Positions 1 to 64,000 of a stretch of DNA of 64,000 nucleotides are shown here, in pieces. The notes under the pieces are model-generated. The model did not search any database and had not been told where the DNA came from. It saw nothing but the letters and a program-made list of their open reading frames with translations. A program made the translations under genes and the position numbers. Origin of the DNA: an uncultured Poribacteria bacterium (GTDB lineage: Bacteria; Poribacteria; WGA-4E; WGA-3G). The stretch lies in NCBI GenBank assembly GCA_951813565.1, contig OX638351.1, forward strand, positions 5,056,001 to 5,120,000, in the 5' to 3' direction. How positions within the stretch are numbered: the stretch's first letter is position 1; each line of letters begins with the position of its first letter.

Positions 1-399
1 AACGGACTGCATGTCTCTGTCGCATTTGGAACAGCCATCGCGCCCTCTGCATCCGATGATCAAACTGTTTTCTTCCACAAACGCGTTTTTGTTATCGGCA
101 CAGATGGATTTGTACATTGGCGATTCAGTAGTTGGGAACGTTCAACTCGAGAGGGTGGCTATGAAGGTGGTCCACTCAGCTATGGTGAACAAGATGTTGA
201 AGCACAAGGTAATCTCACCAACGCTGTTTTTGACTGGCTTGATGATGAAAACAAAGTACATCCGACTCATCTCAAGCAATCGTTGGCGGAGTTCAATCTG
301 CTTTTAGGTATATACTATAGCGGCATCACAAACGAGGTAATTGAACTACCGTTTGATCCGCCAGATGGGTTGATGGATATGCTTAGAGAAAGGTTATAA
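1..399 (+). CDS. 3' part of a CDS running in from the window edge, possibly the C-terminus of a Gfo/Idh/MocA-type oxidoreductase
   Basis: Frame 1 is open from base 1 to TAA at 397-399 (NGLHVSVAFG...AEFNLLLGIYYSGITNEVIELPFDPPDGLMDMLRERL). The tail resembles the 'IY.S......V.LP' end of Gfo/Idh/MocA proteins. Not in the ORF track. Confidence 0.5.
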   Translation, partial: NGLHVSVAFGTAIAPSASDDQTVFFHKRVFVIGTDGFVHWRFSSWERSTREGGYEGGPLSYGEQDVEAQGNLTNAVFDWLDDENKVHPTHLKQSLAEFNLLLGIYYSGITNEVIELPFDPPDGLMDMLRERL

Positions 400-467
400 A
401 ATTGGTGTGTCCGTAGTTTTATTAAATTGCTTTATAGAGAAACTTATGGTAAATGGAGGAATAATAA

Positions 468-1202
468 GTGCCCATTTCAAGAATATTCTGGTTCGTTTCA
501 GTCCTTATCCTATTTAGCGTTGCAAGTTTCACCACAAATGCTGAATTAGTCGGCTATTGGTCATTTGATAAAGAAGATGGAGTTACTGACCTGACTGGAA
601 ACGGTCACGATGGCGTTATACACGGAAATCCAGAGTTCGTAGAAGGTAAGATTGGTGAGGCATTAGAATTCAACGGCGCTACTGACTACGTCGCGATCCC
701 CGATCACAAAGCAATTTCAGAATTGGAAGCATTGTCTATGGCCGCATGGATTCAACCCAAAAAGCTCGGCGCGTGGGTAGCAGTTTTAGAAAAAGGTATC
801 CATCTAAACTGGAGTTACGGCTTCTTCATTGAACCGGATGGCACGCTCTCGTTTGAGGTTTCTACTGGTCCCGCTAATAATCTGGTCTGCTGTGTTGGCA
901 ATGTCGCGCTTAAGATTGATCAATGGTATCATATCTTCGGCTCTTATGATGGGAAGTCGGTAAAGGCTTATGTTGACGGTAAGTTGGAAGGCGAAATGGC
1001 GGGTAATGATGCTGTTCACATAACCGAAGGATTACCCTTTACCATCGGCAGCAGAAACGGACAAAACTTCTTTGCTGGTGTTGTTGACGAAGTTGCATTT
1101 TGGGACGAGGCAATCACTGTTGAGGAATCCATGAACCCATCACCTGTCCAACCAAAGGGTAAACTAACAACCACCTGGGGTAAGTTAAAAACTCGGCACT
1201 AA
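468..1202 (+). CDS. Secreted LamG/concanavalin-A-like jellyroll protein with C-terminal TTWG.LK tail
   Basis: GGAGG RBS, signal peptide, LVGYWSFD, GKIGEALEFNG, QWYHIFGSYDG, GVVDEVAFW, tail VQPKGKLTTTWGKLK. Confidence 0.85.
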   Translation: MPISRIFWFVSVLILFSVASFTTNAELVGYWSFDKEDGVTDLTGNGHDGVIHGNPEFVEGKIGEALEFNGATDYVAIPDHKAISELEALSMAAWIQPKKLGAWVAVLEKGIHLNWSYGFFIEPDGTLSFEVSTGPANNLVCCVGNVALKIDQWYHIFGSYDGKSVKAYVDGKLEGEMAGNDAVHITEGLPFTIGSRNGQNFFAGVVDEVAFWDEAITVEESMNPSPVQPKGKLTTTWGKLKTRH

Positions 1203-1207
1203 AAACG

Positions 1208-2059
1208 ATGCAAACCAATTCTGAAAAATTTGCTGAAGATGGCTACTTTGTCGTGGAAGCGGCTCTGAACACGGAGGATTTGGCACCGCTAATTGCTGTT
1301 ATTTCTGACGTTGTTGACAGACGGGCACACGAATTATTCAACGCTGGGACAATCTCAGATGTTTATGAAAACATGCCTTTTGAACGCCGCTGGTCCGCTA
1401 TCCTTCAGGAATGCGGTAGAGAGAATGAGGTATTTGGGTGGCATACACTCGTTTTTAGTGAGGCACTCTTTGATCTAATTACACATCCAAAAGTATTAGA
1501 TGTTGTAGAAACGCTTATAGGTTGTGAGATCCAATTCAACGGTGACTTTTGGGTGCGACCAAAATTGCCCAATGAAAAACTCACGACACTTCCTTGGCAT
1601 CAAGACAGTGCCTATATGCCAGATACAGAAAACGATATACACCTGACAGTGTGGCTGCCCTTAGTAGATGTGCAGACAGAAAACGGTGCGCTGCAATTTT
1701 TGCCCGGAAGCCACACTGCCGGGTTACAAACCTATCACCGTGTTGAAGGTGAGGCGTTCGCCGTCCCAGTACTACCTCCGACGTCATCTCACACCAACAT
1801 AGACACATTAGAAATGAAGAAAGGCGACCTGCTGATTTTTAACAATCTGGTGTTTCACCGTTCTTTGCTGAACCGTAGCGATACCATTCGTTGGTCAGTT
1901 GATTTTCGGTACAGTCGGACAGGCACATCGCTGGATGGACTCTGGCACGAAGCAATTGCATGTCCGGCTCGTGACTGTAACAGCAGGGAGTGTCCAACAT
2001 CATGGAATGCTTGGCATGCGCAATGGGAAGCAAGTCCCCACAAGGAAAAGTTTGTTTAA
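1208..2059 (+). CDS. PhyH-family Fe(II)/2-oxoglutarate dioxygenase
   Basis: PWHQDSAY, TVWLPLVD, ENGALQFLPGSH, HRSLLNRSDTIRWS motifs. Confidence 0.9.
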   Translation: MQTNSEKFAEDGYFVVEAALNTEDLAPLIAVISDVVDRRAHELFNAGTISDVYENMPFERRWSAILQECGRENEVFGWHTLVFSEALFDLITHPKVLDVVETLIGCEIQFNGDFWVRPKLPNEKLTTLPWHQDSAYMPDTENDIHLTVWLPLVDVQTENGALQFLPGSHTAGLQTYHRVEGEAFAVPVLPPTSSHTNIDTLEMKKGDLLIFNNLVFHRSLLNRSDTIRWSVDFRYSRTGTSLDGLWHEAIACPARDCNSRECPTSWNAWHAQWEASPHKEKFV

Positions 2060-2970
2060 TCTCCTGACTGCGTTGAAAAAGTCTCTCTGCGCCGTAAGTC
2101 TTCAATAGCTGCTTTTCTCATTTCTTGATGACGCGGAGCGCCTGCTACTCCTGGTGCTGCGGCATGCGGCTTAAAGATGTAAATTCTGACCACTTTGTTG
2201 TCAACATCATAAGTAAATAAAATTCCTCTTTTCCAATACCAATGCTTTTTCTCACCATGGATAAGAGGCTTTTCTTCTTCGGCATTTCCAAACTCCTTCT
2301 CTACTTGTTCGAGTGTATTTCCAATACCGTTCCTTCCCCGCGTTTTTGCTTTATTAGGTCTTCTCACGAAAATACTCTCAACAAGACCTATACCGTCAAC
2401 AAAACCGGATAACCCTTTGTCAGGATCCCAATATGAAAAAAAACGATTTACGCCAAGGGGACCATCCGGATCTCCATGAAGATCTCTAACATTTTTAAAC
2501 GGATCCCCTAACTTTATGCCAGCGGCACTCCTGCCAGGTACAATAAGATTTATTTGCGGAGGGTCAGGGTCTGGTACGATCTCTTCTATAGGATCTGGTG
2601 GGACGAATTTCAAGTTAGCAATTTTTTTTACCCTTTTTGTTGATTTGGTCACACCATCGCTCACAATCACCGTCACTGCAACCGACTCAACATCGGGAGG
2701 TGCAGTCCATTTAACGCTCACTCCCGTCGTTGAACTTAGTCTTCCTGCACTCACTGTCCATGTATAAGTCAATGGGTCGCCATCTTCATCATAAGCAAGG
2801 ACCTTGAATTCAAGAATATCTCCAGGGTTGAATTCCGTGGGAACAATAAAAGTGTCAACAGTGGGCGAGTTATTGGCTGGTTCATCACTATCGTCCGAAC
2901 CACAACCAGCAATGTAAAAGCTGATCAGGCATGCCATAACAAGACTTAAAATACGATATTTATTTTTCAT
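2056..2970 (-). CDS. Putative lipoprotein with Ig/PKD-like domain
   Basis: Lipobox IAGC; AYDEDGDPLTYTW...VKWTAP Ig-like motif; GGAG RBS. Confidence 0.7.
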   Translation of the reverse strand: MKNKYRILSLVMACLISFYIAGCGSDDSDEPANNSPTVDTFIVPTEFNPGDILEFKVLAYDEDGDPLTYTWTVSAGRLSSTTGVSVKWTAPPDVESVAVTVIVSDGVTKSTKRVKKIANLKFVPPDPIEEIVPDPDPPQINLIVPGRSAAGIKLGDPFKNVRDLHGDPDGPLGVNRFFSYWDPDKGLSGFVDGIGLVESIFVRRPNKAKTRGRNGIGNTLEQVEKEFGNAEEEKPLIHGEKKHWYWKRGILFTYDVDNKVVRIYIFKPHAAAPGVAGAPRHQEMRKAAIEDLRRRETFSTQSGD

Positions 2971-2980
2971 TTTTATCTCC

Positions 2981-3928
2981 TTAAAATTCTGTAGTTTCTC
3001 CTGTTTTTAAAACAACATAGCTACGGTAACGTTCCGGGTGTATATCCCCAGATTCAACTGCACTTTGAATAACACAGTCTGACTCTTTGACGTGAGCACA
3101 ATCATTATATCTACATGTACCAAGAAAAGGTTCCATCTCTGGGAAAAAATGTTCCAGATTTTCTGTATCAACACCCCATAACCCGACTTCACGGATGCCG
3201 GGTGTGTCTGCGACTTCGCCACCAATCTCAAGTGAGAACAACTCTACGAGCGTTGTGGTGTGTCTACCTTTTCGTGTTTTTTGACCGACTTCCCCAATTC
3301 GTAATTTTAGGTTTGGTTGAATAGCATTTAGAAGACTTGATTTTCCTACACCGGATGCGCCTACAATCACACTGAATTTATCTCTTAGTGCATCCCGCAG
3401 GGATTCAAGGGTAGTAGGCGTATTTATGCTCGTGTATAATACGTGGTAGCCGAGTTTCTCGTAGACTTCAAAAGTAGATGTAAGTTCCTCACGTTGTGTT
3501 GCATCTATCAAGTCCATTTTATTTAAGCAGATAACAGCTGCCATGTCTCCTGCCTCTGCTAAAATTAGGAAACGATCCAGTGTCCGAAAATTGAGAGGCG
3601 GCATACGCGTTGAGACAACAGCTACTACCTGATCCGCATTGGCGACAATAATCTGCTCAATATCTTCATGCTTTCCCGCGTATTGCCGTGAAAATTTCGT
3701 TTGGCGCGGAAGTATCTCCTCAACGACCCCCTCTTCTAAATCAAGTTGAGTGAAAATAACCTGGTCCCCAACAGCGACTGGGTCAGCGTAAAGTCTTCGT
3801 CCTGTTTCGGAACGCCGTTTCCTTTTTAAGGTGCCGCGTAATGTGCATCGCAGAACAAGTTCACCGTACTGAACATCGTAAAATCCTGTTCGTGCCCGGA
3901 TGACTCTGCCTTGTTCACGGGTAAGAAT
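2981..3928 (-). CDS. rsgA: Ribosome small subunit-dependent GTPase A (start uncertain: ATT at 3928 or TTG at 3958)
   Basis: VAVGD, ANADQ, NKMDL, GASGVGKSSLLN, GRHTTT, DTPGIRE and the CRYNDCAH..E.DC zinc finger. Confidence 0.93.
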   Translation of the reverse strand: MLTREQGRVIRARTGFYDVQYGELVLRCTLRGTLKRKRRSETGRRLYADPVAVGDQVIFTQLDLEEGVVEEILPRQTKFSRQYAGKHEDIEQIIVANADQVVAVVSTRMPPLNFRTLDRFLILAEAGDMAAVICLNKMDLIDATQREELTSTFEVYEKLGYHVLYTSINTPTTLESLRDALRDKFSVIVGASGVGKSSLLNAIQPNLKLRIGEVGQKTRKGRHTTTLVELFSLEIGGEVADTPGIREVGLWGVDTENLEHFFPEMEPFLGTCRYNDCAHVKESDCVIQSAVESGDIHPERYRSYVVLKTGETTEF

Positions 3929-4015
3929 AAACGCCACCTCCCAATAGATTTTGTGCAAAATAAAACTTTTTGGATAAGTCGCAACTCACAGTATCCAAAT
4001 GCATTGATTGTATAT

Positions 4016-4208
4016 TATACCATTTCTGAAAAATAACTTCTCATTTTCAAATTATCTGTTCGTAGTCGCGCAATTCATTGCCAAATCAACGCCAAGCGCA
4101 CTTGGGCGAATACGCCAAATCAACGGTCCGAATGCCTTTTGGCATTCCCCGGAGACCCGCCCCTACAATAGGAGTTGTGCGGATTTCTACAAAAACTTTA
4201 CACACCCA
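4016..4208. repeat. REP-like palindrome cluster with nested CCAAATCAA insertions and one MITE end
   Basis: GTAGTCGCGCAATTCATTG followed by CCAAATCAACG units; AAAAACTTTACACACCC matches the TIR of the 39685-39960 MITE. Confidence 0.7.
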
Positions 4209-4230
4209 ATTGGTATTAGATCGTTGACTT

Positions 4231-4998
4231 CTAAACATACTTCCTCAATGTTTTCAAGGTTGTTTCACTATCTTCGTGAAAATTGTCAAATTTGCACTCA
4301 CAGGAGACACGTCCATCGTAACCTGCTTTTTGGAGTGCGGTAAAGAAGTCTGTAAAATCAAAGTCATCGTTCCCCGGATAAGAGCGTTTTACAGGTTCAG
4401 CGATATGAACATGTGCTAACCATTCTGCAGCATCAACAATGTTTTGCATCGGTTCGTCTTCCTGCCAAACGTGATATAAGTCAGCCAATACCTTAATTCC
4501 TTTTCGGTTGACACGTTTTGCCATCGCCAGTCCGTCAGCAACAGTGCGTAATACGTTCCCTTCTTTCATGCAGATTGGTTCAATGACAATTATAATGCCG
4601 TGTGCTTCTGCATGGTCGGCAGCCATATCAAGAAATTCTGCAATCTGTGCTAATGCCCGTTCCTCTGAATAACCTTCCCCAACGTTCCGAGAACCGCTGC
4701 TGCCATAAACGATAATCTCTCCGCCAATTTCACTGGCTCTGCGGCATGCAGTTTCCACATACCGAGATAAACGTCCAAAATCCACCGCGTCACCGACAAC
4801 GCGCAGGTCTCTGGGGATAAATCCGGCGTACGCCTCAGGTTTTAAGGGCGCTTCTGCCACCTGCTCTCTAATCTTTTGGAATTCGGCTTCATCTGCTTCC
4901 GGCATAAGTGCACTTCGCACCCCTAATTCAATATAGTCGTATCCAACTTCCGCGAGTCTATCAACATTTTCTAAACCGGTACAAATCCCAAATCGCAT
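4231..4998 (-). CDS. Sugar phosphate isomerase/epimerase (xylose isomerase-like TIM barrel)
   Basis: GYDYIEL, IVIEP, ADLYHV, HVHIAE, GYDGRVSCE. Confidence 0.85.
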   Translation of the reverse strand: MRFGICTGLENVDRLAEVGYDYIELGVRSALMPEADEAEFQKIREQVAEAPLKPEAYAGFIPRDLRVVGDAVDFGRLSRYVETACRRASEIGGEIIVYGSSGSRNVGEGYSEERALAQIAEFLDMAADHAEAHGIIIVIEPICMKEGNVLRTVADGLAMAKRVNRKGIKVLADLYHVWQEDEPMQNIVDAAEWLAHVHIAEPVKRSYPGNDDFDFTDFFTALQKAGYDGRVSCECKFDNFHEDSETTLKTLRKYV

Positions 4999-5067
4999 GA
5001 AATCGCTCCTTTATAAAGGCATGGTCGGTCCTGTCTATTACCAAAGCACCAAAGCACCAATATACGT

Positions 5068-5415
5068 TTAAATATTAGGGATAAAAAAACGTATTACAGT
5101 TTCAATTATAGAAATTAACACTGCCGCGAAGAGTGTGTTTAAGAACCCGTCAATTTCAAATCCATCAACCAATTTATTGGTAATCCAAAGTAGGAAGGCG
5201 TTGATGACAAAATAGAAGAGTCCCAATGTTAAAATTATAAAAGGAAGTGACAAAAATACCAAAATTCCGGTGAAGAGAAACTTGAAAATCCCATATACAA
5301 GCGCAACGCCCACTGCAGTTGCACACCCTTTAACTCGGACAGCAGGCAAAATATATGTCACTATCAAAACCGAAGCACTCAGGACCAGTAGGTTCAAAAT
5401 CCAATTTATTAGCAT
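5068..5415 (-). CDS. 4-TM membrane protein, YvlD / phage-holin superfamily IV-like
   Basis: Four hydrophobic helices; LSLPFIILTLGLFYFVINAFLLW..KLVDGFEIDGF signature. Confidence 0.8.
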   Translation of the reverse strand: MLINWILNLLVLSASVLIVTYILPAVRVKGCATAVGVALVYGIFKFLFTGILVFLSLPFIILTLGLFYFVINAFLLWITNKLVDGFEIDGFLNTLFAAVLISIIETVIRFFIPNI

Positions 5416-5504
5416 TTTAAATTCTCCTATACATGTTTGAAAGGAAGTATCTGATAATGTTGGGTCATAAATGCTATTAGATTAAAAGTGCGGTGCTGCA
5501 CGAA

Positions 5505-6308
5505 TCACTTTCCGAAGCGGCGTTTACGATGGCTATAGTCACGCAAAGCACGGAGAAAGTCGATTTTTCGAAACGAGGGCCAATAGGTATCGCAAAAATA
5601 GAATTCTGAATAGACACTCTGCCACAACAAAAAACCAGACAGACGCACTTCGCCACTCGTGCGAATAATCAGTTCTGGGTCAGGCAGATTAGAAGTATAT
5701 AAATATGGCGCGATTTTGTCAACACTCAATTCTTCCGCAATTTGATTAGCATCTTTTCCATCCCGGATTTCTGCTTTTAGATGTCCTCGAAATGCTTCAA
5801 TTATTTCCTCTCGACCGCCATAAGCGACAGCAACATTCAGAATAAACTTGTCATAGTTTTTCGTCGCTTCTTCTGCTTCCCGAATTGCTTCTTGAAGACT
5901 TTGCGGCAGCTGTTCAATTTGTCCCATGGCACGCACTTTAATCTGATTGGCATGCAGCCCTTTAATCGTGACCAATTCACGCATTTTTCTTTCTATCAAT
6001 CCCAAGATTCCTTCAACTTCATCATCTGCGCGTTTGAAGTTATCCAGTGAGAAAATCCATATTGAAAAGATTTCAACACCGAGTTCATCGCACCAATGAA
6101 GAACTTCTTCAAGTTTATCAGCACCTTCATAATGTCCTTTTATTATGTTGTCCAACCCACTGGCTTTGGCGTAGCGGCGGTTTCCATCAAGAATAACACC
6201 TATATGGCGCGGAATATTCCACGTACCTGCTTCCGCTTCTAACCGTTTTTGATACGCGTTGTAAAACCTTCTTTCAACTTGATTTTTTAGGAACTTGAGT
6301 GGATTCAT
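5505..6308 (-). CDS. uppS: Cis-isoprenyl transferase (undecaprenyl/polyprenyl diphosphate synthase)
   Basis: PRHIGVILDGNRRYA, FSLDNFKR, YGGREEI, IRTSGEVRLSGFLLWQ, RRFGK; start set at ATG 6308 behind AAAGGG. Confidence 0.88.
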   Translation of the reverse strand: MNPLKFLKNQVERRFYNAYQKRLEAEAGTWNIPRHIGVILDGNRRYAKASGLDNIIKGHYEGADKLEEVLHWCDELGVEIFSIWIFSLDNFKRADDEVEGILGLIERKMRELVTIKGLHANQIKVRAMGQIEQLPQSLQEAIREAEEATKNYDKFILNVAVAYGGREEIIEAFRGHLKAEIRDGKDANQIAEELSVDKIAPYLYTSNLPDPELIIRTSGEVRLSGFLLWQSVYSEFYFCDTYWPSFRKIDFLRALRDYSHRKRRFGK

Positions 6309-6560
6309 GTGTTTCCCTTTGTAAAACGACTCCGATTTGCTAATTACCGACTTTTGACTTCGGTTTTCAAATAGGTATATTAAAAAATAGGTCAGTGAAG
6401 ATGCAATACCAATTATGATGTTTTTCAATTATATTTCAATTATACCATGAAAACCTTGTTAAGAAAATAGAAACTAATTTCTAAAACAACAAGGGTGAGA
6501 ATATATTGAAAAATGTCCAATTTCCTCAAATTTTAGTTTTTTCAATTTATAAATTTATAC

Positions 6561-6589
6561 TTGACTTTTTCTGTGGTCTTTTGTATAAT
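6561..6589 (+). promoter_or_regulatory. Sigma70-type promoter
   Basis: TTGACT-N17-TATAAT. Confidence 0.7.
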
Positions 6590-6597
6590 ACTTATAA

Positions 6598-6739
6598 CGA
6601 CCAAACAAACGTTTCACATGGGTACCCTTGTTCTAAAATTATATTTTGAACGTTTGGCTTGGTCGCCGGGGGTGCCCCAACTTTTTGCAATAGGGGGCAC
6701 CACAGGCGACGAAGCCGCCACACAATATGCAAGTGTGGC
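6598..6739 (+). promoter_or_regulatory. Structured 5' leader with alternative pairings (riboswitch-like candidate)
   Basis: Stems CGACCAA/TTGGTCG and CAAACGTT/AACGTTTG; alternative GGTGCCCC/GGGGCACC and GTCGCC/GGCGAC; hairpin GCCACAC/GTGTGGC before the RBS. Confidence 0.45.
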
Positions 6740-6766
6740 AAATGATAATTTTATAGGAGGTTATTA

Positions 6767-7450
6767 ATGATACGTAACATCCTACCTTACAAATGGATTA
6801 TAGGGGGGATAGTCCTTCTGATAATCATCGCCAGTGCATGTTACTTATGGTACCAACATGACACGGCACCTTATAGGCAAGAAGCAGCTGATGCCGAACA
6901 ATTGCTACGCCAATCGGAGATAGAAAAATCCGAGAAAAGCAAGGTAGCAGAACAGGCATCCGATGCACCTGCGGAAAGCAACACGCCAACCGCAGAGAAA
7001 CCTATAACTAACGAAGTAACCAACGACGATGAAGTCGCAACCGCAGAGAAACCGCAGATGTCCCCCTTCGGACTTGGTCCTTTGCCTGAAATACCGAAAG
7101 AATGGGACGCGCCATATCTGTGGAAAAACTGCGACGATATTGAAGATGAATTACTGACACGCGTGATCATAAAAATGCATCATGATGGCATACGCGATAA
7201 GTATAGTAGTGTCGGTATAGATCACGCCACAGGACTTGTCATACCAGTTGAATATGGCACTGTTCTTGTTTATTATGAAACCGATGAAAACGGTGAGCAA
7301 AGAATATGGAGCGTAAGCGGACATCCTGCTGACGTTCCACATGGCACTATTTACACACGTGCCAGTGAAATTCCTTCACATCTAAAGATTGTCACCGAAG
7401 AAGAGATAGCGATTGACCCTTATGAATATTTGGGTCTACAAAAACCGTAG
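6767..7450 (+). CDS. Membrane-anchored hypothetical protein
   Basis: AGGAGG RBS; N-terminal TM helix; low-complexity linker; SPFGLGPLPEIP motif. Confidence 0.75.
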   Translation: MIRNILPYKWIIGGIVLLIIIASACYLWYQHDTAPYRQEAADAEQLLRQSEIEKSEKSKVAEQASDAPAESNTPTAEKPITNEVTNDDEVATAEKPQMSPFGLGPLPEIPKEWDAPYLWKNCDDIEDELLTRVIIKMHHDGIRDKYSSVGIDHATGLVIPVEYGTVLVYYETDENGEQRIWSVSGHPADVPHGTIYTRASEIPSHLKIVTEEEIAIDPYEYLGLQKP

Positions 7451-7464
7451 GAGGTTTTATTATC

Positions 7465-8268
7465 ATGAAAAAAGTAGTAGTTTTCTTAACAATAGCGATT
7501 TTCATTGGCATGATCGCCTATGTCGCATATTCTAATTCTAATCGTCGTTCATCCTGGGTCTATTTAGACATCAATTCAACGTATGGTTCTGCTTATAATC
7601 CACCAACTTTTAGAGCTAAAGGATGTTTCGGCTCCGATAGCGAGGGTCCGTTGTATAGCTCAGGGGATTCATCTGTCAGCTATACGGATGATGGATACGA
7701 CCGCACTACCGGGCTTAACAATACCGAAGCATTTGCTTATCCAGCAGGAGCTGAGGGGGCACTCAATGAAATATTGGATGCCGGTCATTACTTTGAGAAT
7801 AATCTGGTATTAGAGGATGCTGAGGGTACTCTAACTGATGTTGTAGGTTTTTTGGCTAATGAGGATTTTAAAATATATAGAGCAAAGACCTATAATAGGA
7901 AATTTGCAGTGAGTGCTGACGCCTATGTTTCTTGTTGGACAGATAATGCTAACTACAAAACAGAGTATAACCTATATGCCCAAGTGCCAGCAGGTTTTTA
8001 ATACCCAAATTATCGGAAGATAGGGCCTATAACGAAATATGGTTCATTCTCTCGTTCTACCTCACGCAGCGGCGATAAAGATGGGTGGGATCATGAAATC
8101 AGCACGAACCCGAATGGGCAAGCTTCTGCCTCTGGAACGAATCCATCAGATGGGACGACGCATAACACATCTGCTTTCACACCCACGCCGGGCAGTGCGA
8201 ATGAATTAACTATCAACTGTGGTTTCTGTGATGACTCTGGGTGTGATGTCTGTAATCCGCACAGATAA
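7465..8268 (+). pseudogene. Secreted hypothetical protein interrupted by an in-frame TAA (7999-8001)
   Basis: AGGAGG RBS and signal peptide; after the TAA the same frame stays open for 88 codons ending CGFCDDSGCDVCNPHR*, followed by a terminator. Confidence 0.65.
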
Positions 8269-8291
8269 TCACATAAACAAACCTATCAACC

Positions 8292-8330
8292 AATAGGCAG
8301 GTATCCGTTTTGGATATCTGCCTATTTCTT
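8292..8330 (+). terminator. Intrinsic terminator
   Basis: AATAGGCAGGTATCC-GTTTT-GGATATCTGCCTATT followed by a T-rich tail. Confidence 0.7.
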
Positions 8331-8751
8331 ATTTTCACATACCTGTTATAAAAATGCTCAGATTCCCCACAGGCGCGTTTTATGATACCTTATAAACTCC
8401 ACCGGCATACAATACGATTTTTGCATTGACGTATTTTGGCAACCTACTGTCAAGTTAACCTGAGATATCGAAGTTAAAAAGCTGCGGAATACCAAACGTG
8501 TATTTTAACGTGAGTTTGATAAATCCCGTAGGGAATCAACACCTTATTTTCCTCGTTAACATCAAAAACCATATCTTCTATATCGGAAATGTTTACAACT
8601 TTCAATTGATCTTGATAGTGTTAACTTAAAGTTATTCACACTAAATATTAGGCTTAAAGTGTATCAGATATTAGGTAAAAAATCAACATTAACCACAGAT
8701 TATCTCAACACAAAATTCAGAACTGAAATATAGTCAGTTTTACAAAAAATC

Positions 8752-8780
8752 TTGAATTTCGGGCAGGCATGCCGTATACT
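8752..8780 (+). promoter_or_regulatory. Sigma70-type promoter, probably the ancestral recG promoter
   Basis: TTGAAT-N17-TATACT; removing the MITE and the IS places it about 36 nt upstream of the recG ATG. Confidence 0.55.
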
Positions 8781-8788
8781 ATTTATAT

Positions 8789-9048
8789 GAGGGATGTGCA
8801 TAAATATTGGCGCATCAACACAGACAGGGACAGACGCCAGGTGCCGCTTGATTTATAGAAATGCGTTTGTAGTCGCGCAATTCATTGCCAAATCAACGCA
8901 GCATGCGCCAAATCAACGGTATGAATGCCTTATGGCATTCCCCGTGTGGCATGCTGCGCCTCTTTGAACTTGTGGACGGAGACCCACGGCGTGTGCGGAC
9001 TACCTTTAAGCGCATATTTAACATCGGAATTATTTATGCACACCCCTC
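8789..9048. mobile_element. MITE family A (260 bp)
   Basis: TIR GAGGG(A/G)TGTGCATAAAT; 8-bp TSD ATTTATAT at 8781-8788 and 9049-9056; second copy at 53078-53423. Confidence 0.85.
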
Positions 9049-9122
9049 ATTTATATTGACTAACAGATATCCTGAAGGAAATTGACATACTCCCAAGCTA
9101 AAGCATGGGGATTCTTCTATCA

Positions 9123-10280
9123 TCAGAGACTGCCTGCCGAGGCAGGTGTTACGTCTCCTCCTGAAAAGGTTGACGCCCCAACCTTATGAATATTTATAGC
9201 GGCGTTTATATCGCGGTCATGAGAGATTTTGCAGTGATGACAATACCAATCGCGCACACTCAAATTAAAGAACATCTGGATTTGTCCGCAGGCGTGGCAA
9301 ACTTTGCTTGTGGGTGTCCATCTGTCAATCTGCTTGACATGCTTGCATCGTTTTTGTGCTTGCCATTTGATTTTCAGCATGAAATCTCCAAAGGCGTAGT
9401 CAGAGACTTTTCGTCCCCAGAGGCGTTTCATGCCATCAAGGTTCAAGTCTTCAAAGTAGCAGACATCAAACTTTCGGACAAGTTCAAGTGCGAGTTTCCA
9501 GTGATGGTCTTCACGTTGCCGATTGATTTTCCTGTGTACCCGTGCAAGGTCTTTCCTCACACGCTCGCGATTGTTGCTGCCTTTTTGCTTCCGAGACAAC
9601 GCACGACTCGCACGTTTTATCAGTTTAGCAGCAGATTTATAGAATTCAGGAGATTGATATTTTGTGCCATCGGAACAGGTGAGGAAGTGCTTGAGTCCAA
9701 AGTCAAACCCTGCTGTCCTACCAGTCTTAGGTGCAGGCTCAAGTCCCTCAGTGTCTGTTGTGATAGTGATATACCAATCCCCTACAAAGTCTTTCTTAAC
9801 GGTAACCTGTTTGATGTTGCCTTCAATAGGTCGGCTATACCAGAATCGGTACCAGCGTCTATTGATACGGATTTTCGCAACGGGGCAGCCATCTATTTTG
9901 TCAATAGTTTCTATTTTCACTTGGCTACCATCAAAAGTCATAGATTTATATTTATACCGACTTCTAAATTTAGGTGGACGCTTGGCTCTACCTTCAAAGA
10001 AGTTTTGCCAACCTCTGTCAACACGTTGGATACATTCTTGCAAACACCAAGAATACGGAACAGTCCAGTGTTGATATTTAGCAAGTCGTTTCAGTTTCGT
10101 CAGATGTTTAATCATTCTGTAGCAGCTTGGACGCTTATAGTCTTCGCAATGTCCGTAGATGCGATAGTGACGCTGCCACAACGCAACAAAATGGTTATGG
10201 ACATGTGCAATGATATGCAAATCTTTTTGCATAAGACGGTTTCTTTTGTGTTCTTGTCCCTTGTATTTGTAGGTTCGCAT
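9123..10280 (-). CDS. tnpB: RNA-guided endonuclease TnpB
   Basis: MRTYKYK N-terminus; RuvC motifs GFDFGLKHF, FEDLNL, HDRDINAAINI; CHAC/CHHC zinc finger. Confidence 0.92.
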   Translation of the reverse strand: MRTYKYKGQEHKRNRLMQKDLHIIAHVHNHFVALWQRHYRIYGHCEDYKRPSCYRMIKHLTKLKRLAKYQHWTVPYSWCLQECIQRVDRGWQNFFEGRAKRPPKFRSRYKYKSMTFDGSQVKIETIDKIDGCPVAKIRINRRWYRFWYSRPIEGNIKQVTVKKDFVGDWYITITTDTEGLEPAPKTGRTAGFDFGLKHFLTCSDGTKYQSPEFYKSAAKLIKRASRALSRKQKGSNNRERVRKDLARVHRKINRQREDHHWKLALELVRKFDVCYFEDLNLDGMKRLWGRKVSDYAFGDFMLKIKWQAQKRCKHVKQIDRWTPTSKVCHACGQIQMFFNLSVRDWYCHHCKISHDRDINAAINIHKVGASTFSGGDVTPASAGSL

Positions 10281-10294
10281 TACCTATATCCTTC

Positions 10295-10365
10295 GCATTA
10301 CAATGCCAACTTCAAATGGTGCGGTGGCACTCTCAAGCGAGAGGTGAAGTCCACCGCTGTAATGC
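10295..10365 (-). ncRNA. Structured RNA motif, copy 1 (5' leader of tnpB)
   Basis: Three-stem fold with CUC-GCUU-GAG hairpin; begins 7 nt after TTGATT-N17-TATACT; structural homolog at 32727-32801. Confidence 0.55.
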
Positions 10366-10475
10366 TGAATATAGTATACCAAAAACGCAAGGAAAAATCA
10401 ACAAAAAAATGGAGACGTTAGCGGTGTCTACATCCCCGTGCTAAAGCAACGGGGTTTTGACACCGAAGATTGATA

Positions 10476-13244
10476 ATGAACGATTTTAAACAAATACTGT
10501 CAACTATTAGCCGTCCGTTTCAGCAAGAAATCCGAAAAGGCTGCCAAGACGATGTTGTCATAAACGGGATGGGTGCTTATGTGGATCTCTGGGTAGGACA
10601 TGCAAAGGCACTTGAACTCACCGCTGATGAAAAACAGTTTATCAATCAAATCGCTGCACTTTTTGAAAACTATACCGGTATGTCGCCGACAGAACGCCAA
10701 CAGGCTATTCAAAATGCCTCAGAACAGATTAATTCTGCACGCTCCGGTAAGCCAATAATAGATAAAACACCTACAACAAGCAACGCTGAGACGCAACAGT
10801 CCCACACGACAGAGTTAGGGGTGAACGTAGGGAACAAAAAGCCTATCCCCGCACCCTCAAAACAAGTTGAGAACTTACCACTATTTCAAGACGCCGGCGT
10901 TTCTCAGGGGACAACTGCCTCTTCAGAAAATACCCCAATTCCTGAAAAAACGACACCAAGTAACCTCAATCAGACTCGTAACGCTTCCCTATTCCCGCCT
11001 GATACCACCCCTGTGATGCGTTCTGAAGATGTTGAAGACCCAGAGGAAATACCTGTCATACTTGGGGATACACCTGTTTCAACAGATGTTGAGGAACTTG
11101 AATTTCTCAATAATCCGCTGCAATATCTGAAAGGGATTGGACCGCGCCGTGCTGAAATTTTAGCAGAAGAAATCGAAATACGAACAGTGGGTGGATTGTT
11201 AGAATATTATCCACGTGACTACATTGATAGATCCAAAACCGTAGAAATTTACAATGTCGGACGAACAGAAGACGGTGAACCAGAAACGATTCAGGGAAGG
11301 GTTGTTAATCATGTAACAACACCGCCAGTGGCGAAAGGTCGCAAGAGCATTGGTAAGGTCTCAATTTACGATGGCACTGGGGTTGCCGTGTTAGTCAACT
11401 TTGGGCGACGTATCGGCTATATCAAGTCTATACTTCCTACTGATACAGAGGTAGTTATCAGTGGAAAATTCACTCGCCGCTACAATGAAATCCAAACAAC
11501 AGACTATGAATTTGAGGTATTTGACGAAGAAAACCTGATTCACACGAAACGTATCGTGCCGAAATATCCACTCACAGCAAAACTCACAGCGAAAATGCTA
11601 CGGACAGCAGTTCGCAACGCATTGAATGAACATGGCGACAGCATTCCCGAAATTTTACCACTCACACTCCGCCAAAAACACCAGTTGATTGACAGACAGC
11701 AGGCAATTAACGAGATCCATTTTCCCTCTTCAGAAGCACATCAGCAAGCGGCACAGCGGCGGCTTGCGTTCGATGAATTTTTCCTACTCAGTCTCGGAAT
11801 GGAGATGCGTAAAGACAATAGAACTTCACAAAACGGCATCCAATTTGAGATTGAAAGTGCGCTGCAGGACAGCAATTCGCTTCTGAGGAAATTCGTGAGT
11901 TCGTTATCGTTTAAGTTAACCAATGCACAAAAAAGGGTTTTCAATGAGATTCGAGAAGATATGCAAAGTCCGCGGGTGATGAACCGATTGATTCAGGGAG
12001 ATGTCGGTTCGGGTAAAACCGCTGTCGCTGCAATGGCGCTGCTATGTGCGATTGAGAACGGATATCAAGGTGCTTTAATGGTGCCGACCGAAATCCTCGC
12101 AGAGCAACACTATCATAATCTTTCAACACTATTAACACCGCTTAGTGTGAAGGTTGTACTTCTCAAAAGCGACCTACCAAAGTCTGAACGGGAAGAAACT
12201 TTGACTGCAATAACAGATGGCTCTGCCAACCTCATTATTGGCACACAGGCACTGATACAGGAAGGCGTAGATTTTCACAAACTTGGACTCGTTATCATTG
12301 ATGAACAGCACCGTTTCGGAGTAATGCAACGCGCAACACTCAGAGGCAAAGCAAAATCATCTGCATCACAAGAAAATGATGCCGAAGCGCAGCTATCGCC
12401 CGATGTTCTTGTTATGACTGCCACCCCAATTCCGAGAACCCTTTCCCTGACTATTTACGGTGATTTAAATGTATCGGTAATTGATGAGATGCCACCGGGA
12501 AGACAGAAAATTGAAACCCAATGGATAAAAGAGAAAGACAGAACGGAATTCTACGCAAAACTTGAAAAAGAGGTGCACCGTGGGAAACAAGCTTACGTCG
12601 TCTATCCGCTCGTAGAAGAATCAGAAAAACTTGAGGAATTAAAAGCCGCCACAAGTATGGCAGAACATATCCAGAAAGATGTCTTTCCACATCTACGTGT
12701 TGGACTATTGCACGGACAGATGAAGTCTATAGAGAAGCAGGAAGTTATGTCAAGTTTCAATGCGTGTGAGATCGATATCTTAGTTGCAACGACGGTGATT
12801 GAGGTAGGTATTGATGTGCCGAATGCAACGCTGATGGTAATTGAAAACGCGGAACGGTTCGGTTTAGCGCAGTTACATCAGTTGCGTGGCAGGGTCGGCA
12901 GAGGCAGCGATAAATCATTTTGCTACCTTGTTGCAACGCCAAAAACAGATGAGGCATACCGCCGAATTCAGGTGATGGTGCGTTCTAATAACGGATTTGA
13001 AATTGCTGAAGAAGATTTGAATATCCGCGGTCCGGGTGAATTCTTCGGCACACGGCAGTCAGGAATACCCAAATTCAAAATCGCTAATATCATCAGTGAT
13101 GCTGCACTTTTGGAAACAGCGAAAAAAGAGGCGATGCTATTGATAAAAGACGATCCACAGTTAAATAACACTGAACATCAACTGATGAAACGGATGTTAA
13201 ATGCACATTGGAAAGGACATCTGGAGATCGCATCTGTTGGTTAG
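10476..13244 (+). CDS. recG: ATP-dependent DNA helicase RecG with long N-terminal extension
   Basis: LKGIGP, RLAFDE, MNRLIQGDVGSGKT, IDEQHRFG, MTATPIPRTL, QLHQLRGRVGRG, RGPGEFFGTRQSG. Confidence 0.96.
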   Translation: MNDFKQILSTISRPFQQEIRKGCQDDVVINGMGAYVDLWVGHAKALELTADEKQFINQIAALFENYTGMSPTERQQAIQNASEQINSARSGKPIIDKTPTTSNAETQQSHTTELGVNVGNKKPIPAPSKQVENLPLFQDAGVSQGTTASSENTPIPEKTTPSNLNQTRNASLFPPDTTPVMRSEDVEDPEEIPVILGDTPVSTDVEELEFLNNPLQYLKGIGPRRAEILAEEIEIRTVGGLLEYYPRDYIDRSKTVEIYNVGRTEDGEPETIQGRVVNHVTTPPVAKGRKSIGKVSIYDGTGVAVLVNFGRRIGYIKSILPTDTEVVISGKFTRRYNEIQTTDYEFEVFDEENLIHTKRIVPKYPLTAKLTAKMLRTAVRNALNEHGDSIPEILPLTLRQKHQLIDRQQAINEIHFPSSEAHQQAAQRRLAFDEFFLLSLGMEMRKDNRTSQNGIQFEIESALQDSNSLLRKFVSSLSFKLTNAQKRVFNEIREDMQSPRVMNRLIQGDVGSGKTAVAAMALLCAIENGYQGALMVPTEILAEQHYHNLSTLLTPLSVKVVLLKSDLPKSEREETLTAITDGSANLIIGTQALIQEGVDFHKLGLVIIDEQHRFGVMQRATLRGKAKSSASQENDAEAQLSPDVLVMTATPIPRTLSLTIYGDLNVSVIDEMPPGRQKIETQWIKEKDRTEFYAKLEKEVHRGKQAYVVYPLVEESEKLEELKAATSMAEHIQKDVFPHLRVGLLHGQMKSIEKQEVMSSFNACEIDILVATTVIEVGIDVPNATLMVIENAERFGLAQLHQLRGRVGRGSDKSFCYLVATPKTDEAYRRIQVMVRSNNGFEIAEEDLNIRGPGEFFGTRQSGIPKFKIANIISDAALLETAKKEAMLLIKDDPQLNNTEHQLMKRMLNAHWKGHLEIASVG

Positions 13245-13286
13245 TTGTTTGAGAAACACCATAGGCATCAATTAAAGGAAATATCC

Positions 13287-13433
13287 CTTGTAGGAGGGGT
13301 TTTCAACCCCGATTTTAGCACGCCCCTTTCGTACCTCTGGTGCTTTGATTTTGGGTGATATGTATTCTATACACCTTTCACACCGCTGGTGCTGATATAA
13401 GTTTGCTGAAGCCTCGGAGAGGCGACAGGTATA
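13287..13433. repeat. REP-like palindromes
   Basis: TTGTAGGAGGGGTTTTCAACCCCGATT (similar at ~34513 and ~51337) and degenerate GCCCC.GCGGGGCGACAGGT-type units. Confidence 0.6.
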
Positions 13434-13515
13434 TCAAATGATAAACGTTATCCACTAAATTGACGCCTATGGGTATTGATAGAGAAACACATAAGCATCT
13501 TACATTTGAGGAAAA

Positions 13516-14742
13516 ATGGCTCAACAAACAGAAGTTTTAATTGTCGGCGGTGGCATTTGGGGGCTAAGTACCGCCTACCATTTAGCAAAGTTTGGACAAA
13601 AGGACGTTCTTGTTTTGGAACGCAACGAGGCAGTCGCTGCGGAGACGACGCCCCAGGCTGCGGGTCTTGTCGGTCAAATTCGGTCCACGGTTACTATGTT
13701 GCAGGCAATCCGATATGCACTTGAACTGTTCTCTCAGTTTCCGGAAGAAACCGGACATGATACCAGTTTGCGTCGAACTGGGAGTTTGATGGTAGCACTC
13801 ACGCCGGAACGAATGGAGGCTTACACACATCAAATTGAAAGGGCTAACCAAAACGGAATTGAGGCAAACTTTGTTTCCCACGCCGAAATGGCTCGCCTTG
13901 CTCCTGCAATGAATGTGGACAAGATAGAAGGCGGATATTTCGTGCCCAATGACGGATATGTTGATCCACGGCAGTGTGCTCTCGCCTATGCTGCTGCAGC
14001 AAGAGATTTAGGAGTACAAATCCGATTGAATACATCTGTAACAGGATTTCGGCAGCGCAATGGGGAGATCCTGGGAGTAGAGACAGAAAACGGTTTTTTT
14101 ACATCAAATCATGTCGTAATCACTGCTGGACCGTGGGGTGCTGTCCTCTCCGAGAAAGTTGGTGCAACCACGGCGGTACAAACGATCCGTCATCAACGCG
14201 TTCGCACGGTGCCGACTCCCGGAATTCCTAACCATCACCCAGTTGTGCGCGTCACAGATGTCAGTTGCTACCTGAGACCTGACAAAGGTGGTTACCTTTA
14301 CGGGTACTTTGAACCAAAGCCTGTTAGTATTGATTTGCAAGCGATGCCTGCTGACTTCAGGACAGAAGATATTGAACCACCCGTGGATGTTATCACAGAA
14401 GCACGAAAACGGCTTACTCCAATCTTCCCGATTCTGAAAGACTTTGAAATAGCCGAGTATAATAGTGGCATGACAACATTTGCGCCTGATGGTGCTTATC
14501 TGATTGATGCCGTGCCAGGGATTGACCGCCTATACTTAGCCATAGGTTGTGCTGCTTTGGGGATTGCCGGTTCGGCGGCAGTTGGTCGATGGTTGGCGAA
14601 GTGGGTGATCAACGGAGATCCTGGCGAAGATTTAACTGTTTTTTCACACCAACGGTTTGGCACTCAAGCCGCTGATCAAAAATGGTTACGTCAAGAAAGC
14701 GAGCAGTTTTACGCAAACTACTACGGCATCCGCCCAGAATAG
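13516..14742 (+). CDS. FAD-dependent oxidoreductase (DAO / sarcosine dehydrogenase-like)
   Basis: VLIVGGGIWGLSTAYHLA Rossmann motif, TTPQAAG, DGYVDP, TFAPDG. Confidence 0.88.
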   Translation: MAQQTEVLIVGGGIWGLSTAYHLAKFGQKDVLVLERNEAVAAETTPQAAGLVGQIRSTVTMLQAIRYALELFSQFPEETGHDTSLRRTGSLMVALTPERMEAYTHQIERANQNGIEANFVSHAEMARLAPAMNVDKIEGGYFVPNDGYVDPRQCALAYAAAARDLGVQIRLNTSVTGFRQRNGEILGVETENGFFTSNHVVITAGPWGAVLSEKVGATTAVQTIRHQRVRTVPTPGIPNHHPVVRVTDVSCYLRPDKGGYLYGYFEPKPVSIDLQAMPADFRTEDIEPPVDVITEARKRLTPIFPILKDFEIAEYNSGMTTFAPDGAYLIDAVPGIDRLYLAIGCAALGIAGSAAVGRWLAKWVINGDPGEDLTVFSHQRFGTQAADQKWLRQESEQFYANYYGIRPE

Positions 14743-14764
14743 TAATTTCCAATTGCAACCCTTT

Positions 14765-14788
14765 GCTGGCGAGGTTTCCTAACCTCGC
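14765..14788 (+). repeat. REP flanking the RAYT gene
   Basis: GCTGGCGAGGTTTCCTAACCTCGC; inverted copy at 15279-15304, further copies at 51930 and 56948. Confidence 0.8.
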
Positions 14789-14793
14789 TATTT

Positions 14794-15258
14794 TCACCAT
14801 CCCATCTCGTATTTACACCGCCAATACGGATACTCCCGGGCAGTTTTTACCAACCCTTTTCTCACAGGATTCAAGTAACAATAGCGGATCATCTTATTCA
14901 ATGCCGTCTCATCCCGAACCGCCCAATCCCTATACTCGGCTTGCCAGAACCTCCCACACCGTGATAGATGTTTATTGATTTCACGTGCTGTAAACAGTTT
15001 CAGTGAGTGCAAAACCTTTGGAAGTGTTTGTCCGATCCCAAGTTCAATTATGCTATGGACATGGTCGGGCATAATCATGATACAAATCCACCGAATCCGG
15101 TGTTTCGTTTCTAACCAATCAAATGTTTCAAAGATAATTGAGGCGACGTTGTTGTTTGCAAGAAGCGGCAGCCGCTGGTGTGTATTGATTATAATATGGT
15201 AATAGGCACCAGATATTGAAGTCCGGCCTTTACGCAAGTCATGATTTGAAAATTTCAT
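14794..15258 (-). CDS. REP-associated tyrosine transposase (RAYT, Y1 HUH)
   Basis: YYHIIINT, MPDHVH (HUH), LKLFTAR, FWQAEYRD, Y..LNPVRKGLV; flanked by inverted REPs; GGAGG RBS. Confidence 0.88.
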   Translation of the reverse strand: MKFSNHDLRKGRTSISGAYYHIIINTHQRLPLLANNNVASIIFETFDWLETKHRIRWICIMIMPDHVHSIIELGIGQTLPKVLHSLKLFTAREINKHLSRCGRFWQAEYRDWAVRDETALNKMIRYCYLNPVRKGLVKTAREYPYWRCKYEMGW

Positions 15259-15278
15259 GATATTTTCCTCCATCTGCT

Positions 15279-15304
15279 TGGCGAGGTTAGGAAACCTCGC
15301 CAGC
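15279..15304 (-). repeat. REP flanking the RAYT gene (inverted copy)
   Basis: TGGCGAGGTTAGGAAACCTCGCCAGC. Confidence 0.8.
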
Positions 15305-15478
15305 AGCGTGTTATACCAAATTATTCTAAATCATTGGGGCGGGGTCCCACTGAATGCCACAAAGACATTCACAGTGTTGATTTGATGCCCACCCGTGTTT
15401 TCGGTAGTGAAATAATAAAAATCTCGTTAATTTTGGTATGATACGAAGGCCTCATGGAAATTGCATAAACCCTAATTA

Positions 15479-15527
15479 TTACTGCGAAACTGTAATCAAC
15501 CGATACAACTGCAGCACAGTAACAGAA
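15479..15527 (-). repeat. att-like copy 3: diverged duplicate of the 3' end of gene 20216..21184
   Basis: Translates SVTVLQLYRLITVSQ*, versus SVTVPQLYRLITASE* at the gene end. Confidence 0.8.
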
Positions 15528-15567
15528 GACGCCTGGAGGCTAATGTAGACTTTCGGTCAACGGATAC

Positions 15568-16611
15568 CTATTTCTTTAGTGCCCCCCACCTGACTTTTTT
15601 TTTGCCCTGTGGTGAGACAGACAGCACATCATCACTTATCCAATCCAGTGTCCCATCCGTGCCCGGATGGTTTGTTAACCGCGTTATCTCACCTGTCCAA
15701 ATATGATACTTATAGATATTGCACGGTGGGTATACAAAACCGCGCGGCAGCGGTTTGTCCAAAGGGATGCCGACATACGCACCGAAAACGATTGATTCAC
15801 CGTCCTCCATCCAGTCTATACCGTATCCTTCCCAGTCTTTCGGTATTCGGAGTTGCCTGATGTTCCCGCCGTTCCGATCACAAACGATATACCGGAACGC
15901 TTTGTAGACAGGAAAGTTCCCGTCATTCGGTATCGACACGTATTTATACTCTTTTTGTTGAAATACGATCTGCTTACCATCGGGCGACCAGCGCGTTCTC
16001 GATCTATAAGTGGCGAATTCTCCTGGGCCGGGGGCAGGGAGAAGTGGGCGCGGGTTATGACCATCTGCTCCCATAATCCAGATCGTGCTATTGACGCCGA
16101 TTGTCTGTCCCAATGCAAACACAATATGCTTACCATCCGGCGACCAATCACATTGGATACCCCAGATATCCGATATTTGTTCCATCTTCCCCGTCTGAAT
16201 ATTCAGCACGTAGATGCCGCCTTTCAACTCGTCGTTTTTTCGATAAGTCCTACCAAAAACAATAGATGTGCCATCTGGTGAAAATCTGCCGCCGTTGATA
16301 GAACTCCCATCGTTTTCAGTGAGTTGCCGAATGTTTGTGCCATCTGCATTCATCAAGAAAAGAACGTAATTTGCGTTTCTCTTCGCGCGTCTCTTAAACA
16401 GAATCTGTTGACCGTCCGACGACCAAGTGGGGCAACACGGTCTCAACGTTTCAGATTCGGTCAGTGGCGTGATATTGCTGCCATCATCGTCCATAACATA
16501 GATACCGTAGAGACCACCATCATGTCGTGAACTAAAAACGATTTTTGCATCTGCCGCTGTTGACAAAAGCAGTAGCAGCAGACAGAGTAGGCCGGCTTTT
16601 TGGAGGCACAT
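15568..16611 (-). CDS. Secreted TolB-like (PD40) beta-propeller with C-terminal WG.LK tail
   Basis: Signal peptide; repeated WSPDGK.I.F; tail LSVSPQGKKKVRWGALKK. Confidence 0.85.
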   Translation of the reverse strand: MCLQKAGLLCLLLLLLSTAADAKIVFSSRHDGGLYGIYVMDDDGSNITPLTESETLRPCCPTWSSDGQQILFKRRAKRNANYVLFLMNADGTNIRQLTENDGSSINGGRFSPDGTSIVFGRTYRKNDELKGGIYVLNIQTGKMEQISDIWGIQCDWSPDGKHIVFALGQTIGVNSTIWIMGADGHNPRPLLPAPGPGEFATYRSRTRWSPDGKQIVFQQKEYKYVSIPNDGNFPVYKAFRYIVCDRNGGNIRQLRIPKDWEGYGIDWMEDGESIVFGAYVGIPLDKPLPRGFVYPPCNIYKYHIWTGEITRLTNHPGTDGTLDWISDDVLSVSPQGKKKVRWGALKK

Positions 16612-16667
16612 GGTTATTCTCCTTGTAGGGAATGGCAGGGGAATTTATCCCTGCCGTTACATTGGAA

Positions 16668-17511
16668 TTATGGATTATCTACATCCGTAAATTCCTGAAC
16701 ACCGGTATCCGCTTCCCAGTGGTCTTCCTCATGCTGACCAGCTATTTCACCATTCACTTGGAGGTGGGTGTGCGCATCAAAATAAAGCACTTCCTCATCT
16801 CCGATTTGTCTGCCGAGTGAATATTCGACCACCATAGAATCGACGGAATCAGAATGCGTGTCCCCAGACGGAAGATCGTCAAAGACAATTGGTTGGTCAA
16901 GAGGGGGGTCTCTTTTGATCCATTCCTGGGCCCCAGGCCCATTTGCAAGGGTGGTGAACTTCTGCTGTCGGAACCAGGCGGCGGCATCAAGTTCTATATT
17001 GGTGCCGTTATATGCTGAGGCAGAGGCACTCATGACGAAAGACGATCCATCAAAGTAGTGGGCTGAGACTTCTGCATAGCCGTACACACCGGTATTTTCT
17101 CCGATACCTGATGTTACTACCGGTTGGTAGAGTGTTAGGTAATAGGACTCGGTGTCTTCAGAAGGATCTCCATCATTTTCTCGCCAGGCTTCTGCGCGGA
17201 TCTCATACTCTCTACCTTTAACGGTTCCATCATTCAAGTTGTGCCATAAATTAAAATGGGCACTCGTTTTGACTTCATTACCAGAAAAAGTCTGTCCTAT
17301 CAATTCTTCGCCAAAATAAATGTCTATCTGGTCATAGGGTTCATTGGTTTCAACGGACACAGATAAAGATGTACCGCCATCACTTGAAGTATATCCAGAG
17401 GCACTCATCTCCACAATCTCAATATCAGCTTTACTACTATTGACAATACTAACTTAGCAATAGGGAACATATAATTGCTACTGCAATGCCGATTGATTTC
17501 AATCTTAACAT
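16668..17511 (-). pseudogene. Secreted hypothetical protein, paralog of 19050..19850, with a +1 frameshift in the signal peptide
   Basis: ATG at 17511 gives MLRLKSIGIAVAIICSLLLS*; dropping one base near 17454 continues VSIVNSSKADIEIVEMSASG into the 248-aa ORF. Confidence 0.7.
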
Positions 17512-17697
17512 TTTTCTCTCCTTGTAAGGTAATATGCTTTGATAGCATATCGGTTATTTATCGGGTTCCCTATCCTTGTTCGGTAGACCTTCCACCGCTT
17601 AGTAAAGATTTGGGCACCCTTACAACTAAACTATGATTCTTTACATAGTATTAGAAAGGGCACCTATATTGAAATCAATGTTTTGGCTATAACCAAG

Positions 17698-17726
17698 ATT
17701 ATACAACAAATTCCGAACCTATGCAA
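17698..17726 (-). promoter_or_regulatory. Sigma70-type promoter of cassette 1 (identical copy at 20038-20066)
   Basis: TTGCAT-N17-TATAAT on the minus strand. Confidence 0.7.
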
Positions 17727-17876
17727 AATGCTTAACATGGATTTCCAAAACAACGATATATGATACCCTTCATAATGTTAAGACACAGTATTAAGTTGCA
17801 AAGGGGGCATTCCACAAAAAAAAATGAAATTAGGAAAATAAACAGATTCTAATATGCACTTCTGTTTTCAAAAACT

Positions 17877-17925
17877 TTATTCGGAGGCTGTTATCAACCG
17901 ATACAACTGCGGCACGGTAACAGAA
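17877..17925 (-). repeat. att-like copy 2: exact duplicate of the last 49 bp of gene 20216..21184
   Basis: TTATTCGGAGGCTGTTATCAACCGATACAACTGCGGCACGGTAACAGAA is identical to 20216-20264. Confidence 0.9.
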
Positions 17926-17965
17926 GACGCCTGGAGGCTAATGTAGACTTTCGGTCAACGGATAC

Positions 17966-18985
17966 CTATTTCTTTAGCGTTCCCCACGTTACTTTTTTTT
18001 TGCCTTGCGGGGTAGCAGAAAGCACATCATCGCTGATCCAATCCAACGAAGGATTCAACCATGTTTGTTCTGATAACCGGGTGATGCGTCCTGTAGCAAT
18101 ATTATATTTATAGAGATGGTAAGGATGCACCAAACCTTCTACCGGAACATTTAATTCTACTTCCCTTGCACTGAATAGAATGGATTTACCGTTATCCATC
18201 CAGTCAAGCGCGCTCGGGAAATACGTCTTCGGTATCAGCAGTTGCTTGGATTGATGTGTGAATAGATCGTAAATAAAATAACGGTTTGCCTGTGGAATGA
18301 AACCGACATTTGGATTAAATTTTGATTCATACTGGCCATATAGTATCTGTTTTCCGTTTGGAGACCATCTGGCATAGCCACCCCGGTTAATCAATACCTC
18401 CCCCAGCGGTAGTTGTGGTAGCAATTCGCGCGGATGTCCGCCATCGGCATCCATGATCCATAGATTACTTCCTGTCTTTCCCAAAACCGGAATATCAGAA
18501 AAAACAATCTGCTTGCCGTCGGGAGACCAGTCGGGAAAGTTTACACCGAAATCGGCGATCTTTTTTATCTTACCACTAACCAAGTCAATAACATTGACAC
18601 TTCGTTTGAGTTCGTTATCTATTCTCTCACTTCTACCAAACAGAACAGACGTGCCATCCGGAGAAAATACGGGTTTCGAATCCTTCGCCCCTCGTGTCAA
18701 GAGACGTTCATTTGTGCCATCTGCGTTTATGACAACAATCTGTCTCCGATCCCAATTACCTGGTTTCAGAAATCTTGCAAAAACAATATGTTTACCATCG
18801 GGGGACCAGCGCGTGGCAGTAGGGTATCGCGTATCAATGAGTATCGTGGTGATCCCTGTGCCATCATCCTCCATCACGGAGATGCTCTTAACTTCTTCCG
18901 CTATGTATGATACAACAACGATCTTTGCGGTTACCGCTGTGGCAATCAGCAGAAGCAAGCAGAGTGTGAATACCAGTATTCGCAT
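17966..18985 (-). CDS. Secreted TolB-like (PD40) beta-propeller with C-terminal TWG.LK tail
   Basis: AAGGAG RBS before MRILVFTL; WSPDGK repeats; tail LSATPQGKKKVTWGTLKK. Confidence 0.85.
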   Translation of the reverse strand: MRILVFTLCLLLLIATAVTAKIVVVSYIAEEVKSISVMEDDGTGITTILIDTRYPTATRWSPDGKHIVFARFLKPGNWDRRQIVVINADGTNERLLTRGAKDSKPVFSPDGTSVLFGRSERIDNELKRSVNVIDLVSGKIKKIADFGVNFPDWSPDGKQIVFSDIPVLGKTGSNLWIMDADGGHPRELLPQLPLGEVLINRGGYARWSPNGKQILYGQYESKFNPNVGFIPQANRYFIYDLFTHQSKQLLIPKTYFPSALDWMDNGKSILFSAREVELNVPVEGLVHPYHLYKYNIATGRITRLSEQTWLNPSLDWISDDVLSATPQGKKKVTWGTLKK

Positions 18986-19049
18986 AATAACACTCCTTAT
19001 ACTTTGTGGAAGGGGCTCTAAAACCCCTTCCAAATAAATGCCGAAAAGA

Positions 19050-19850
19050 TCAATTGTGTTCGCAATCTAAGGTATTTATAAGTAAATAATCGTCGGTTCC
19101 ATTGTTACCGCCCACCTTGAGACGGACGTATGCTTCACCAGTGTATTCCGTACCCTGCCAACCACCCGACAGTGTTATACCTTGAGAACCTGGATCACGA
19201 AAGGATCTTTTTCCATCCTCACCCCTTATTTCGCCAGCATTAGGATTCCAATCTTTATTTTCTTTTCCTGCTATATCGGGGAAAGAAGCTTTATACTCAG
19301 TCCCCACATCAACCGTGCCATCGGCTTTTTCTCCATTATGATATGCGGTGGCCCAGTAGTCAAATGACATATACCCGGACGCATAGTCATAAGTATGCTT
19401 GCTAATTTGCACATATCCATCCACGAAGAGAAGGTGTTGGACACCATCAGGGGTAGATTTGGAGATCGGCGCATAGATTGTCAATTCGTAGGAGTCATTG
19501 TCAGAGAGATAATTCGCGTTCTCGTCTATATGCCAAGCGACTGCCTTTATTGTGTAATCAGCACCTGATATATCACCTGACAAGGTGGGGTAGCACGTCG
19601 CGTTGGTCTCGTTCCCCGATAGCAGACTCGTATATTCATATACGACGTTCCCATCTTTATCCTCTACAGACCAGTCCACATAGTTAATGCCTTCATCTGT
19701 TGTTATATACGCGTAGCAATAGGCACCATCTCCCCAATCATCAGCTCCGGCTGCTGTCATCCAAGTAATCTCAATAGCATGACTATTGATAACAAAGCAC
19801 AGGGAACAGAGCATCGCCACTGCCATGCCGATTGATTTCAATCTTAACAT
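19050..19850 (-). CDS. Secreted hypothetical protein (beta-rich, possibly two Ig-like domains)
   Basis: AAGGAG RBS; signal peptide MLRLKSIGMAVAMLCSLCFVINSHA; paralog at 16668-17511. Confidence 0.8.
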   Translation of the reverse strand: MLRLKSIGMAVAMLCSLCFVINSHAIEITWMTAAGADDWGDGAYCYAYITTDEGINYVDWSVEDKDGNVVYEYTSLLSGNETNATCYPTLSGDISGADYTIKAVAWHIDENANYLSDNDSYELTIYAPISKSTPDGVQHLLFVDGYVQISKHTYDYASGYMSFDYWATAYHNGEKADGTVDVGTEYKASFPDIAGKENKDWNPNAGEIRGEDGKRSFRDPGSQGITLSGGWQGTEYTGEAYVRLKVGGNNGTDDYLLINTLDCEHN

Positions 19851-20215
19851 TTTTCTCTCCTTGTAAGGTAATATGCTTTTGTAGCATATCGTAGTGTTTA
19901 TCGGGTTCCCTATCCTTGTTCGGTAGACCTTCCACCGCTTAGTAAAGATTTGGGCACCCTTACAACTAAACTATGATTCTTTACATAGTATTAGAAAGGG
20001 CACCTATATTGAAATCAATGTTTTGGCTATAACCAAGATTATACAACAAATTCCGAACCTATGCAAAATGCTTAACATGGATTTCCAAAACAACGATATA
20101 TGATACCCTTCATAATGTTAAGACACAGTATTAAGTTGCAAAGGGGGCATTCCACAAAAAAAATGAAATTAGGAAAATAAACAGATTCTAATATGCACTT
20201 CTGTTTTCAAAAACT

Positions 20216-21184
20216 TTATTCGGAGGCTGTTATCAACCGATACAACTGCGGCACGGTAACAGAAAAATCGCCAGAAATGTGGTAACTCTTCCCACCATCC
20301 TTGACAGTGCGAATAAGAATTGTCTTTTTAGGGCGGTGATAGTAATGCGAATCGGTGGGTTTACCTTCCTCCTGAAAATCTGGAAAATCAATCAAATCGA
20401 AATTAGCGGTGGTGAAATGCCGAATTTCTTCACCTCGTTGTGTAGCAATGTTCCGCGCCATAGATAGGCTTTTGAGGTAGACCTCAGGTCCCATCACAGC
20501 AGAACCTAAGTTCAGGAAAACGCCACCTTCCAATTGCGAAACAGTGTGCACAAATCGGAGAAAATCCTCCCCCGTTGTCCAACCGATAGCGGCATAATCC
20601 GCAGCAGGATGCTGATCGGTTATATCGTAGCCAATACCTTTGTGAACGGTTATCGGCACACCTAATCGGAACGCTGCAGCAAATATGCTCACATCACGGT
20701 GTGGAAAAGAGATGTCCTCTTCTCCTTCTTGGATCAATCTGCCAATTGCCTCTCCAAAACCGATTTTATCTTTGTAGCCTCTAACGATAGCTTCGTTCAG
20801 ATAGCGTCCCGTTTCTTCCCAATTGCCAAACTTTCCATCCTTTATATACATCTCCACATCTTCAAGTGTTGCGCCGATGTGTGCCATTTCAAAATCGTGG
20901 ATAGCACATGCACCATTAGTTGCTATATGTGTTATTATTCCGCGTTCCATCAGATCAATGATGTAACGGGAGTTGCCACGCCGCATCACGTGCGCACCCA
21001 TCATCCAGATAACCTGTTTCTTGTTTTGGCGTGCTTGGACAATACGTTCAGCAACGATGTTTAGCCGTTCATTTTGATATGGAGGCGTTTCAGCATCTAA
21101 GGTATAGATGTCTGCCACGGTCATCTTGTGTTGGCGTTCAGAGAGCGGCAAGATTCTAAGGCGAGAGCGATTAAATTGTGACAT
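20216..21184 (-). CDS. Deoxyhypusine-synthase-like fold protein of unknown function
   Basis: MMGAHV, THIATNGACAIHDFE, GVPITVH.GIG.DI...HP, GGVFLNLGSAVMGPEVYLK. Confidence 0.65.
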   Translation of the reverse strand: MSQFNRSRLRILPLSERQHKMTVADIYTLDAETPPYQNERLNIVAERIVQARQNKKQVIWMMGAHVMRRGNSRYIIDLMERGIITHIATNGACAIHDFEMAHIGATLEDVEMYIKDGKFGNWEETGRYLNEAIVRGYKDKIGFGEAIGRLIQEGEEDISFPHRDVSIFAAAFRLGVPITVHKGIGYDITDQHPAADYAAIGWTTGEDFLRFVHTVSQLEGGVFLNLGSAVMGPEVYLKSLSMARNIATQRGEEIRHFTTANFDLIDFPDFQEEGKPTDSHYYHRPKKTILIRTVKDGGKSYHISGDFSVTVPQLYRLITASE

Positions 21185-21208
21185 TATTTTGGGATTGTGT
21201 AGTAAGGT

Positions 21209-24200
21209 CTATGCTGCAAACTTGGCTGAAACAATTTTCGACATACCCGCTTGCTCCATCGTCACGCCGTACATCACATCGGATATCTCCATAGTGCGCC
21301 TATTATGCGTGATAATCACGAACTGCGTATTATCCGAATATGCACGAATAAGATTTGTGAAACGTAGTACGTTTGCTTCATCAAGGGCAGCATCTACTTC
21401 GTCAAGGACACAGAAGGGGCTTGGCTTGATTTTGAAAACAGCGAACAACAATCCAATTGCAACAAGCGAACGTTCACCACCAGAAAGTTGGGTAATACTT
21501 TGTGGTCGTTTTCCAGGCGGGCAAGCGATAATATCAATACCAGATTCAAGGATATTTGATTCATCTGTCAAGCGCAATTCTGTTTCGCCTCCGCCAAAGA
21601 GTTGAGTAAATACCTCTTGGAAGTTAATCTTAACCTGCTCAAACGTTTTGAGGAACACACCTCGTGAAGTTTCGTTGATTTTCTGAATTGCTTGATTGAG
21701 GTCTTGTATTGATTGCTGAACATCATCACGATCTCGCACGAGAGAATCCAATCGCTTCTTGTATTCCTCATGTGCTTCAATTGCCTTAAGGTTGACTGCC
21801 CCCATAGCCGAGATTTCCGCCTTCAATTTTTCAATGTTATCCATCACGTCAATTTCATCAAGTTCTGAAATGGCTGGCACAGAAGATTGTTCCTCGTCTT
21901 CAGATACTTCATCTTGCACCATCGGTTTAGGAATTTCATCAATTGAAACTTGATATTTATCAAGGATGCGGGTTGAGATGGATTTTAATTGCATCTCAAA
22001 TTGCGTTGTTTTCACTTCAAGTTGATTCCGTGTGCGATTTTGCTTTTCAAACTTTTTCTGAATGTCGCGCCTCTCTTTTTCAAGCGTTTCGATCTGCCCA
22101 GAGACCGTTTCATGTTCTTCGGTTAACTCATCTTTTTTTGCTTCTGCTTCAGCCTGGTCCCCCGCAATTCGTAGGAATTTGCGTTGTGTCTCTCTAATCT
22201 GATCAGCGATGTCATGTTTAGTTTGTTCATCAGAGTCAATAATTGCTTGTTGTTCATCAATATTCTGCTCTATTTGAAGTTGTTGTTCATCAAAGTTATC
22301 AAGCTCAGTTGTTAAGCTTTCCAATTTCTGTCGTTGTCCTGCCAAAAAGACTTCCATCTCCTGGCATTCCGCAGCTACTTCTTCTCGTTTATTCTCTTCA
22401 TTTTCAATGTCTTCAGATATCCGCTGAATCCTACGTTCTGTTCTGGTATGTTTTTTGGTGAGTTCTTCAATTTCTACATCAAGGGTCTGCTGTACCCCAC
22501 GTGAAAGATCTACCGTTTCTTGAAAATGTCTATTATCAGTTTCAACTTCAGCGAGTTGTGTTTCAAGGCGTGTAATGTTTTGGTCCGCCAGCTCAATATC
22601 CTTTGTTATGGCAGCTTTTCCAATCTGTTTGTCTTGCAATTGACCAGTGAGTGTTTTTCTGGATTGTTCTGCATTGGCAATTGCCGCAGCGTATGCTTTA
22701 CGTTTTTCATCCTTCTGACTGACAATTTGTTGTAGTTTGCCGATCTTGGTTTGCAACGCATCAAGTTCGCTTGCACGGCTGAGGAGTCCACTTTTCTGTT
22801 GAGCAGTGTGCCCGCCAGTGATAGCCCCCGAAGTATCGAATAATTCACCATCCAAGGTAACCAAACGGGCGTTTGGTTTGAATTTACGTTTCAGTGCAAC
22901 TGCATCATCCATATTTTCAACGATGAGTGTGTTACCCAACAGTTGTTGAACCACAGTCTGGTATTTGTCATCATAATCCACTAATTCTTCTGCAATACCG
23001 ATGACCCCTGGCTCGTAAAGAAGTCCAGCATCAGAGAACGTTCTGCGTCGTAACATATCAAGCGGTAGGAATTTGACCCTGCCTGCGCGATGTTTTTTGA
23101 GAAATGAGATGCCAGCAACAACGTCTTCAGCAGTTTCGGTGACAACATTTTGTATACTACTACCAAGCGCAATCTCTATGGCGACTTCAAATTCGGCATC
23201 CGTGTGGATAAGTTCTGCTACAACACCACAAATTCCACCGAATTGCTCTGGAAAGTGGTCTTTTGCTTGCATAATTGCGCGTACACCTGCGTAGAAACCT
23301 TCATACGCGGATTGTAATTGCTCTAATGATTTATACCGCGAAAGACTACCGCCTAAGTTATCTTCTATTCCGCGTATTTCAGATTCAATTTTTCGAAGCG
23401 CGTCCTGAGTTTCGTTGAGTGTCGTTTCAACCCGTTTTTTCTCCGTCCCAATCTGAAGCAATTCAGCCTCTAATTGGGTCGCTGCACGTTGAATTTCTTC
23501 GCGATCATCTGTAGCAGTTTTTAGCTCCGCTTTCAAAGCATTAGAATTTTCTTTAAGTCGGTCAAGGCTGCTTTCCGTGCTCGTTAGTTTAGTTGCAATT
23601 GTTAAGCGTTTGTTCTTGCGTTCGGAAAGTTGCGCAGCAATCTCTTGCAACTCAGATTGCACCTCTTGGATAGTCTTCCTTGATTTTTCAATACTTGAGG
23701 CGTATGTCTCTAAAACTTGTTGGCGTCCAGTTAATCGGGTCTCTTCAATCTTGAGTGATGCATCAAGTCTTTTCTGTTCTTGCGTTCGTTCTTGTTTCCG
23801 TGTTTGTAGGTTTGCGTGCTGTACATTTAAGGATTCAAGAGTCTGTTGCGCTCGTTGTTTCTGCTGTTGAATATTCAACTGATTTTCTTTATAAATAGCA
23901 AGCTGTCGTTCAATCTTATCTACTTGTTCTTCAATCTCACGTATTTCTTCCTGGGCAACGGTGATTGCAGTATCTAATTCAGTTCGTCTGACAGTTGCGT
24001 TTTCAATCCCTTCTTCCGCTTCTTGTAAGATCTGATTTGCGTCAGAAACCTCGTTCAAAATTGCCGCTAAGTTATTTTGCGTTTCACGATAATCTGTATC
24101 AAGTTTTTCGTATTCTCGATAAGCTAATTCTAAATCTAATTGTCGGAGTTGTTCATTTAACGATTGCAAATGTTCAGCTTGTTCAGCTTGCTCTCTCAAA

Positions 24201-24811
24201 GATTCGGTTTCGCGTTGTAATTCTTGAATAACATCATTGATACGAACCAAATTCTGATCCGCCTCTTTTAATTTTTGGATAGCGGTTTTTTTGCGGTGTT
24301 TGAATTTTGTTATACCCGCAACTTCATCAAAGAGAAAGCGGCGTTCCTCTGGACGCACGTTGAGAATCAGGTCAATTTTGCTCTGCTCCATAACGGAGTA
24401 GGCATCAACACCGACACCAGTATCCATAAAGAGGTCACTAATATCGCGTAGTCGGCAAGACGTTTGATTGATAAGATAACTGCTCTCGCCGTCGCGTGTA
24501 AGTTGTCTGCGGACTTCTACTTCAGGCGAACCGATAGAAAGGTTTTCAGATATGTTGGTAAAGGTCAGCGCGACACTTGCTCTTTGAGAAGGACTAAAAT
24601 TAGCACCACCGTTGAATAGGAGGTCGCGCATATTGGTACACCGAAGGGCACGGGCACTCTGTGTCCCAAGTACCCACCGAATTGCATCAGAGACGTTACT
24701 TTTTCCACAGCCGTTCGGACCAACTATTGTTGTAATCCCCGGCTCCAGTATCAGTTCAACTTCTTCGGCGAAACTCTTGAATCCATTGATTTTGATGCTA
24801 TTTAAGTGCAA
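21209..24811 (-). CDS. smc: Chromosome segregation protein SMC
   Basis: GFKSF, GPNGCGKSN, hinge domain, coiled coils, LSGGE, LDEVDAALD, ITH. Confidence 0.97.
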   Translation of the reverse strand: MHLNSIKINGFKSFAEEVELILEPGITTIVGPNGCGKSNVSDAIRWVLGTQSARALRCTNMRDLLFNGGANFSPSQRASVALTFTNISENLSIGSPEVEVRRQLTRDGESSYLINQTSCRLRDISDLFMDTGVGVDAYSVMEQSKIDLILNVRPEERRFLFDEVAGITKFKHRKKTAIQKLKEADQNLVRINDVIQELQRETESLREQAEQAEHLQSLNEQLRQLDLELAYREYEKLDTDYRETQNNLAAILNEVSDANQILQEAEEGIENATVRRTELDTAITVAQEEIREIEEQVDKIERQLAIYKENQLNIQQQKQRAQQTLESLNVQHANLQTRKQERTQEQKRLDASLKIEETRLTGRQQVLETYASSIEKSRKTIQEVQSELQEIAAQLSERKNKRLTIATKLTSTESSLDRLKENSNALKAELKTATDDREEIQRAATQLEAELLQIGTEKKRVETTLNETQDALRKIESEIRGIEDNLGGSLSRYKSLEQLQSAYEGFYAGVRAIMQAKDHFPEQFGGICGVVAELIHTDAEFEVAIEIALGSSIQNVVTETAEDVVAGISFLKKHRAGRVKFLPLDMLRRRTFSDAGLLYEPGVIGIAEELVDYDDKYQTVVQQLLGNTLIVENMDDAVALKRKFKPNARLVTLDGELFDTSGAITGGHTAQQKSGLLSRASELDALQTKIGKLQQIVSQKDEKRKAYAAAIANAEQSRKTLTGQLQDKQIGKAAITKDIELADQNITRLETQLAEVETDNRHFQETVDLSRGVQQTLDVEIEELTKKHTRTERRIQRISEDIENEENKREEVAAECQEMEVFLAGQRQKLESLTTELDNFDEQQLQIEQNIDEQQAIIDSDEQTKHDIADQIRETQRKFLRIAGDQAEAEAKKDELTEEHETVSGQIETLEKERRDIQKKFEKQNRTRNQLEVKTTQFEMQLKSISTRILDKYQVSIDEIPKPMVQDEVSEDEEQSSVPAISELDEIDVMDNIEKLKAEISAMGAVNLKAIEAHEEYKKRLDSLVRDRDDVQQSIQDLNQAIQKINETSRGVFLKTFEQVKINFQEVFTQLFGGGETELRLTDESNILESGIDIIACPPGKRPQSITQLSGGERSLVAIGLLFAVFKIKPSPFCVLDEVDAALDEANVLRFTNLIRAYSDNTQFVIITHNRRTMEISDVMYGVTMEQAGMSKIVSAKFAA

Positions 24812-24920
24812 AGGTAATCTCCTACCAAAATAAAGCGTGTTTTCTTACATAATTATAACTTAACGTTGTGTTGTCGTATACTTAACCTACTTTTTATACG
24901 AAAAAAATCTCAAAAAGGTT

Positions 24921-25658
24921 TCATACAGGGTCTAAAGCCCGTGCTAAAGTTAACACATCTATTTCAACTGGGTCGGCATTCCATAAGACTTTTACTGCCT
25001 CATGCACAGTAGCACCAGTGGTGTATACATCGTCCAGAACAAGTATACGTTTGTTCTGCGCAACCTTTTTCTTCTGTAGTTCAAAAGCACCAACAATATT
25101 TGTTTGACGTGCTGCTCTATCCAAGCTGCTCTGCGGTGACGTGTTCCGATGCCGAACCAGAACGTCTGTTACAACTTGAACTCCCGTGGTCTTGGCAATT
25201 CCGTTCGCAAGTAAAGTTGCTTGGTTAAAGCCGCGTTCCCGCAACCGCTTTTTATGAATAGGAATTGGTAAAATAAAGTCGTATTCTGCGATATTGCAGT
25301 CATCGGGAAAATGTTCTATTGTCAATTGGGTAAGCGGTTTGGCGAGTGCTGTTCGCTTCTCAAACTTAAAAAGGTGCATCGCCTGCTGGAGTGCTGCTTC
25401 ATAGAAAGCAATCGTCCGTAATTTTCCGTAAGGTGGCGGTTTGCTCACACATTCATCACAGACATCTTCAGTATTTGGGATGCCGCACATTTCACAACAA
25501 GGCGGTTCAATTAACGGCATATCATGCCAGCATGTTTCACACATATAAGGCACAGATTCAAGTCCGATTTGCTTTTCACAAACTTGACATTGTGCAGGAT
25601 AGAGAAACGTGATTGCTGTTTCGAGTGTTTGTTGGAGGATATTTGGTCGTACTTGCAT
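24921..25658 (-). CDS. comF: ComF family protein (double zinc ribbon + PRTase)
   Basis: CxxC pairs, PIPIHKKRLRERGFNQA, LDDVYTTGAT. Confidence 0.9.
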   Translation of the reverse strand: MQVRPNILQQTLETAITFLYPAQCQVCEKQIGLESVPYMCETCWHDMPLIEPPCCEMCGIPNTEDVCDECVSKPPPYGKLRTIAFYEAALQQAMHLFKFEKRTALAKPLTQLTIEHFPDDCNIAEYDFILPIPIHKKRLRERGFNQATLLANGIAKTTGVQVVTDVLVRHRNTSPQSSLDRAARQTNIVGAFELQKKKVAQNKRILVLDDVYTTGATVHEAVKVLWNADPVEIDVLTLARALDPV

Positions 25659-25826
25659 TAGACGTCGTCATTTCCTTTATTTATACCATTTCTAAATCAT
25701 CGGTTTTCATTAACCAAAAACGCGTTCGTAGTCGCGCAATTCATCGCGCCTCTTACATTCTTCATCAGCAGTTCCCCAAACCCGTTATGATATTATATGA
25801 TGCATCTCGCTACTACTGGGTCAAAG

Positions 25827-26246
25827 TTAGGGTCTAACAATGCGTTCCTGTTTGAGTGTTTGAATCTCCTGCAGTAAGTTTTCAATCTGTTTATGTAGTG
25901 ATTCTATTCGTTGATCTTGTTCTTTGATGTTTTTTCCCTGCATTGCGATGATGATTTGGGGTATGCCAACTATCGCAGCAATAAAAGCGATTAGAGTGAT
26001 TACCAACACAAATATGTTATTCAGACGTTTGTCCATTTCCGTAATTGTATTATTCACCGGACGAATCTCACTTTTAATCTCTTGAGAGATATATTCTTTC
26101 ATACGTTTTTCAGATGCTTCAACTGCTTTTTCAACTTCCTCTTTCACAACTAACCGGATCTTGTTCAGGTCCGCATCCGTTACTTGACTGTCCGCAGTTA
26201 AACTAAAGAAAAATAATCCAACGATTAAAATCAGCATTAATTTCAT
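25827..26246 (-). CDS. Small membrane/coiled-coil hypothetical protein
   Basis: GAGGA RBS, signal peptide, coiled coil, TM helix, coiled coil. Confidence 0.7.
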   Translation of the reverse strand: MKLMLILIVGLFFFSLTADSQVTDADLNKIRLVVKEEVEKAVEASEKRMKEYISQEIKSEIRPVNNTITEMDKRLNNIFVLVITLIAFIAAIVGIPQIIIAMQGKNIKEQDQRIESLHKQIENLLQEIQTLKQERIVRP

Positions 26247-26323
26247 CTCTATATCCTCATAAGCAAATTTGGAACCTATTTTCCATACAATTTTAACAGA
26301 AGTTGGCGGTGAGTGCAACCGTA

Positions 26324-27964
26324 TTACAAGGGAAAGAATACTCCCCTACAATGGTCTTGAATCCCATACCATTTCAGGTGCCAATTGCCAATTCTTGTTT
26401 TAGGTCTTGAAACAGTAAAATGTTCCCCTTCTTTAGGTAGGTACTTTCTTTCTTTCAACCAATCTATTGTTGATTGAAGGTTATCTGTCGCTTTTAACTT
26501 TTCTATGAGATGGTTAGCTCGGATAACGGGAACATCTGACGATTGGACATTGCTATATCCAATCCAATTTTCCGAAACAACGGCTCCTTCAAGTCTGTAA
26601 CCTGAATCAATGTTGAGTCTTTTTAATAAAGATTCGTGATTATCCGCAAAAGCTTGTTTCAGTTTCAGAATCTGCGAAATGCCTTCCTTAATCTCTTTAG
26701 ATTTATGAATACGTTCTTGTGCTGTTGTCGGTGCAATAAACCATTTTAGTTCTAAAAGTAAACATGCTTTTTCGGAATGACTTACAATGGCGAGGTCAAC
26801 ATCTGTTAAGTTTGCTACATTTCCCGAATAAGATTTAAAATCTGTATCAGATAATCGGGTCTTAATACACTCTTTCATTAGATATTCTTTTTCATTAACA
26901 TATTTTTGATAGATCCCTTTTTCAGAGGGAAGCCTATTTACGAGGGAAATAAAATTTCGCTCCGCTGCAGAACAAATCCATATATTAGGCACAATTGCGT
27001 AGTGCTTTAGATTTAGTTTAATTAAAGGTTGTAAAGCAGGGACAGGACTTGTAATACCGCTATTTCCATAAGTCAAATCATCAAGAACGCTTTGTACGTC
27101 TATAGGTGACATACCAGAATATCTAGCAACAGTCCTAATCAATTTACCGTAGGTCATCATGTAAAGACTATCAACATAACCCTTATGAATAACCCCTTGT
27201 TTCGCAGCCATTTTATGTGCTTTCCAGTGAATATGGGCTATAGCACAAATTACTTCAAAAACCTTTCGAAATTCACCCAGCGTGTAACGGCTAAATTCCC
27301 ACCAACTTGGCAATAAAAACATTCTATCAAGAAAAGGTTTCAGGTACGTTTTCATATCAGAAACCATATTTTCGTTGAATTCATAGCGAAATCTATTCCC
27401 TTCTATCTTTAAAGATTGTTGAATTGCTTGGATTGCCAGGATTGGCAAATTCTCATAATTCAGAGCATGTAATGCTTCTTCAGGTTCACGCGGATCAATT
27501 AAGATATTATAAGCTTCGTACTCTATACTGTCGAAAAAATCACCTGTTGGTTGAATAGTTGATCCTTGGAATTCCAAGTCAAGTACCCTATCCTTGCCAC
27601 TGGCACATGTATATGCAAACATGAACCAGTCGTATTTCTGACTTAACTCAAATAAATCCTTTGATGCTTTGTAAAGATCGTTATCCCTTGCAAAGGGAAT
27701 TTGTCCACTTTGTTCGCACTCACGGTAAATCCAAGTCATAGCATGCTCAATTTCTGTAATGAAATCACTGCCAAGGTTGTGAATATCTTGTACGCTACTA
27801 ACTCCACCTCTTTGCTCATTTAGCATATACTCTTCGGCATACGCTAACAAATGCCATGCCGCAGTCGTAAACGGTTGTGTGAGAAGTGGATTAGATTTAT
27901 AGTAGTTATCTATCTCTTTTTCTACTTTTCGCAATTCGGGTGAAACGCTATCTGTACTACTCAT
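26324..27964 (-). CDS. Hypothetical protein with putative C-terminal PD-(D/E)xK nuclease-like domain
   Basis: 546-aa AT-rich ORF; TDVDLAIV....ACLLLELKW motif. Confidence 0.6.
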   Translation of the reverse strand: MSSTDSVSPELRKVEKEIDNYYKSNPLLTQPFTTAAWHLLAYAEEYMLNEQRGGVSSVQDIHNLGSDFITEIEHAMTWIYRECEQSGQIPFARDNDLYKASKDLFELSQKYDWFMFAYTCASGKDRVLDLEFQGSTIQPTGDFFDSIEYEAYNILIDPREPEEALHALNYENLPILAIQAIQQSLKIEGNRFRYEFNENMVSDMKTYLKPFLDRMFLLPSWWEFSRYTLGEFRKVFEVICAIAHIHWKAHKMAAKQGVIHKGYVDSLYMMTYGKLIRTVARYSGMSPIDVQSVLDDLTYGNSGITSPVPALQPLIKLNLKHYAIVPNIWICSAAERNFISLVNRLPSEKGIYQKYVNEKEYLMKECIKTRLSDTDFKSYSGNVANLTDVDLAIVSHSEKACLLLELKWFIAPTTAQERIHKSKEIKEGISQILKLKQAFADNHESLLKRLNIDSGYRLEGAVVSENWIGYSNVQSSDVPVIRANHLIEKLKATDNLQSTIDWLKERKYLPKEGEHFTVSRPKTRIGNWHLKWYGIQDHCRGVFFPL

Positions 27965-28195
27965 AATAAACCTTCTTTACCTCAACTCCCCAACCCCATA
28001 CGATACTTGATGCCATAGTTGATGCAAAACACTCATAAAGGAAATTAGCGTTATTTTCTTCCCAATGTTCTTAGAATGTCAGTCATACTATTTTACCAAA
28101 AGTTAACACATTATGCAAGTTGTCAAAAAAGATGAAAATCTATTTGAAATCTGCAAAAAATTATGTTACAATTCAAAATCAAACAGGAGGAAAAT

Positions 28196-28960
28196 ATGAA
28201 AGTAGGTATTAGAGACGGAATGTTACCTGTTCCGTTCGCAGAATCGTTTAAGAAAGCAAAAGAGATAGGATTTGACGGTATTGAACTTTGCATGGGTGTA
28301 AATTATCGAGAACATACGCTTTGGCAAGAAGGCGGAATTGACACAGTAAATAGCCTCGCAGAAGAAGCAGGCATAGAAGTATCATCGCTCTCCCCGGGTG
28401 GTTTTACGGCATATTCCTTTATGCATCCAACGGATAGTGTGCGTACCGAAGGCATTGCGAAGTTGCAGTATCTCGCGGAAACATGCCCGAAATTAGACAC
28501 GAACGTTATCCTTGTGCCATTTTTTGGTGGCGGTCAAATAAAAGATGAGCATATCACCGACCCGCGTTTCCTTGATGGCGTAAAGGCTGCTGCAGATACT
28601 GCTGAGAAACATGACGTATTTCTCGCTATTGAATCTACATTAAGCGCGGACCAACACCAACAAATTATTGACCAAGTCGGTTCAAAAAATGTCGGTGTAT
28701 ATTACGATATGGGAAATGCGACAAATTTCGGCTACGACTCACCGTCCGAAATTCGGAGTTTAGGCAGTTCAATCGTGCAAATGCATATTAAAGACACAGG
28801 AGGCAACCACGCTGGTGAAGGTGATGTTGACTTTCCCGCAGTTTTTGAGTCAGCACATGCAATTGGCTACGATAGTTGGTTTGTGCTTGAAACGCCTGGG
28901 AAAGACGATCCAATCGCGTCAGCCGCGAAGAACCTGAATTTTGTCAGAAACAACTTCTGA
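28196..28960 (+). CDS. Sugar phosphate isomerase/epimerase (hexulose-6-P epimerase-like TIM barrel)
   Basis: GFDGIEL, LAIES, YYDMGNA, MHIKD, GEGDVDF, VLET; AGGAGG RBS. Confidence 0.85.
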   Translation: MKVGIRDGMLPVPFAESFKKAKEIGFDGIELCMGVNYREHTLWQEGGIDTVNSLAEEAGIEVSSLSPGGFTAYSFMHPTDSVRTEGIAKLQYLAETCPKLDTNVILVPFFGGGQIKDEHITDPRFLDGVKAAADTAEKHDVFLAIESTLSADQHQQIIDQVGSKNVGVYYDMGNATNFGYDSPSEIRSLGSSIVQMHIKDTGGNHAGEGDVDFPAVFESAHAIGYDSWFVLETPGKDDPIASAAKNLNFVRNNF

Positions 28961-29096
28961 ACTTGGTAGATTGTGGCTGTAGGGCGTTTCTATCGCCTTA
29001 CAGGAAACTAAATAGTCCAAGAATGAAACAGATTGAAAATAATCAGCTATCTACAAGAAAACTTGACATTTTGCATAATTGACCTGGAGGGTTGGT

Positions 29097-29900
29097 ATGA
29101 ACAATCAGAAATTAGTTATCCCACAATCAGAAGCCAAGAAACTACTATCACTCCCCACACGCGAAGCAGAACAACTTTTCCAAAGTTACGAAAAAGACCA
29201 ACAACTTGAGATTATCCGTGCAACCCGCAACCCGAAACAGCGAGAAGAATTATATTATCTTGTGCCAGACTGCACAGAGTTAATTCAGGATAGTCCTACC
29301 GAAGATGTCCTACAAGTGCTTGACACACTTCTTGGAACCGGTCTCGCATGCGGTCTATTACCGTGTTTATCTAACGAACAATTTGAAGAGATCATCGACA
29401 TTGCGATTTGGCGCGATGGAAATTTAGATGAAAAATCGCTAAGTTTGTGGCTATTTGAGTTATCTGAATGTGAGAGAGACGACCTTAGCCGCTTCCTCGG
29501 GCAAATAGACCTGCGTATTCTTGCTGGACTCCTCAAAGATCGTGTCAAGTTGAAAGGTGCACTCGGTGCGATGCTGATAGATGAAGGTGTCATTGATCCG
29601 AGTTCCCCATCAATCGAATGTAAAGATGACCAAGCCAGAGCGATTCTCAATGCAATATGGGAAGCAGATGGAGACCTTTTCAATCGACTTATGCGAGACA
29701 TTTTCGCTATTGACAAGGAAACAAGTGTAGATGAAGGATTAGTTTCCGCATTAGAAAGGGCAAGTGCAGAAAGGGCAGAGCGAGTCAAAGCACGTGATAG
29801 TGAAGCAGGAATCAGTGTCACCGAATCTGACCTGAAGCAGCATGTTGATTTGGATTCTCTCGAACTTGCCGAGGATAAAGGGGAAAATGCGGACGAGTAA
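29097..29900 (+). CDS. DUF6178-like protein, N-terminal half
   Basis: Recalled similarity of S.EQF..IIDIAIWRDG.LD...L..WL to the DUF6178 N-terminus; GGAGG RBS. Confidence 0.55.
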   Translation: MNNQKLVIPQSEAKKLLSLPTREAEQLFQSYEKDQQLEIIRATRNPKQREELYYLVPDCTELIQDSPTEDVLQVLDTLLGTGLACGLLPCLSNEQFEEIIDIAIWRDGNLDEKSLSLWLFELSECERDDLSRFLGQIDLRILAGLLKDRVKLKGALGAMLIDEGVIDPSSPSIECKDDQARAILNAIWEADGDLFNRLMRDIFAIDKETSVDEGLVSALERASAERAERVKARDSEAGISVTESDLKQHVDLDSLELAEDKGENADE

Positions 29901-30837
29901 ATTTTCCCTCGTAGCAGATGCAGTCATTGATGGGCAGTCTTTCTTAGCACGAACGATGCTGCACGGCGATGCCCTCGGTAGAATCGAAGCCGAAAAATCG
30001 GAGACGCTTTCCGAGGACATCGCCGCGCTTGCGCATAAACTAATTACAATGAAGGTCGCTGACCTTTCCAATGAGTCTGAACTTCGCGAACAGATTCAAG
30101 TCGCCTTCGCATTGACGAGTTTGGGTTTAGAATACGGAAGCAAGGGAAACTTGGACAAGGCAGTTAACGTGCTACTTGCAAACCCCATCGTCAAGTTTTT
30201 CCAAATCGGTAATACGCTTACAGACAAATTACTGAAAAAAGCCAGCCACATTCTTGAACACGCGATAATTGAACCAGATGAGTCCCTTTCCCACCTTGAC
30301 ATTGATAGCATTCGTATCTATAACCATGCCGAAGCAAAATTTTTAGACGCCTTAGCCGCATATAATTCTACTATCACCACAACACAAGTAACAATAAAGA
30401 ACGACCATCCACCCCGTGCCTTTACGAATCTTTCTGATATGGAGATTATCCGTCAACAGTTGGATTATATTGAGGCACGATGGGGTTATGTCCAAACATT
30501 GCCGCTTGAAGATATTTTTACGATTGACCCACCCCTTAGCATCGCCGTAGACCCAATTCAAACATTAACACTCAGTTTGATGGCAAATTTGACGGTGTAT
30601 TTTCAACCTGATTTACAGTTGGAAGCGGACACGCTTTCCGATTTTAGAGACATCATCTATGATGAAAGCAGTGGCGAGATTAGAGAGGCGCCACGCCAAC
30701 GTTTGTTAGATTGGATTGAAAACTATCTTGAACAAGATAACCAACCTGACGATGTAAAAAAGTATACTGTGGCATATTGGGATGCCTGCCTGCAGGAAAT
30801 GATTGATCCAGATTCCAATTTGGGGTTGTTGTTATAA
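29887..30837 (+). CDS. DUF6178-like protein, C-terminal half
   Basis: SLGLEYGSKG.LDKA..VL.......FFQIG.TL motif; overlaps the previous gene by 14 nt. Confidence 0.55.
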   Translation: MRTSKFSLVADAVIDGQSFLARTMLHGDALGRIEAEKSETLSEDIAALAHKLITMKVADLSNESELREQIQVAFALTSLGLEYGSKGNLDKAVNVLLANPIVKFFQIGNTLTDKLLKKASHILEHAIIEPDESLSHLDIDSIRIYNHAEAKFLDALAAYNSTITTTQVTIKNDHPPRAFTNLSDMEIIRQQLDYIEARWGYVQTLPLEDIFTIDPPLSIAVDPIQTLTLSLMANLTVYFQPDLQLEADTLSDFRDIIYDESSGEIREAPRQRLLDWIENYLEQDNQPDDVKKYTVAYWDACLQEMIDPDSNLGLLL

Positions 30838-31058
30838 TACAATTCCCTTGGTGTCATCTGAACCAGGATTTTCAAGATTGTGAAGTTCTCCTGATTGAAA
30901 TTTATCTCTTGTGGGAGGGCTTTTTAAGCCCGATATATGATTGCATAACGGTTGGAAACTCGCGGATCCCTTAGGCACATGCAACGTTGATTCAGTTAGG
31001 GTTATTTAGTTTCGCAATATATAATTTATGAAATAAATTATATATTGCGATAAGTTTT

Positions 31059-31567
31059 ATGCGCTACATTGAGATCGGGGCGTTGATGGTAAACTCACGA
31101 TGTCGGTGATACCGATGAGTGTTATGCCTTTTGATTTCGTTTTGATGGCTAAAAACAGGATCCCACTGATGACACCGAGCCGGAGTAAGAAAATCAGTAT
31201 CTGCTGTATCAGTTCCATGTACCCTACATTCCGCACTTCGAATTTCCGATTTTCGATATTTATTTCTCAAACCTGCGTGGCACCTACATCGAGCAAGCAA
31301 TTTCAGGTGAACCAGAAAAAAAGAAAAGTGACAAGTGGAATCTTAATTCACGGCACCAAATCTCCTATTATCCGGCACGGATCCTTTCGTGACACGGGTT
31401 TGTCCTATAAATATTAAATTCTGATTAAACAACTGCGGAATGTGGGTGGTATCTACCATATTGATGTATTAGATGATATTAATTCCTTGAAAGGTCTGAT
31501 AAAAGAATTTAACAGTCTTATTATTGAACCGATTCGCCAAAAGCGTAAACAAAAGAGCATCACATAA
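31059..31567 (+). pseudogene. Possible degraded gene remnant
   Basis: Protein-like stretches (YLLYQFHVPYIPHFEFPIFDIYFSNLRGTYIEQ) broken by several stops and frameshifts. Confidence 0.3.
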
Positions 31568-31677
31568 TAATTATATTCCGAAAGTCATTTGAAACGGAAA
31601 AAGAGGCGAAACAGCGTGCTATATCCGAGATGGGAATATACACCAACGTTTTTATGTTGTCCTCCGACGCAAGCGCA

Positions 31678-31961
31678 CTAACGACTTGACCTCTTTAGCA
31701 TCTTTTCATATTCACTGTGGGGACCGATCCAATACCAAATAATCTGACCATCATCTTCATATCCTAAGCTCTATAATCGTTGGTAATTCGTATTGACCAG
31801 AGACCAGCAGAGACTTTTTTGAAGCGAAGTGATGGATATAAGGGATTTTCTTGTAGGATTTGGAATTGTCTGGCAGCACGTCTTTGTATATTTTGCGGAA
31901 GTTTTTGCACCAATCCTATAAAATTCGGATTTCTGATGTGCTCAAATTGTAAGTTATTCAT
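31678..31961 (-). pseudogene. RelE/ParE-like toxin with a 1-nt deletion frameshift
   Basis: LQENPLYPSLRFKKV..LWSIRITNDYRA then TAG; restoring one T gives LGYEDDGQIIWYWIGPHSEYEKML. Confidence 0.8.
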
Positions 31962-31968
31962 GCCTGTC

Positions 31969-32286
31969 TTACACGATCTTAGAACACCTGCCTGCTTTGT
32001 AATCTTCAATAGCCTTTTCAATAAGGTGATCAAGCCTACCTGCTTCCATATCCTCTTTGATCTGCTGATCCCATGCTTCTTCTTTCGCAATTAGGGTTTT
32101 CTCAAGCATATCTGGCAATTTTTCTTGCACAGCTTCGGCAGTTTCCGCAGTGTATTCTATTTCGGGAAGTTCAGCAATAGATCCTTCCCAACAATTCCCA
32201 TTTTTTTGGATATATGCGGTATAGGTCTCATCGAACAGTTTATTATAAATATAATAAGTTATCATCCCTTGCCCTGTAATGATCAT
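31969..32286 (-). CDS. Putative antitoxin (HicB-like N-terminus)
   Basis: YTAYIQK.G.CWEGSIAELPEI...AETAE; C-terminal WDQQIKEDMEAGRLDHL; directly upstream of the toxin. Confidence 0.7.
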   Translation of the reverse strand: MIITGQGMITYYIYNKLFDETYTAYIQKNGNCWEGSIAELPEIEYTAETAEAVQEKLPDMLEKTLIAKEEAWDQQIKEDMEAGRLDHLIEKAIEDYKAGRCSKIV

Positions 32287-32309
32287 TTTTAACATCTCCT
32301 TATTAGATA

Positions 32310-32677
32310 CTATACTTTGGACAATTTTAGCTGTTTTCGTGAGGTTGGGTTAGAGAAAAACATATAGTTTTCATATTGGACACCTGTCGCCCCGCTGGGG
32401 CTGAAGCGGGTTGTTTACCGCGTTTCTATACACCTGTCGCCCCGCTGGGGCTGCCCAAAAGGTATTTTTGGACGAGTTCTTTCAGCCAGCAAAATCGCAG
32501 AAAATATAAATAATATAAGATGACACCTTAGCCCCAGCGGGGCGACAGGTATATAGAAGAAGGTAATTGCCGCTGTCTAAAGCCCCAGCGGGGCGACAGG
32601 TGTCCAATATTTTGCTTTGGACACCTAACAGTTTCTCAGCAAGTCCTCGAACAATATGTAAATTGTCCAAACTATAG
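32310..32677. mobile_element. MITE family B (368 bp) carrying four REP-like palindromes
   Basis: TIR CTATA(C/G)TTTGGACAATTT; 9-bp TSD TATTAGATA; inverted copy at 51498-51865. Confidence 0.92.
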
Positions 32678-32726
32678 TATTAGATATTATGATGCGTTTT
32701 TTATAGAATCACACTGTTCAATTTTC

Positions 32727-32801
32727 GCACTGTTCCCGTTTCGACTCGGTAAGGTAGAGACCGCCTCAAGCGAGGCAGGTCGAATTCTCTACCAACAGTG
32801 C
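32727..32801 (-). ncRNA. Structured RNA motif, copy 2 (5' leader of the toxin-antitoxin operon)
   Basis: GCACUGUU/AACAGUGC closing stem and CCUC-GCUU-GAGG hairpin; begins 7 nt after TTGCAA-N17-TATCCT. Confidence 0.55.
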
Positions 32802-33054
32802 TAAGTATAGGATACGGGAAAAAGGCAGGATTTGCAAGTAAAATCTCTTAATGTCGTCTTTGATACGAAAAACGCCATTAAAATATAACAATAAAAATAC
32901 TATGCAATAAATAATTTATGTCATAAACTATTTATTGCGTTTAGTTTTAAGAATTCTTAGTTTATGTATATTACTTAGAGTTATAGTGTAGGTAGGTAAG
33001 GTTTACGCGAACCCATAGGCATTAATTTAAGGATTATCTGAGAATGAGATATGC

Positions 33055-33375
33055 TCTTTAGTCCCGCCAAATGCCAAAAGCGCATTTGACGTTGATTTGG
33101 TAGGGACGGAATGTTTATAATAACAACAACTATGACAAACATATCGTTCCTACGGAACTCAAGACGTGTTGTTCATTTTTCTATAAACATATCGTCCCCG
33201 CCGAATACCATACGGGGTATGCCATAAGGCATTCATACCCGGGGAACGCCTACAAGCGCCGAATGCCAACAGCGCATTCGGCGTTGATTCTGTTCATACC
33301 GTTGATTTCTTGATTTGGCAAATGCTGCGTTGATTTGGATTTCTTTGTAGGAGTGACCTCCTAGTCGCGACCACA
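33055..33375. repeat. REP cluster with multiple nested hairpin+TTGATTTGG insertions
   Basis: GTCCCG[34-nt insert]TAGGGAC and stacked CGTTGATTTGG tails. Confidence 0.7.
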
Positions 33376-33529
33376 TCAAAATATTGAGAAAAACGTGAAA
33401 ACTGAATGTTCTGCCGCTTATATTAAGCAAGTTGCATAACTCGCAAACTTGTGCTATCATACTTTCACATAAATTAAGATTGTAGGAGCATTGCGGTGTT
33501 CACCGACGTGTGGAAACCGTAGAGAAAAA

Positions 33530-34069
33530 ATGCAATTAGAAACTGCAACATTTGGGGCGGGATGTTTTTGGTGTGTTGAAGCAGTTTTTCAGCAGTTAGA
33601 AGGCGTTCATAAGGTTGTTTCAGGCTATACAGGCGGCACAACTGTAAACCCAAACTATCGCGCTGTCTGTATGGGTATGACGGGACATGCAGAAGTCGCG
33701 CAAATAGAGTTTGACCCTGAAGTGATTTCTTACAAAAAACTGTTGGAAGTTTTCTGGCAGACACACGATCCAACGACATTAAATCGCCAAGGAAATGATA
33801 CAGGCACACAGTATCGTTCTGCCATTTTCTACCATTCCGAGACACAGCAGCGCATCGCCGAAGAATCTAAAGCGGAAATGGATAAATCTGGGATGTGGGA
33901 CAACCCAATTGTCACAGAAATCACGCAGCTTGATGTCTTTTATCCTGCTGAAGACTATCACCAAAACTATTTCCAGTTGAATCCGAGACAACCGTACTGT
34001 CAGTTTGTGATTCATCCGAAGATGAAAAAGTTTACAAAGGATTTCAAGGATAAACTCAAATCCAGCTAA
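33530..34069 (+). CDS. msrA: Peptide-methionine (S)-S-oxide reductase
   Basis: GAGCFWCVE, GHAEV, HDPTTLNRQGND.GTQYRS, AEDYHQNY. Confidence 0.96.
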   Translation: MQLETATFGAGCFWCVEAVFQQLEGVHKVVSGYTGGTTVNPNYRAVCMGMTGHAEVAQIEFDPEVISYKKLLEVFWQTHDPTTLNRQGNDTGTQYRSAIFYHSETQQRIAEESKAEMDKSGMWDNPIVTEITQLDVFYPAEDYHQNYFQLNPRQPYCQFVIHPKMKKFTKDFKDKLKSS

Positions 34070-34119
34070 GGTTTTCATAATAAAGACCGTGAGAATGCGT
34101 TCTTTATTATGAAAACCTT
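34068..34119. terminator. 19-bp-arm inverted repeat after msrA
   Basis: AAGGTTTTCATAATAAAGA / TCTTTATTATGAAAACCTT. Confidence 0.55.
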
Positions 34120-34481
34120 TATTTATACTGAACTTTAGAATTAACAGGACATTTTGAGTTGTCCGAGGGAACTCCGGGGAATGCCAAAAGGCATTCATAC
34201 CGTTGATTTGGATTCCCGACTATCAGTGAGTTTCGTCGCGATTCGGAGATCGCTCTTACAGAAATGTGCCTCTTTAATTTCAAAGTTCACCATAAGAATC
34301 TCAAGCACAAATAATAGCAGCCCCAACGGGGCGGAATGTTTATAGATACATCGTGAAAAAACTCTTTAGCCCCAGCGGGGCGAAATGTGTATCAATAAGC
34401 CAACATTGATGTCAAAAGATGTTCTATTAACCCAGAAGATTAGTCAAAAACCAAAATATTGTCCAAAGTCTTGTATTTTTA

Positions 34482-34633
34482 ACCCAAGTTGCTACCTATA
34501 TCGCGAATGCTCTTGTAGGAGGGGTTTCTAACCCCGATTTAGAAAAGAAAGCATAAGAATTAGCTGGAAATCCTTGTTTTTCAGTAAAAAGCAATGTCTG
34601 CAAGCTTGAAATCTTGTCCGTAGCAACTTAGGT
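34482..34633. mobile_element. MITE family C (152 bp)
   Basis: TIR ACCCAAGTTGCTAC / GTAGCAACTTAGGT; 8-bp TSD TATTTTTA; relative at 39429-39638. Confidence 0.8.
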
Positions 34634-34653
34634 TATTTTTAGGAGGTAGAATA

Positions 34654-36264
34654 TTGAAACCTTATTCTATAGTCATACTATGTATCACGCTCTTTATATG
34701 TTATTTTAGTGGAAGTAGTAATGTGATATCCCAAGAGGCAGAACAACCAACAGAGGCAGCGCAACCAACACCTGTCCAAGTTGAAACGCCACGCCGTGTT
34801 ACAATTGTCTCAGAAAAGAGTTACAACGGTTTTTTACAACCGCGTGCAGAAGTGAAGGTGTTTGCTAATATTGCTGGTAAAATCATTGCACTCAATGCGG
34901 AAGTTGGACAGAAGGTAGCAAAAGGGGATATGCTCGCCCAGATCAGTGCGCGTGAGGCAGGCATCGCAGCAATAAAGACTGAAGTAACATTAAGCGTTGC
35001 CAAATCGCAACTCACAACGACAGAAGCAAACGCGCAGGCGCGTGTTGAAACGCAACTTGTGACAGCGAAAGAAGCCGTTGCAGAGGCGGAAGCGAAACTT
35101 GAGGAGACAAAATCACTCGCTGAGATCCGGATTCGTAATAAGTTATTACAAGCGGAATCTGCCCTTAAAGTTGCCGAGTCGAACTTGGAGCGCGCGAAAG
35201 TCAGTTCGGAGCAGGGACTGGAACGGGCAAAAACAGAATTTGCCAAAACGACATCGGACTATGAAAGAAATAAAGAACTTCACGAAAAAGAACTTATCAG
35301 TGACAGCGATTTTGAATCATCAGAAACGCGTTACAAACTGGGTAAAAGCCGATATGAAGAGGCTGTCGCATCAGCAAATCAGTTTAAAGATGGTTCAGCG
35401 CAACTGGCAGTGGAAAAAGCAAAAGCAGAATTAGTTGTAGCCCAGAAAATAGTCGAGAGCAAAGGATGGGAACGTGAAATTGCTGCAGCTGAAGCTAAAG
35501 TTACGCAAGCGAAAGCCAATTTGGTTACTGCTCAAAAACTCGTTGACGCAAAAGCATGGGAACGCGAAATTGCAATCGCGAAATCTGCTGTCAGTGAAGC
35601 AGAAGAACAACTAAAACTGGCGCGGGAACAGGTGAATCAAGCAGCTATTATTTCCCCAATTGACGGTGTGATTGCGCAGCGTCATCAAGAACTTGGGGAT
35701 TACGCCAAAACTGCCGCTTCTTCTGGTACACCAGTGTATACGGTTGTTGCTGTAGATGTTCTCAAAGCCGTTTGGACAGTGCCTGTGAGCGATATAAACC
35801 GAATTAAGAATGGAAATATGGTGCTTATCTCTGCAGCATCCGGTATTCAGAACATTATTGGAACAATTGATTTTATCAGTCCAACTGTAAAACAGGGAGA
35901 GAATACGGTTGTTGTTCACGCAACACTACGTAATTCAGCAGGCATGAACGCTGAAAACAGTTCTCCAACGCCAATTGACAATAGCGCATTAAAACCGGGC
36001 ACATCGGTTACTATCTCTATCAAAACAGGTGAACGGAAAAATGTCTTGTTGCTACCGCGTCGTGCTGTTGTGCAGATTCAGAATGGAAAAGGGAACATTT
36101 TTGTCGTTGAGGGAGATGTGGTGCGTCTTAAACAAGTAAATGTAGGCGGTGTATACGGTAACGAAATAGAAATTAACTCGCGTCTCGCGCTGGCAACGCA
36201 AGTGATTATTGACAATCAGCACCTGCTTAAGGATGGTATGGCAGTTTCAGTTGTGAAGGATTGA
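34654..36264 (+). CDS. RND/HlyD-type efflux periplasmic adaptor with extended helical hairpin
   Basis: GKIIALNAEVGQKVAKGDML and IISPIDGVI lipoyl halves, long coiled coil, VNVG C-terminus; AGGAGG RBS. Confidence 0.82.
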   Translation: MKPYSIVILCITLFICYFSGSSNVISQEAEQPTEAAQPTPVQVETPRRVTIVSEKSYNGFLQPRAEVKVFANIAGKIIALNAEVGQKVAKGDMLAQISAREAGIAAIKTEVTLSVAKSQLTTTEANAQARVETQLVTAKEAVAEAEAKLEETKSLAEIRIRNKLLQAESALKVAESNLERAKVSSEQGLERAKTEFAKTTSDYERNKELHEKELISDSDFESSETRYKLGKSRYEEAVASANQFKDGSAQLAVEKAKAELVVAQKIVESKGWEREIAAAEAKVTQAKANLVTAQKLVDAKAWEREIAIAKSAVSEAEEQLKLAREQVNQAAIISPIDGVIAQRHQELGDYAKTAASSGTPVYTVVAVDVLKAVWTVPVSDINRIKNGNMVLISAASGIQNIIGTIDFISPTVKQGENTVVVHATLRNSAGMNAENSSPTPIDNSALKPGTSVTISIKTGERKNVLLLPRRAVVQIQNGKGNIFVVEGDVVRLKQVNVGGVYGNEIEINSRLALATQVIIDNQHLLKDGMAVSVVKD

Positions 36265-36277
36265 GGTATGATTCTGT

Positions 36278-37411
36278 CTATTTCTTACTGAGAACATAAA
36301 CCTGAATGTGTTCCCACTTCCGTTTAGACCGATGCGTTGCAACGCGTCTTTTAAAAAGGTCTTTGCAGACAAAACCTGACTCATCTATTATCGCTTCAAG
36401 GTTAGCGATTGCTTTTGGGCCGGACGCATCCGCATAGCCTAATATTAGCAGTCCATCAGGTTTCAGGAAGTCCGCCACCTGTTCAAAAAACCGTCTCAAT
36501 GTTTGTTGTTTTTCGTCGTGGATTGCTAACTCCGCTCTGTTTCGCACACGCGCAACAACCCACGGTGCGTTGAAAATGATAATGTCAAATTGGACTGATG
36601 GAAACGGATCAAACAGGTCTCCAGGCGGCATAACCTGCACATTGTCTGAATTTGATAACACCTGCTGAATGTTCAATTTCGTTGTTGCTACTGCTTCAGG
36701 GAGAATGTCAGACGCATATATCTTCGCTTTTTCCCCTAATTCCTGCTGTGCAAGTAGTGTCAAACACCCACTTCCACAACCGACATCTGCAACTATGGGA
36801 TTGCTGGGTAAGTTTTCATTGTACACACTTTGTAGTGCTTCTTGAAAGCATTCAATTGTTTCTTGGGAACGCGGGGCAAGGACATTTTCAGACGCAACAA
36901 GGGACGCTTCTAAGGCGTGGATAGCATAAGTCCCTTCAAGTGCGTTCTGAATACGTTGAATAGTAACGACAGGCACAAGAAACGGACAGTCTTCGTTAGC
37001 ATCGGGCGGTTCACCAATCAACTCCAATAAATAAGGTCCAACAGGAACGGGTTCAACCTGTAAATTTCCTTCCTGATTTGCCCAACACATCAGTTTAGAC
37101 AGTGCTGCTTCTCGATCCTGTTTCGGATTGTTACGTTGATGACGTGATTTTCCTCTCTTAGCTCGGTCAGTATTTGGCGCGGATAATTCCTTTTTATGTC
37201 GCTGGATGTAGTCCATTACGGCAATAATTTGTTCCCATCCCCCTTCAACAATTGCAACACCACCGCGCTGAATATGTGTGAAAATACGTCCAAGATTTTT
37301 TAACTCTTGATGCGCAAACAGCCTTACACTTCCACGTGCAAAGACAGCATCGCGACATTCAGTAGGAACGTAGAGTTCCCCGATAGGACTAACGGAATAG
37401 AATTTGTTCAT
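36278..37411 (-). CDS. Class I SAM-dependent methyltransferase (HemK/MTS-like)
   Basis: DVGCGSGCL, SDI, GDLF, FDIIIFNAPW. Confidence 0.8.
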   Translation of the reverse strand: MNKFYSVSPIGELYVPTECRDAVFARGSVRLFAHQELKNLGRIFTHIQRGGVAIVEGGWEQIIAVMDYIQRHKKELSAPNTDRAKRGKSRHQRNNPKQDREAALSKLMCWANQEGNLQVEPVPVGPYLLELIGEPPDANEDCPFLVPVVTIQRIQNALEGTYAIHALEASLVASENVLAPRSQETIECFQEALQSVYNENLPSNPIVADVGCGSGCLTLLAQQELGEKAKIYASDILPEAVATTKLNIQQVLSNSDNVQVMPPGDLFDPFPSVQFDIIIFNAPWVVARVRNRAELAIHDEKQQTLRRFFEQVADFLKPDGLLILGYADASGPKAIANLEAIIDESGFVCKDLFKRRVATHRSKRKWEHIQVYVLSKK

Positions 37412-37425
37412 TTGGTGCTGTGGTA

Positions 37426-38475
37426 TTAGCGAATTGCCACAATCTCCCCAGTCTTTACCGATTCCGCTTCCTTATAGCAGAGCAGGAGTGCATCTCTCGC
37501 ACCGACACCAGACAACGCTGTGGGTTCTTCCTCCCAATCAATGGCATCAACAGCGTATTGAATCTCAGCAGTGAATGCATCAATTGGGTCCACTTCCCCT
37601 AAATCTACCTGTTCAACGTTGCCATCCTCTGTAATGAGTGTCAATGGCACTGCCGTAGAAGGTTCGCCGGCAAGCGTAGAAAAATCAAACAATAGTGTGG
37701 CTTTTTCAAGAAAGAGCTCAAATCCGTGTGAAAAAGCTCTACCTTTTTGTGAAATTGCGCCTGATGAACAACTCACCGTGAGTTCCTTATCGTTGTAGAT
37801 ATATTGTGTTGTCAAAAAGTCCAAGAAATTACCGCCTGCCAATTTGCCTTGTGAAAACACTGCATCGGGAACACCACACAGCAGTTGAATAAAATGTGTG
37901 TCGTGGATATGTAAATCGATACCAGGACCGCCGCTCTTTTCAATGTCAGCAATGTCCCGCGACCAACTCGGTTTAGAGATAATCCGCTTAAAATGCGCGC
38001 CGAGAAGTTCGCCATATTCTCCACTTTCAACAAGTTTTTTGGCATAAGCATATTCAGCAAAGAAAGGCAGCACGTGTGCAACCATAAATTCCTTGTCTGT
38101 TTGTTCTGCGAGTTCAACGATTTCATTTGCATCGTCAATGTCAATAGAGATCGGTTTTTCAACAAGGGTATGTTTTCCTGCCTGAAGGGATGCAATGCTA
38201 ACGGATTTATGAAGATGTGTGGGTAAACATATATCAACAAGGTCAATCTCTTCATCGGCAAGTAGTGCGTCAATATCGCTATATTTTCGGATGTTAGAGA
38301 GGTCTTCCATACTGCCGCGGGGACCGAAATTACCTTGAATCCCTGTCCAATCACCATCAAGCTTTTTCGGATCACGCGTACAGATGGCGACTACTTCTGC
38401 GCCTGTCCCGCGTTGAATGCCGTAGTAGTGAATCATCCCCATAAATCCGATGCCGACAATTCCGATTTTTATCAT
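37426..38475 (-). CDS. Gfo/Idh/MocA oxidoreductase
   Basis: IGIVGIGFMG, DICLPTHLH, GKHTLVEKP, DLHIHD. Confidence 0.9.
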   Translation of the reverse strand: MIKIGIVGIGFMGMIHYYGIQRGTGAEVVAICTRDPKKLDGDWTGIQGNFGPRGSMEDLSNIRKYSDIDALLADEEIDLVDICLPTHLHKSVSIASLQAGKHTLVEKPISIDIDDANEIVELAEQTDKEFMVAHVLPFFAEYAYAKKLVESGEYGELLGAHFKRIISKPSWSRDIADIEKSGGPGIDLHIHDTHFIQLLCGVPDAVFSQGKLAGGNFLDFLTTQYIYNDKELTVSCSSGAISQKGRAFSHGFELFLEKATLLFDFSTLAGEPSTAVPLTLITEDGNVEQVDLGEVDPIDAFTAEIQYAVDAIDWEEEPTALSGVGARDALLLCYKEAESVKTGEIVAIR

Positions 38476-38563
38476 TTTTCTATCCTTATTTTACAGAAGA
38501 AGGCACAGATGCTTGACTTTTCAAGAACACCTGTGCCGAAAAAAATTTAATGAAAACCACCGA

Positions 38564-39352
38564 TTAATAGGCAATATTTCTTTGCTTAATATTGCCCCAT
38601 GTAGTCGCGGCTTTGTTTTTCGGTGTAACAGCAAGGAGACTACCGCCCATTGCCTCGTTGATTTCGTCTTCGCTGAGTGCGCGACTCCAAATCGCAGCAT
38701 CGTCAATTATACCGTTTTCGAACGTGTACTGAGGCCGGTCTTTGGAGCAACCAATCCGTAAGTCTTGGTCATTAGTGCCAGTAAATTTAATTGCTTGCGC
38801 ATCTTCAAGTGCCAGATCGCCATCAACGTAGACTTTCATAGCGCTACCGTCATAGGTTCCAACGACGTAGTGCCATGTTTTCTCCTTCAGTGAATGTGGT
38901 TGGTCTAATCTGGGACGGGCGTTACCTGTTCCCAAAAACATGTTGATATTCTTACCGTCACCGAAAGCGCCTATACCGTAAGAGGTATGCTCACCTCCGT
39001 TATGGCAATTTTTATCGAACCATTGTGAATCGTTATTCCACGCTTCCTGATATATCCAGGCTGCCATGGTAATTTCACCGCTAATTTTCAATTTTTCGTC
39101 AGCGGGGACATTCACACAATCCGCGCCTTCAGCAGTGATTTTGATCGCATCGCCGTTTTTGCCTTTGACAATTTCAGTGTTTGCTACGATGTTTGCATCA
39201 AGTCCGTTGCCGGAACTGTCAAGAATCGTTTTACCTTCAACATCGTCAAAAGTGAAGTAGACGACGAGATCATCTTCAAGTGCTGCCATGAGTGTGCTAA
39301 CTGTGATTAACATGAGTATGGTTAAGAGAGAAAACATTATTGAACGGACCAT
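38564..39352 (-). CDS. Secreted LamG-like protein with C-terminal TTWG.IK tail
   Basis: LVVYFTFD, ITMAAWI, WHYVVGTYDG, GIIDDAAIWSRALS, LAVTPKNKAATTWGNIK. Confidence 0.85.
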   Translation of the reverse strand: MVRSIMFSLLTILMLITVSTLMAALEDDLVVYFTFDDVEGKTILDSSGNGLDANIVANTEIVKGKNGDAIKITAEGADCVNVPADEKLKISGEITMAAWIYQEAWNNDSQWFDKNCHNGGEHTSYGIGAFGDGKNINMFLGTGNARPRLDQPHSLKEKTWHYVVGTYDGSAMKVYVDGDLALEDAQAIKFTGTNDQDLRIGCSKDRPQYTFENGIIDDAAIWSRALSEDEINEAMGGSLLAVTPKNKAATTWGNIKQRNIAY

Positions 39353-39428
39353 CAGAGTATTCCTCCTATGTAAGGTTACAATGGAACTTTATACTTTCCC
39401 ACTGCTGCAGCGGGAAGATACTCGTAAA

Positions 39429-39638
39429 ACTCAAGTTGCTACCTATTTACAAACGCTCTTGTCCGAGGGATTTGTAATCCCGCCAAATCATGCGGAATGC
39501 CAAAAGTGCATTCCACCAAGCGCATTTGACGTTGATTTGGATTTATAACAGATGACACCAGAATCAACGAAAAACCCTCGTTTTTTCAGTAAAAAACAGT
39601 ATTTTGCCACTCGGAATCTTGTCTGTAGCAACTTGAGT
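39429..39638. mobile_element. MITE family C relative with a nested insertion
   Basis: Perfect TIR ACTCAAGTTGCTAC / GTAGCAACTTGAGT; no clear TSD. Confidence 0.65.
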
Positions 39639-39684
39639 TAGTATATCAAAAGAGTATCTAAATTGCAACTCTTTTATGTGATTA

Positions 39685-39960
39685 GTGTGTGTAAAGTTTT
39701 TGGCAAAATAAACCCACTGTTATTGTGGGTATGTGTTTCTGTTCCCACTTAGGTGTTGTCTTATGCACTTTATTATTTGAAATATGCCATTCAGTCCCGT
39801 AGGGACGATATGTTTATAGAAAACGTTAACACCACCTTAATTGAGTTCCGTAGGAACGATATGTGCATAATTAACTCGGACGATAAAATACAACATATCG
39901 TCCCTACGGGACTAAAGAGAACAAAAGTTTGTGCCTCTGTGCCAAAAACTTTACACACCC
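39685..39960. mobile_element. MITE family D (276 bp) carrying three REP-like palindromes
   Basis: TIR G(G/T)GTGTGTAAAGTTTTTGGCA; 8-bp TSD TGTGATTA. Confidence 0.88.
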
Positions 39961-40189
39961 TGTGATTATATCAGAAGTATGTTCTGTTATAGTCAATTAT
40001 AAAATTAACGAGTTGTGCTAAATAACTTTTTGTAACATATTATTTCACATAAGCAGAACGTTTGTCCGTGTTTGCTACTGGTTGATATGCTCTTCAGTCC
40101 CGCCAAATGCCACAGGCGCATTTGGCGTTGATTCAGGCATTCATAGCGTTGATTTATGGAGTTTCGCTCCGCTCTACCCAACCTAGGGA

Positions 40190-43100
40190 CTAATCAACTG
40201 ATGCATCGCCAATTTTCAAATCTTCAAAAGGTTTTCCATCAGCATCAGTAATTCGTAGATAGAATCCCCAGCTTAGTTCCTTATTGCAGACCTTGACAAG
40301 TATGGTGTTTTTACCAGCCTTGAGCGTTACTGGAATAACGTTATCATCAATGACTGCCCATCCACCATTTGGTTTTGCAAACACTTCTTTACCATTCAAC
40401 CAAATTTTACCTTCATCATCACTACCAAATCGGAATTGCACCTCACGTTCATCAGGGGATATCACGTTTGCCCATGCGTAGGAAACACGCCAATTAATGT
40501 CCTTCCCTAAATCAACGAAACCATCGAAAGCGTCATCCGTAAATGTTTGCCAACTTATCTGCCCATCTGCGCCTTCATATTTGGCAGTTGGGTCAAATTG
40601 CGTAGTATCTTCGGAGATGTATTTGGTATTATATCCGATTTCTGCAGTATTGTCAAATGGTCCGAGAACAAGCCACGCATTTTCATGAACTATGCCGGTT
40701 TGCAGCATCTGTTCCATTGCCTTATCGGGCATGTTGTTTTTACTATAGTACTCAGCCAAGCCGAGGTTGACATTTAGGTGGAATGATGGTTTAGGCGGGG
40801 GCGCGTTTAGTAACTCTTCCGCCGTTTTAAATTTCAGATCGGTAAAAGGAGTCCCATCTTCGTCAGTAAGCCGCAAATAAAAACCCCAAGATTGCGTTGA
40901 ATTGCAAATCTTCATAAGGATAGTATTTTCTCCTTGCTTCAAGGTGACAGGAATCGTATAACGGTCAAATGATATTCCGCTGGTTCTATCATGCTTAAAC
41001 ACATGTTGACCGTTTAGCCAAATTGTTCCCTGGTCATCGCTATCAAATCGGAATGTAATGTCGCGTTTATCTGGAGAGATAACAATTGCCCATACATAGG
41101 CTGCCTGCCCATCCTTATCGCTGCCGAAATTGTAATGTCCATCCAATAATACATATTCAGATTCTTTCCAACTGATGAGTCCATCTTTTCCATAGTATTT
41201 TGCTGTTGTGTCAATTTGTGAAGTTTCTTCAGGGATATACGCATTTCTATGGCCTATTGAATCTACATTTTTAAACGGTCCAAGGGTTATCCAACGAGTT
41301 TCAGGCACAAAACCTGTTTTTGAAAAAAGGTAGCTTTCCACGTTCTCAGGCGTATCATTTTCACTGTAGAATTGCGCTAACGTACGGTAAGCGTGTGCAC
41401 GATTACTTGAACTTTCTGGTGGAATAGTTTTTATCAACCCATCCAGCATTTGGGCATAACGTTCTTTATCGTTTGCTTTCTTTCTTAAATCAGCGACTTT
41501 CTTCCAAAACTGCTCCGAGGAATAATCGGAAGTAATGATACTTAAAGCGTATTTGTAATTTCTTAACGCATCATCATAGCGTTCATTTGCAATACACGCA
41601 TGCCCAAGTGTCATGGGATAGTAATAACTCGTTCCCGTATAGCCTTGTAATGCACGTTTCGCGAATTTTAGCGCAATGTCCGGATAGAGACCTTTTTCAA
41701 GGAGTTCTTCAGCAAACCTACGTTGGTAATATGCACTCTGTTTGTTGACCGCTTTCTCTCGAATCTTCAACCACTTCGCGTATGCAAGTTCAGCTTTTTC
41801 CGATTCATCTGTTTTCTTGTAGAGATCGCCTAATAGTTCGTGCAGTTCAGCACTTCCTTCTCCTTTCGGAATCAGCTCTTCAAGGATAGCGATGCGTTTG
41901 TTTTCTTGCCCTTCATCAGTGTAAAGGTCGGCGATAGCGCGAATTGCTGAATTGTGGTTGCCTTGTGTCAGCGGTGCGTCTAATGCGCGACGATATACTG
42001 CTTGAGCTTCTGATGTCAGGTTCTGTTTTACAAATAATTTTGCTAACAGATCGTAGGACTGGTATGATTTTGGTTGAAGTTCAATCGCTTTTTCGTAAGA
42101 GGATGTCGCCTTTATCAAGTGCTCAGTCTTCAAACTTCCAAAAATTGGACGGGTGTAAGATTCAAGTTTAGCATTTCCAATGAGTTTCCCATCATTTTTA
42201 TGAGGTGAACTATCGGAAACGCGACCATCCGTTTCTGCGTCAAATTTCCAATAGCCGACTAATCCTGTTTCATCTCCATTCAACTGCTTGTTCATATCGG
42301 AACGAATTTGTTTTTCAGTACGCGCGATGTTCCAAATTCGCACTTCATCAATGAGCCCAGCAAAAGATGCGTGCTCAGATATTTCTTCTTCATGTGAACA
42401 ACCGATACGAAATGGCAGTGTGGTTTTACGTAGACTGTTCGCCTGTTTAAAGTCATTTCTTCCAACTTCAAAACCGTTGAGATATAACTTCATGATGTCA
42501 TTTTTAGCATCAATGGTTCCCGCAACATGGTACCATTTATTTTTTTCAATCGTATTTGGCGGAGACCAAATAAATTTTTGTGGATGTCCGCCCGGGGATG
42601 CATTAAAGAGAATTTTACCTTCATCAAACAACCAAAGTGTGAATTGACGATGCGAAATGTCCGGAATCCGTTTGTCACCTTTGAATAACACAGTCGTATA
42701 GGTGTTTAGAAAATCTGTGGGTTTGATCCATGCTGATACTGTCACTTGTTCCGTAATCTCATTCAAAGACTCGCTGCCGTTGATTTCGACGTAACTTCCG
42801 TTGCCATCTAAGCTAAGTGCTGTGTCTCCAACACTCTCAAAGACTGGACGGGTATAAGGTGAAAGCGTGGCATTTCCTATGAGTTTGCCATCATTTTTGT
42901 TAGGTGAACTATCAGAAACGCGTCCCTCCGTTTCTGTGTCAAATTTCCAATAGCCGACTAATCCCTGTTCATCCCCATTGAGTTGCTTGTTCATATCAGC
43001 GCGAATTTGTTGCTCAGTACGTGCAACGTTCCACACACATACTTCATCAATTTGCCCGACAAAAGCTGTATGTGCAGACACCTCTTCATGAGTCCATCCA

Positions 43101-46100
43101 ATACGAAGTGCGAGATTGCTTTGATATATTCTCTGTTCGCCCTTAAAATCTCTCTGATTAACCTGAATTCCATCAATAAAAAGTTTGATGATGTCGTTCT
43201 TTGTATCCACAACACCCGCAATGTGATGCCAAGTGTTGGGTTCAATAATACCTTTTGAAGAATAAATAGATGCGTCACTTTCGCCATCGGGCGATGCAGC
43301 AAATTGAATCGACCGATCATCTTTAAGATTTAGGAAAAAACTTCGTTTCTTGAAATTGGAATCCCACTCATCAGTTTTAGAAATAAAAGGTGAATATCCG
43401 TTTGGGAATTTTGTCGGTTTAATCCACGCTGATACTGTCACCTGATCCGTAATGTTGTTTAATGACTCGCTGTCACCGATTTCAACGAAACTCCCATTGC
43501 CGCCAAGCGTAAGCGCAGTGCCTTCAACCACTTCACCTGTCTTCCGTCTCTCAGACGCAGGCGGCAGATTTTGATAAAGGTCACCAAGTTTTTTGTGCCA
43601 CTGCGTTTTTTTGGGTTGCAGTGTGGAAAGTTTTACATATTGCCCAATCGCTTCTTTAGTTTTATTGGTGGCTTCATAACTTTCGGCAAGTTTCAAGATT
43701 AGCTTGGAATCGTTGGGGTTCTCCTCAACCTTCTTAAGCTGTTCCGGTATCCATTTTTCGTAAAGTTTTCCATCTTTAGCGATTTCACGGATTGCATTTT
43801 TTGCCTTATTTTGTGTGCTGTCAGATGTGGCTCTGCTTGCCATCTCCTGATATGCATCAATAGCTTCTTCGTAGCGCTTTGCCTCACGGTAGCTTTTCGC
43901 AAGCATTTCGCGCAAAGTATCTTGAATCGAACTACCGCTGTAACTGCTACTTGCATCAATCGCGGATTTAGTCAGTTCAATCGCTGGTTCGTACATTTTA
44001 TTCTCAATGCAGAAAGTTGCGACCGTGCCAAGAAACCACATATCAGTTCTTTTACTACTGGATGCAAGTGCCTTCTCAGCTCGTTTGAGCGTCTCTTTCA
44101 CCAATTCAGGTTGTTTGTTTTTTTCCAAAGCAGCCGCGGCATAATATAAATTGCGCAAATCATCAGATTTTGCTTTGCCAAGTGCTTTATACATTTCAGC
44201 AGCTTTTTGATAGTCCTTTGCATCCCAATATATTTTTGCCATCACTCTGAGTGCAACAGAATTTTCTTTATTTTCTTCAAGTTTACCCTCATAATGCGTC
44301 TTCAAATCATCAAGTTTAATTTGATCATTGAAAGCACTAATCAAAGTATCACGTGCGGTATCTACATCGTATCTCGCTGTAATACCTAACGAACTGTACG
44401 ACGAACTGTACCTGAGTGTTCTACTGTTTGTATTTGTATTCGCCTGTGTTTCATAGGTTTCTATTACTGAGTCCATTTCACCGAGTTCCACGTATACTTT
44501 GAGCAATTCAGCAGAAATTCTTTCTTTCTCATAAGAGCTGGTTGTCATGTCGCGTGCTCTCTTATAAGCATCAACAGATTTTTCTAATTCGCCGGCATTC
44601 AGAAAGTGTTCGGCACGGACTTTTTGCATCTCAAAAGTAAGTGTGCCTTCATCTTCAGCCTTTTGTAGCATCTCTTCTAAATTTCCCTGATAACGATAAA
44701 GGTTAATCAATTTCCGTTCGATATTTCGCCGATCATAATCTGATACCGTGTACTGAATGGCATCCCTGAATGCCTTTTCTGTCGCAGCTACGTCGTCATT
44801 AGAGAAGTAAAGTGCTGCCATATCGAGATGAATTTGTCTATCTCCAGGCGCTAATTCAATTGCTTTTTGATATGTGGTAAGAGCCTCATCCGGTTTATTT
44901 TCGTCGGCATAGAGTTTTGCAAGTCGTACGTAATGGACACCAATTTCCGGTTCAGCTTCAATGTATTTCTGTGCAAGTTCAAGTGCATCGTTGGGTTTAT
45001 CAGCATCTTGATAACTTTTGACAAGTCCATCCTGATACTTTGTATTCTCTGGGTCAGCTTCAAGCAGTTCAGTCCACGTCTGGGCAGCTTTTTCGTGTTG
45101 ATCCATGCTTGTATAGAGCTTTGCCAGTTGCGCTCGGGATTTAAAGTCTTCGGGTACCGTTTCAACGATTCGTTCATAAATTTCTATGGCTTTATCTTCT
45201 TCGTCACGCTGCACGAATTCTTCTGCCATCGCGCGCTGCATACCGATACTCATCTCTTGCGTTTTTTCGGCAAGTTCTTCTGTGGCATCAAGATCGCCGC
45301 GTTGCTGTTTTATCCGCATGAACCTATCTTGTGCATACTCACGGTTATACGATGATGCAGAAAGATCGTTGATAATTTCGGTAAAGATAGCCTCGGCATC
45401 ATCCCACATTTGGTGTTGCATGTATTTTGAGCCGAGTTGTCTTTTTTCATACACGCTTCTTGAACTATCTTGCATAGTTTGGATCGTGCCCATTTTACGG
45501 AATGCATTTTGCGCTTTTTCCAATTCATCTATCTTGGCATAAGCCTCTCCCAGTTTCTTGTAACATTCTTCGAGTTCCCATGAATTTTGACTTTCAAGTT
45601 TCTCTGCGGCAGCTTCAAGGAGACGGAATTGAAGTTCGTTCCCTTCACATGCGTTAGCAAGATTATAAAGCCACTGGGTGCTAACAGACGTGAGTGCATT
45701 CTCAATCAGATGATTGACGTGCAAACTTGCGCCTTCAATATCATCCGCCTTAAGTTTCATGGATGCCACAAGATATAGGAGTTTAGCGTCTGAAGGACTT
45801 TCGGCAAGTTTCGCTTCATATTCTGCAATAAAACTTTCTAATTCATCACTTTTCTCATCTTCTGATTCATCGTTTTTCTTATAGAGATTAGCGAGTCTTA
45901 ATACATAAGATACTTGGATGTCAGATATATCGTCAGTTTTGGATTGTTCGCGCAAGTATTGGATTGCCTTCTCACGTCCACCTGCTTTTTCATGAAATTC
46001 CGCAAGTTTCAATACAAACTGCGTTTGGGAAAGTGAGGTCTTACCAAGTTTTTGCTTTTCGGTTAAGTACTGAATCGCTTTTTCAGGGTCACCAGCAGCA

Positions 46101-49100
46101 ACATAAGCTGAGGCTAATTCCCGGTGGATATAGTCCCAGCTCGGGTGAACTTGAAGAATTTTTTCGAATATATCAACAGCATCTTGCGGTCTATCTTCGG
46201 TCAGACAACGTTGCGCAACTTCTTGGGTGAAATCGTTGCCGGCGTATTGTCCAACAGGCAGAATTATCTCTTTCGTGAGAGCAATAAGTTCATCCATTTT
46301 TCCTGCTTCAACAAATGCGTCTATGGCATTGCGATAATTGTATCCGAGAGCAGTTGAGTTATTTTTTAGAAGTATGGAATATTCAGGGACAGCATCCACT
46401 GCTTTCCCATTTCGCTCCAACATCTGGATGTGTCGGAGGCGGGTTGCACTGTCCTTCGGTTGTAATTTCAACGCTGCTTTGAACGCCTCTGAGGCTTTGT
46501 CAATCTTATTAGTGCCCTCATAGAACATTGCGAGTCTGATTTGCGCTTGGAATGACTCAGGATTCTTTTCGACCTCAGCGATAAAGTGGTTTTCACGGTC
46601 CTGCATACTTTGTGAACGACCAACAATATTTGTAGCCTGTTGAAAATTCCATGCGTACATCGTCCGTCCATAGCGATCAGGTTGGTTAGCAAAACGTAAT
46701 GCACGCTCCGCGAGTAACGCTGCATCCTGCCCTCTGCCGAGTTGTCTAAGATGTTGACTTAAATTCATCAGAAAATTCGGGCTGCGCTGTGTCATTGCTA
46801 ATGCCATCGCTTTTTTCGCAGCAGCAATCGCGTATTGTGTGAAACCAGCATCTTGAAGACTTTGTGAGAAATCATAAAGCTCTTGCGCACCAGTTGGTGA
46901 ATTCAGAATTTTTGCGATCAAGTCACGTATAGTGACTGCATCGCCTGTATGAACGGCAAGCTGCAGTAAAAGATCATAATACTGGCGACGGTTTCTTGGT
47001 TCTCTCTCAGCAAGATCCTCAAGCATAACCAATGCCTCCCTAAATTCCCCAGTCTGAATAGAGACAAAAGCGGTGTTGAGTTTCAGTGTAAGGTCATCTG
47101 GAAATTCCTTTTGCAAGGTAGAGAGAACCTCTTGTGCCAGATCGCGTTTGCCATCCCACCAATAGCAATAACTGAGTGCCAAACTCGGATAGATACGGTC
47201 CCGCCCCTCTGCCGCGTCTAATTCTTTTTGGAATTTTTTATATAACACTTCCTGTTGATCCCGCATCCAAAACTCACGAAAAATTGATCGGAGATAATTC
47301 AAACGTTCCTGATTGAAGTATGCTGTTGGGGTGGGAAAAGTAGACTGAACTCGTCTATAACTTCCGTAATAATAGTTTGCCAGGGAAAGTGCAGCAACAC
47401 GTCTGGGATTCGATGCGTTAGGTTTTGTTCGTTCACAAAAAGTCCAAAAAAGCGCAACCGTTTTGTTGAGTTCACCTTGATCTATGTAAGTATCTGTGAG
47501 TCTTTCAAAAAGGCGCCTATACTGCCCATGCTGCTTTTGCGGCGGGATAGGGAGATTAATAAGGATTTTCTCTGCGATATCTATCTTTTTAGTCACATGG
47601 AAAGCATCAACTAACTCATAACCTGTGCTGAAGTCAGTGACTTTTATATCCTCAATTTCACTCAATAGTTTTTTGGCATCTTCTTTTTTATCGTCACGAT
47701 AAAGCTCTTTGGCGTATTCACCGATATATCGGAGTCTTGCTTCGGGAACCAACCCAGGCATATCAGCAAGTGATTCTTTTAACGTTTCGTAACTGAGGTC
47801 CTCTTGTATTAATCGTTGCAATCGTAGCGGTTGGTATGCCAAGTCGTTGGGTGAGATTTCAATCAACTTGTCAATAACATTTTTAGCCTTGTCGTTGTTC
47901 TGAATCAAGGTATAGAATTGTGCTAAGGTTTCAAGTGTCTTGATGTTTGTAGGATTTGTCTCGGCATCAGTTTCAAAATGTTTGACGAGTTCAGGCAGTT
48001 TTCCCTGCTGCTGCGCAATTGTTGTTAATTGCACGAGAGCGCCAGCTTGTGCCTCTTCAAAAATTTTCGGCATCCACGGCATACTGGCACCCGCAAAAGT
48101 CGGTTTACTCTGAATCCGTCCGATACTTCCACGAGAAATCTCGAATTTATTTATTTCAATTCCAGGAATGGAAGAAGAAGCGAAAATCGTAGGTCTTGCA
48201 TCCTTCTGTTTTGACATATTTTGAGGGGGTTCAGGCATGTCGAGAATCTTGTGAAAATACGTGGTCGCGCGTTCTGATTCATTCATTCCGACCAACATAA
48301 CGCCAAGCCGGTAAAGGGGGATGTGCGCGTCAGTGCCTGTAATTTTTTCAGCTGCCCGGTCAAGCACCAAAAATGCTTCATCTGACAGTCCATGGCGTAG
48401 CAATAAAGCAGCGAGTTTCACATCCGCTTCAAGCGTCTGATTTTTCGCGTGTAGCAGTTTCGTCCATGCTTGAATTGCTTCCTGTTCACGTCCTGCATCA
48501 AACAACAATTCACCGAATTTTTGTTGATGAAAGCTTTCGGGGTGTGCCTTGACGAGACGTTGTTGATATGTGAGCGCATCCTGATTATCACCAAGATCAA
48601 GGCTAATTTCTACAAGTTTTGATAATAAATCCGGATTTTTGCGATCCTTATCTAACGCCCTTGCCAATTGAAAGCGCGCGTTCGGTAGGTCGCCATCCAT
48701 TCGGTAAAGTTCTGAAAGTGCTAAAACCGGTGCTACATCAGACGTGCTGGATTTAGATAATTGCTTCAATTTTTCCTCAAACTCTCCACGTCTACCGAGG
48801 TCATAATATGCTTCGGAAAGAGGTCCAACAAAAGCAAGTTTTTCACTCACGGTCCTGCTCAAATCCCAACACCGCCAATACTGTGCGAGTGCTTGCTGAA
48901 GTTTGCCTGAAAGTTTATAAATAGCTGCTAATTCAGCGCGTGTATCAATCGCTTCTGGTCGTAAACGAATTGCCTGTTTTAGACTGTCTATAGCCGTATC
49001 GTAGTTTCTGGATTGTTTAGCGATTTGTGCAAGCAGTTGATGTCCTTCAGGATTGCGAGGACTGTTTGCAATCACCTGTTTTGCCGCGGTTGTTGCCGCG

Positions 49101-51118
49101 CCAAAATCCATCACGTTGAGGTAAGATTTGGCGATGTTAGCATGGTATTCGCGAGCATTCGCGCCGTCTACTTCTATCAAGTGCATGTAGATGGCATTTG
49201 CCTCATCACGTCTACCTTGGCGGGAATAGACTTGGGCGAGCCATCGGTTCACAACAACATCATTAGGTTTGAGTTGCTTCGCTTTCAAAAGAACTTCCAA
49301 TGCATAAGTTACATTCCCTAACTTCAGATACATTTTGGAGAGTTGCTTTTGGTGCGTAAATTTGCCCGTATCAGTTAACCCTGGCTTTTCAAGTTCGGTT
49401 TCCAAAGCTTCGATCTTGTCAACGAGTGTGCCTTGCCTACGATAAAGTTCAATTCTTTTATCATCCATCTTTTCGGCAAAAAACTGATTTGGTGCAAGTT
49501 TCATCGCCGCTGTGTATTCCGTGAGCGCTTCATCAAACTTTCTATTGTCCATCAAATGCTTTGCCAATGTTTCGCGATAACGGTATTCATCTGGCATCAA
49601 CTCAACGGCTTTTCGAATTGCAGCTATAGCCTCAGTTTTGAAATTCTTTGCGTTAAGCAACTGTGCTAATCGGTCATAATTCACCGCGGTAGCTTTATCA
49701 TTGGCAACCATCCGATTCCATGTCTCAAGTGCTTTCTCACGATTTCCTTGACGGAAGTAAAATTCTCCAAAATACTCAATATAATCGAGATTATTCGGTG
49801 CAAGCGAGATCGTTTTTTCATATTGTGCAATGGCATCGTCTATCCATTCGTGTCCAGCGTAAATCTCTGCCAAGATGAGGTGTGTACTGGCATTGTTCGG
49901 ATCACGATCAATCATCCGCTGATAAGTTGCCTTTGCTTTGTTCTCACTTTCTATTTGCAAATACAACTCACCGAGTTCTCTGTAGATACCGAAATTGTCA
50001 GGGTCTTGTTCACTGAGGACTTCGTATTCCGCTGCTGCTTCCACAAATTTCTCAGCATTGCGAAGGGCGGTGATAAGGTTTAAACGTAGGTTTGCATCTG
50101 TTGAGGCAAGTTCAAGTCCTTTACGGTATGCTTCAATACCTTCTTCAAGTTGTTGATTCTCTATATATGCTGCTGCAAGCAATCCGAGCAGTTCCGGTTC
50201 ATTAGGGCTGGTTTCGAGTTTTTCCTGATAGTATTCTATTAAACCTTTCCAATTACTATCAGCTGCGAAAATACCGATGATACGGTGTTGGAGGTCTTTA
50301 CGTAGCCAATTGCCTGGGGCGGTTAATGTCAGTGCAGCATCGTAACTTTGGATTGCATTTTGATAGTCGCCTTTTGACTCATGGATATTGCCAATTTCTC
50401 TATGACTTAAGCAGATTCTGTAAGGGTCATCCTTTTTCAGTTGAATAATTGCCTCGTGCTGTGCGATAGCTTCTTCGTATAGTTCCTGTTCACGGAAAAG
50501 GTCTGCAAGTTCAATACGGGCAAAAATATCTTGCGGATCAAGTTCTGATATTTTTTGCCATGCCTGAATTGCTTCATCAACCCTATCTCGGCGGAAATAG
50601 GCGTTTCCAAGTGCCTTGTATATTGCTGTTAATTCTTCGGGAGGGACATCTTGTGTTTGTTCAGACAGTGCTGCTGCCTTTGTCAACGCTTGGATTGCAT
50701 CTCCATGTTGACGCAGGGCTTCATGCATCTGTCCCAGGGCAAAATGGGAGTAATATTTGCTCGGTGCGAATTCGACAGCACGTTGATATGCTGCAACCGC
50801 CTCAGCGTCTTTGCCAAGTCGTTTGTAAATGTGTCCTAAAATAAGTTGGAGATTTGGATCGTTAGGTTTGGCTTGTGCTTCTGCCTGATAGTCTGCGACC
50901 ATGGCATCTAAACCTGCACCTTCAAGGTAAAACTGATAAAGACGGTCAAATGTACTCCCCTCTTTTGGCTTACGACTTAGCATCAGTTTATAGCGTTCAA
51001 TGATTTTCTCATTGCTCGCTTCATCTTGGGAATTAGCCATAAATGGGAGATATAAGGTAGAAAATATAAGACACAGCAAGCATGCGACAGTTAAAAAGTG
51101 TATGCGTCTAAACATCAA
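40190..51118 (-). CDS. Giant secreted TPR-repeat protein (3642 aa) with two LamG domains and two C-terminal beta-sandwich domains
   Basis: Signal peptide; dozens of TPR-like repeats; two copies of ALxLxGNGSxVEI...LVGYWKFD; two copies of W..LGPF...F.SDD.G.IWLNG...L..G.NTIL.K. Confidence 0.88.
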   Translation of the reverse strand: MMFRRIHFLTVACLLCLIFSTLYLPFMANSQDEASNEKIIERYKLMLSRKPKEGSTFDRLYQFYLEGAGLDAMVADYQAEAQAKPNDPNLQLILGHIYKRLGKDAEAVAAYQRAVEFAPSKYYSHFALGQMHEALRQHGDAIQALTKAAALSEQTQDVPPEELTAIYKALGNAYFRRDRVDEAIQAWQKISELDPQDIFARIELADLFREQELYEEAIAQHEAIIQLKKDDPYRICLSHREIGNIHESKGDYQNAIQSYDAALTLTAPGNWLRKDLQHRIIGIFAADSNWKGLIEYYQEKLETSPNEPELLGLLAAAYIENQQLEEGIEAYRKGLELASTDANLRLNLITALRNAEKFVEAAAEYEVLSEQDPDNFGIYRELGELYLQIESENKAKATYQRMIDRDPNNASTHLILAEIYAGHEWIDDAIAQYEKTISLAPNNLDYIEYFGEFYFRQGNREKALETWNRMVANDKATAVNYDRLAQLLNAKNFKTEAIAAIRKAVELMPDEYRYRETLAKHLMDNRKFDEALTEYTAAMKLAPNQFFAEKMDDKRIELYRRQGTLVDKIEALETELEKPGLTDTGKFTHQKQLSKMYLKLGNVTYALEVLLKAKQLKPNDVVVNRWLAQVYSRQGRRDEANAIYMHLIEVDGANAREYHANIAKSYLNVMDFGAATTAAKQVIANSPRNPEGHQLLAQIAKQSRNYDTAIDSLKQAIRLRPEAIDTRAELAAIYKLSGKLQQALAQYWRCWDLSRTVSEKLAFVGPLSEAYYDLGRRGEFEEKLKQLSKSSTSDVAPVLALSELYRMDGDLPNARFQLARALDKDRKNPDLLSKLVEISLDLGDNQDALTYQQRLVKAHPESFHQQKFGELLFDAGREQEAIQAWTKLLHAKNQTLEADVKLAALLLRHGLSDEAFLVLDRAAEKITGTDAHIPLYRLGVMLVGMNESERATTYFHKILDMPEPPQNMSKQKDARPTIFASSSIPGIEINKFEISRGSIGRIQSKPTFAGASMPWMPKIFEEAQAGALVQLTTIAQQQGKLPELVKHFETDAETNPTNIKTLETLAQFYTLIQNNDKAKNVIDKLIEISPNDLAYQPLRLQRLIQEDLSYETLKESLADMPGLVPEARLRYIGEYAKELYRDDKKEDAKKLLSEIEDIKVTDFSTGYELVDAFHVTKKIDIAEKILINLPIPPQKQHGQYRRLFERLTDTYIDQGELNKTVALFWTFCERTKPNASNPRRVAALSLANYYYGSYRRVQSTFPTPTAYFNQERLNYLRSIFREFWMRDQQEVLYKKFQKELDAAEGRDRIYPSLALSYCYWWDGKRDLAQEVLSTLQKEFPDDLTLKLNTAFVSIQTGEFREALVMLEDLAEREPRNRRQYYDLLLQLAVHTGDAVTIRDLIAKILNSPTGAQELYDFSQSLQDAGFTQYAIAAAKKAMALAMTQRSPNFLMNLSQHLRQLGRGQDAALLAERALRFANQPDRYGRTMYAWNFQQATNIVGRSQSMQDRENHFIAEVEKNPESFQAQIRLAMFYEGTNKIDKASEAFKAALKLQPKDSATRLRHIQMLERNGKAVDAVPEYSILLKNNSTALGYNYRNAIDAFVEAGKMDELIALTKEIILPVGQYAGNDFTQEVAQRCLTEDRPQDAVDIFEKILQVHPSWDYIHRELASAYVAAGDPEKAIQYLTEKQKLGKTSLSQTQFVLKLAEFHEKAGGREKAIQYLREQSKTDDISDIQVSYVLRLANLYKKNDESEDEKSDELESFIAEYEAKLAESPSDAKLLYLVASMKLKADDIEGASLHVNHLIENALTSVSTQWLYNLANACEGNELQFRLLEAAAEKLESQNSWELEECYKKLGEAYAKIDELEKAQNAFRKMGTIQTMQDSSRSVYEKRQLGSKYMQHQMWDDAEAIFTEIINDLSASSYNREYAQDRFMRIKQQRGDLDATEELAEKTQEMSIGMQRAMAEEFVQRDEEDKAIEIYERIVETVPEDFKSRAQLAKLYTSMDQHEKAAQTWTELLEADPENTKYQDGLVKSYQDADKPNDALELAQKYIEAEPEIGVHYVRLAKLYADENKPDEALTTYQKAIELAPGDRQIHLDMAALYFSNDDVAATEKAFRDAIQYTVSDYDRRNIERKLINLYRYQGNLEEMLQKAEDEGTLTFEMQKVRAEHFLNAGELEKSVDAYKRARDMTTSSYEKERISAELLKVYVELGEMDSVIETYETQANTNTNSRTLRYSSSYSSLGITARYDVDTARDTLISAFNDQIKLDDLKTHYEGKLEENKENSVALRVMAKIYWDAKDYQKAAEMYKALGKAKSDDLRNLYYAAAALEKNKQPELVKETLKRAEKALASSSKRTDMWFLGTVATFCIENKMYEPAIELTKSAIDASSSYSGSSIQDTLREMLAKSYREAKRYEEAIDAYQEMASRATSDSTQNKAKNAIREIAKDGKLYEKWIPEQLKKVEENPNDSKLILKLAESYEATNKTKEAIGQYVKLSTLQPKKTQWHKKLGDLYQNLPPASERRKTGEVVEGTALTLGGNGSFVEIGDSESLNNITDQVTVSAWIKPTKFPNGYSPFISKTDEWDSNFKKRSFFLNLKDDRSIQFAASPDGESDASIYSSKGIIEPNTWHHIAGVVDTKNDIIKLFIDGIQVNQRDFKGEQRIYQSNLALRIGWTHEEVSAHTAFVGQIDEVCVWNVARTEQQIRADMNKQLNGDEQGLVGYWKFDTETEGRVSDSSPNKNDGKLIGNATLSPYTRPVFESVGDTALSLDGNGSYVEINGSESLNEITEQVTVSAWIKPTDFLNTYTTVLFKGDKRIPDISHRQFTLWLFDEGKILFNASPGGHPQKFIWSPPNTIEKNKWYHVAGTIDAKNDIMKLYLNGFEVGRNDFKQANSLRKTTLPFRIGCSHEEEISEHASFAGLIDEVRIWNIARTEKQIRSDMNKQLNGDETGLVGYWKFDAETDGRVSDSSPHKNDGKLIGNAKLESYTRPIFGSLKTEHLIKATSSYEKAIELQPKSYQSYDLLAKLFVKQNLTSEAQAVYRRALDAPLTQGNHNSAIRAIADLYTDEGQENKRIAILEELIPKGEGSAELHELLGDLYKKTDESEKAELAYAKWLKIREKAVNKQSAYYQRRFAEELLEKGLYPDIALKFAKRALQGYTGTSYYYPMTLGHACIANERYDDALRNYKYALSIITSDYSSEQFWKKVADLRKKANDKERYAQMLDGLIKTIPPESSSNRAHAYRTLAQFYSENDTPENVESYLFSKTGFVPETRWITLGPFKNVDSIGHRNAYIPEETSQIDTTAKYYGKDGLISWKESEYVLLDGHYNFGSDKDGQAAYVWAIVISPDKRDITFRFDSDDQGTIWLNGQHVFKHDRTSGISFDRYTIPVTLKQGENTILMKICNSTQSWGFYLRLTDEDGTPFTDLKFKTAEELLNAPPPKPSFHLNVNLGLAEYYSKNNMPDKAMEQMLQTGIVHENAWLVLGPFDNTAEIGYNTKYISEDTTQFDPTAKYEGADGQISWQTFTDDAFDGFVDLGKDINWRVSYAWANVISPDEREVQFRFGSDDEGKIWLNGKEVFAKPNGGWAVIDDNVIPVTLKAGKNTILVKVCNKELSWGFYLRITDADGKPFEDLKIGDASVD

Positions 51119-51497
51119 AAAACCTCCATTGGGAATAGGGCAAGAGTGAACAGAAATCTTTTTATAATGAATATTTCTTAGCGTTTACGGCGTTTGTAGT
51201 CGCGCAATTCATTGCCAAATCAACGGTCCGAATGCCCTTTGGCATTCCCCGTCCGGCATGCTGCCAAATCAACGCCAAATGCGCTTTTTGGCATTTGGCG
51301 GGTGTAAACTTAAGCACATAATTACCAGATTTTCTCTTGTGGGAGGGGTTTTCAACCCCGATTTCTGATGCTATATTATATCGGGCGGACAAGGTCTCCC
51401 TCCCACAAGAGAAAATACAGCATTTTTTCTTAAGTTGACACTTATGGGTAGAGCGAAGCGAAACCCAACAATTCAACCGTCTTGGAAGTAATTTATA

Positions 51498-51865
51498 CTA
51501 TAGTTTGGACAATTTACATATTGTTCGAGGACTTGCTGAGAAACTGTTAGGTGTCCAAAGCAAAATATTGGACACCTGTCGCCCCGCTGGGGCTTTAGAC
51601 AGCGGCAATTACCTTCTTCTATATACCTGTCGCCCCGCTGGGGCTAAGGTGTCATCTTATATTATTTATATTTTCTGCGATTTTGCTGGCTGAAAGAACT
51701 CGTCCAAAAATACCTTTTGGGCAGCCCCAGCGGGGCGACAGGTGTATAGAAACGCGGTAAACAACCCGCTTCAGCCCCAGCGGGGCGACAGGTGTCCAAT
51801 ATGAAAACTATATGTTTTTCTCTAACCCAACCTCACGAAAACAGCTAAAATTGTCCAAAGTATAG
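51498..51865. mobile_element. MITE family B, second copy (inverted)
   Basis: Reverse complement of 32310-32677; 9-bp TSD TAATTTATA. Confidence 0.92.
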
Positions 51866-52155
51866 TAATTTATAGTAAAATCCAATAATATGTTCACATT
51901 TCAATGAACAGCAATTCCCACACGCATGCGCTGGCGAGGTTTCCTAACCTCGCCAATGTAAAGGTAATTGTGAATTTTACTATAAAGTTGAGTTTCACTC
52001 ATTTTCCTGTTATTTCGGCATCAAATGGAGAAAAAATCGCTCTTTTATGTCCGATTTTTTGTTTATTCCGTTCTACCCAACGGACAGTGGTTATTAAATT
52101 TTATTATCAAACTCACGTTAGGTTATAATATCATGGATTCGATGATAAAGTATAT

Positions 52156-52983
52156 TTAAGCAGAAGCAAGCACACTGTCCATCACCTCTTGCCATCTACC
52201 CTCAAACTTCTCACCAAACTCTTTTTTACCACCCGTTGCCAAAGGACCGGTAATCATCGGTTTAGTAGCGTTATTCCGTTCCCAGAGTTCCTTACCACCG
52301 AAATCGTTATGGAGAAAATGCAAGGCAACGCCAGCGCGTTCTTTATCTGTGAGATTCGATCTGGTGCAGTGCGCAACGCCATAACAAAAGAAAAGCACGC
52401 CGCCTGCCTTTAACTCAATCGGCACAGCGCGTTCTTCAGGTGGATCGCAACGAATATGGTGGTCGCTCAACGGGTCTTTATAGTGTTCATAGGATTCCCG
52501 ATGGCTACCCGGAATAACGTGAATACACCCGTTTTCCACGTTTGCATCGTGAATAGCGATCCACATCGCAGTGCCGCGCAACGGGTCAGCAATTTTGAAA
52601 TAGGCGTTATCCTGATGCCAACTTGTACCGATACCGACTTTCGGCGGTTTCCAAAACGCCTGATCCAGTTCCAACATAAATTCATCTCCGATGAGCTGTT
52701 TGACAGCAGAGACAACTTTCGGATGAAAAGGTAACGCTTTGTGCAAGTCGCTACGATTGTTTAGCGGAATAACCTGAAGGTTCTGGCGTTCACCTTCATT
52801 ATCGCGTTTAGTGCCGTCCTCTTGCACTGCGCAATTGATGCCGGTTCCTTTTTCGAGCTCGGTGTTGTATATCCGTTCCAATTCAAGTCGAAGTGCATCT
52901 GCTTCAACAGGGGAGAAAAAACCATCAATTGCCAAGAATCCATTTTCTCGAAATTGGGCGAGTTGTGTGTCTTTTAACTGCAT
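52156..52983 (-). CDS. PhyH-family Fe(II)/2-oxoglutarate dioxygenase
   Basis: WHQDNAYF, MWIAIHDANVENGCIHVIPGSH, HCTRSN...R. Confidence 0.9.
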   Translation of the reverse strand: MQLKDTQLAQFRENGFLAIDGFFSPVEADALRLELERIYNTELEKGTGINCAVQEDGTKRDNEGERQNLQVIPLNNRSDLHKALPFHPKVVSAVKQLIGDEFMLELDQAFWKPPKVGIGTSWHQDNAYFKIADPLRGTAMWIAIHDANVENGCIHVIPGSHRESYEHYKDPLSDHHIRCDPPEERAVPIELKAGGVLFFCYGVAHCTRSNLTDKERAGVALHFLHNDFGGKELWERNNATKPMITGPLATGGKKEFGEKFEGRWQEVMDSVLASA

Positions 52984-53077
52984 ATTAATCTATTTTTCCT
53001 ACTTTCACTTGATTGGGAATTTAAAAATAAGCCGATTGTTAGGATACAAAACCTATACATATATATATAAACTAAAT

Positions 53078-53423
53078 GAGGGGTGTGAATAAATAATTCC
53101 GATGTTAAATATGTGTTTAAAGGTAGTCCGCACACGCCGTGGGCTTCCGTCCACGAGTTCAAAGAGGCGCAGCATGTCGGACGGGGAATGCCATAAGGCA
53201 TTCGGACCCGGTGAATGACTAAAGACGAATGCGCTTGGTAGAATACGCTTTTGGTATTCTACATGATTCGCCATGATTCATACCGTTGATTTCTTGATTT
53301 GGCGCATGCTGCGTTGATTTGGCAATGAATTGCGCGACTACAAACAGCATTTCTATAAATCAAGCGGCACATGGCGTCTGTCCCTGTCTGTGTTGATCCG
53401 CCAAATATTTATGCACACTCCTC
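53078..53423. mobile_element. MITE family A, second copy (inverted, 346 bp, extra nested inserts)
   Basis: TIR GAGGGGTGTGAATAAAT / ATTTATGCACACTCCTC; imperfect TSD AACTAAAT/AAATAAAT. Confidence 0.8.
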
Positions 53424-53602
53424 AAATAAATTGTATCACATTTCAGATTTATTTTCTATAGATTTTAAAATTCTTGGTTTATGGAAGAGATACGCTACAA
53501 TCTATAAGGTTGCTCATAATTTACCGAATGCTTCCAAAGATTAGCGAACTTTTTCTAATTTGAATTGACTAAATGACAAAAAGAATATTTAGAAGGATTT
53601 TC

Positions 53603-54766
53603 ATGTTACGTAAAACTTTATTCATACTCATTATTCTGTTAGCAGCGTGTTTCGTCGCACTCACGCTCAACATTTTCGATTCTGCTGAAGTTGAAGCAGA
53701 GAAAGCAGTAGAAATCGCCGAAATATCAACAAAACCTTCCATTGTAGCATTGGCAACTGTCATGAAAAGTTTTCGCAACTCACTGAGCGAAGAACTACTT
53801 GCTGATGCTTCCTTTCCACTTGGACATAAAGAATCGTATTCATGGTCAAATTTACCGCCAGCAAGGGACGAGGACCGTGGGGGTATTGCTTTCGGTAAGT
53901 TGTCCGTAGATCAATTGACTCTTTTCCATAAAGTTTTAGATGCGTTCTTGAGTGATGAAGGTTACACAAAAGTTTCTCTGGTTACCACAAAAGCTGAAAC
54001 AGATATCAGCAAAATAAGACACAGTTTTTGGAATTCACGACCTTACTTTATCGCACTGTTTGGAAACCCTGAGACAGACGGATCGTGGGGATTTCAGCTG
54101 GACGGCCATCATTTATCTCTCAATTTTCTGGTACACGGTGATGAAGTCTCTATTGTCCCATTCCATATCGGAACGCAACCAACAACTATCAATGGCACTG
54201 TAGTACTTAAGGACGAGAGAGGAAAAGCATTAGCATTACGCAACAGTCTCAACGCGAAGCAAAAAGAGATGGCAATACAAATAGGGAGACGCGGTTTAAA
54301 AGTTGGGCCGGGTAGTACAACCGACCCTTACCTGAATTACGATTATTCACACTTCGTGGGTGTCGGTTTAAAGGCATCAGACATGAACGATGCACAAAAA
54401 GAAAACCTTCGGAATTTGATTAAAACGTACGTCTACAATCTTGAAACAGAGTTTGCGAATGTTTGGATGAAAGATATTGATGCTGGATTTGAAGACACCT
54501 ATTTTGTCTGGATCGGTGGCACAACAGAAAACGATTACATTTACTATCGTGTCTTCAACCCCGCTGTCTGGATTGAATTCAACGACGAAGGTAGGGGACG
54601 TGGTGCCCCGAACCATATTCACACAATTACAAGATCACCGAATGGAAATGACTACGGCATTTTTGCCTTAAATAGCGGACCAAAAACACTCTTGGAACAC
54701 TATGCTATGGCAGATCATCACAAAGTAAACAACGAATTATTTGATTATTACATTTCTGAAAAATAA
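53603..54766 (+). CDS. DUF3500-family secreted protein
   Basis: WSNLP, FLSDEGY, LFGNP....WGFQLDGHHLSLN, YFVWIG, YYRV..P.VWIEF, NHIHTITR.PNGNDYG. Confidence 0.82.
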   Translation: MLRKTLFILIILLAACFVALTLNIFDSAEVEAEKAVEIAEISTKPSIVALATVMKSFRNSLSEELLADASFPLGHKESYSWSNLPPARDEDRGGIAFGKLSVDQLTLFHKVLDAFLSDEGYTKVSLVTTKAETDISKIRHSFWNSRPYFIALFGNPETDGSWGFQLDGHHLSLNFLVHGDEVSIVPFHIGTQPTTINGTVVLKDERGKALALRNSLNAKQKEMAIQIGRRGLKVGPGSTTDPYLNYDYSHFVGVGLKASDMNDAQKENLRNLIKTYVYNLETEFANVWMKDIDAGFEDTYFVWIGGTTENDYIYYRVFNPAVWIEFNDEGRGRGAPNHIHTITRSPNGNDYGIFALNSGPKTLLEHYAMADHHKVNNELFDYYISEK

Positions 54767-54965
54767 CTGCTCATTAACAAAAAGTGTGTTCGTAGTCGCG
54801 CAATTCATTGCGCCTCTTACACCATTTCTGAAAAATAACTGCTCATTAACAAAAAGTGTGTTCGTAGTCGCGCAATTCATTGCGCCTCTTACACCATTTC
54901 TGAAAAATAACTGCTCATTAACAAAAAGTGTGTTTGTAGTCGCGCAATTCATTGCGCCTCTTACA
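54751..54965. repeat. 3 x 72-bp tandem repeat containing the REP GTAGTCGCGCAATTCATTGCGC
   Basis: Units start at 54751, 54823 and 54895 and are nearly identical. Confidence 0.92.
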
Positions 54966-54999
54966 TTAACACAGATGCTGCAAATCTGAAGGAGCACTA

Positions 55000-55599
55000 A
55001 TGTTTGATAAAGTCTTAGAAGAAGTTGAGCAACAATGTCGCGCAGAACGAATTCCGATGCTCGGCCCCAATAAGGCGAAATTGCTCGCAAGTTGCGTTGA
55101 AAAAGCGAAACCATCCATCATTGTGGAGTGTGGTACTGCCATCGGTTACTCTGGGTTGTGGATGTTACGCGTGTTAAAAACTTTAGGCACAGGACGTTTG
55201 ATAACGGTAGAGATAGACACAAACAATGCACACCGTGCCCGTGATAATTTTGAAAAAGCAGGTATGGCAGACCTTGTTGATTCACGTATTGGCGATGCCG
55301 CAGAAGTCCTAAAAACTATTCAAGACCCTGTTGATTTTCTATTTCTTGACAACAATAAAGATGGTTATTTTGCATGCTTCAAAGCAATTGAATCCCGGTT
55401 AACCGATCCTGCAACCATTGTAGCAGACAACGTCGGTAGAGCGGACCAGATGGCAGATTATCTGGAGCATGTCCGTTCCAACTACGACTCCGAAACGCAC
55501 TGGTTTGAAAGTTGGCGGCGAAGACGTGGCGGGAACGAAGGAGATAATCAAAGGGAACGAAGGCGCGATGGGATGGAGATTAGCATCTATCGCAGTTGA
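55000..55599 (+). CDS. O-methyltransferase (Methyltransf_3 / TrmR-like)
   Basis: VECGTAIGYSG, TVEID, GDA, DFLFLD, VADNV. Confidence 0.85.
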   Translation: MFDKVLEEVEQQCRAERIPMLGPNKAKLLASCVEKAKPSIIVECGTAIGYSGLWMLRVLKTLGTGRLITVEIDTNNAHRARDNFEKAGMADLVDSRIGDAAEVLKTIQDPVDFLFLDNNKDGYFACFKAIESRLTDPATIVADNVGRADQMADYLEHVRSNYDSETHWFESWRRRRGGNEGDNQRERRRDGMEISIYRS

Positions 55600-55806
55600 T
55601 GAATGCAATGTAATACCATTAAAAAAAAATAACGCCTCTTGAAAGAAATAGACCGTTGGTAGTCGCGCAATTCAACGCCAAATGCGACGAGTGCCATACG
55701 CGCGCTCGGCGTTGATTCTGCGTATGGCATTTGGCGCCTCGGACATTTCTTTTTAAAAGAGAAAATAATTCATAGAACTGGTATAAAATTTAAATAGGAG
55801 GATTAG

Positions 55807-56829
55807 ATGAAAAAACACACAACACCAATTTTTCTATTGGGTTGGTCATTAAGCATATTAAATGTCCTTACTTTTATAAATGGTGTCAACGCGCAAGAAT
55901 GGTCCCAGAAAGCAGATATGGTTAATCCGAGGCTTTTTTTCTCAGTTGCTGCGGTTGACAACGAAATCTATGTAATCGGTGGCATGCTTGCATCACCAAT
56001 TGATAGTGTTGAAGCCTACGTTCCGGATACGAATAAGTGGGTTGAGAAGACGAGTTTACCATCTGCACGGGCAGGCGTAGTTAGTTGTGAAGTCGACGGA
56101 AAAATATATGTAATTGGCGGATGGGACGGGCAAAATCCAGCTCTCGGCACAGTTGAAGAATACGATCCAAAAACTAACACTTGGACACAAAAAGCAGATA
56201 TGCCTACCCCGCGTTCATTCTTTTCCGCTGTTGCCGTAGAAGGTAAAATTTACGCATTCGGTGGAGTGGCTCAAAATGTTGGTCCTGTGTTATCGACTGT
56301 AGAAGAATATGACCCGAAAACTGATACTTGGACAAAAAAAGCAGACATGCCAAACACACGTTCGGGGATGGCTGCAATCGTGTTTAGGGACAAAATATAC
56401 CTCATCGGTGGAGTCCAAAACGTGCAAGGCCCCGCAGTTAAAAACGTAGAAGAATATGACCCAAACACTGACACTTGGACAAAAAAAGCAAATATGCCTA
56501 CCCCAAGGACTGCTCTTGCAGTTAGTAAAGTCAATTCAAAAATCTATGCGATTGGTGGGACGTCTGTTGTCCAAGGGCCTGGATTGACAACAGTTGAGAT
56601 TTACGATCCATTAACAGATATATGGGAGAAAAGCACGGATATGCCAACAGCACGGGTTTTCTTGGGAGCAGGAACCGTCAACAACAAAATCTACGCTGTA
56701 GGAGGTGTGGTTGAAGGGCTTGGTCCCCAAATTTTGCCTACCGTAGAGGAATTCACATCCGATAGTCTAAGCATAGCAGCATTGGATAAATTTCTCACGT
56801 TCTGGGGAAATATAAAAATTGAGAATTAG
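55807..56829 (+). CDS. Secreted Kelch-repeat protein with C-terminal WG.IK tail
   Basis: Six KIY.IGG...VEEYDP.T.TW.KKA.MP..R repeats; tail LDKFLTFWGNIK. Confidence 0.9.
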   Translation: MKKHTTPIFLLGWSLSILNVLTFINGVNAQEWSQKADMVNPRLFFSVAAVDNEIYVIGGMLASPIDSVEAYVPDTNKWVEKTSLPSARAGVVSCEVDGKIYVIGGWDGQNPALGTVEEYDPKTNTWTQKADMPTPRSFFSAVAVEGKIYAFGGVAQNVGPVLSTVEEYDPKTDTWTKKADMPNTRSGMAAIVFRDKIYLIGGVQNVQGPAVKNVEEYDPNTDTWTKKANMPTPRTALAVSKVNSKIYAIGGTSVVQGPGLTTVEIYDPLTDIWEKSTDMPTARVFLGAGTVNNKIYAVGGVVEGLGPQILPTVEEFTSDSLSIAALDKFLTFWGNIKIEN

Positions 56830-57040
56830 CCTGTTATTCCTACAAGAACATATATCCTTAAATTGACATTCACGGGTAAGAGTGGTTTCCTAACCGCTCC
56901 GTATTCTCCTAAAATGCTCTTGTGGGAGGCGTTTTCAACTGTACCCTGCTGGCGAGGTTTCCTAACCTCGCCAAATTACCGATTTATTTTCTTAAACTTC
57001 ATCAAAACACGCCTACCAAGAAGTGAAAATTGGCAAGCAG

Positions 57041-58450
57041 TTATTTCCTTTTGGCACACGGCACAATAATGGAATCCACCATCCCGTGTAATATCTTCTT
57101 ATCTGCTGGACAGACAGCCGCCTGAATTCCGCCAAGTTTCACTGTATCACCTACAACAAAATAGTATGGGCGCAGAAGCGGACGGGACGGCATCTCTTGC
57201 ATATCCTTAGTCTCAAAATCGTAGTATTGCATCCGTACCCGTTTTGCGGTGTGAAACTGCTGGAGGACATGGGGCGTTTTCTCAAAGTCTTCCAAAGCGT
57301 TTTCAATTACAGATTCCCATTCCTCTGTAGGCAAATCATGCCCGATGGCTACGCCACGGCTTCCCCATGCCAGCTCCGAAAATCCTGAAGGTTTGATAAC
57401 CAATTCCCGTTGTTTTTGTGTTACAGTGCTCAGTTGTCGCCAGTCTGTCACAGGCATATTATCTATTTCCAAGTTTGGAATTACAGCATGCGGCGGTAGC
57501 GGACGAGAATCAAGTACCCATGTCTGTGGGATCGCTTCCTGTAGAAACGGATAGGTTTTTTTCCCAAGTTGACGTTGCCAAAACGGTTGGAGTGACGGAT
57601 GGTGGAAAAGCGCGAGACACAATTTTTCTTCTAAGTACGCTTTCGGCGGCGGCGTCATGACAACAGTGCGTTTCTTGGCACTATAGAAGATTAACTCTGC
57701 TTTCGGGATGTTGGGAAGATCAAACAGTTCATAGAAACGGTAAACGACATCAACAGCCATTCTACCATCTTCACTTTCAGCAAAGAGTCCATCTTCTGTA
57801 AAGATAATCTCGTGCGGTTTGACAGCGGCAGTTTTGAGTCCTGCATCACAAAGCGCATTCGCGAGCCACACCATCTCCGGGCGATAGTCCTCAGATTCAT
57901 CTGAAACAACAATCGCAAGCGTAGGATCGTCTTTCTTTGCTAAAGCACGTATCATCTCAGCGTATCCAATTACCATCCCGTCTTTACCACCGATGATGGA
58001 ATATCCGAGTTTCGTATATAGCCTTGCCAGACAACCTGTCGCACCGATGAAACCAGGGATAGAATCCAACTCTGTAATTACCCTGGTGTTGTCCGTAGTA
58101 GGCAAAATATCTGGACGTATAACACCGGGCAGTTGACTTTTAAAGCGGTTCATCCGTCCCTGCTGAATGACACTCTCTGGTTTGCCAATATCTAAATAAT
58201 TTGCTACCCAGGCAGGTTGAATGCCTCTCGCACTTTGCGAATAGAGTAAGTTACAGGCACGATAAAAACTTAACAGGTGAGTACCCAGTTCTTCAAACCA
58301 ACTAAACTCTTCTTGTGAAATCCAGAAAGGTTCTGGTGAGATTCTCCATGAGGTATTACAATCAGGATGAACATCTCGTTTTTCGCTGGAAAATAACCTT
58401 TCCTTCGGTATCTCATCGTTAATAAACAAACATATCTGTTTTACATCCAA
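57041..58450 (-). CDS. Hypothetical protein, circularly permuted ATP-grasp-like
   Basis: IRPD....ITELD, YRFYELFD, EEK..LA, VIKPSG...WGSRGV.IG, VLQQF. Confidence 0.6.
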   Translation of the reverse strand: MDVKQICLFINDEIPKERLFSSEKRDVHPDCNTSWRISPEPFWISQEEFSWFEELGTHLLSFYRACNLLYSQSARGIQPAWVANYLDIGKPESVIQQGRMNRFKSQLPGVIRPDILPTTDNTRVITELDSIPGFIGATGCLARLYTKLGYSIIGGKDGMVIGYAEMIRALAKKDDPTLAIVVSDESEDYRPEMVWLANALCDAGLKTAAVKPHEIIFTEDGLFAESEDGRMAVDVVYRFYELFDLPNIPKAELIFYSAKKRTVVMTPPPKAYLEEKLCLALFHHPSLQPFWQRQLGKKTYPFLQEAIPQTWVLDSRPLPPHAVIPNLEIDNMPVTDWRQLSTVTQKQRELVIKPSGFSELAWGSRGVAIGHDLPTEEWESVIENALEDFEKTPHVLQQFHTAKRVRMQYYDFETKDMQEMPSRPLLRPYYFVVGDTVKLGGIQAAVCPADKKILHGMVDSIIVPCAKRK

Positions 58451-58485
58451 ACTAAAACTCCCTTACAGTGTGCAATTCTTGCTAA

Positions 58486-60069
58486 CTAAAGGATAACCTG
58501 CTTAACAAAATCAATTTTTTTCTGCGCCGCAATCGTTTTTATAACATTCCGTGGCACCAAACTATCCACATTAATAAGTGTCAGTGCAACTTCTCCGATG
58601 CGTGAACGTCCGACCGTCATATCCGCGATGTTGATGTTATGCTCACCCAAAATTGTGCCGATTAGTCCAATCATACCCGGTTGATCGCTGTTGTAAATAA
58701 GCAGTATATATCCCTCTGGCGTCGCGTTCAGATGAAGTTGGTTAATACGGACGATACGGATATCTTTTCGTCCGAAGGTTGTCCCAGCAAGGACTGCATC
58801 GCCTCTATCTGTGGTAACGGTAACGGTCATCAAGTTCGCAAAGTCTGCCTGTGAGTCGCTTTTGGTCTCAGTCACCGAAATGCCGCGTTGCTTAATTAAA
58901 AATGGCGCGTTTACGTAGTTAACCTCTGTTAGCACGGGTGATAATAACCCTTTCTGTAAAGCAACAGTGATAGGTGTTACATCTTCTTTCTGAAAAAGCG
59001 TGCCGCTATAATGAATTTTGATAGCCGAAATTTGCCCTTCAACAATTTGGGAGTGAAAACTTCCAATCTTTTCAGCAAGTTGAAGATAGGGACCCAAAAT
59101 GTCAAACATTCTTGGATCAATTTTGGGTTGATTAACAGCGTTAGCGACCGGTTTGCCTTGTAAGGCGTTGATTACCTGTTGTGCTACTTCAATAGCAACA
59201 TGCTCTTGTGCTTCGGTCGTTGATGCGCCGAGGTGTGGTAGCGCGAGAAAATTATCCAATTCAAGGAGTGGGCTATCAATTGCGGGTTCATCTTCAAACA
59301 CATCAAGCGCAGCGCCCGCTATCTGTCCATCTTTTAGTGCGTGATAGAGTGCCTTTTCGTCAATAATACCCCCACGGGCACAGTTGATTAGACGGGCAGT
59401 GGGTTTCATCAATTGGAATTCGGTTTCCCCGATACTATGGTATGTCTCCGCATTGAGATGGGTATGAATAGAGATATAGTCCGATTCTCGGAATAAGGTT
59501 TCGCTGTCAACGAGACGGACTCCCATTTTATCTGCAGCATTAGCAGAGATATAAGGGTCAAAAGCGATGAGTTGCATGCCGAAAGCGTGTGCACGCTTCG
59601 TGACTTCACGCCCAATTCTGCCGAGTCCGACAGTGCCGAAAACCTTACCGTATAACTCAACGCCAATAAAGTCGTTCCGTTGCCAAGTTCGGTTTTTGAG
59701 AGAGATACCAGCAGGCACAATGTTACGTGCCAACGCTAATAATAGCGCTACGGTATGCTCCGCTGCTGCAATCGTATTACCGGTAGGCGTATTGACGACT
59801 AAAATCCCGTTTTGCGTTGCCGCTTCTACATCAATGTTATCTACGCCAACCCCCGCACGTCCGATAACTTTTAGCCGTTTTGCTGCATCAATAACATCTG
59901 CTGTCACTCTCGTCTCACTTCTAATCAGTAGGGCATCATAATCGGCAATACGTTCCAACAATTCCTCATCGGTCAACGCCAACGCAACATCAACCTTGAA
60001 ATCGCCGCTTTTGATTAAAACATCTAAACCCCGCTGTGATAGCAAATCGCTAACCAGCACTTTGTCCAT
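58486..60069 (-). CDS. serA: D-3-phosphoglycerate dehydrogenase
   Basis: GRAGVGVDNID, GLGRIG, NCARGG, PHLGASTTEAQ, ASB and ACT (DQPGMIG) domains. Confidence 0.96.
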   Translation of the reverse strand: MDKVLVSDLLSQRGLDVLIKSGDFKVDVALALTDEELLERIADYDALLIRSETRVTADVIDAAKRLKVIGRAGVGVDNIDVEAATQNGILVVNTPTGNTIAAAEHTVALLLALARNIVPAGISLKNRTWQRNDFIGVELYGKVFGTVGLGRIGREVTKRAHAFGMQLIAFDPYISANAADKMGVRLVDSETLFRESDYISIHTHLNAETYHSIGETEFQLMKPTARLINCARGGIIDEKALYHALKDGQIAGAALDVFEDEPAIDSPLLELDNFLALPHLGASTTEAQEHVAIEVAQQVINALQGKPVANAVNQPKIDPRMFDILGPYLQLAEKIGSFHSQIVEGQISAIKIHYSGTLFQKEDVTPITVALQKGLLSPVLTEVNYVNAPFLIKQRGISVTETKSDSQADFANLMTVTVTTDRGDAVLAGTTFGRKDIRIVRINQLHLNATPEGYILLIYNSDQPGMIGLIGTILGEHNINIADMTVGRSRIGEVALTLINVDSLVPRNVIKTIAAQKKIDFVKQVIL

Positions 60070-60229
60070 AATTGATCCCTCCTGCTAACGCATAAGGCGT
60101 TTAAAATTGTAGCACCTTAACCCCACAGTGTCAATAAAAAGAATTATGGCAGATAAATTTGCAATCCTGTCTACCAATGTGTAAAGATATACGTAACCTT
60201 AGTCTTGGTGGTTACTTCTATCCAATCCC

Positions 60230-60450
60230 TGTAGGTCGGGTAAAGCGAAGCGAAACTCGACAACTCTTGTAGGAGGGACCTCTTGTTGGATGGCTTTCTA
60301 AGCCCGATTTCTTCTTGTAGGAGCGACTTCTTGTGTGCCTTCTTCTTGTAGGAGGGACCTCTTGTGGGAGGGCTTCTAAGCCCGATTTCTTCTTGTAGGA
60401 GCGAGCTCTTGTGGGAGGGACATCTTGTTGGATGGCTTTCTAAGCCCGAT
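60230..60450. repeat. Mosaic of REP fragments each starting with CTTGT
   Basis: Repeated CTTGTAGGAG.., CTTGT(T/G)GGA(T/G)GGCT..CTAAGCCCGAT.. and CTTGTGTGCC.. segments. Confidence 0.75.
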
Positions 60451-61079
60451 TTCTTCTTGTAGGAGCGAGCTCCAGCTCGCGACCGCAGCACCAACCGTAA
60501 AAACGCGCATCTTCCACCCATAAAACCCCAAAAATCCAAACTCAAATTCCGCGCAATCCGCGTCCTCCGCGATTCAGACAAATAACGCGTTTCATCGCAA
60601 TTCATTGCCAAATCAACGCCAAGCGCGCTTGGGCGAATACGCGTATGGTATTCACCATGACTTGTCGCCTCGGACATTCTGTAGGAGGAACCTCTTGTGT
60701 GCCTTCTTCTTGTAGGAGCGAGCTCCAGCTCGCGACCGCAGCACCAACCGTAAAAACGCGCATCTTCCACCCATAAAACCCCAAAAATCCAAACTCAAAT
60801 TCCGCGCAATCCGCGTCCTCCGCGATTCAGACAAATAACGCGTTTCATCGCAATTCATTGCCAAATCAACGCCAAGCGCGCTTGGGCGAATACGCGTATG
60901 GTATTCACCATGACTTGTCGCCTCGGACATTCTGTAGGAGGAACCTCTTGTGTGCCTTCTTCTTGTAGGAGCGAGCTCCAGCTCGCGACCGCAGCACCAA
61001 CCGTAAAAACGCGCATCTTCCACCCATAAAACCCCAAAAATCCAAACTCAAATTCCGCGTCCTCCGCGATTCAGACAAA
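60451..61079. repeat. ~2.5 x 253-bp tandem repeat of REP-rich sequence
   Basis: Units start at 60451, 60704 and 60957. Confidence 0.92.
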
Positions 61080-61171
61080 ATTCCAAACCTATTGGATATC
61101 TATTGGAAATCTATTGTTCCCAACGCCACAAAAACTTTCAACACCCTCCCACCTTCAGTTATAATATCAGT

Positions 61172-63097
61172 ATGAAAAATCATACACAACCGCATCAAGA
61201 CAAAAAACAAAAAAATAACCAACAAAACCACGTCGTTGAGCTGGAACGCAGCATGCATGAGAGAATGCTGAAATTGCTTGACAGAAGATTGCACAGAATT
61301 GAACAGGATCCAGACACCGACGAGAACGACAAAAAACTGACAATATGCATAGACGACTACGCCAAACTTATACGCGCAAAAAACACAAAAATGAAACGCG
61401 ACAACATCGAACAACGAGGATACGACACAAACGCACAACTCACAGATAGGAAATATAAAGAAAAACAAAAGGCAAAACATAACGCAAAGTTCCCAGAAAC
61501 CAGTGCATCACAGCACAACTCTGCACTGAACGAGCAGCCAGAACAATCCGACAATGCCGAACAGACCGACGAAATAGAACAACCTGATGAAGAACCCCAT
61601 CAACTCACACATCTACATCCTGATATGGAGCAGTATCAAGCCGTTCTCCCCGAGTCGGAGGACAAAAACGACACCAGGAGGTGCAATCTCCGACTCGCGA
61701 CTGCCAGCAAACAACCAACACCCAAACAAAAACCACCCATCATAGAATACAACCCGAACGGATTCCGTCCACACGGGCAGATGCAAGACCTATTCAAATC
61801 ACACGCAAACATAAAAATAGCTGGCGGCACCTACGATGCTGGCAAAACATATAGTTGCGTCGCATACATAGACCAGTTAGCAAGGACATATCCCGGCGCA
61901 CGACTCACCTTCGTCCATCGCAGCCTCAACAGAGTATATCGCAACATCATTCCAACTTACGAAAAATATCTCGGATTCCGACCCAGAAGTCGCGCCGACC
62001 CGAATACCACACCCATCACACGATACGGCGGCGAACATCCCGACTTCTTTGAATACTGGAACGGCACTCGCATCTACATGAACGGATTAGACAAACCGCA
62101 GAACTTGCTATCCGACTTCTTTGATGCAGCCTTCGTCAACCAAGCAGAACTCGTATCCTTTGATACATGGGACGAACTCACCGCACGAGTATCCGAACGC
62201 GCAGGCACACTGCCAATCGCTTTCCTACTCGGAGATTGTAATCCCAGCACACCGAACCACTGGATTCGGCAGCAGACAAAAGCCGGAAAACTCGCATATT
62301 TCGAGATGACATTCAGAGACAATCCCGAAATATACAATCAACAAACAGGCGAGCTAACCGAAAAAGGCAAGCGCCGTGTTGAAAGGTTACAAAATCTTGA
62401 AGGTTTGCGATACAAACGCGGATACGAAGGCAAATGGGCATCGGGAGAAGGACTCGTATTTGACACATTTCTGCCTGAAGTGCATGTCATCGACAACTTC
62501 ACCATCTCAACCAAATGGGAACGTTATATCAGTATCGACTGGGGATTTCGTAATCCATCTTGCTGTATATGGTGGGCACGGTCACCAGATGACCGCATCT
62601 ATGCATACAAAGAGATATACAAAACGAAACTCACAAAACCCGATTTCATACGGATGATAAAAGCAAATTGTGACGCTTCAGACCGCATCCGATATGCAGC
62701 CGTAGATAGCGCGGATCAGGATGCCGTTGAGCAGCTACAACGCGCCGGTTTCCGTGTCAACCAACCCAAAAAATCGCGTACCACACAAATTGACGCTATC
62801 AAGGAACGGTTAAAAGTAGACAGAACGGGCGCACCTGCAATCTTTTTCCTGCGAGACAGACTTGTACATCCGCCAGATCAAGATTTGAAGGACACATATC
62901 GTCCCCTTGAAGTCACAGATGAGTTCTTGAGTTGTACTTATGATGAAAATATGCGTGGCACAAACAAAGATGACGAGGCAATCAAAGGCGATAACCACGG
63001 CATAGATAGCACCGCATATTTGATATTGAGTCTACAAGGCGGGCAACGTCTCGGCAGTGGACGCGTCCTCCATGCAAGTGTGCAGATACGGTCATAG
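61172..63097 (+). CDS. Phage terminase large subunit-like protein (orphan, N-terminally extended)
   Basis: GG...AGKT Walker A, F.YWNGT.I...GLD.P, GDCNP coupling motif, DNP, SIDWGFRNP, DSA, DNHGIDS..Y nuclease motifs. Confidence 0.82.
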   Translation: MKNHTQPHQDKKQKNNQQNHVVELERSMHERMLKLLDRRLHRIEQDPDTDENDKKLTICIDDYAKLIRAKNTKMKRDNIEQRGYDTNAQLTDRKYKEKQKAKHNAKFPETSASQHNSALNEQPEQSDNAEQTDEIEQPDEEPHQLTHLHPDMEQYQAVLPESEDKNDTRRCNLRLATASKQPTPKQKPPIIEYNPNGFRPHGQMQDLFKSHANIKIAGGTYDAGKTYSCVAYIDQLARTYPGARLTFVHRSLNRVYRNIIPTYEKYLGFRPRSRADPNTTPITRYGGEHPDFFEYWNGTRIYMNGLDKPQNLLSDFFDAAFVNQAELVSFDTWDELTARVSERAGTLPIAFLLGDCNPSTPNHWIRQQTKAGKLAYFEMTFRDNPEIYNQQTGELTEKGKRRVERLQNLEGLRYKRGYEGKWASGEGLVFDTFLPEVHVIDNFTISTKWERYISIDWGFRNPSCCIWWARSPDDRIYAYKEIYKTKLTKPDFIRMIKANCDASDRIRYAAVDSADQDAVEQLQRAGFRVNQPKKSRTTQIDAIKERLKVDRTGAPAIFFLRDRLVHPPDQDLKDTYRPLEVTDEFLSCTYDENMRGTNKDDEAIKGDNHGIDSTAYLILSLQGGQRLGSGRVLHASVQIRS

Positions 63098-64000
63098 GTA
63101 CCCACTACCTAAAGGTAGGGGCTTGTGCTTCCTTGCGACTGCGGTTTTCGCTTAGCGTCCACCGTCTTAGTGTCGCTCCACTTTAGGCAGCCAAGCCTGC
63201 CTGTTTGATATTGATAGCAGCGTTGGTGTCTCGGTCGTGGTGTGAACCACATTTGGGGCATGTCCACTGCCTATCAGAAAGAGAGAGTTCTTTGTTATGG
63301 TATCCACAATCACTACAAGGTTTTGTTGTTGCTATCCATTGAGAGATTTGGACAAGTTTTTTGCCGTGTTTGGCACACTTCTGTTCCAATATCTGAAGAA
63401 ACTGGTAGAAAGAATGGTCAGAAACTTTACGTCCCCAAAGCCGTTTCATACCGTCAAGGTTCAGGGTTTCCAAAATGAGTGTGTCAAACTCTACACAAAG
63501 TTTTGAGGCAAGTTTCCATTGCCAATCTTCTCTTTGTCGGGCAATTTTTCTGTGTTGCCTTGCCAAAGCACGGCACGCACGATAATAGTTGTTAGAACCT
63601 TTGACTTTACGACTGAGTGCTTTGTTGAGAGATCGCAACGTGTTGAGTGATTGTTTGAAAAACTGCGGGGATTCTATTGTGTCCCCTTCGTCGCTTGTGA
63701 GGAATGTTTTGTTTCCGTAATCAAATCCTGCGCTCTTACCCGTCTTGGGTTTGGGTTCGGAATCGTCAACATTCTCGCACGAAAAGCATATCCAATAGTC
63801 ACCGCACCTATCGCGTTTGATTGTGATCGTCTTGATGACACCTTTGATTTCACGGTGTTTGTGAAAGGAAAACCATGTGTCTATACAGTTGATTTTGATA
63901 CGGTTCCCTTCAAGTTTGTAGCCCGCTTGTGTGAAGGTCATGGCGTTGTATTTGTGGCGGGGTTTGATTTTCGGTCTACCCACTTTACGCGTTGTTTTAC
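63091..64000 (-). mobile_element. IS200/IS605-family element, truncated by the window end
   Basis: tnpB plus structured 3' region and right-end hairpin CCCCTACCTTTAGGTAGTGGG followed by ...TGAC. Confidence 0.8.
63183..64000 (-). CDS. tnpB: RNA-guided endonuclease TnpB (5'-truncated)
   Basis: GFDYGNKTF, ILETLNL, CSDC/CPKC, HDRDTNAAINI; frame open to the window edge. Confidence 0.9.
   Translation of the reverse strand, partial: KTTRKVGRPKIKPRHKYNAMTFTQAGYKLEGNRIKINCIDTWFSFHKHREIKGVIKTITIKRDRCGDYWICFSCENVDDSEPKPKTGKSAGFDYGNKTFLTSDEGDTIESPQFFKQSLNTLRSLNKALSRKVKGSNNYYRACRALARQHRKIARQREDWQWKLASKLCVEFDTLILETLNLDGMKRLWGRKVSDHSFYQFLQILEQKCAKHGKKLVQISQWIATTKPCSDCGYHNKELSLSDRQWTCPKCGSHHDRDTNAAINIKQAGLAA

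Follow-up and report, generated by a model that had tools for sequence, protein, structure and literature searches.

Tandem secreted-protein units behind the duplicated 3' end of a Candidatus Poribacteria gene, and their probable insertion by host recombination

The 3' end of a chromosomal gene of Candidatus Poribacteria, an uncultured sponge symbiont, is present in three direct copies that enclose two units of 2.3–2.4 kb. The window is the 64,000 nt stretch of DNA that was analyzed; the genome it comes from is termed G000 and is assembled as a single contig. The units were probably inserted by host homologous recombination through a gene end that they carried, i.e., by an insertion with long target duplication (ILTD). 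The repeats would afterwards have allowed stacking, collapse and gene conversion, with no dedicated integrase. Plain host recombination is favored by eight unrelated gene ends with the same footprint, together with empty, one-unit and two-unit states of the site and strain-specific conversion tracts. Insertions with long target duplications have been attributed to cutting by restriction-modification systems, and this locus shows the footprint without a restriction gene or an integrase. The footprint itself is published for restriction-modification genes; new here are the restriction-free cargo, the eight sites in one genome and the crossover evidence at strain level. A duplicated gene end alone is no evidence of an att site. 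For sponge symbionts, the locus points to a route by which a variable repertoire of secreted proteins spreads.

Repeats, units and cargo

The features of the locus are as follows, from the host gene outward.

20216–21184, minus strand: host gene, GSU2086 family, 322 aa; C-terminus ITASE* supplied by the insertion junction
20216–20272, minus strand: gene-proximal repeat copy; 49 bp exact, 57 bp to the GGCG microhomology
19851–20215, minus strand: leader of unit 1; AT-rich, 34% GC; sigma70-like site 20067–20038, covarying hairpin at ~19963–20028, more conserved hairpins, RBS
19050–19850, minus strand: secreted protein S1, 266 aa; signal-like N-terminal helix and two predicted all-beta domains
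19007–19032, minus strand: intergenic hairpin of unit 1; z = -3.3
17966–18985, minus strand: PD40/TolB-like beta-propeller of unit 1, 339 aa; PF07676
17926–17965, minus strand: 40-bp tail of unit 1; shortened module 3' UTR, terminator lost at the junction
17877–17925, minus strand: middle repeat copy; joins the tail to a gene-type end and leader 2; strain-variable mosaic
17512–17876, minus strand: leader of unit 2; mostly identical to leader 1; sigma70-like site 17727–17698
16668–17511, minus strand: secreted protein S2; frameshifted near 17453 in G000
16634–16655, minus strand: intergenic hairpin of unit 2; z = -3.4
15568–16611, minus strand: PD40/TolB-like beta-propeller of unit 2, 347 aa
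15528–15567, minus strand: 40-bp tail of unit 2
15479–15527, minus strand: outer (displaced) gene-end copy; decaying, Pro to Leu at an invariant residue

The last 49 bp of the host gene (20216–20264) recur at 17877–17925 with 49/49 identity and at 15479–15527 with 41/49 identity. The spacings are 2339 and 2398 bp, and the triple repeat and unit lengths are thus as given in an earlier note that was made from the letters of the window alone. Gapped alignment extends the repeat to 57 bp, ending at a GGCG microhomology. Matches to the 49-mer with up to 12 mismatches are confined to the three locus copies in the 5.43-Mb genome. Among 3000 random genomic 49-mers, six have an exact copy and 29 a copy of at least 41/49 identity no more than 5 kb away, counts that take in the many dispersed repeats of this genome. 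A RAYT gene with flanking REPs is situated 170–700 bp outside the outer repeat.

The host gene scores 383.7 bits against NF052581 (cut-off 250) and has a Pfam ArgZ-like C-terminal match at the cut-off. Its C-terminus, ITASE*, is restricted to G000 and a related genome, G006, among the 31 host genes compared. The outer repeat copy translates as SVTVLQLYRLITVSQ*. The earlier note had argued from synonymous changes in this copy, and the argument fails for G000: there are three synonymous and five non-synonymous changes relative to the gene end (P = 0.38), and one of the latter is a Pro to Leu change at a residue conserved in 31/31 host genes. Synonymy does hold in the outer copy of G006, with a ratio of 6 to 1 against the majority codons of relatives (P = 0.002).

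Each unit has the leader of ~365 bp, the hairpin and the 40-bp tail that had been proposed. The 365-bp leaders, compared at 17557–17925 and 19897–20264, are identical apart from a single poly-A indel, the tails are identical, and the hairpins have z values of about -3.3. The tail is no element-specific arm; it is the start of the ordinary 3' UTR of the module family, cut before the terminator. The sigma70-like promoter sites in the leaders are consensus matches only. An Rfam search of 12 leader loci gave no credible match and one chance hit. The repeat regions and junctions fold like shuffled sequences (z values of -0.3, 0.0 and +0.75), with no attC-like or HUH-type hairpin.

Each unit encodes S and a propeller only. 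The combination of leader, Ig-like secreted protein and PD40-propeller is a module found genus-wide, with a layout of S followed by 1–4 propellers. Leader matches are present in 25/40 genus genomes at many loci, and propeller family matches in 38/40 genomes, with 1–20 matches each. The secreted-protein gene of unit 2 has a one-base frameshift directly after the signal peptide (ATG at 17511, break near 17453); this frameshift is common to sequencing runs X1 and X9 and is absent in run X4. The genes described as TolB-like do encode PD40/TolB-like propellers, but they score 79.5 and 89 bits against the TolB (Tol-Pal) equivalog TIGR02800 vs a cut-off of 343, and only the PD40 repeats are in common. 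The two propellers have 44.5% identity. The unit 2 propeller is 79% identical to one in genome G048, and in genome G051 a module at a different locus has 75% DNA identity to the unit 2 cargo.

S1 has 12 homologs, of which the named one is from Ca. Poribacteria. Its structure prediction has an AF2 pLDDT of 79, and the first domain is predicted to be Ig/FN3-like (VIA Z 12.1, rmsd 2.3, 95 aligned, residues 24–126); the second is a predicted beta domain. Leads from the ESM Atlas are Ig-like, at under 0.9, and Foldseek gives arrestin matches only, with TM under 0.3. The N-terminal domain of S2 is related to S1 (33% over 91 aa) and the C-terminal domain is of a different type. S1 and S2 match no Pfam or NCBIfam family; no toxin domain is recognizable by these profiles or in the predicted fold of two beta domains. 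Neither cargo gene matches restriction or modification families. As judged by fold and variability, the cargo is probably a variable repertoire for surface binding. A literature search found no paper on these Poribacteria modules or on the footprint in Poribacteria.

The site in relatives and strains

The host gene is present in 29 genus genomes. It is followed by DAO in 13 and by recG in seven; the site is rearranged in seven and filled in two. The insert is absent in 20/29. The 13 host-DAO genomes represent empty sites with one repeat copy, and the spacer between host gene and DAO is 38–363 bp. Genome G006 is a sister species with one unit. It shares the leader (89%) and the first 28 bases of the tail with G000 and has a different, third cargo; its outer copy and spacer match the empty-site sequence. 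A host-gene tree places G000 and G006 as sisters with a support of 0.94. An SMC tree, which is poorly resolved and has one row that is not orthologous, does not recover them as sisters. The comparison across relatives that had been proposed thus shows sites with zero, one and two units, and the empty and one-unit states together with the displaced end support an insertion of DNA that displaced the original 3' end of the gene.

In genome G054, the start of the leader is found behind the host gene and S plus propeller beside DAO, with no copy of the host end; this donor-like state spans two contigs and its linkage is inferred. Decayed copies of the recG end exceed a shuffle control in 3/15 genomes with DAO at the site, and also in G054. 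Among metagenome and genome contigs, only those of this species and G006 had the tail motif, and viral contigs match neither the repeat core nor the propeller.

Within the species, the middle junction is found in short-read contigs of runs from other studies and in an independent metagenome contig. Runs X4, X6 and X8 have a diverged allele in place of the gene-proximal repeat; in X4 and X6 the host gene together with its repeat copy is of the diverged allele (31 and 29 differences). The point in the middle repeat where alleles switch varies with the strain. It is in the first 9 nt in G000 and X4, at 17896–17912 in X6 and near 17884–17885 in X8, where the X6 and X8 points were deduced from where contigs end and from how many letters differ. 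In run X9, 18573–19640 is uncovered and no contig holds the middle junction. One X9 contig (15280–17585) is unbroken through the tail, another begins at the equivalent leader base, and none joins across; this pattern would fit a one-unit strain. The contigs, in which rare variants are lost, showed no circle, integration event or empty site for this species, and no empty-site joint is among the 15 joints listed.

Insertion mechanism and alternatives

The proposed sequence of events begins with a donor lineage in which the module would have stood directly behind the host gene with no repeat, a state that G054 resembles. An illegitimate join, whose junction is seen in the sequence, may then have linked the module 3' UTR to the host gene at a C(A/T)GGCG microhomology situated 57 bp ahead of the host stop codon, with removal of the terminator. 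The join could have arisen in a circle, in a tandem duplication or at the distal end of a transforming DNA molecule. By a crossover of the RecA type within the gene end that it carried, the unit would have entered an empty chromosome, once, in the ancestor of G000 and G006; what is observed is ITASE* as the replacement end and, displaced, the native end with the native spacer behind it. Cargo appears to have been exchanged in the stretch bounded by the conserved leader and the conserved 3' end of the propeller, and a second cargo allele, present in G000, may have been stacked through ~414 bp of repeat-plus-leader homology. Strains now differ by gene-conversion tracts and probably also in unit number.

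A scan of gene ends in one genome, G000, shows a non-coding copy of the gene end downstream of 17/3538 genes and upstream of three (P = 0.001). Internal segments used as a control have a downstream copy in 7/7117 cases (P = 0.0002 vs the gene ends). Eight of the 17, picked by eye, look like true insertion-duplications, i.e., the studied locus and seven other genes, with unrelated cargo and repeats of ~48–166 bp. The remaining nine were excluded: they are short tandems, CRISPR, dispersed repeats, remnants of motifs or paralogs, or matches that are too short. One of the other sites is hsdM. At a PhyH gene, end copies are present in 11/21 genomes, with three in G000, and both the cassette order and the junction position vary. 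The locus behind an AMP-binding gene resembles a plain tandem duplication with its start ~100 bp within the upstream gene. Behind C1:3239093, the repeat was found in 0/16 loci within the 1.5 kb examined, which is shorter than the insert. The same footprint behind seven other genes with unrelated cargo makes a homology-driven recombination likely, rather than a dedicated integrase.

The duplication is not a property of the module. Five of 60 module loci, several of which are orthologous and thus not independent, scored at least 40; three represent dispersed repeats (108–279 copies), one a cargo-internal match and one the G006 host site, and module-wide target duplication was rejected on this basis. 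A 67-bp repeat around the module at C1:4337330 is likewise of the dispersed kind and not a target duplication.

Some points count against the RecA reading. Homology of ~50–57 bp that is partly diverged is short for RecA. The middle-copy switch in G000 and X4 falls within only nine identical bases, adjoining a 10-base window in G006; such windows could also be explained by a crossover region of a recombinase, blurred afterwards by conversion. The repeat copies at the PhyH site mostly start near the same base (-69 to -91), and a common start would be expected from an att site as well.

In an alternative that is considered unlikely, the units are non-autonomous att-flanked (CIME-like) elements in tandem at the gene 3' end, the recombinase acted in trans and is now distant or lost, and conversion has blurred the junctions. 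The replacement end, displaced end and empty site are all present, the 9-bp crossover window of G000 borders on the 10-bp one of G006, and integrase-less tandems at gene ends are documented in PMC5704250 and PMC3146451. A candidate enzyme is the sole tyrosine recombinase found in G000, encoded by an unlinked 207-aa gene; short homologs recur across the genus and are ~35–52 kb from the host gene in eight relatives. This gene is 300 kb away in G000 and scores below every NCBIfam cut-off (TIGR02249, 38 vs 265). The locus is integrase-less as claimed, with no integrase inside or adjoining any unit, and the proposed search for a recombinase linked to the same att gave only this unlinked gene. No large serine recombinase or IS110 was found in the 95%-complete genome, and no cognate integrase or autonomous relative was found, whether at the site in the 29 genus genomes, alongside the tail motif in contigs of metagenomes and genomes, or alongside the core in viral, including phage, contigs. 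Three PF00239 resolvase-domain genes are present, all far from the locus. The tail is a plain UTR remnant, and its motif was found in two species only. The eight junctions have no shared motif (mean score 12.0 vs a null of 12.0) and no inverted arms beyond chance (score 7 of 11), so that several different lost integrases would be needed. The integron-like reading of the earlier note, with a single att site and a recombinase in trans, is unsupported: a flanking repeat of this kind is found at 0/59 other module loci, the switch point is strain-variable, and seven more genes have the footprint. A dif or terminus site was also considered, as the cumulative GC-skew maximum is in the window, but the curve has almost no slope beyond 3.4 Mb and the idea was dropped.

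Less probable still is a break- or enzyme-initiated insertion, in which a restriction enzyme or the neighboring REP-associated HUH transposase would open the target by a staggered or double-strand cut and repair would copy 50–100 bp and capture the module. The footprint has the size properties of ILTD, for which DNA breakage is the authors' hypothesis in the account of PMC2853133, the RAYT gene and REPs are close to the outer repeat, and hsdM is among the other sites. However, the units have no restriction gene, and G006 shares the junction but has no RAYT block. Target duplication also predicts identical copies; the G006 copies differ synonymously, like two functional alleles. RNA-mediated insertion was rejected, as one of the two reverse transcriptases is CRISPR-linked, with a cas1-like gene next to it, and the other is a Drt4.

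An old tandem duplication in place, followed by cargo divergence and concerted evolution of the leaders, is largely refuted and very improbable. S1/S2 and the two propellers are paralogous, and the AMP-binding-gene locus is of this appearance. However, each cargo gene is closer to other loci or genomes than to its neighbor (79% in G048 vs 44.5%; 75% in G051), there are empty sites and a one-unit species whose cargo is of a third type, and relatives do not all have exactly two units, as unit number and cargo vary. An assembly artefact, which the single-contig assembly, the one-base frameshift and the poly-A length difference between the leaders might suggest, is refuted by short-read contigs from several studies, which contain the two cargo blocks and the middle junction, by an X1 leader contig of about twice the depth (60.5 vs 31.8), by the frameshift common to X1 and X9, and by the independent metagenome contig, which spans unit 1 into the middle repeat with 99.7% identity.

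Insertion by host recombination is in keeping with the presence of RecA, ComEC and three DprA homologs; such genes do not establish competence. A broader and tentative possibility is an integrase-free cassette system of Poribacteria. Conserved gene ends would serve as landing pads, and cassettes might be inserted with an end duplication of 50–150 bp by DNA uptake plus the expanded DprA set, or by a non-specific 207-aa recombinase. The resulting reorderable arrays, at eight or more sites, would shuffle a lineage-specific stock of secreted Ig-like/propeller binding proteins and defence genes.

Comparison with known systems

An integron is an array of cassettes that vary in order and content. Unlike an integron, the locus has no intI, no integrase with attI beside the array and no attC-like hairpins between cassettes, and each unit has its own promoter-like leader. 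It resembles CIME/IME accretion and additive flexible genomic islands in its integrase-less tandem cassettes, gene-end repeats and the strain-variable number and nature of cassettes, as outlined in PMC5704250, PMC3146451 and PMC4898812. Target-end direct repeats are on both sides with no integrase of its own. In contrast, the elements outlined in those papers use an integrase family and a fixed att core, mostly at tRNA/ssrA genes; here there are eight unrelated targets, no such enzyme, core or autonomous relative was found, and the junctions have neither a fixed crossover position nor inverted recombinase-binding arms.

ILTD, first described in H. pylori according to Furuta et al. 2010 (PMC2853133), is attributed in that account to DNA breakage by the restriction-modification genes for which it is described. 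Two H. influenzae cases there have 46-bp repeats overlapping gene 3' ends, and most cases are from naturally competent species; for release and re-invasion of the elements, the paper acknowledges a lack of experimental support. The locus is like ILTD, as characterized there, in an insert of <20 kb with no other mobile element, a duplication of variable length >30 bp (49 bp exact, 57 bp gapped) and amplification through the repeats. An empty site with one repeat copy is found in the 13 related genomes, and the insert has no restriction and modification genes, so the locus works like ILTD and yet is no RM-ILTD element. The cargo is secreted proteins here, and toxin-antitoxin or other genes at other sites; the units stack, and copies derive from different alleles. 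The repeat is wholly inside the coding 3' end and restores that end.

The C-terminal displacement of rhs genes (Jackson et al. 2009, PMC2935791) is similar in that arrays form by homologous recombination, the old end is shunted downstream and there is no integrase; a circular intermediate with a fragment of the target gene is proposed there. Unlike rhs, where the cargo gene's own variable functional tip is displaced, here the anchor gene is unrelated and conserved, the displacement affects only ~16 codons, and the carried DNA comprises whole transcription units. The T6SS effector-immunity arrays of Vibrio cholerae (PMC5361080) are also cassettes without integrase evidence, explained in that account by homology-facilitated illegitimate recombination plus allele replacement. 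They differ in that the old effector is lost by deletion, and that account describes no duplication of an anchor. Their layout of a first gene with one to several partners resembles that of S with 1–4 propellers in the module family.

The array and its strain variants

The array lies behind a host gene of the GSU2086 family and includes three copies of the end of this gene (window positions):

20216..21184 (-), host gene
20216-20264, gene-proximal repeat, the end of the host gene
17877-17925, middle copy
15479-15527, outer copy

Each unit, or module, has a leader, a gene for a secreted protein (S), a PD40/TolB-like propeller gene and a 40-bp tail; unit 1 is proximal to the host gene and unit 2 is outer. 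The three repeats, two spacings, identical leaders and tails, hairpins and two PD40 propellers described in the earlier note are all present. Both S genes were also found; near position 17453 a frameshift breaks that of unit 2. Among runs of other studies, known through short-read contigs, this frameshift is common to X1 and X9 and absent from X4; the X6 gene has no break there but carries another. The 49-mer of the host-gene end has no further site in the 5.43-Mb genome with up to 12 mismatches allowed. Of 3000 random 49-mers, 6 recur exactly within 5 kb, and 29 have a copy of at least 41/49 within that distance. Synonymous changes had been reported for the outer copy; they number 3 versus 5 other changes (P=0.38, not significant), and a proline present in 31/31 host genes is lost. 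The outer copy is therefore, as judged from these changes, a decaying gene end.

Comparison of strains shows a mosaic. At the host gene and the gene-proximal repeat, X4 (31 differences) and X6 (29) carry a diverged allele, and the gene-proximal repeat of X8 is the same diverged copy. The middle copy of X4 is of the type in the window genome (G000), with 0 differences over 17825-17946. That of X6 would follow the strain's own diverged allele and switch somewhere between 17896 and 17912; that of X8 would be outer-type over a stretch that starts at 17987 at most and runs down to 17884. Both switch points were placed by the limits of the contigs and by how many letters differ; the letter counts fit the known differences exactly (3+3). 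Three strain types with three switch points, two of them placed indirectly, would be expected of gene conversion, and the strain-level sequences argue for homologous recombination. X9 may be a one-unit strain, with a gap spanned by no contig. Within the species these contigs, which cannot show rare forms, gave neither an empty site nor a circle.

The host site across the genus

The host gene is present in 29/40 genus genomes, and the DNA behind it was inspected in 29/29 of these:

Convergent DAO gene directly (38-363 bp), 13/29 genomes
recG directly, 7/29 genomes
Other genes, 7/29 genomes
Module between repeats, 2/29 genomes: two units in G000, one in the sister species G006

The comparison of relatives that the earlier note proposed thus yields empty, one-unit and two-unit states. 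Because of these states, the sequences show insertion of the module with displacement of the native gene end. Common to G000 and G006 are the ITASE* host-gene end, the leader (89%) and the tail over its first 28 bases; the G006 cargo consists of another S protein with two propellers. Translation of the G006 outer copy gives SDFSVTVPQLYRLITASV*. Against the majority codons of relatives this copy has 6 synonymous changes and 1 of another kind (P=0.002), and it continues into a spacer resembling empty-site spacers. The host-gene tree places G000 and G006 as sisters (support 0.94); an SMC tree is uninformative on this relationship. The simplest reading is a single insertion event in their ancestor. 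About 25-40 bases of the leader start remain behind the host gene in G013, G051 and G054. A separate contig of G054 has DAO preceded by a propeller and an S gene truncated by an IS, and no copy of the host-gene end; this arrangement may resemble a donor state without a repeat.

DAO is missing at the host site in 7 genomes. In G014, G017, G023 and G054, DAO has a decayed recG 3' end behind it (window 13187-13244; loci L039, L035, L040, L159). Such a copy scores above shuffled sequences in 3/15 genomes tested, and G054 also has one. The same footprint, a displaced gene-end copy behind an insert, may mark the arrival of DAO itself from the other side. Two further genes lie nearby. A REP-associated tyrosine transposase (14757-15312; NF047646 over cut-off) is between two inverted REPs, lies a short way beyond the outer repeat and is absent here in G006. 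An IS605-family OrfB/TnpB-like gene is past recG (9123-10280).

The module and its cargo

The unit is probably no att-specific element. Matches to the propeller family occur in 38/40 genus genomes (1-20 each) and to the leader in 25/40, at many loci. Cargo differs among species at orthologous sites, and at several sites filled elsewhere in the genus G000 has no module. In an upstream-to-downstream repeat scan of 60 module loci, not all independent, a unique repeat was found at the G006 host site alone; the other matches comprised three dispersed repeats and one lying inside the cargo. Other members of the family have a 3' UTR that matches the 40-bp tail as far as CAGGC. In those members a terminator-like hairpin comes next; here the sequence passes at that point into the host GGCG, 57 bases short of the stop codon. 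Folding of the junction regions is unremarkable, and their inverted arms do not exceed chance. The tail motif was found in two contigs of this species, in G006 and nowhere else, and a search of viral contigs found nothing.

The predicted structure of the unit-1 S protein has two all-beta domains (pLDDT 79). The first is Ig/FN3-like (Z 12.1, rmsd 2.3, 95 aligned) and the second was barely tested. Domain shuffling is seen among S alleles, and a variable surface-binding role of the cargo may be proposed. Two S proteins, P0011 and P0012, have a signal peptide like that of unit 1 and a C-terminal domain like that of unit 2, with the switch at a conserved Y-x-P hinge. An S gene with 1-4 propellers is a common layout in the genus; locus L109 (G000:C1:1980725-1985288) has one S gene and then three propeller genes with 186-bp direct repeats between them. 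The leader hairpin (19963-20028), compared with 12 other leaders, has many two-sided changes and a variable loop, is not in Rfam, and is followed by near-invariant hairpins.

Mechanism and related insertions

The observed junction, three site states and strain mosaics are probably explained by an illegitimate join followed by RecA-type recombination. First, the module's UTR would be fused by one illegitimate join to the final 57 bases of the host gene. Crossover of RecA type within this carried gene-end piece would then insert the unit and displace the native end. The long repeat-plus-leader homology would since have permitted stacking, collapse, cargo swaps and conversion. For this scheme we infer the donor, the intermediate and the enzyme. 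RecA is present in G000, as are ComEC (C1:3170420) and three DprA homologs (C1:2140987, 2812895, 2922220). Unequal crossing-over driven by transformation is established in pneumococcus (PMC3784515), and homology-assisted illegitimate recombination is summarised in PMC2884548.

The array is a real insertion array and not an integron, as the earlier note had likened it to, and it is probably not an att/integrase system. A recombinase acting in trans is less likely. The crossover windows of G000 and G006 adjoin (9-10 bp), as it would predict, and no recombinase linked to the same att was found in G000. The single tyrosine recombinase (L111, C1:4771354-4771977) has 207 aa with the catalytic domain only, is under all NCBIfam cut-offs, lies 300 kb from the locus and has similar short counterparts in most of the genus. 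No full-length XerC/D was found in G000, which has no match to PF07508 or IS110; its three PF00239 genes are all distant. Insertion initiated by a break is less probable again, and duplication in place is very improbable beside the empty sites of relatives. An assembly artefact is ruled out for practical purposes by contigs of several runs: the X1 leader contig has a depth of 60.5 versus 31.8, contigs in X4, X6 and X8 cover the middle junction, and an independent contig crosses unit 1 into the middle repeat (99.7% identity). Elsewhere in G000, a reverse transcriptase, a cas1-like gene and a CRISPR array are side by side, and a Drt4 antiviral reverse transcriptase is over its cut-off (C1:3988991-3996100 and 811749-813284).

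In its working the array resembles the displacement of rhs C-termini (PMC2935791) and of T6SS effectors (PMC5361080). In appearance it is close to CIME accretion and to additive islands (PMC5704250, PMC4898812, PMC3146451), but it has no fixed crossover, and no cognate integrase was found. Insertion with long target duplication, as described in PMC2853133, agrees in size, absence of a mobile element and empty site; its restriction-modification cargo is absent here. The array is a restriction-free, stacking variant of this process, with eight sites in one genome. No paper on these modules, or on the footprint in Poribacteria, was found in a search whose coverage leaves out most subscription journals.

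A gene-end scan covering G000 alone found non-coding, non-paralogous end copies within 12 kb downstream for 17/3538 gene ends, versus 3 upstream (P=0.001) and versus 7/7117 internal segments (P=0.0002). By the author's judgement 8/17 are true insertion-duplications, the host-gene array included. Their inserts are 0.4-2.4 kb, with unrelated genes and no recognisable integrase, and the repeats are about 48 to 166 bp. Likeness among the eight junctions equals that of random DNA (12.0 vs 12.0). Non-coding upstream copies of some gene 5' ends also occur (e.g. C1:1369285, 2862231, 3661777), with noisy counts of 20 upstream versus 16 downstream. The other seven sites in G000 are:

C1:1482659-1486500 (L160), PhyH-family gene whose final 69-91 bases recur as three displaced copies
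C1:2106573, 3239093, 3248794, 4905298, 4931918 and 5038150, six gene-end duplications with integrase-less inserts of 0.4-1.9 kb (genes: hsdM, 261-aa unknown, 202-aa, permease, TPR gene with a HigB-type insert, AMP-binding)

The PhyH site is a richer example of the footprint. Its cassettes are a toxin-antitoxin, a 164-aa ORF and a toxin-antitoxin. At least one end copy is present in 11/21 genomes, and cassette order, different in G006, and junction position vary. An end repeat is found behind the AMP-binding gene in 5/16 loci and behind the permease in 2/16.

Follow-up and report, generated by a model that had tools for sequence, protein, structure and literature searches.

Structured leaders of mobile and harmful genes

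The IS200 tnpA 5′ untranslated region (the tnpA/art200 system) is a structured leader that represses translation initiation, and it controls tnpA with an antisense RNA and Hfq (PMC4513863). In the maturation-gene 5′UTR of the Levivirus MS2, an upstream strand buries the ribosome site, and the order of folding, with the inhibitory pairing delayed by a metastable hairpin, allows brief translation (PMC4615214). The type I toxin mRNAs timP (PMC13000454) and tisB (PMC7708055) carry a 5′ pseudoknot and mutually exclusive pairings that gate translation of a harmful protein. In the rep leaders of I-complex plasmids, such as repZ of ColIb-P9, a pseudoknot acts as a translation switch, the recognition loops are variable, and an antisense RNA is needed (PMC10724649). 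The literature searched does not say how IS200/IS605 elements without tnpA keep an active RNA-guided nuclease in check when the guide RNA is carried on the nuclease mRNA itself, and the accessible portion of PMC10691335 makes no mention of a tnpB leader RNA.

The window analysed here is a 64,000-nucleotide stretch of Poribacteria DNA. An initial annotation quoted two stretches as copies of one RNA motif, and both are present on the minus strand, at 32801-32727 (the flagged copy) and at 10365-10295. Comparison of copies strongly supports this minus-strand motif as a real, uncatalogued RNA family. The RNA is probably an undescribed on/off switch of gene expression, judging from its sequence and that of its relatives. 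It resembles the translation-gating leaders of IS200 tnpA, timP and the I-complex rep genes, but it belongs to none of these classes. Unlike the IS200 tnpA leader, it precedes tnpB in elements that lack tnpA, contains a pseudoknotted junction and a duplicated helix partner, and has no antisense promoter that we could find near 75 copies. In contrast to MS2, its decoy is a near-copy of the target strand and closes the pseudoknotted junction, and its kinetics are something we infer. It has neither the antitoxin sRNA nor the small toxin ORF of timP and tisB, differs from them in topology, and is portable before many types of gene. Neither an antisense RNA of the I-complex kind nor a leader peptide of the kind that ColIb-P9-type rep leaders need is evident. 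The omegaRNAs of TnpB and the guide-RNA-only mini IS200/IS605 elements come from the same elements, and a gene-less family described below has a guide-scaffold-like right end; the omegaRNA lies at the 3′ end beside the right end, whereas the Poribacteria motif lies at the predicted +1 and occurs also outside IS200/IS605 elements.

A pseudoknotted three-way junction

The core folds of the two window copies are located as follows.

32727..32801, minus strand: flagged core fold, with P1 formed by 32801-32794 and 32734-32727; fold z -5.3, covariation on 34 copies
32779..32785, minus strand: 7-nt bulge, 5′ half of the pseudoknot; 6/6 pseudoknot pairs with two-sided change, 99% of cells paired
32739..32746, minus strand: P3 loop, 3′ half of the pseudoknot, placed by covariation and sequence
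10295..10365, minus strand: second core fold, A subtype, leader of tnpB; fold z -4.1

The motif is a three-way junction of about 75 nt in which the 7-nt bulge pairs with the P3 loop. From 32801 to 32727, P1 (8 bp) is followed by P2 (8 bp), the bulge, P2b (7 bp plus a tetraloop), P3 (3 bp plus an 8-nt loop) and the P1 3′ strand, and the bulge is complementary to the P3 loop over 6 nt. Both copies form the three stems that had been described, and 0 of 200 shuffles folded as well. The bulge-loop complementarity, originally put forward as a possible pseudoknot, is likewise present in both, and all 6 of its pairs covary over 34 copies. In the 34 aligned copies, 98.1% of 1122 cells are paired and 22 of the 33 pairs change on both sides, against 32-45% paired in slid controls. 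The shuffle controls, here as for the short form and the distal helix described below, are inflated by relatedness among copies. The sequence CUCGCUUGAG, which had been thought invariant, is common to the two window copies but varies in the family, where loops include GCAA, GCAU, UCUU and ACUU, among others. Across subtypes the pseudoknot measures 6-7 bp and joins a bulge to a loop or one loop to another.

No Rfam family matched the motif. At the gathering threshold the window has 0 matches, Rfam 15 at E<=10 gives nothing on either core beyond weak chance overlaps, and copies of the D, E, F, B and A subtypes have no match at E<=1. As to the Poribacteria-1 motif suggested earlier for comparison, the leader RNA has no Rfam match under any name, which bears on that motif only insofar as its model is part of the library; RF03041-RF03043 are other families. 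The flagged core scores 88 bits against covariance model R1, of whose seed it is a member. A description of the motif was not found in the literature searched, which left subscription journals mostly outside, and the 224 motifs listed with PMC5737381 may include a relative.

A short form lacks P2b, so that two hairpin loops kiss; 97.9% of its cells are paired, and 5/5 pseudoknot pairs show two-sided change. Purine riboswitches and the Alu domain of SRP RNA are also helix junctions with a kissing interaction. The short form has two kissing hairpin loops closed by P1, but the leader has no Rfam match to either and no ligand pocket conserved across subtypes. As a separate observation, L001:356-621 encodes a large SRP RNA in which, as read from the alignment, 7 nt of one 5′ hairpin loop can pair with the other, so that its topology resembles the short form.

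The initial annotation proposed a cis-regulatory RNA, riboswitch or ribozyme. The first part is borne out by a conserved, covarying sense-strand RNA at the predicted +1; a metabolite riboswitch and a ribozyme are not, given variable junctions and no known catalytic core. Junctions hold 0-6 variable nt, and their lengths and sequences vary among subtypes. The compact, covarying, pseudoknotted fold is of ribozyme size, but a new small self-cleaving ribozyme is barely credible: there is no Rfam match, almost no unpaired nucleotide is invariant across subtypes, and because the motif starts at the predicted +1 there would be no upstream RNA to cut away. The catalytic cores of known self-cleaving ribozymes, including the hammerhead motifs, were not found among these junctions.

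Sensing of a ligand or protein is decidedly unlikely, though easier to credit than self-cleavage. A metabolite, an ion, TnpA, TnpB or a host protein would stabilise the compact fold and so turn expression on or off. The combination of a three-way junction with kissing resembles the purine riboswitch architecture, P2 is far more conserved than the other stems (pairwise difference 0.06, against 0.23-0.41), and two details are seen repeatedly, an A ahead of the CC of P3 and a single A-U pair in the pseudoknot. Against sensing stand the differences in junction length and sequence among subtypes and the absence of a shared pathway among downstream genes. The pocket of invariant unpaired nucleotides that marks metabolite riboswitches was not seen in 23 mixed-subtype copies, which have 4 invariant columns in an alignment that is imperfect around P3.

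Distribution in Poribacteria

We counted 19 copies in this genome, 13 of the long form and 6 of the short form, of which 5 match the short-form pattern and 1 is degenerate. Among the long-form copies, 5 precede family-A tnpB genes (including 10365-10295), 4 precede family-B tnpB genes, 2 precede other tnpB genes, 1 belongs to a gene-less mini-element, and 1 is the flagged copy. A covariance model built from 7 copies of the flagged subtype, used for the search of related genomes that had been recommended, found the motif in 89 of 151 Poribacteria genomes, all in two families, and gave no match in 25 genomes from seven other families of the phylum. A first, loose structure descriptor returned mostly noise and was replaced by a stricter one. 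At a score of at least 38, this structure-only descriptor gave 14 matches in 10.85 Mb of real sequence (12 true by inspection, 2 judged false) and 0 in 2.7 Mb of shuffled sequence. A fixed pattern yielded 19 structurally real matches in a set of 82 metagenome stretches and 3 in a set of 4 viral stretches, which look Poribacteria-like by their promoters and gene context; all three of the viral-contig matches stand before a GIY-YIG-type gene. Neither the long nor the short form was found at 80 viral tnpB loci. The leader RNA has so far been seen only in Poribacteria-like DNA, in searches that were tuned on Poribacteria sequences, and from which absence elsewhere does not follow.

Promoter and transcribed strand

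Both window copies begin 7 nt after a promoter with the geometry that had been claimed.

32809..32837, minus strand: predicted sigma-70-type promoter of the flagged copy, with -35 TTGCAA (32837-32832), 17 bp, -10 TATCCT (32814-32809) and 7 nt before the motif
10373..10401, minus strand: promoter of the tnpB element, TTGATT-17-TATACT, at the same 7-nt distance from the motif and detected in the promoter scan

The promoter scan did not list the flagged promoter, in which only 8 of the 12 letters agree with the consensus. Among the copies surveyed, 64 of 78 have a predicted promoter with at least 9 of 12 consensus letters, and the gap to the first base is 7 nt in 57 of 78, where gaps of 6-8 nt between the -10 box and the motif were allowed. 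The tnpB leader is covered by contigs from two of four RNA runs (two of the four look like one data set); these extend upstream of the predicted +1, although contigs cannot show starts.

The strand is fixed by the P1 helices themselves, in which G-U combinations outnumber A-C combinations 65 to 5. No conserved antisense promoter was found: over-threshold scores occur near the leader in 37 of 75 copies and in control DNA in 35 of 75, at no fixed position. As a weak test for a cis-encoded antisense RNA gene of the ColIb-P9 or art200 kind, this shows no excess of antisense promoter-like sites in the 75 copies.

A second partner for the 5′ strand

The main clue to mechanism was missed by the initial annotation: the P1 3′ strand is repeated just downstream, which gives the first 8 nt (X) a second, distal partner.

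32711..32718, minus strand: distal repeat of the P1 3′ strand in the flagged copy; 8/8 pairs with the first 8 nt, one of them G-U
10277..10284, minus strand: distal repeat in the tnpB copy, holding the tnpB AUG; 7/8 pairs, with an SD-like AAGGA between the repeats

The repeat period ranges from 13 to 19 nt for the flagged subtype and from 6 to 8 nt for subtype E. Of 80 distinct copies, 77 pair X with the distal strand at 7 or more of 8 positions; a downstream control window does so in 5 of the 80 and an upstream one in 13. The search model that yielded these copies did not extend to the distal strand. Excluded from the 80 were cores with at least 95% identity, copies lying too close to the end of a locus, and those without a placeable P1 or P2. 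In the distal helix 95.4% of cells are paired and 7/7 pairs show two-sided change. An alternative pairing of the type found in riboswitch expression platforms is thus present, since the alternative P1 helix covaries. In the E subtype, at least 7 of 8 distal pairs form in 16 of 19 sense-strand copies and in 0 of 19 controls, the 19 rows having been chosen by eye from 45, with the other rows antisense or chance matches.

At 71 positions the two repeats carry different letters, and at 45 of these each of them pairs with X all the same. Because the repeats diverge while both pair, and G-U far exceeds A-C, selection appears to act on sense-strand pairing and not on identity. This bears on the idea of a DNA-level feature or mutational by-product, in which the stems would be single-stranded DNA hairpins of a transposon and the repeats would be kept alike by slippage and template switching. 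IS200/IS605 ends do form DNA hairpins (PMC13565253), single-stranded DNA motifs are hard to distinguish from RNA motifs (PMC5737381), and one element has lost its repeat by deletion (G000:2447444, below). The idea is nonetheless extremely unlikely in view of the G-U excess on the transcribed strand, of repeats that differ yet both pair, and of the fixed position relative to the promoter. An end-like hairpin, moreover, lies upstream of 30 of 39 tnpB copies but of only 1 of 41 non-tnpB copies.

The position of the distal strand relates it to translation. The AUG lies in the distal register in 38 of 39 tnpB copies, and an SD-like word stands between the repeats in 35 of 39 tnpB copies, against 9 of 39 copies before other genes. 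In the E subtype and in 13 short-form matches (from 18 loci), the repeat lies just before the AUG, over the usual SD position. Comparison of copies thus establishes the fold, the pseudoknot, two partners for X, and a distal partner that overlaps the predicted tnpB initiation site.

We tentatively favour a two-state, folding-timed translation switch, carried by a portable Poribacteria promoter-leader module. With X paired to the proximal strand, the compact fold would leave the ribosome site free (ON); if X slides to the distal strand, the AUG or SD would be buried (OFF). A new transcript may therefore allow a short burst of TnpB synthesis, followed by partial shut-off, which would limit the nuclease dose and leave the mRNA free as a guide-RNA precursor. 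Since transcription reaches the proximal strand before the distal one and little energy is predicted to separate the states, the likeliest trigger would be folding order and time, much as described for the MS2 maturation leader (PMC4615214), and not a metabolite.

The energies are model estimates. Constrained folding of short fragments favours the distal register in 29 of 39 copies, and ensemble folding with 30 nt of coding sequence favours it in 16 of 38. The two registers are thus predicted to be close in energy, with the estimates disagreeing on the winner; both are equilibrium estimates from models that ignore the pseudoknot, which may fix the compact state. By ensemble folding without the pseudoknot, the distal form of the flagged copy lies 2.8 kcal/mol above the proximal form, and that of the window tnpB copy is not within 3 kcal/mol of it. 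One family-A element, G000:2447444 (L008:945-1015), has lost the repeat by deletion, so that its AUG sits inside P1; with its intact tnpB, it is a candidate for a naturally locked-OFF leader.

The leader in tnpB elements

As had been stated, the copy at 10365-10295 leads tnpB.

9123..10280, minus strand: tnpB, 385 aa; the D/E/D RuvC columns are invariant among four leader-bearing TnpBs
9082..10472, minus strand: tnpB-only IS200/IS605 (IS1341-type) element with left and right end hairpins; 5 genome copies, left boundary approximate

With tnpB as its sole gene and hairpins at its ends, the element that hosts 10295-10365 agrees with the definition of IS1341-type elements in PMC13565253. Of 27 tnpB loci that could be assessed by eye, 21 have the leader; it is absent at 3 loci where tnpA abuts tnpB and at 3 that have another leader. 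The same leader subtype is found with several TnpB clades, and within a single clade several subtypes are in use; this shuffling argues against recognition by the cognate TnpB, one of the sensing schemes considered above. The guide-RNA region of the family-A element can be drawn by eye with a similar helix-bulge-hairpin, a likeness that speaks for sensing.

A further tnpB lies at 63183-63983 of the window, with a short-form leader just past the window end (G000:5120325-5120366). At 9000-9054, a short repeat with dozens of near-identical genome copies adjoins the right end of the tnpB element.

The leader offers a concrete and easily testable mechanism by which TnpB could be rationed. Natural controls exist in the repeat-less copy, the form without P2b, the gene-less elements and the compensated pseudoknot codes, which number in the dozens. 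Should the helix slide as we infer, the leader would also be a small part of ~95 nt that can be recoded and used to time or cap expression.

Other downstream genes and gene-less elements

The 80 copies were identified from the RNA and not from neighbouring genes; 41 of them stand before something other than tnpB, and some of these then run into decayed tnpB starts. We scanned 34 downstream non-tnpB proteins and identified 5 GIY-YIG nucleases, 2 DNA methylases, 1 MvaI/BcnI endonuclease, 1 AbiJ-TIR protein, 1 protease and 2 proteins with DUF domains by best hit; about 22-23 have no Pfam match, and several of these resemble small exported proteins. The earlier suggestion that the motif controls toxic genes therefore stands insofar as unrelated genes are led and several are risky (TnpB, GIY-YIG, MvaI/BcnI, the methylases, AbiJ-TIR), but a specific tie to toxic genes does not, given the share without a Pfam match. 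The transposon promoter-leader appears to have been reused before phage nucleases, restriction-modification genes and passenger cassettes.

One leader lineage precedes GIY-YIG nuclease genes (L104, L110, L122, L124, L125, L208 and L211-L213) and is divergent from a conserved small gene. At L112, L146, L214, L225 and L253, two leader subtypes lead one family of small, probably exported proteins without a Pfam match.

The promoter-leader module seems to have moved repeatedly between tnpB and other genes. On an unrooted tree of 76 columns, 13 label changes are needed, 4 of them forced by well-supported branches; the flagged copy presumably descends from a tnpB leader.

A ~450-bp gene-less IS200/IS605 family (D) combines a left end, the promoter, the leader, a structured middle and a guide-scaffold-like right end (L001:2000-2470, that is G000:963499-963979, and L269-L282). 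All 14 copies that bear the motif keep the pseudoknot, which takes 8 different sequences among them, and the repeat is lost in 2 of 14 and damaged in 2 of 14. The middle of the element contains ~150 nt of further covarying stems with no Rfam match.

About half of the copies of one subtype lead other genes and the gene-less family keeps the fold, so translation control cannot be the sole role. In 28 of 39 non-tnpB copies no AUG lies in register and the distal strand is still paired, with 124 Watson-Crick, 10 G-U, 0 A-C and 10 other combinations over 15 distinct X sequences. In the non-tnpB copies the next plausible start lies 17-237 nt beyond the distal strand, a distance at which occlusion of the ribosome site cannot explain why the distal strand is kept up.

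These observations give weight to the strongest rival, a role in transcript fate that is independent of the ribosome site. It is somewhat unlikely as the main role, and it may hold alongside the translation switch. The leader would then cap or protect the 5′ end, direct processing or act on the elongating RNA polymerase; the helix swap would expose or hide a nuclease or Rho site, with coverage of the tnpB AUG secondary. Consistent with such a role, the fold starts at the predicted +1 with its 5′ end paired, persists in the gene-less family and before distant starts, and keeps its distal pairing where there is no start codon. It leaves unexplained, however, the placement of the AUG and SD in or between the repeats of nearly all tnpB copies. 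None of the 39 non-tnpB copies has a terminator-like site up to 150 nt from the repeat, and the loss or damage of the repeat in gene-less copies is what would be expected if the repeat serves translation.

The 8 codes among 14 related gene-less elements also raise the possibility of a trans identity code. Cognate transcripts, or an antisense RNA, would kiss the leader, sense copy number and push P1 to OFF, and new codes would escape resident repression. The pseudoknot strand varies about as much as unpaired segments (pairwise difference 0.41, near their 0.37-0.46) yet is compensated, and I-complex plasmids offer a precedent in control by variable-loop kissing (PMC10724649). We nevertheless consider this code very unlikely, as a pairing-dependent helix that is neutral in sequence would give the same pattern and the antisense promoter scores match those of control DNA.

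A broader and unlikely reading would join several of these elements in a new portable class of switch, in which a 5′ strand slides between two partner copies under pseudoknot control, setting transcript fate beyond translation wherever the ribosome site is too far away, perhaps with trans recognition and copy counting through the bulge-loop code. If this were true, such a leader would on its own control the dose of TnpB and of further risky genes. The two-state translation switch remains the reading that we prefer.

The flagged copy in a passenger cassette

The flagged core lies near one end of a cassette, which comprises the following features.

31013..32939, no strand: passenger cassette, 1927 bp; its ends begin like the terminal repeats of the genome's 1408-bp IS1595 element, with an 8-bp duplication (TTTAGTTT)
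32681..32710, minus strand: rest of the leader, which resembles a decayed tnpB start, most clearly in orthologues L049 and L052
32307..32680, no strand: MITE, 374 bp, bounded by inverted ends and a 3-bp duplication (CTA); near-full copies in the genome number about a dozen
31969..32295, minus strand: antitoxin-like gene, 108 aa; weak UPF0150 match only (E 0.014), relatives in 106/112 family genomes
31678..31961, minus strand: ParE-like toxin gene, frameshifted, with a 65-aa first piece; 88-94 aa in orthologues

Duplication of an 8-bp target is typical of IS1595. The cassette ends begin CGCAAT and are flanked on both sides by the 8-bp duplication, with divergence from the IS1595 ends after about 15 nt. 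No IS200/IS605 left end and no tnpB were found around 32727-32801, which sets this copy apart from IS1341-type elements. IS1595-like ends also lie upstream of 15 of 41 non-tnpB copies and of 0 of 39 tnpB copies; we had considered this repeat as a dif site and dropped the idea, since it is the IS1595 terminal repeat. Each cassette end forms a long palindrome in itself. There is a similar cassette, with a DNA methylase, at G000:1463415-1465613.

The initial annotation had the flagged copy leading a toxin-antitoxin operon. The two are on the same cassette but do not adjoin: 415 nt separate the distal repeat from the first ATG, and 374 of these are the MITE. Orthologue L044 represents the empty MITE site, with 38 nt from repeat to ATG. 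Among 11 close orthologues of the antitoxin-like gene, the motif was found by the model at 4, the promoter and first bases only at 3, and nothing at 4, and the descriptor found it at 0 of 13 more distant relatives. The tie between the leader and the toxin-antitoxin-like pair is thus loose. The flagged copy is best read as a borrowed, relocated promoter-leader that the gene pair does not require; it would drive the passenger cassette with the ribosome site out of reach. A reading of it as only a dead tnpB relic was also considered and dropped as insufficient, since 41 of the 80 copies stand before other DNA and still show compensating changes.

Several further features of the cassette and its surroundings were noted. 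Judged by their translations, the ParE-like genes of orthologues L045 and L054 are also frameshifted, through real decay or assembly error. The MITE at 32307-32680 contains internal REP-like repeats, and ~80-bp internally deleted forms of it also occur in the genome. Within the cassette, a ~224-bp repeat at 31223-31446 has 9 other genome copies, one of which adjoins the gene-less element G000:963972. Elsewhere in the window, a DUF6178 gene at 29079-30837 is split over two overlapping ORFs, possibly by a frameshift, and an ORF of 3642 aa spans 40190-51118.
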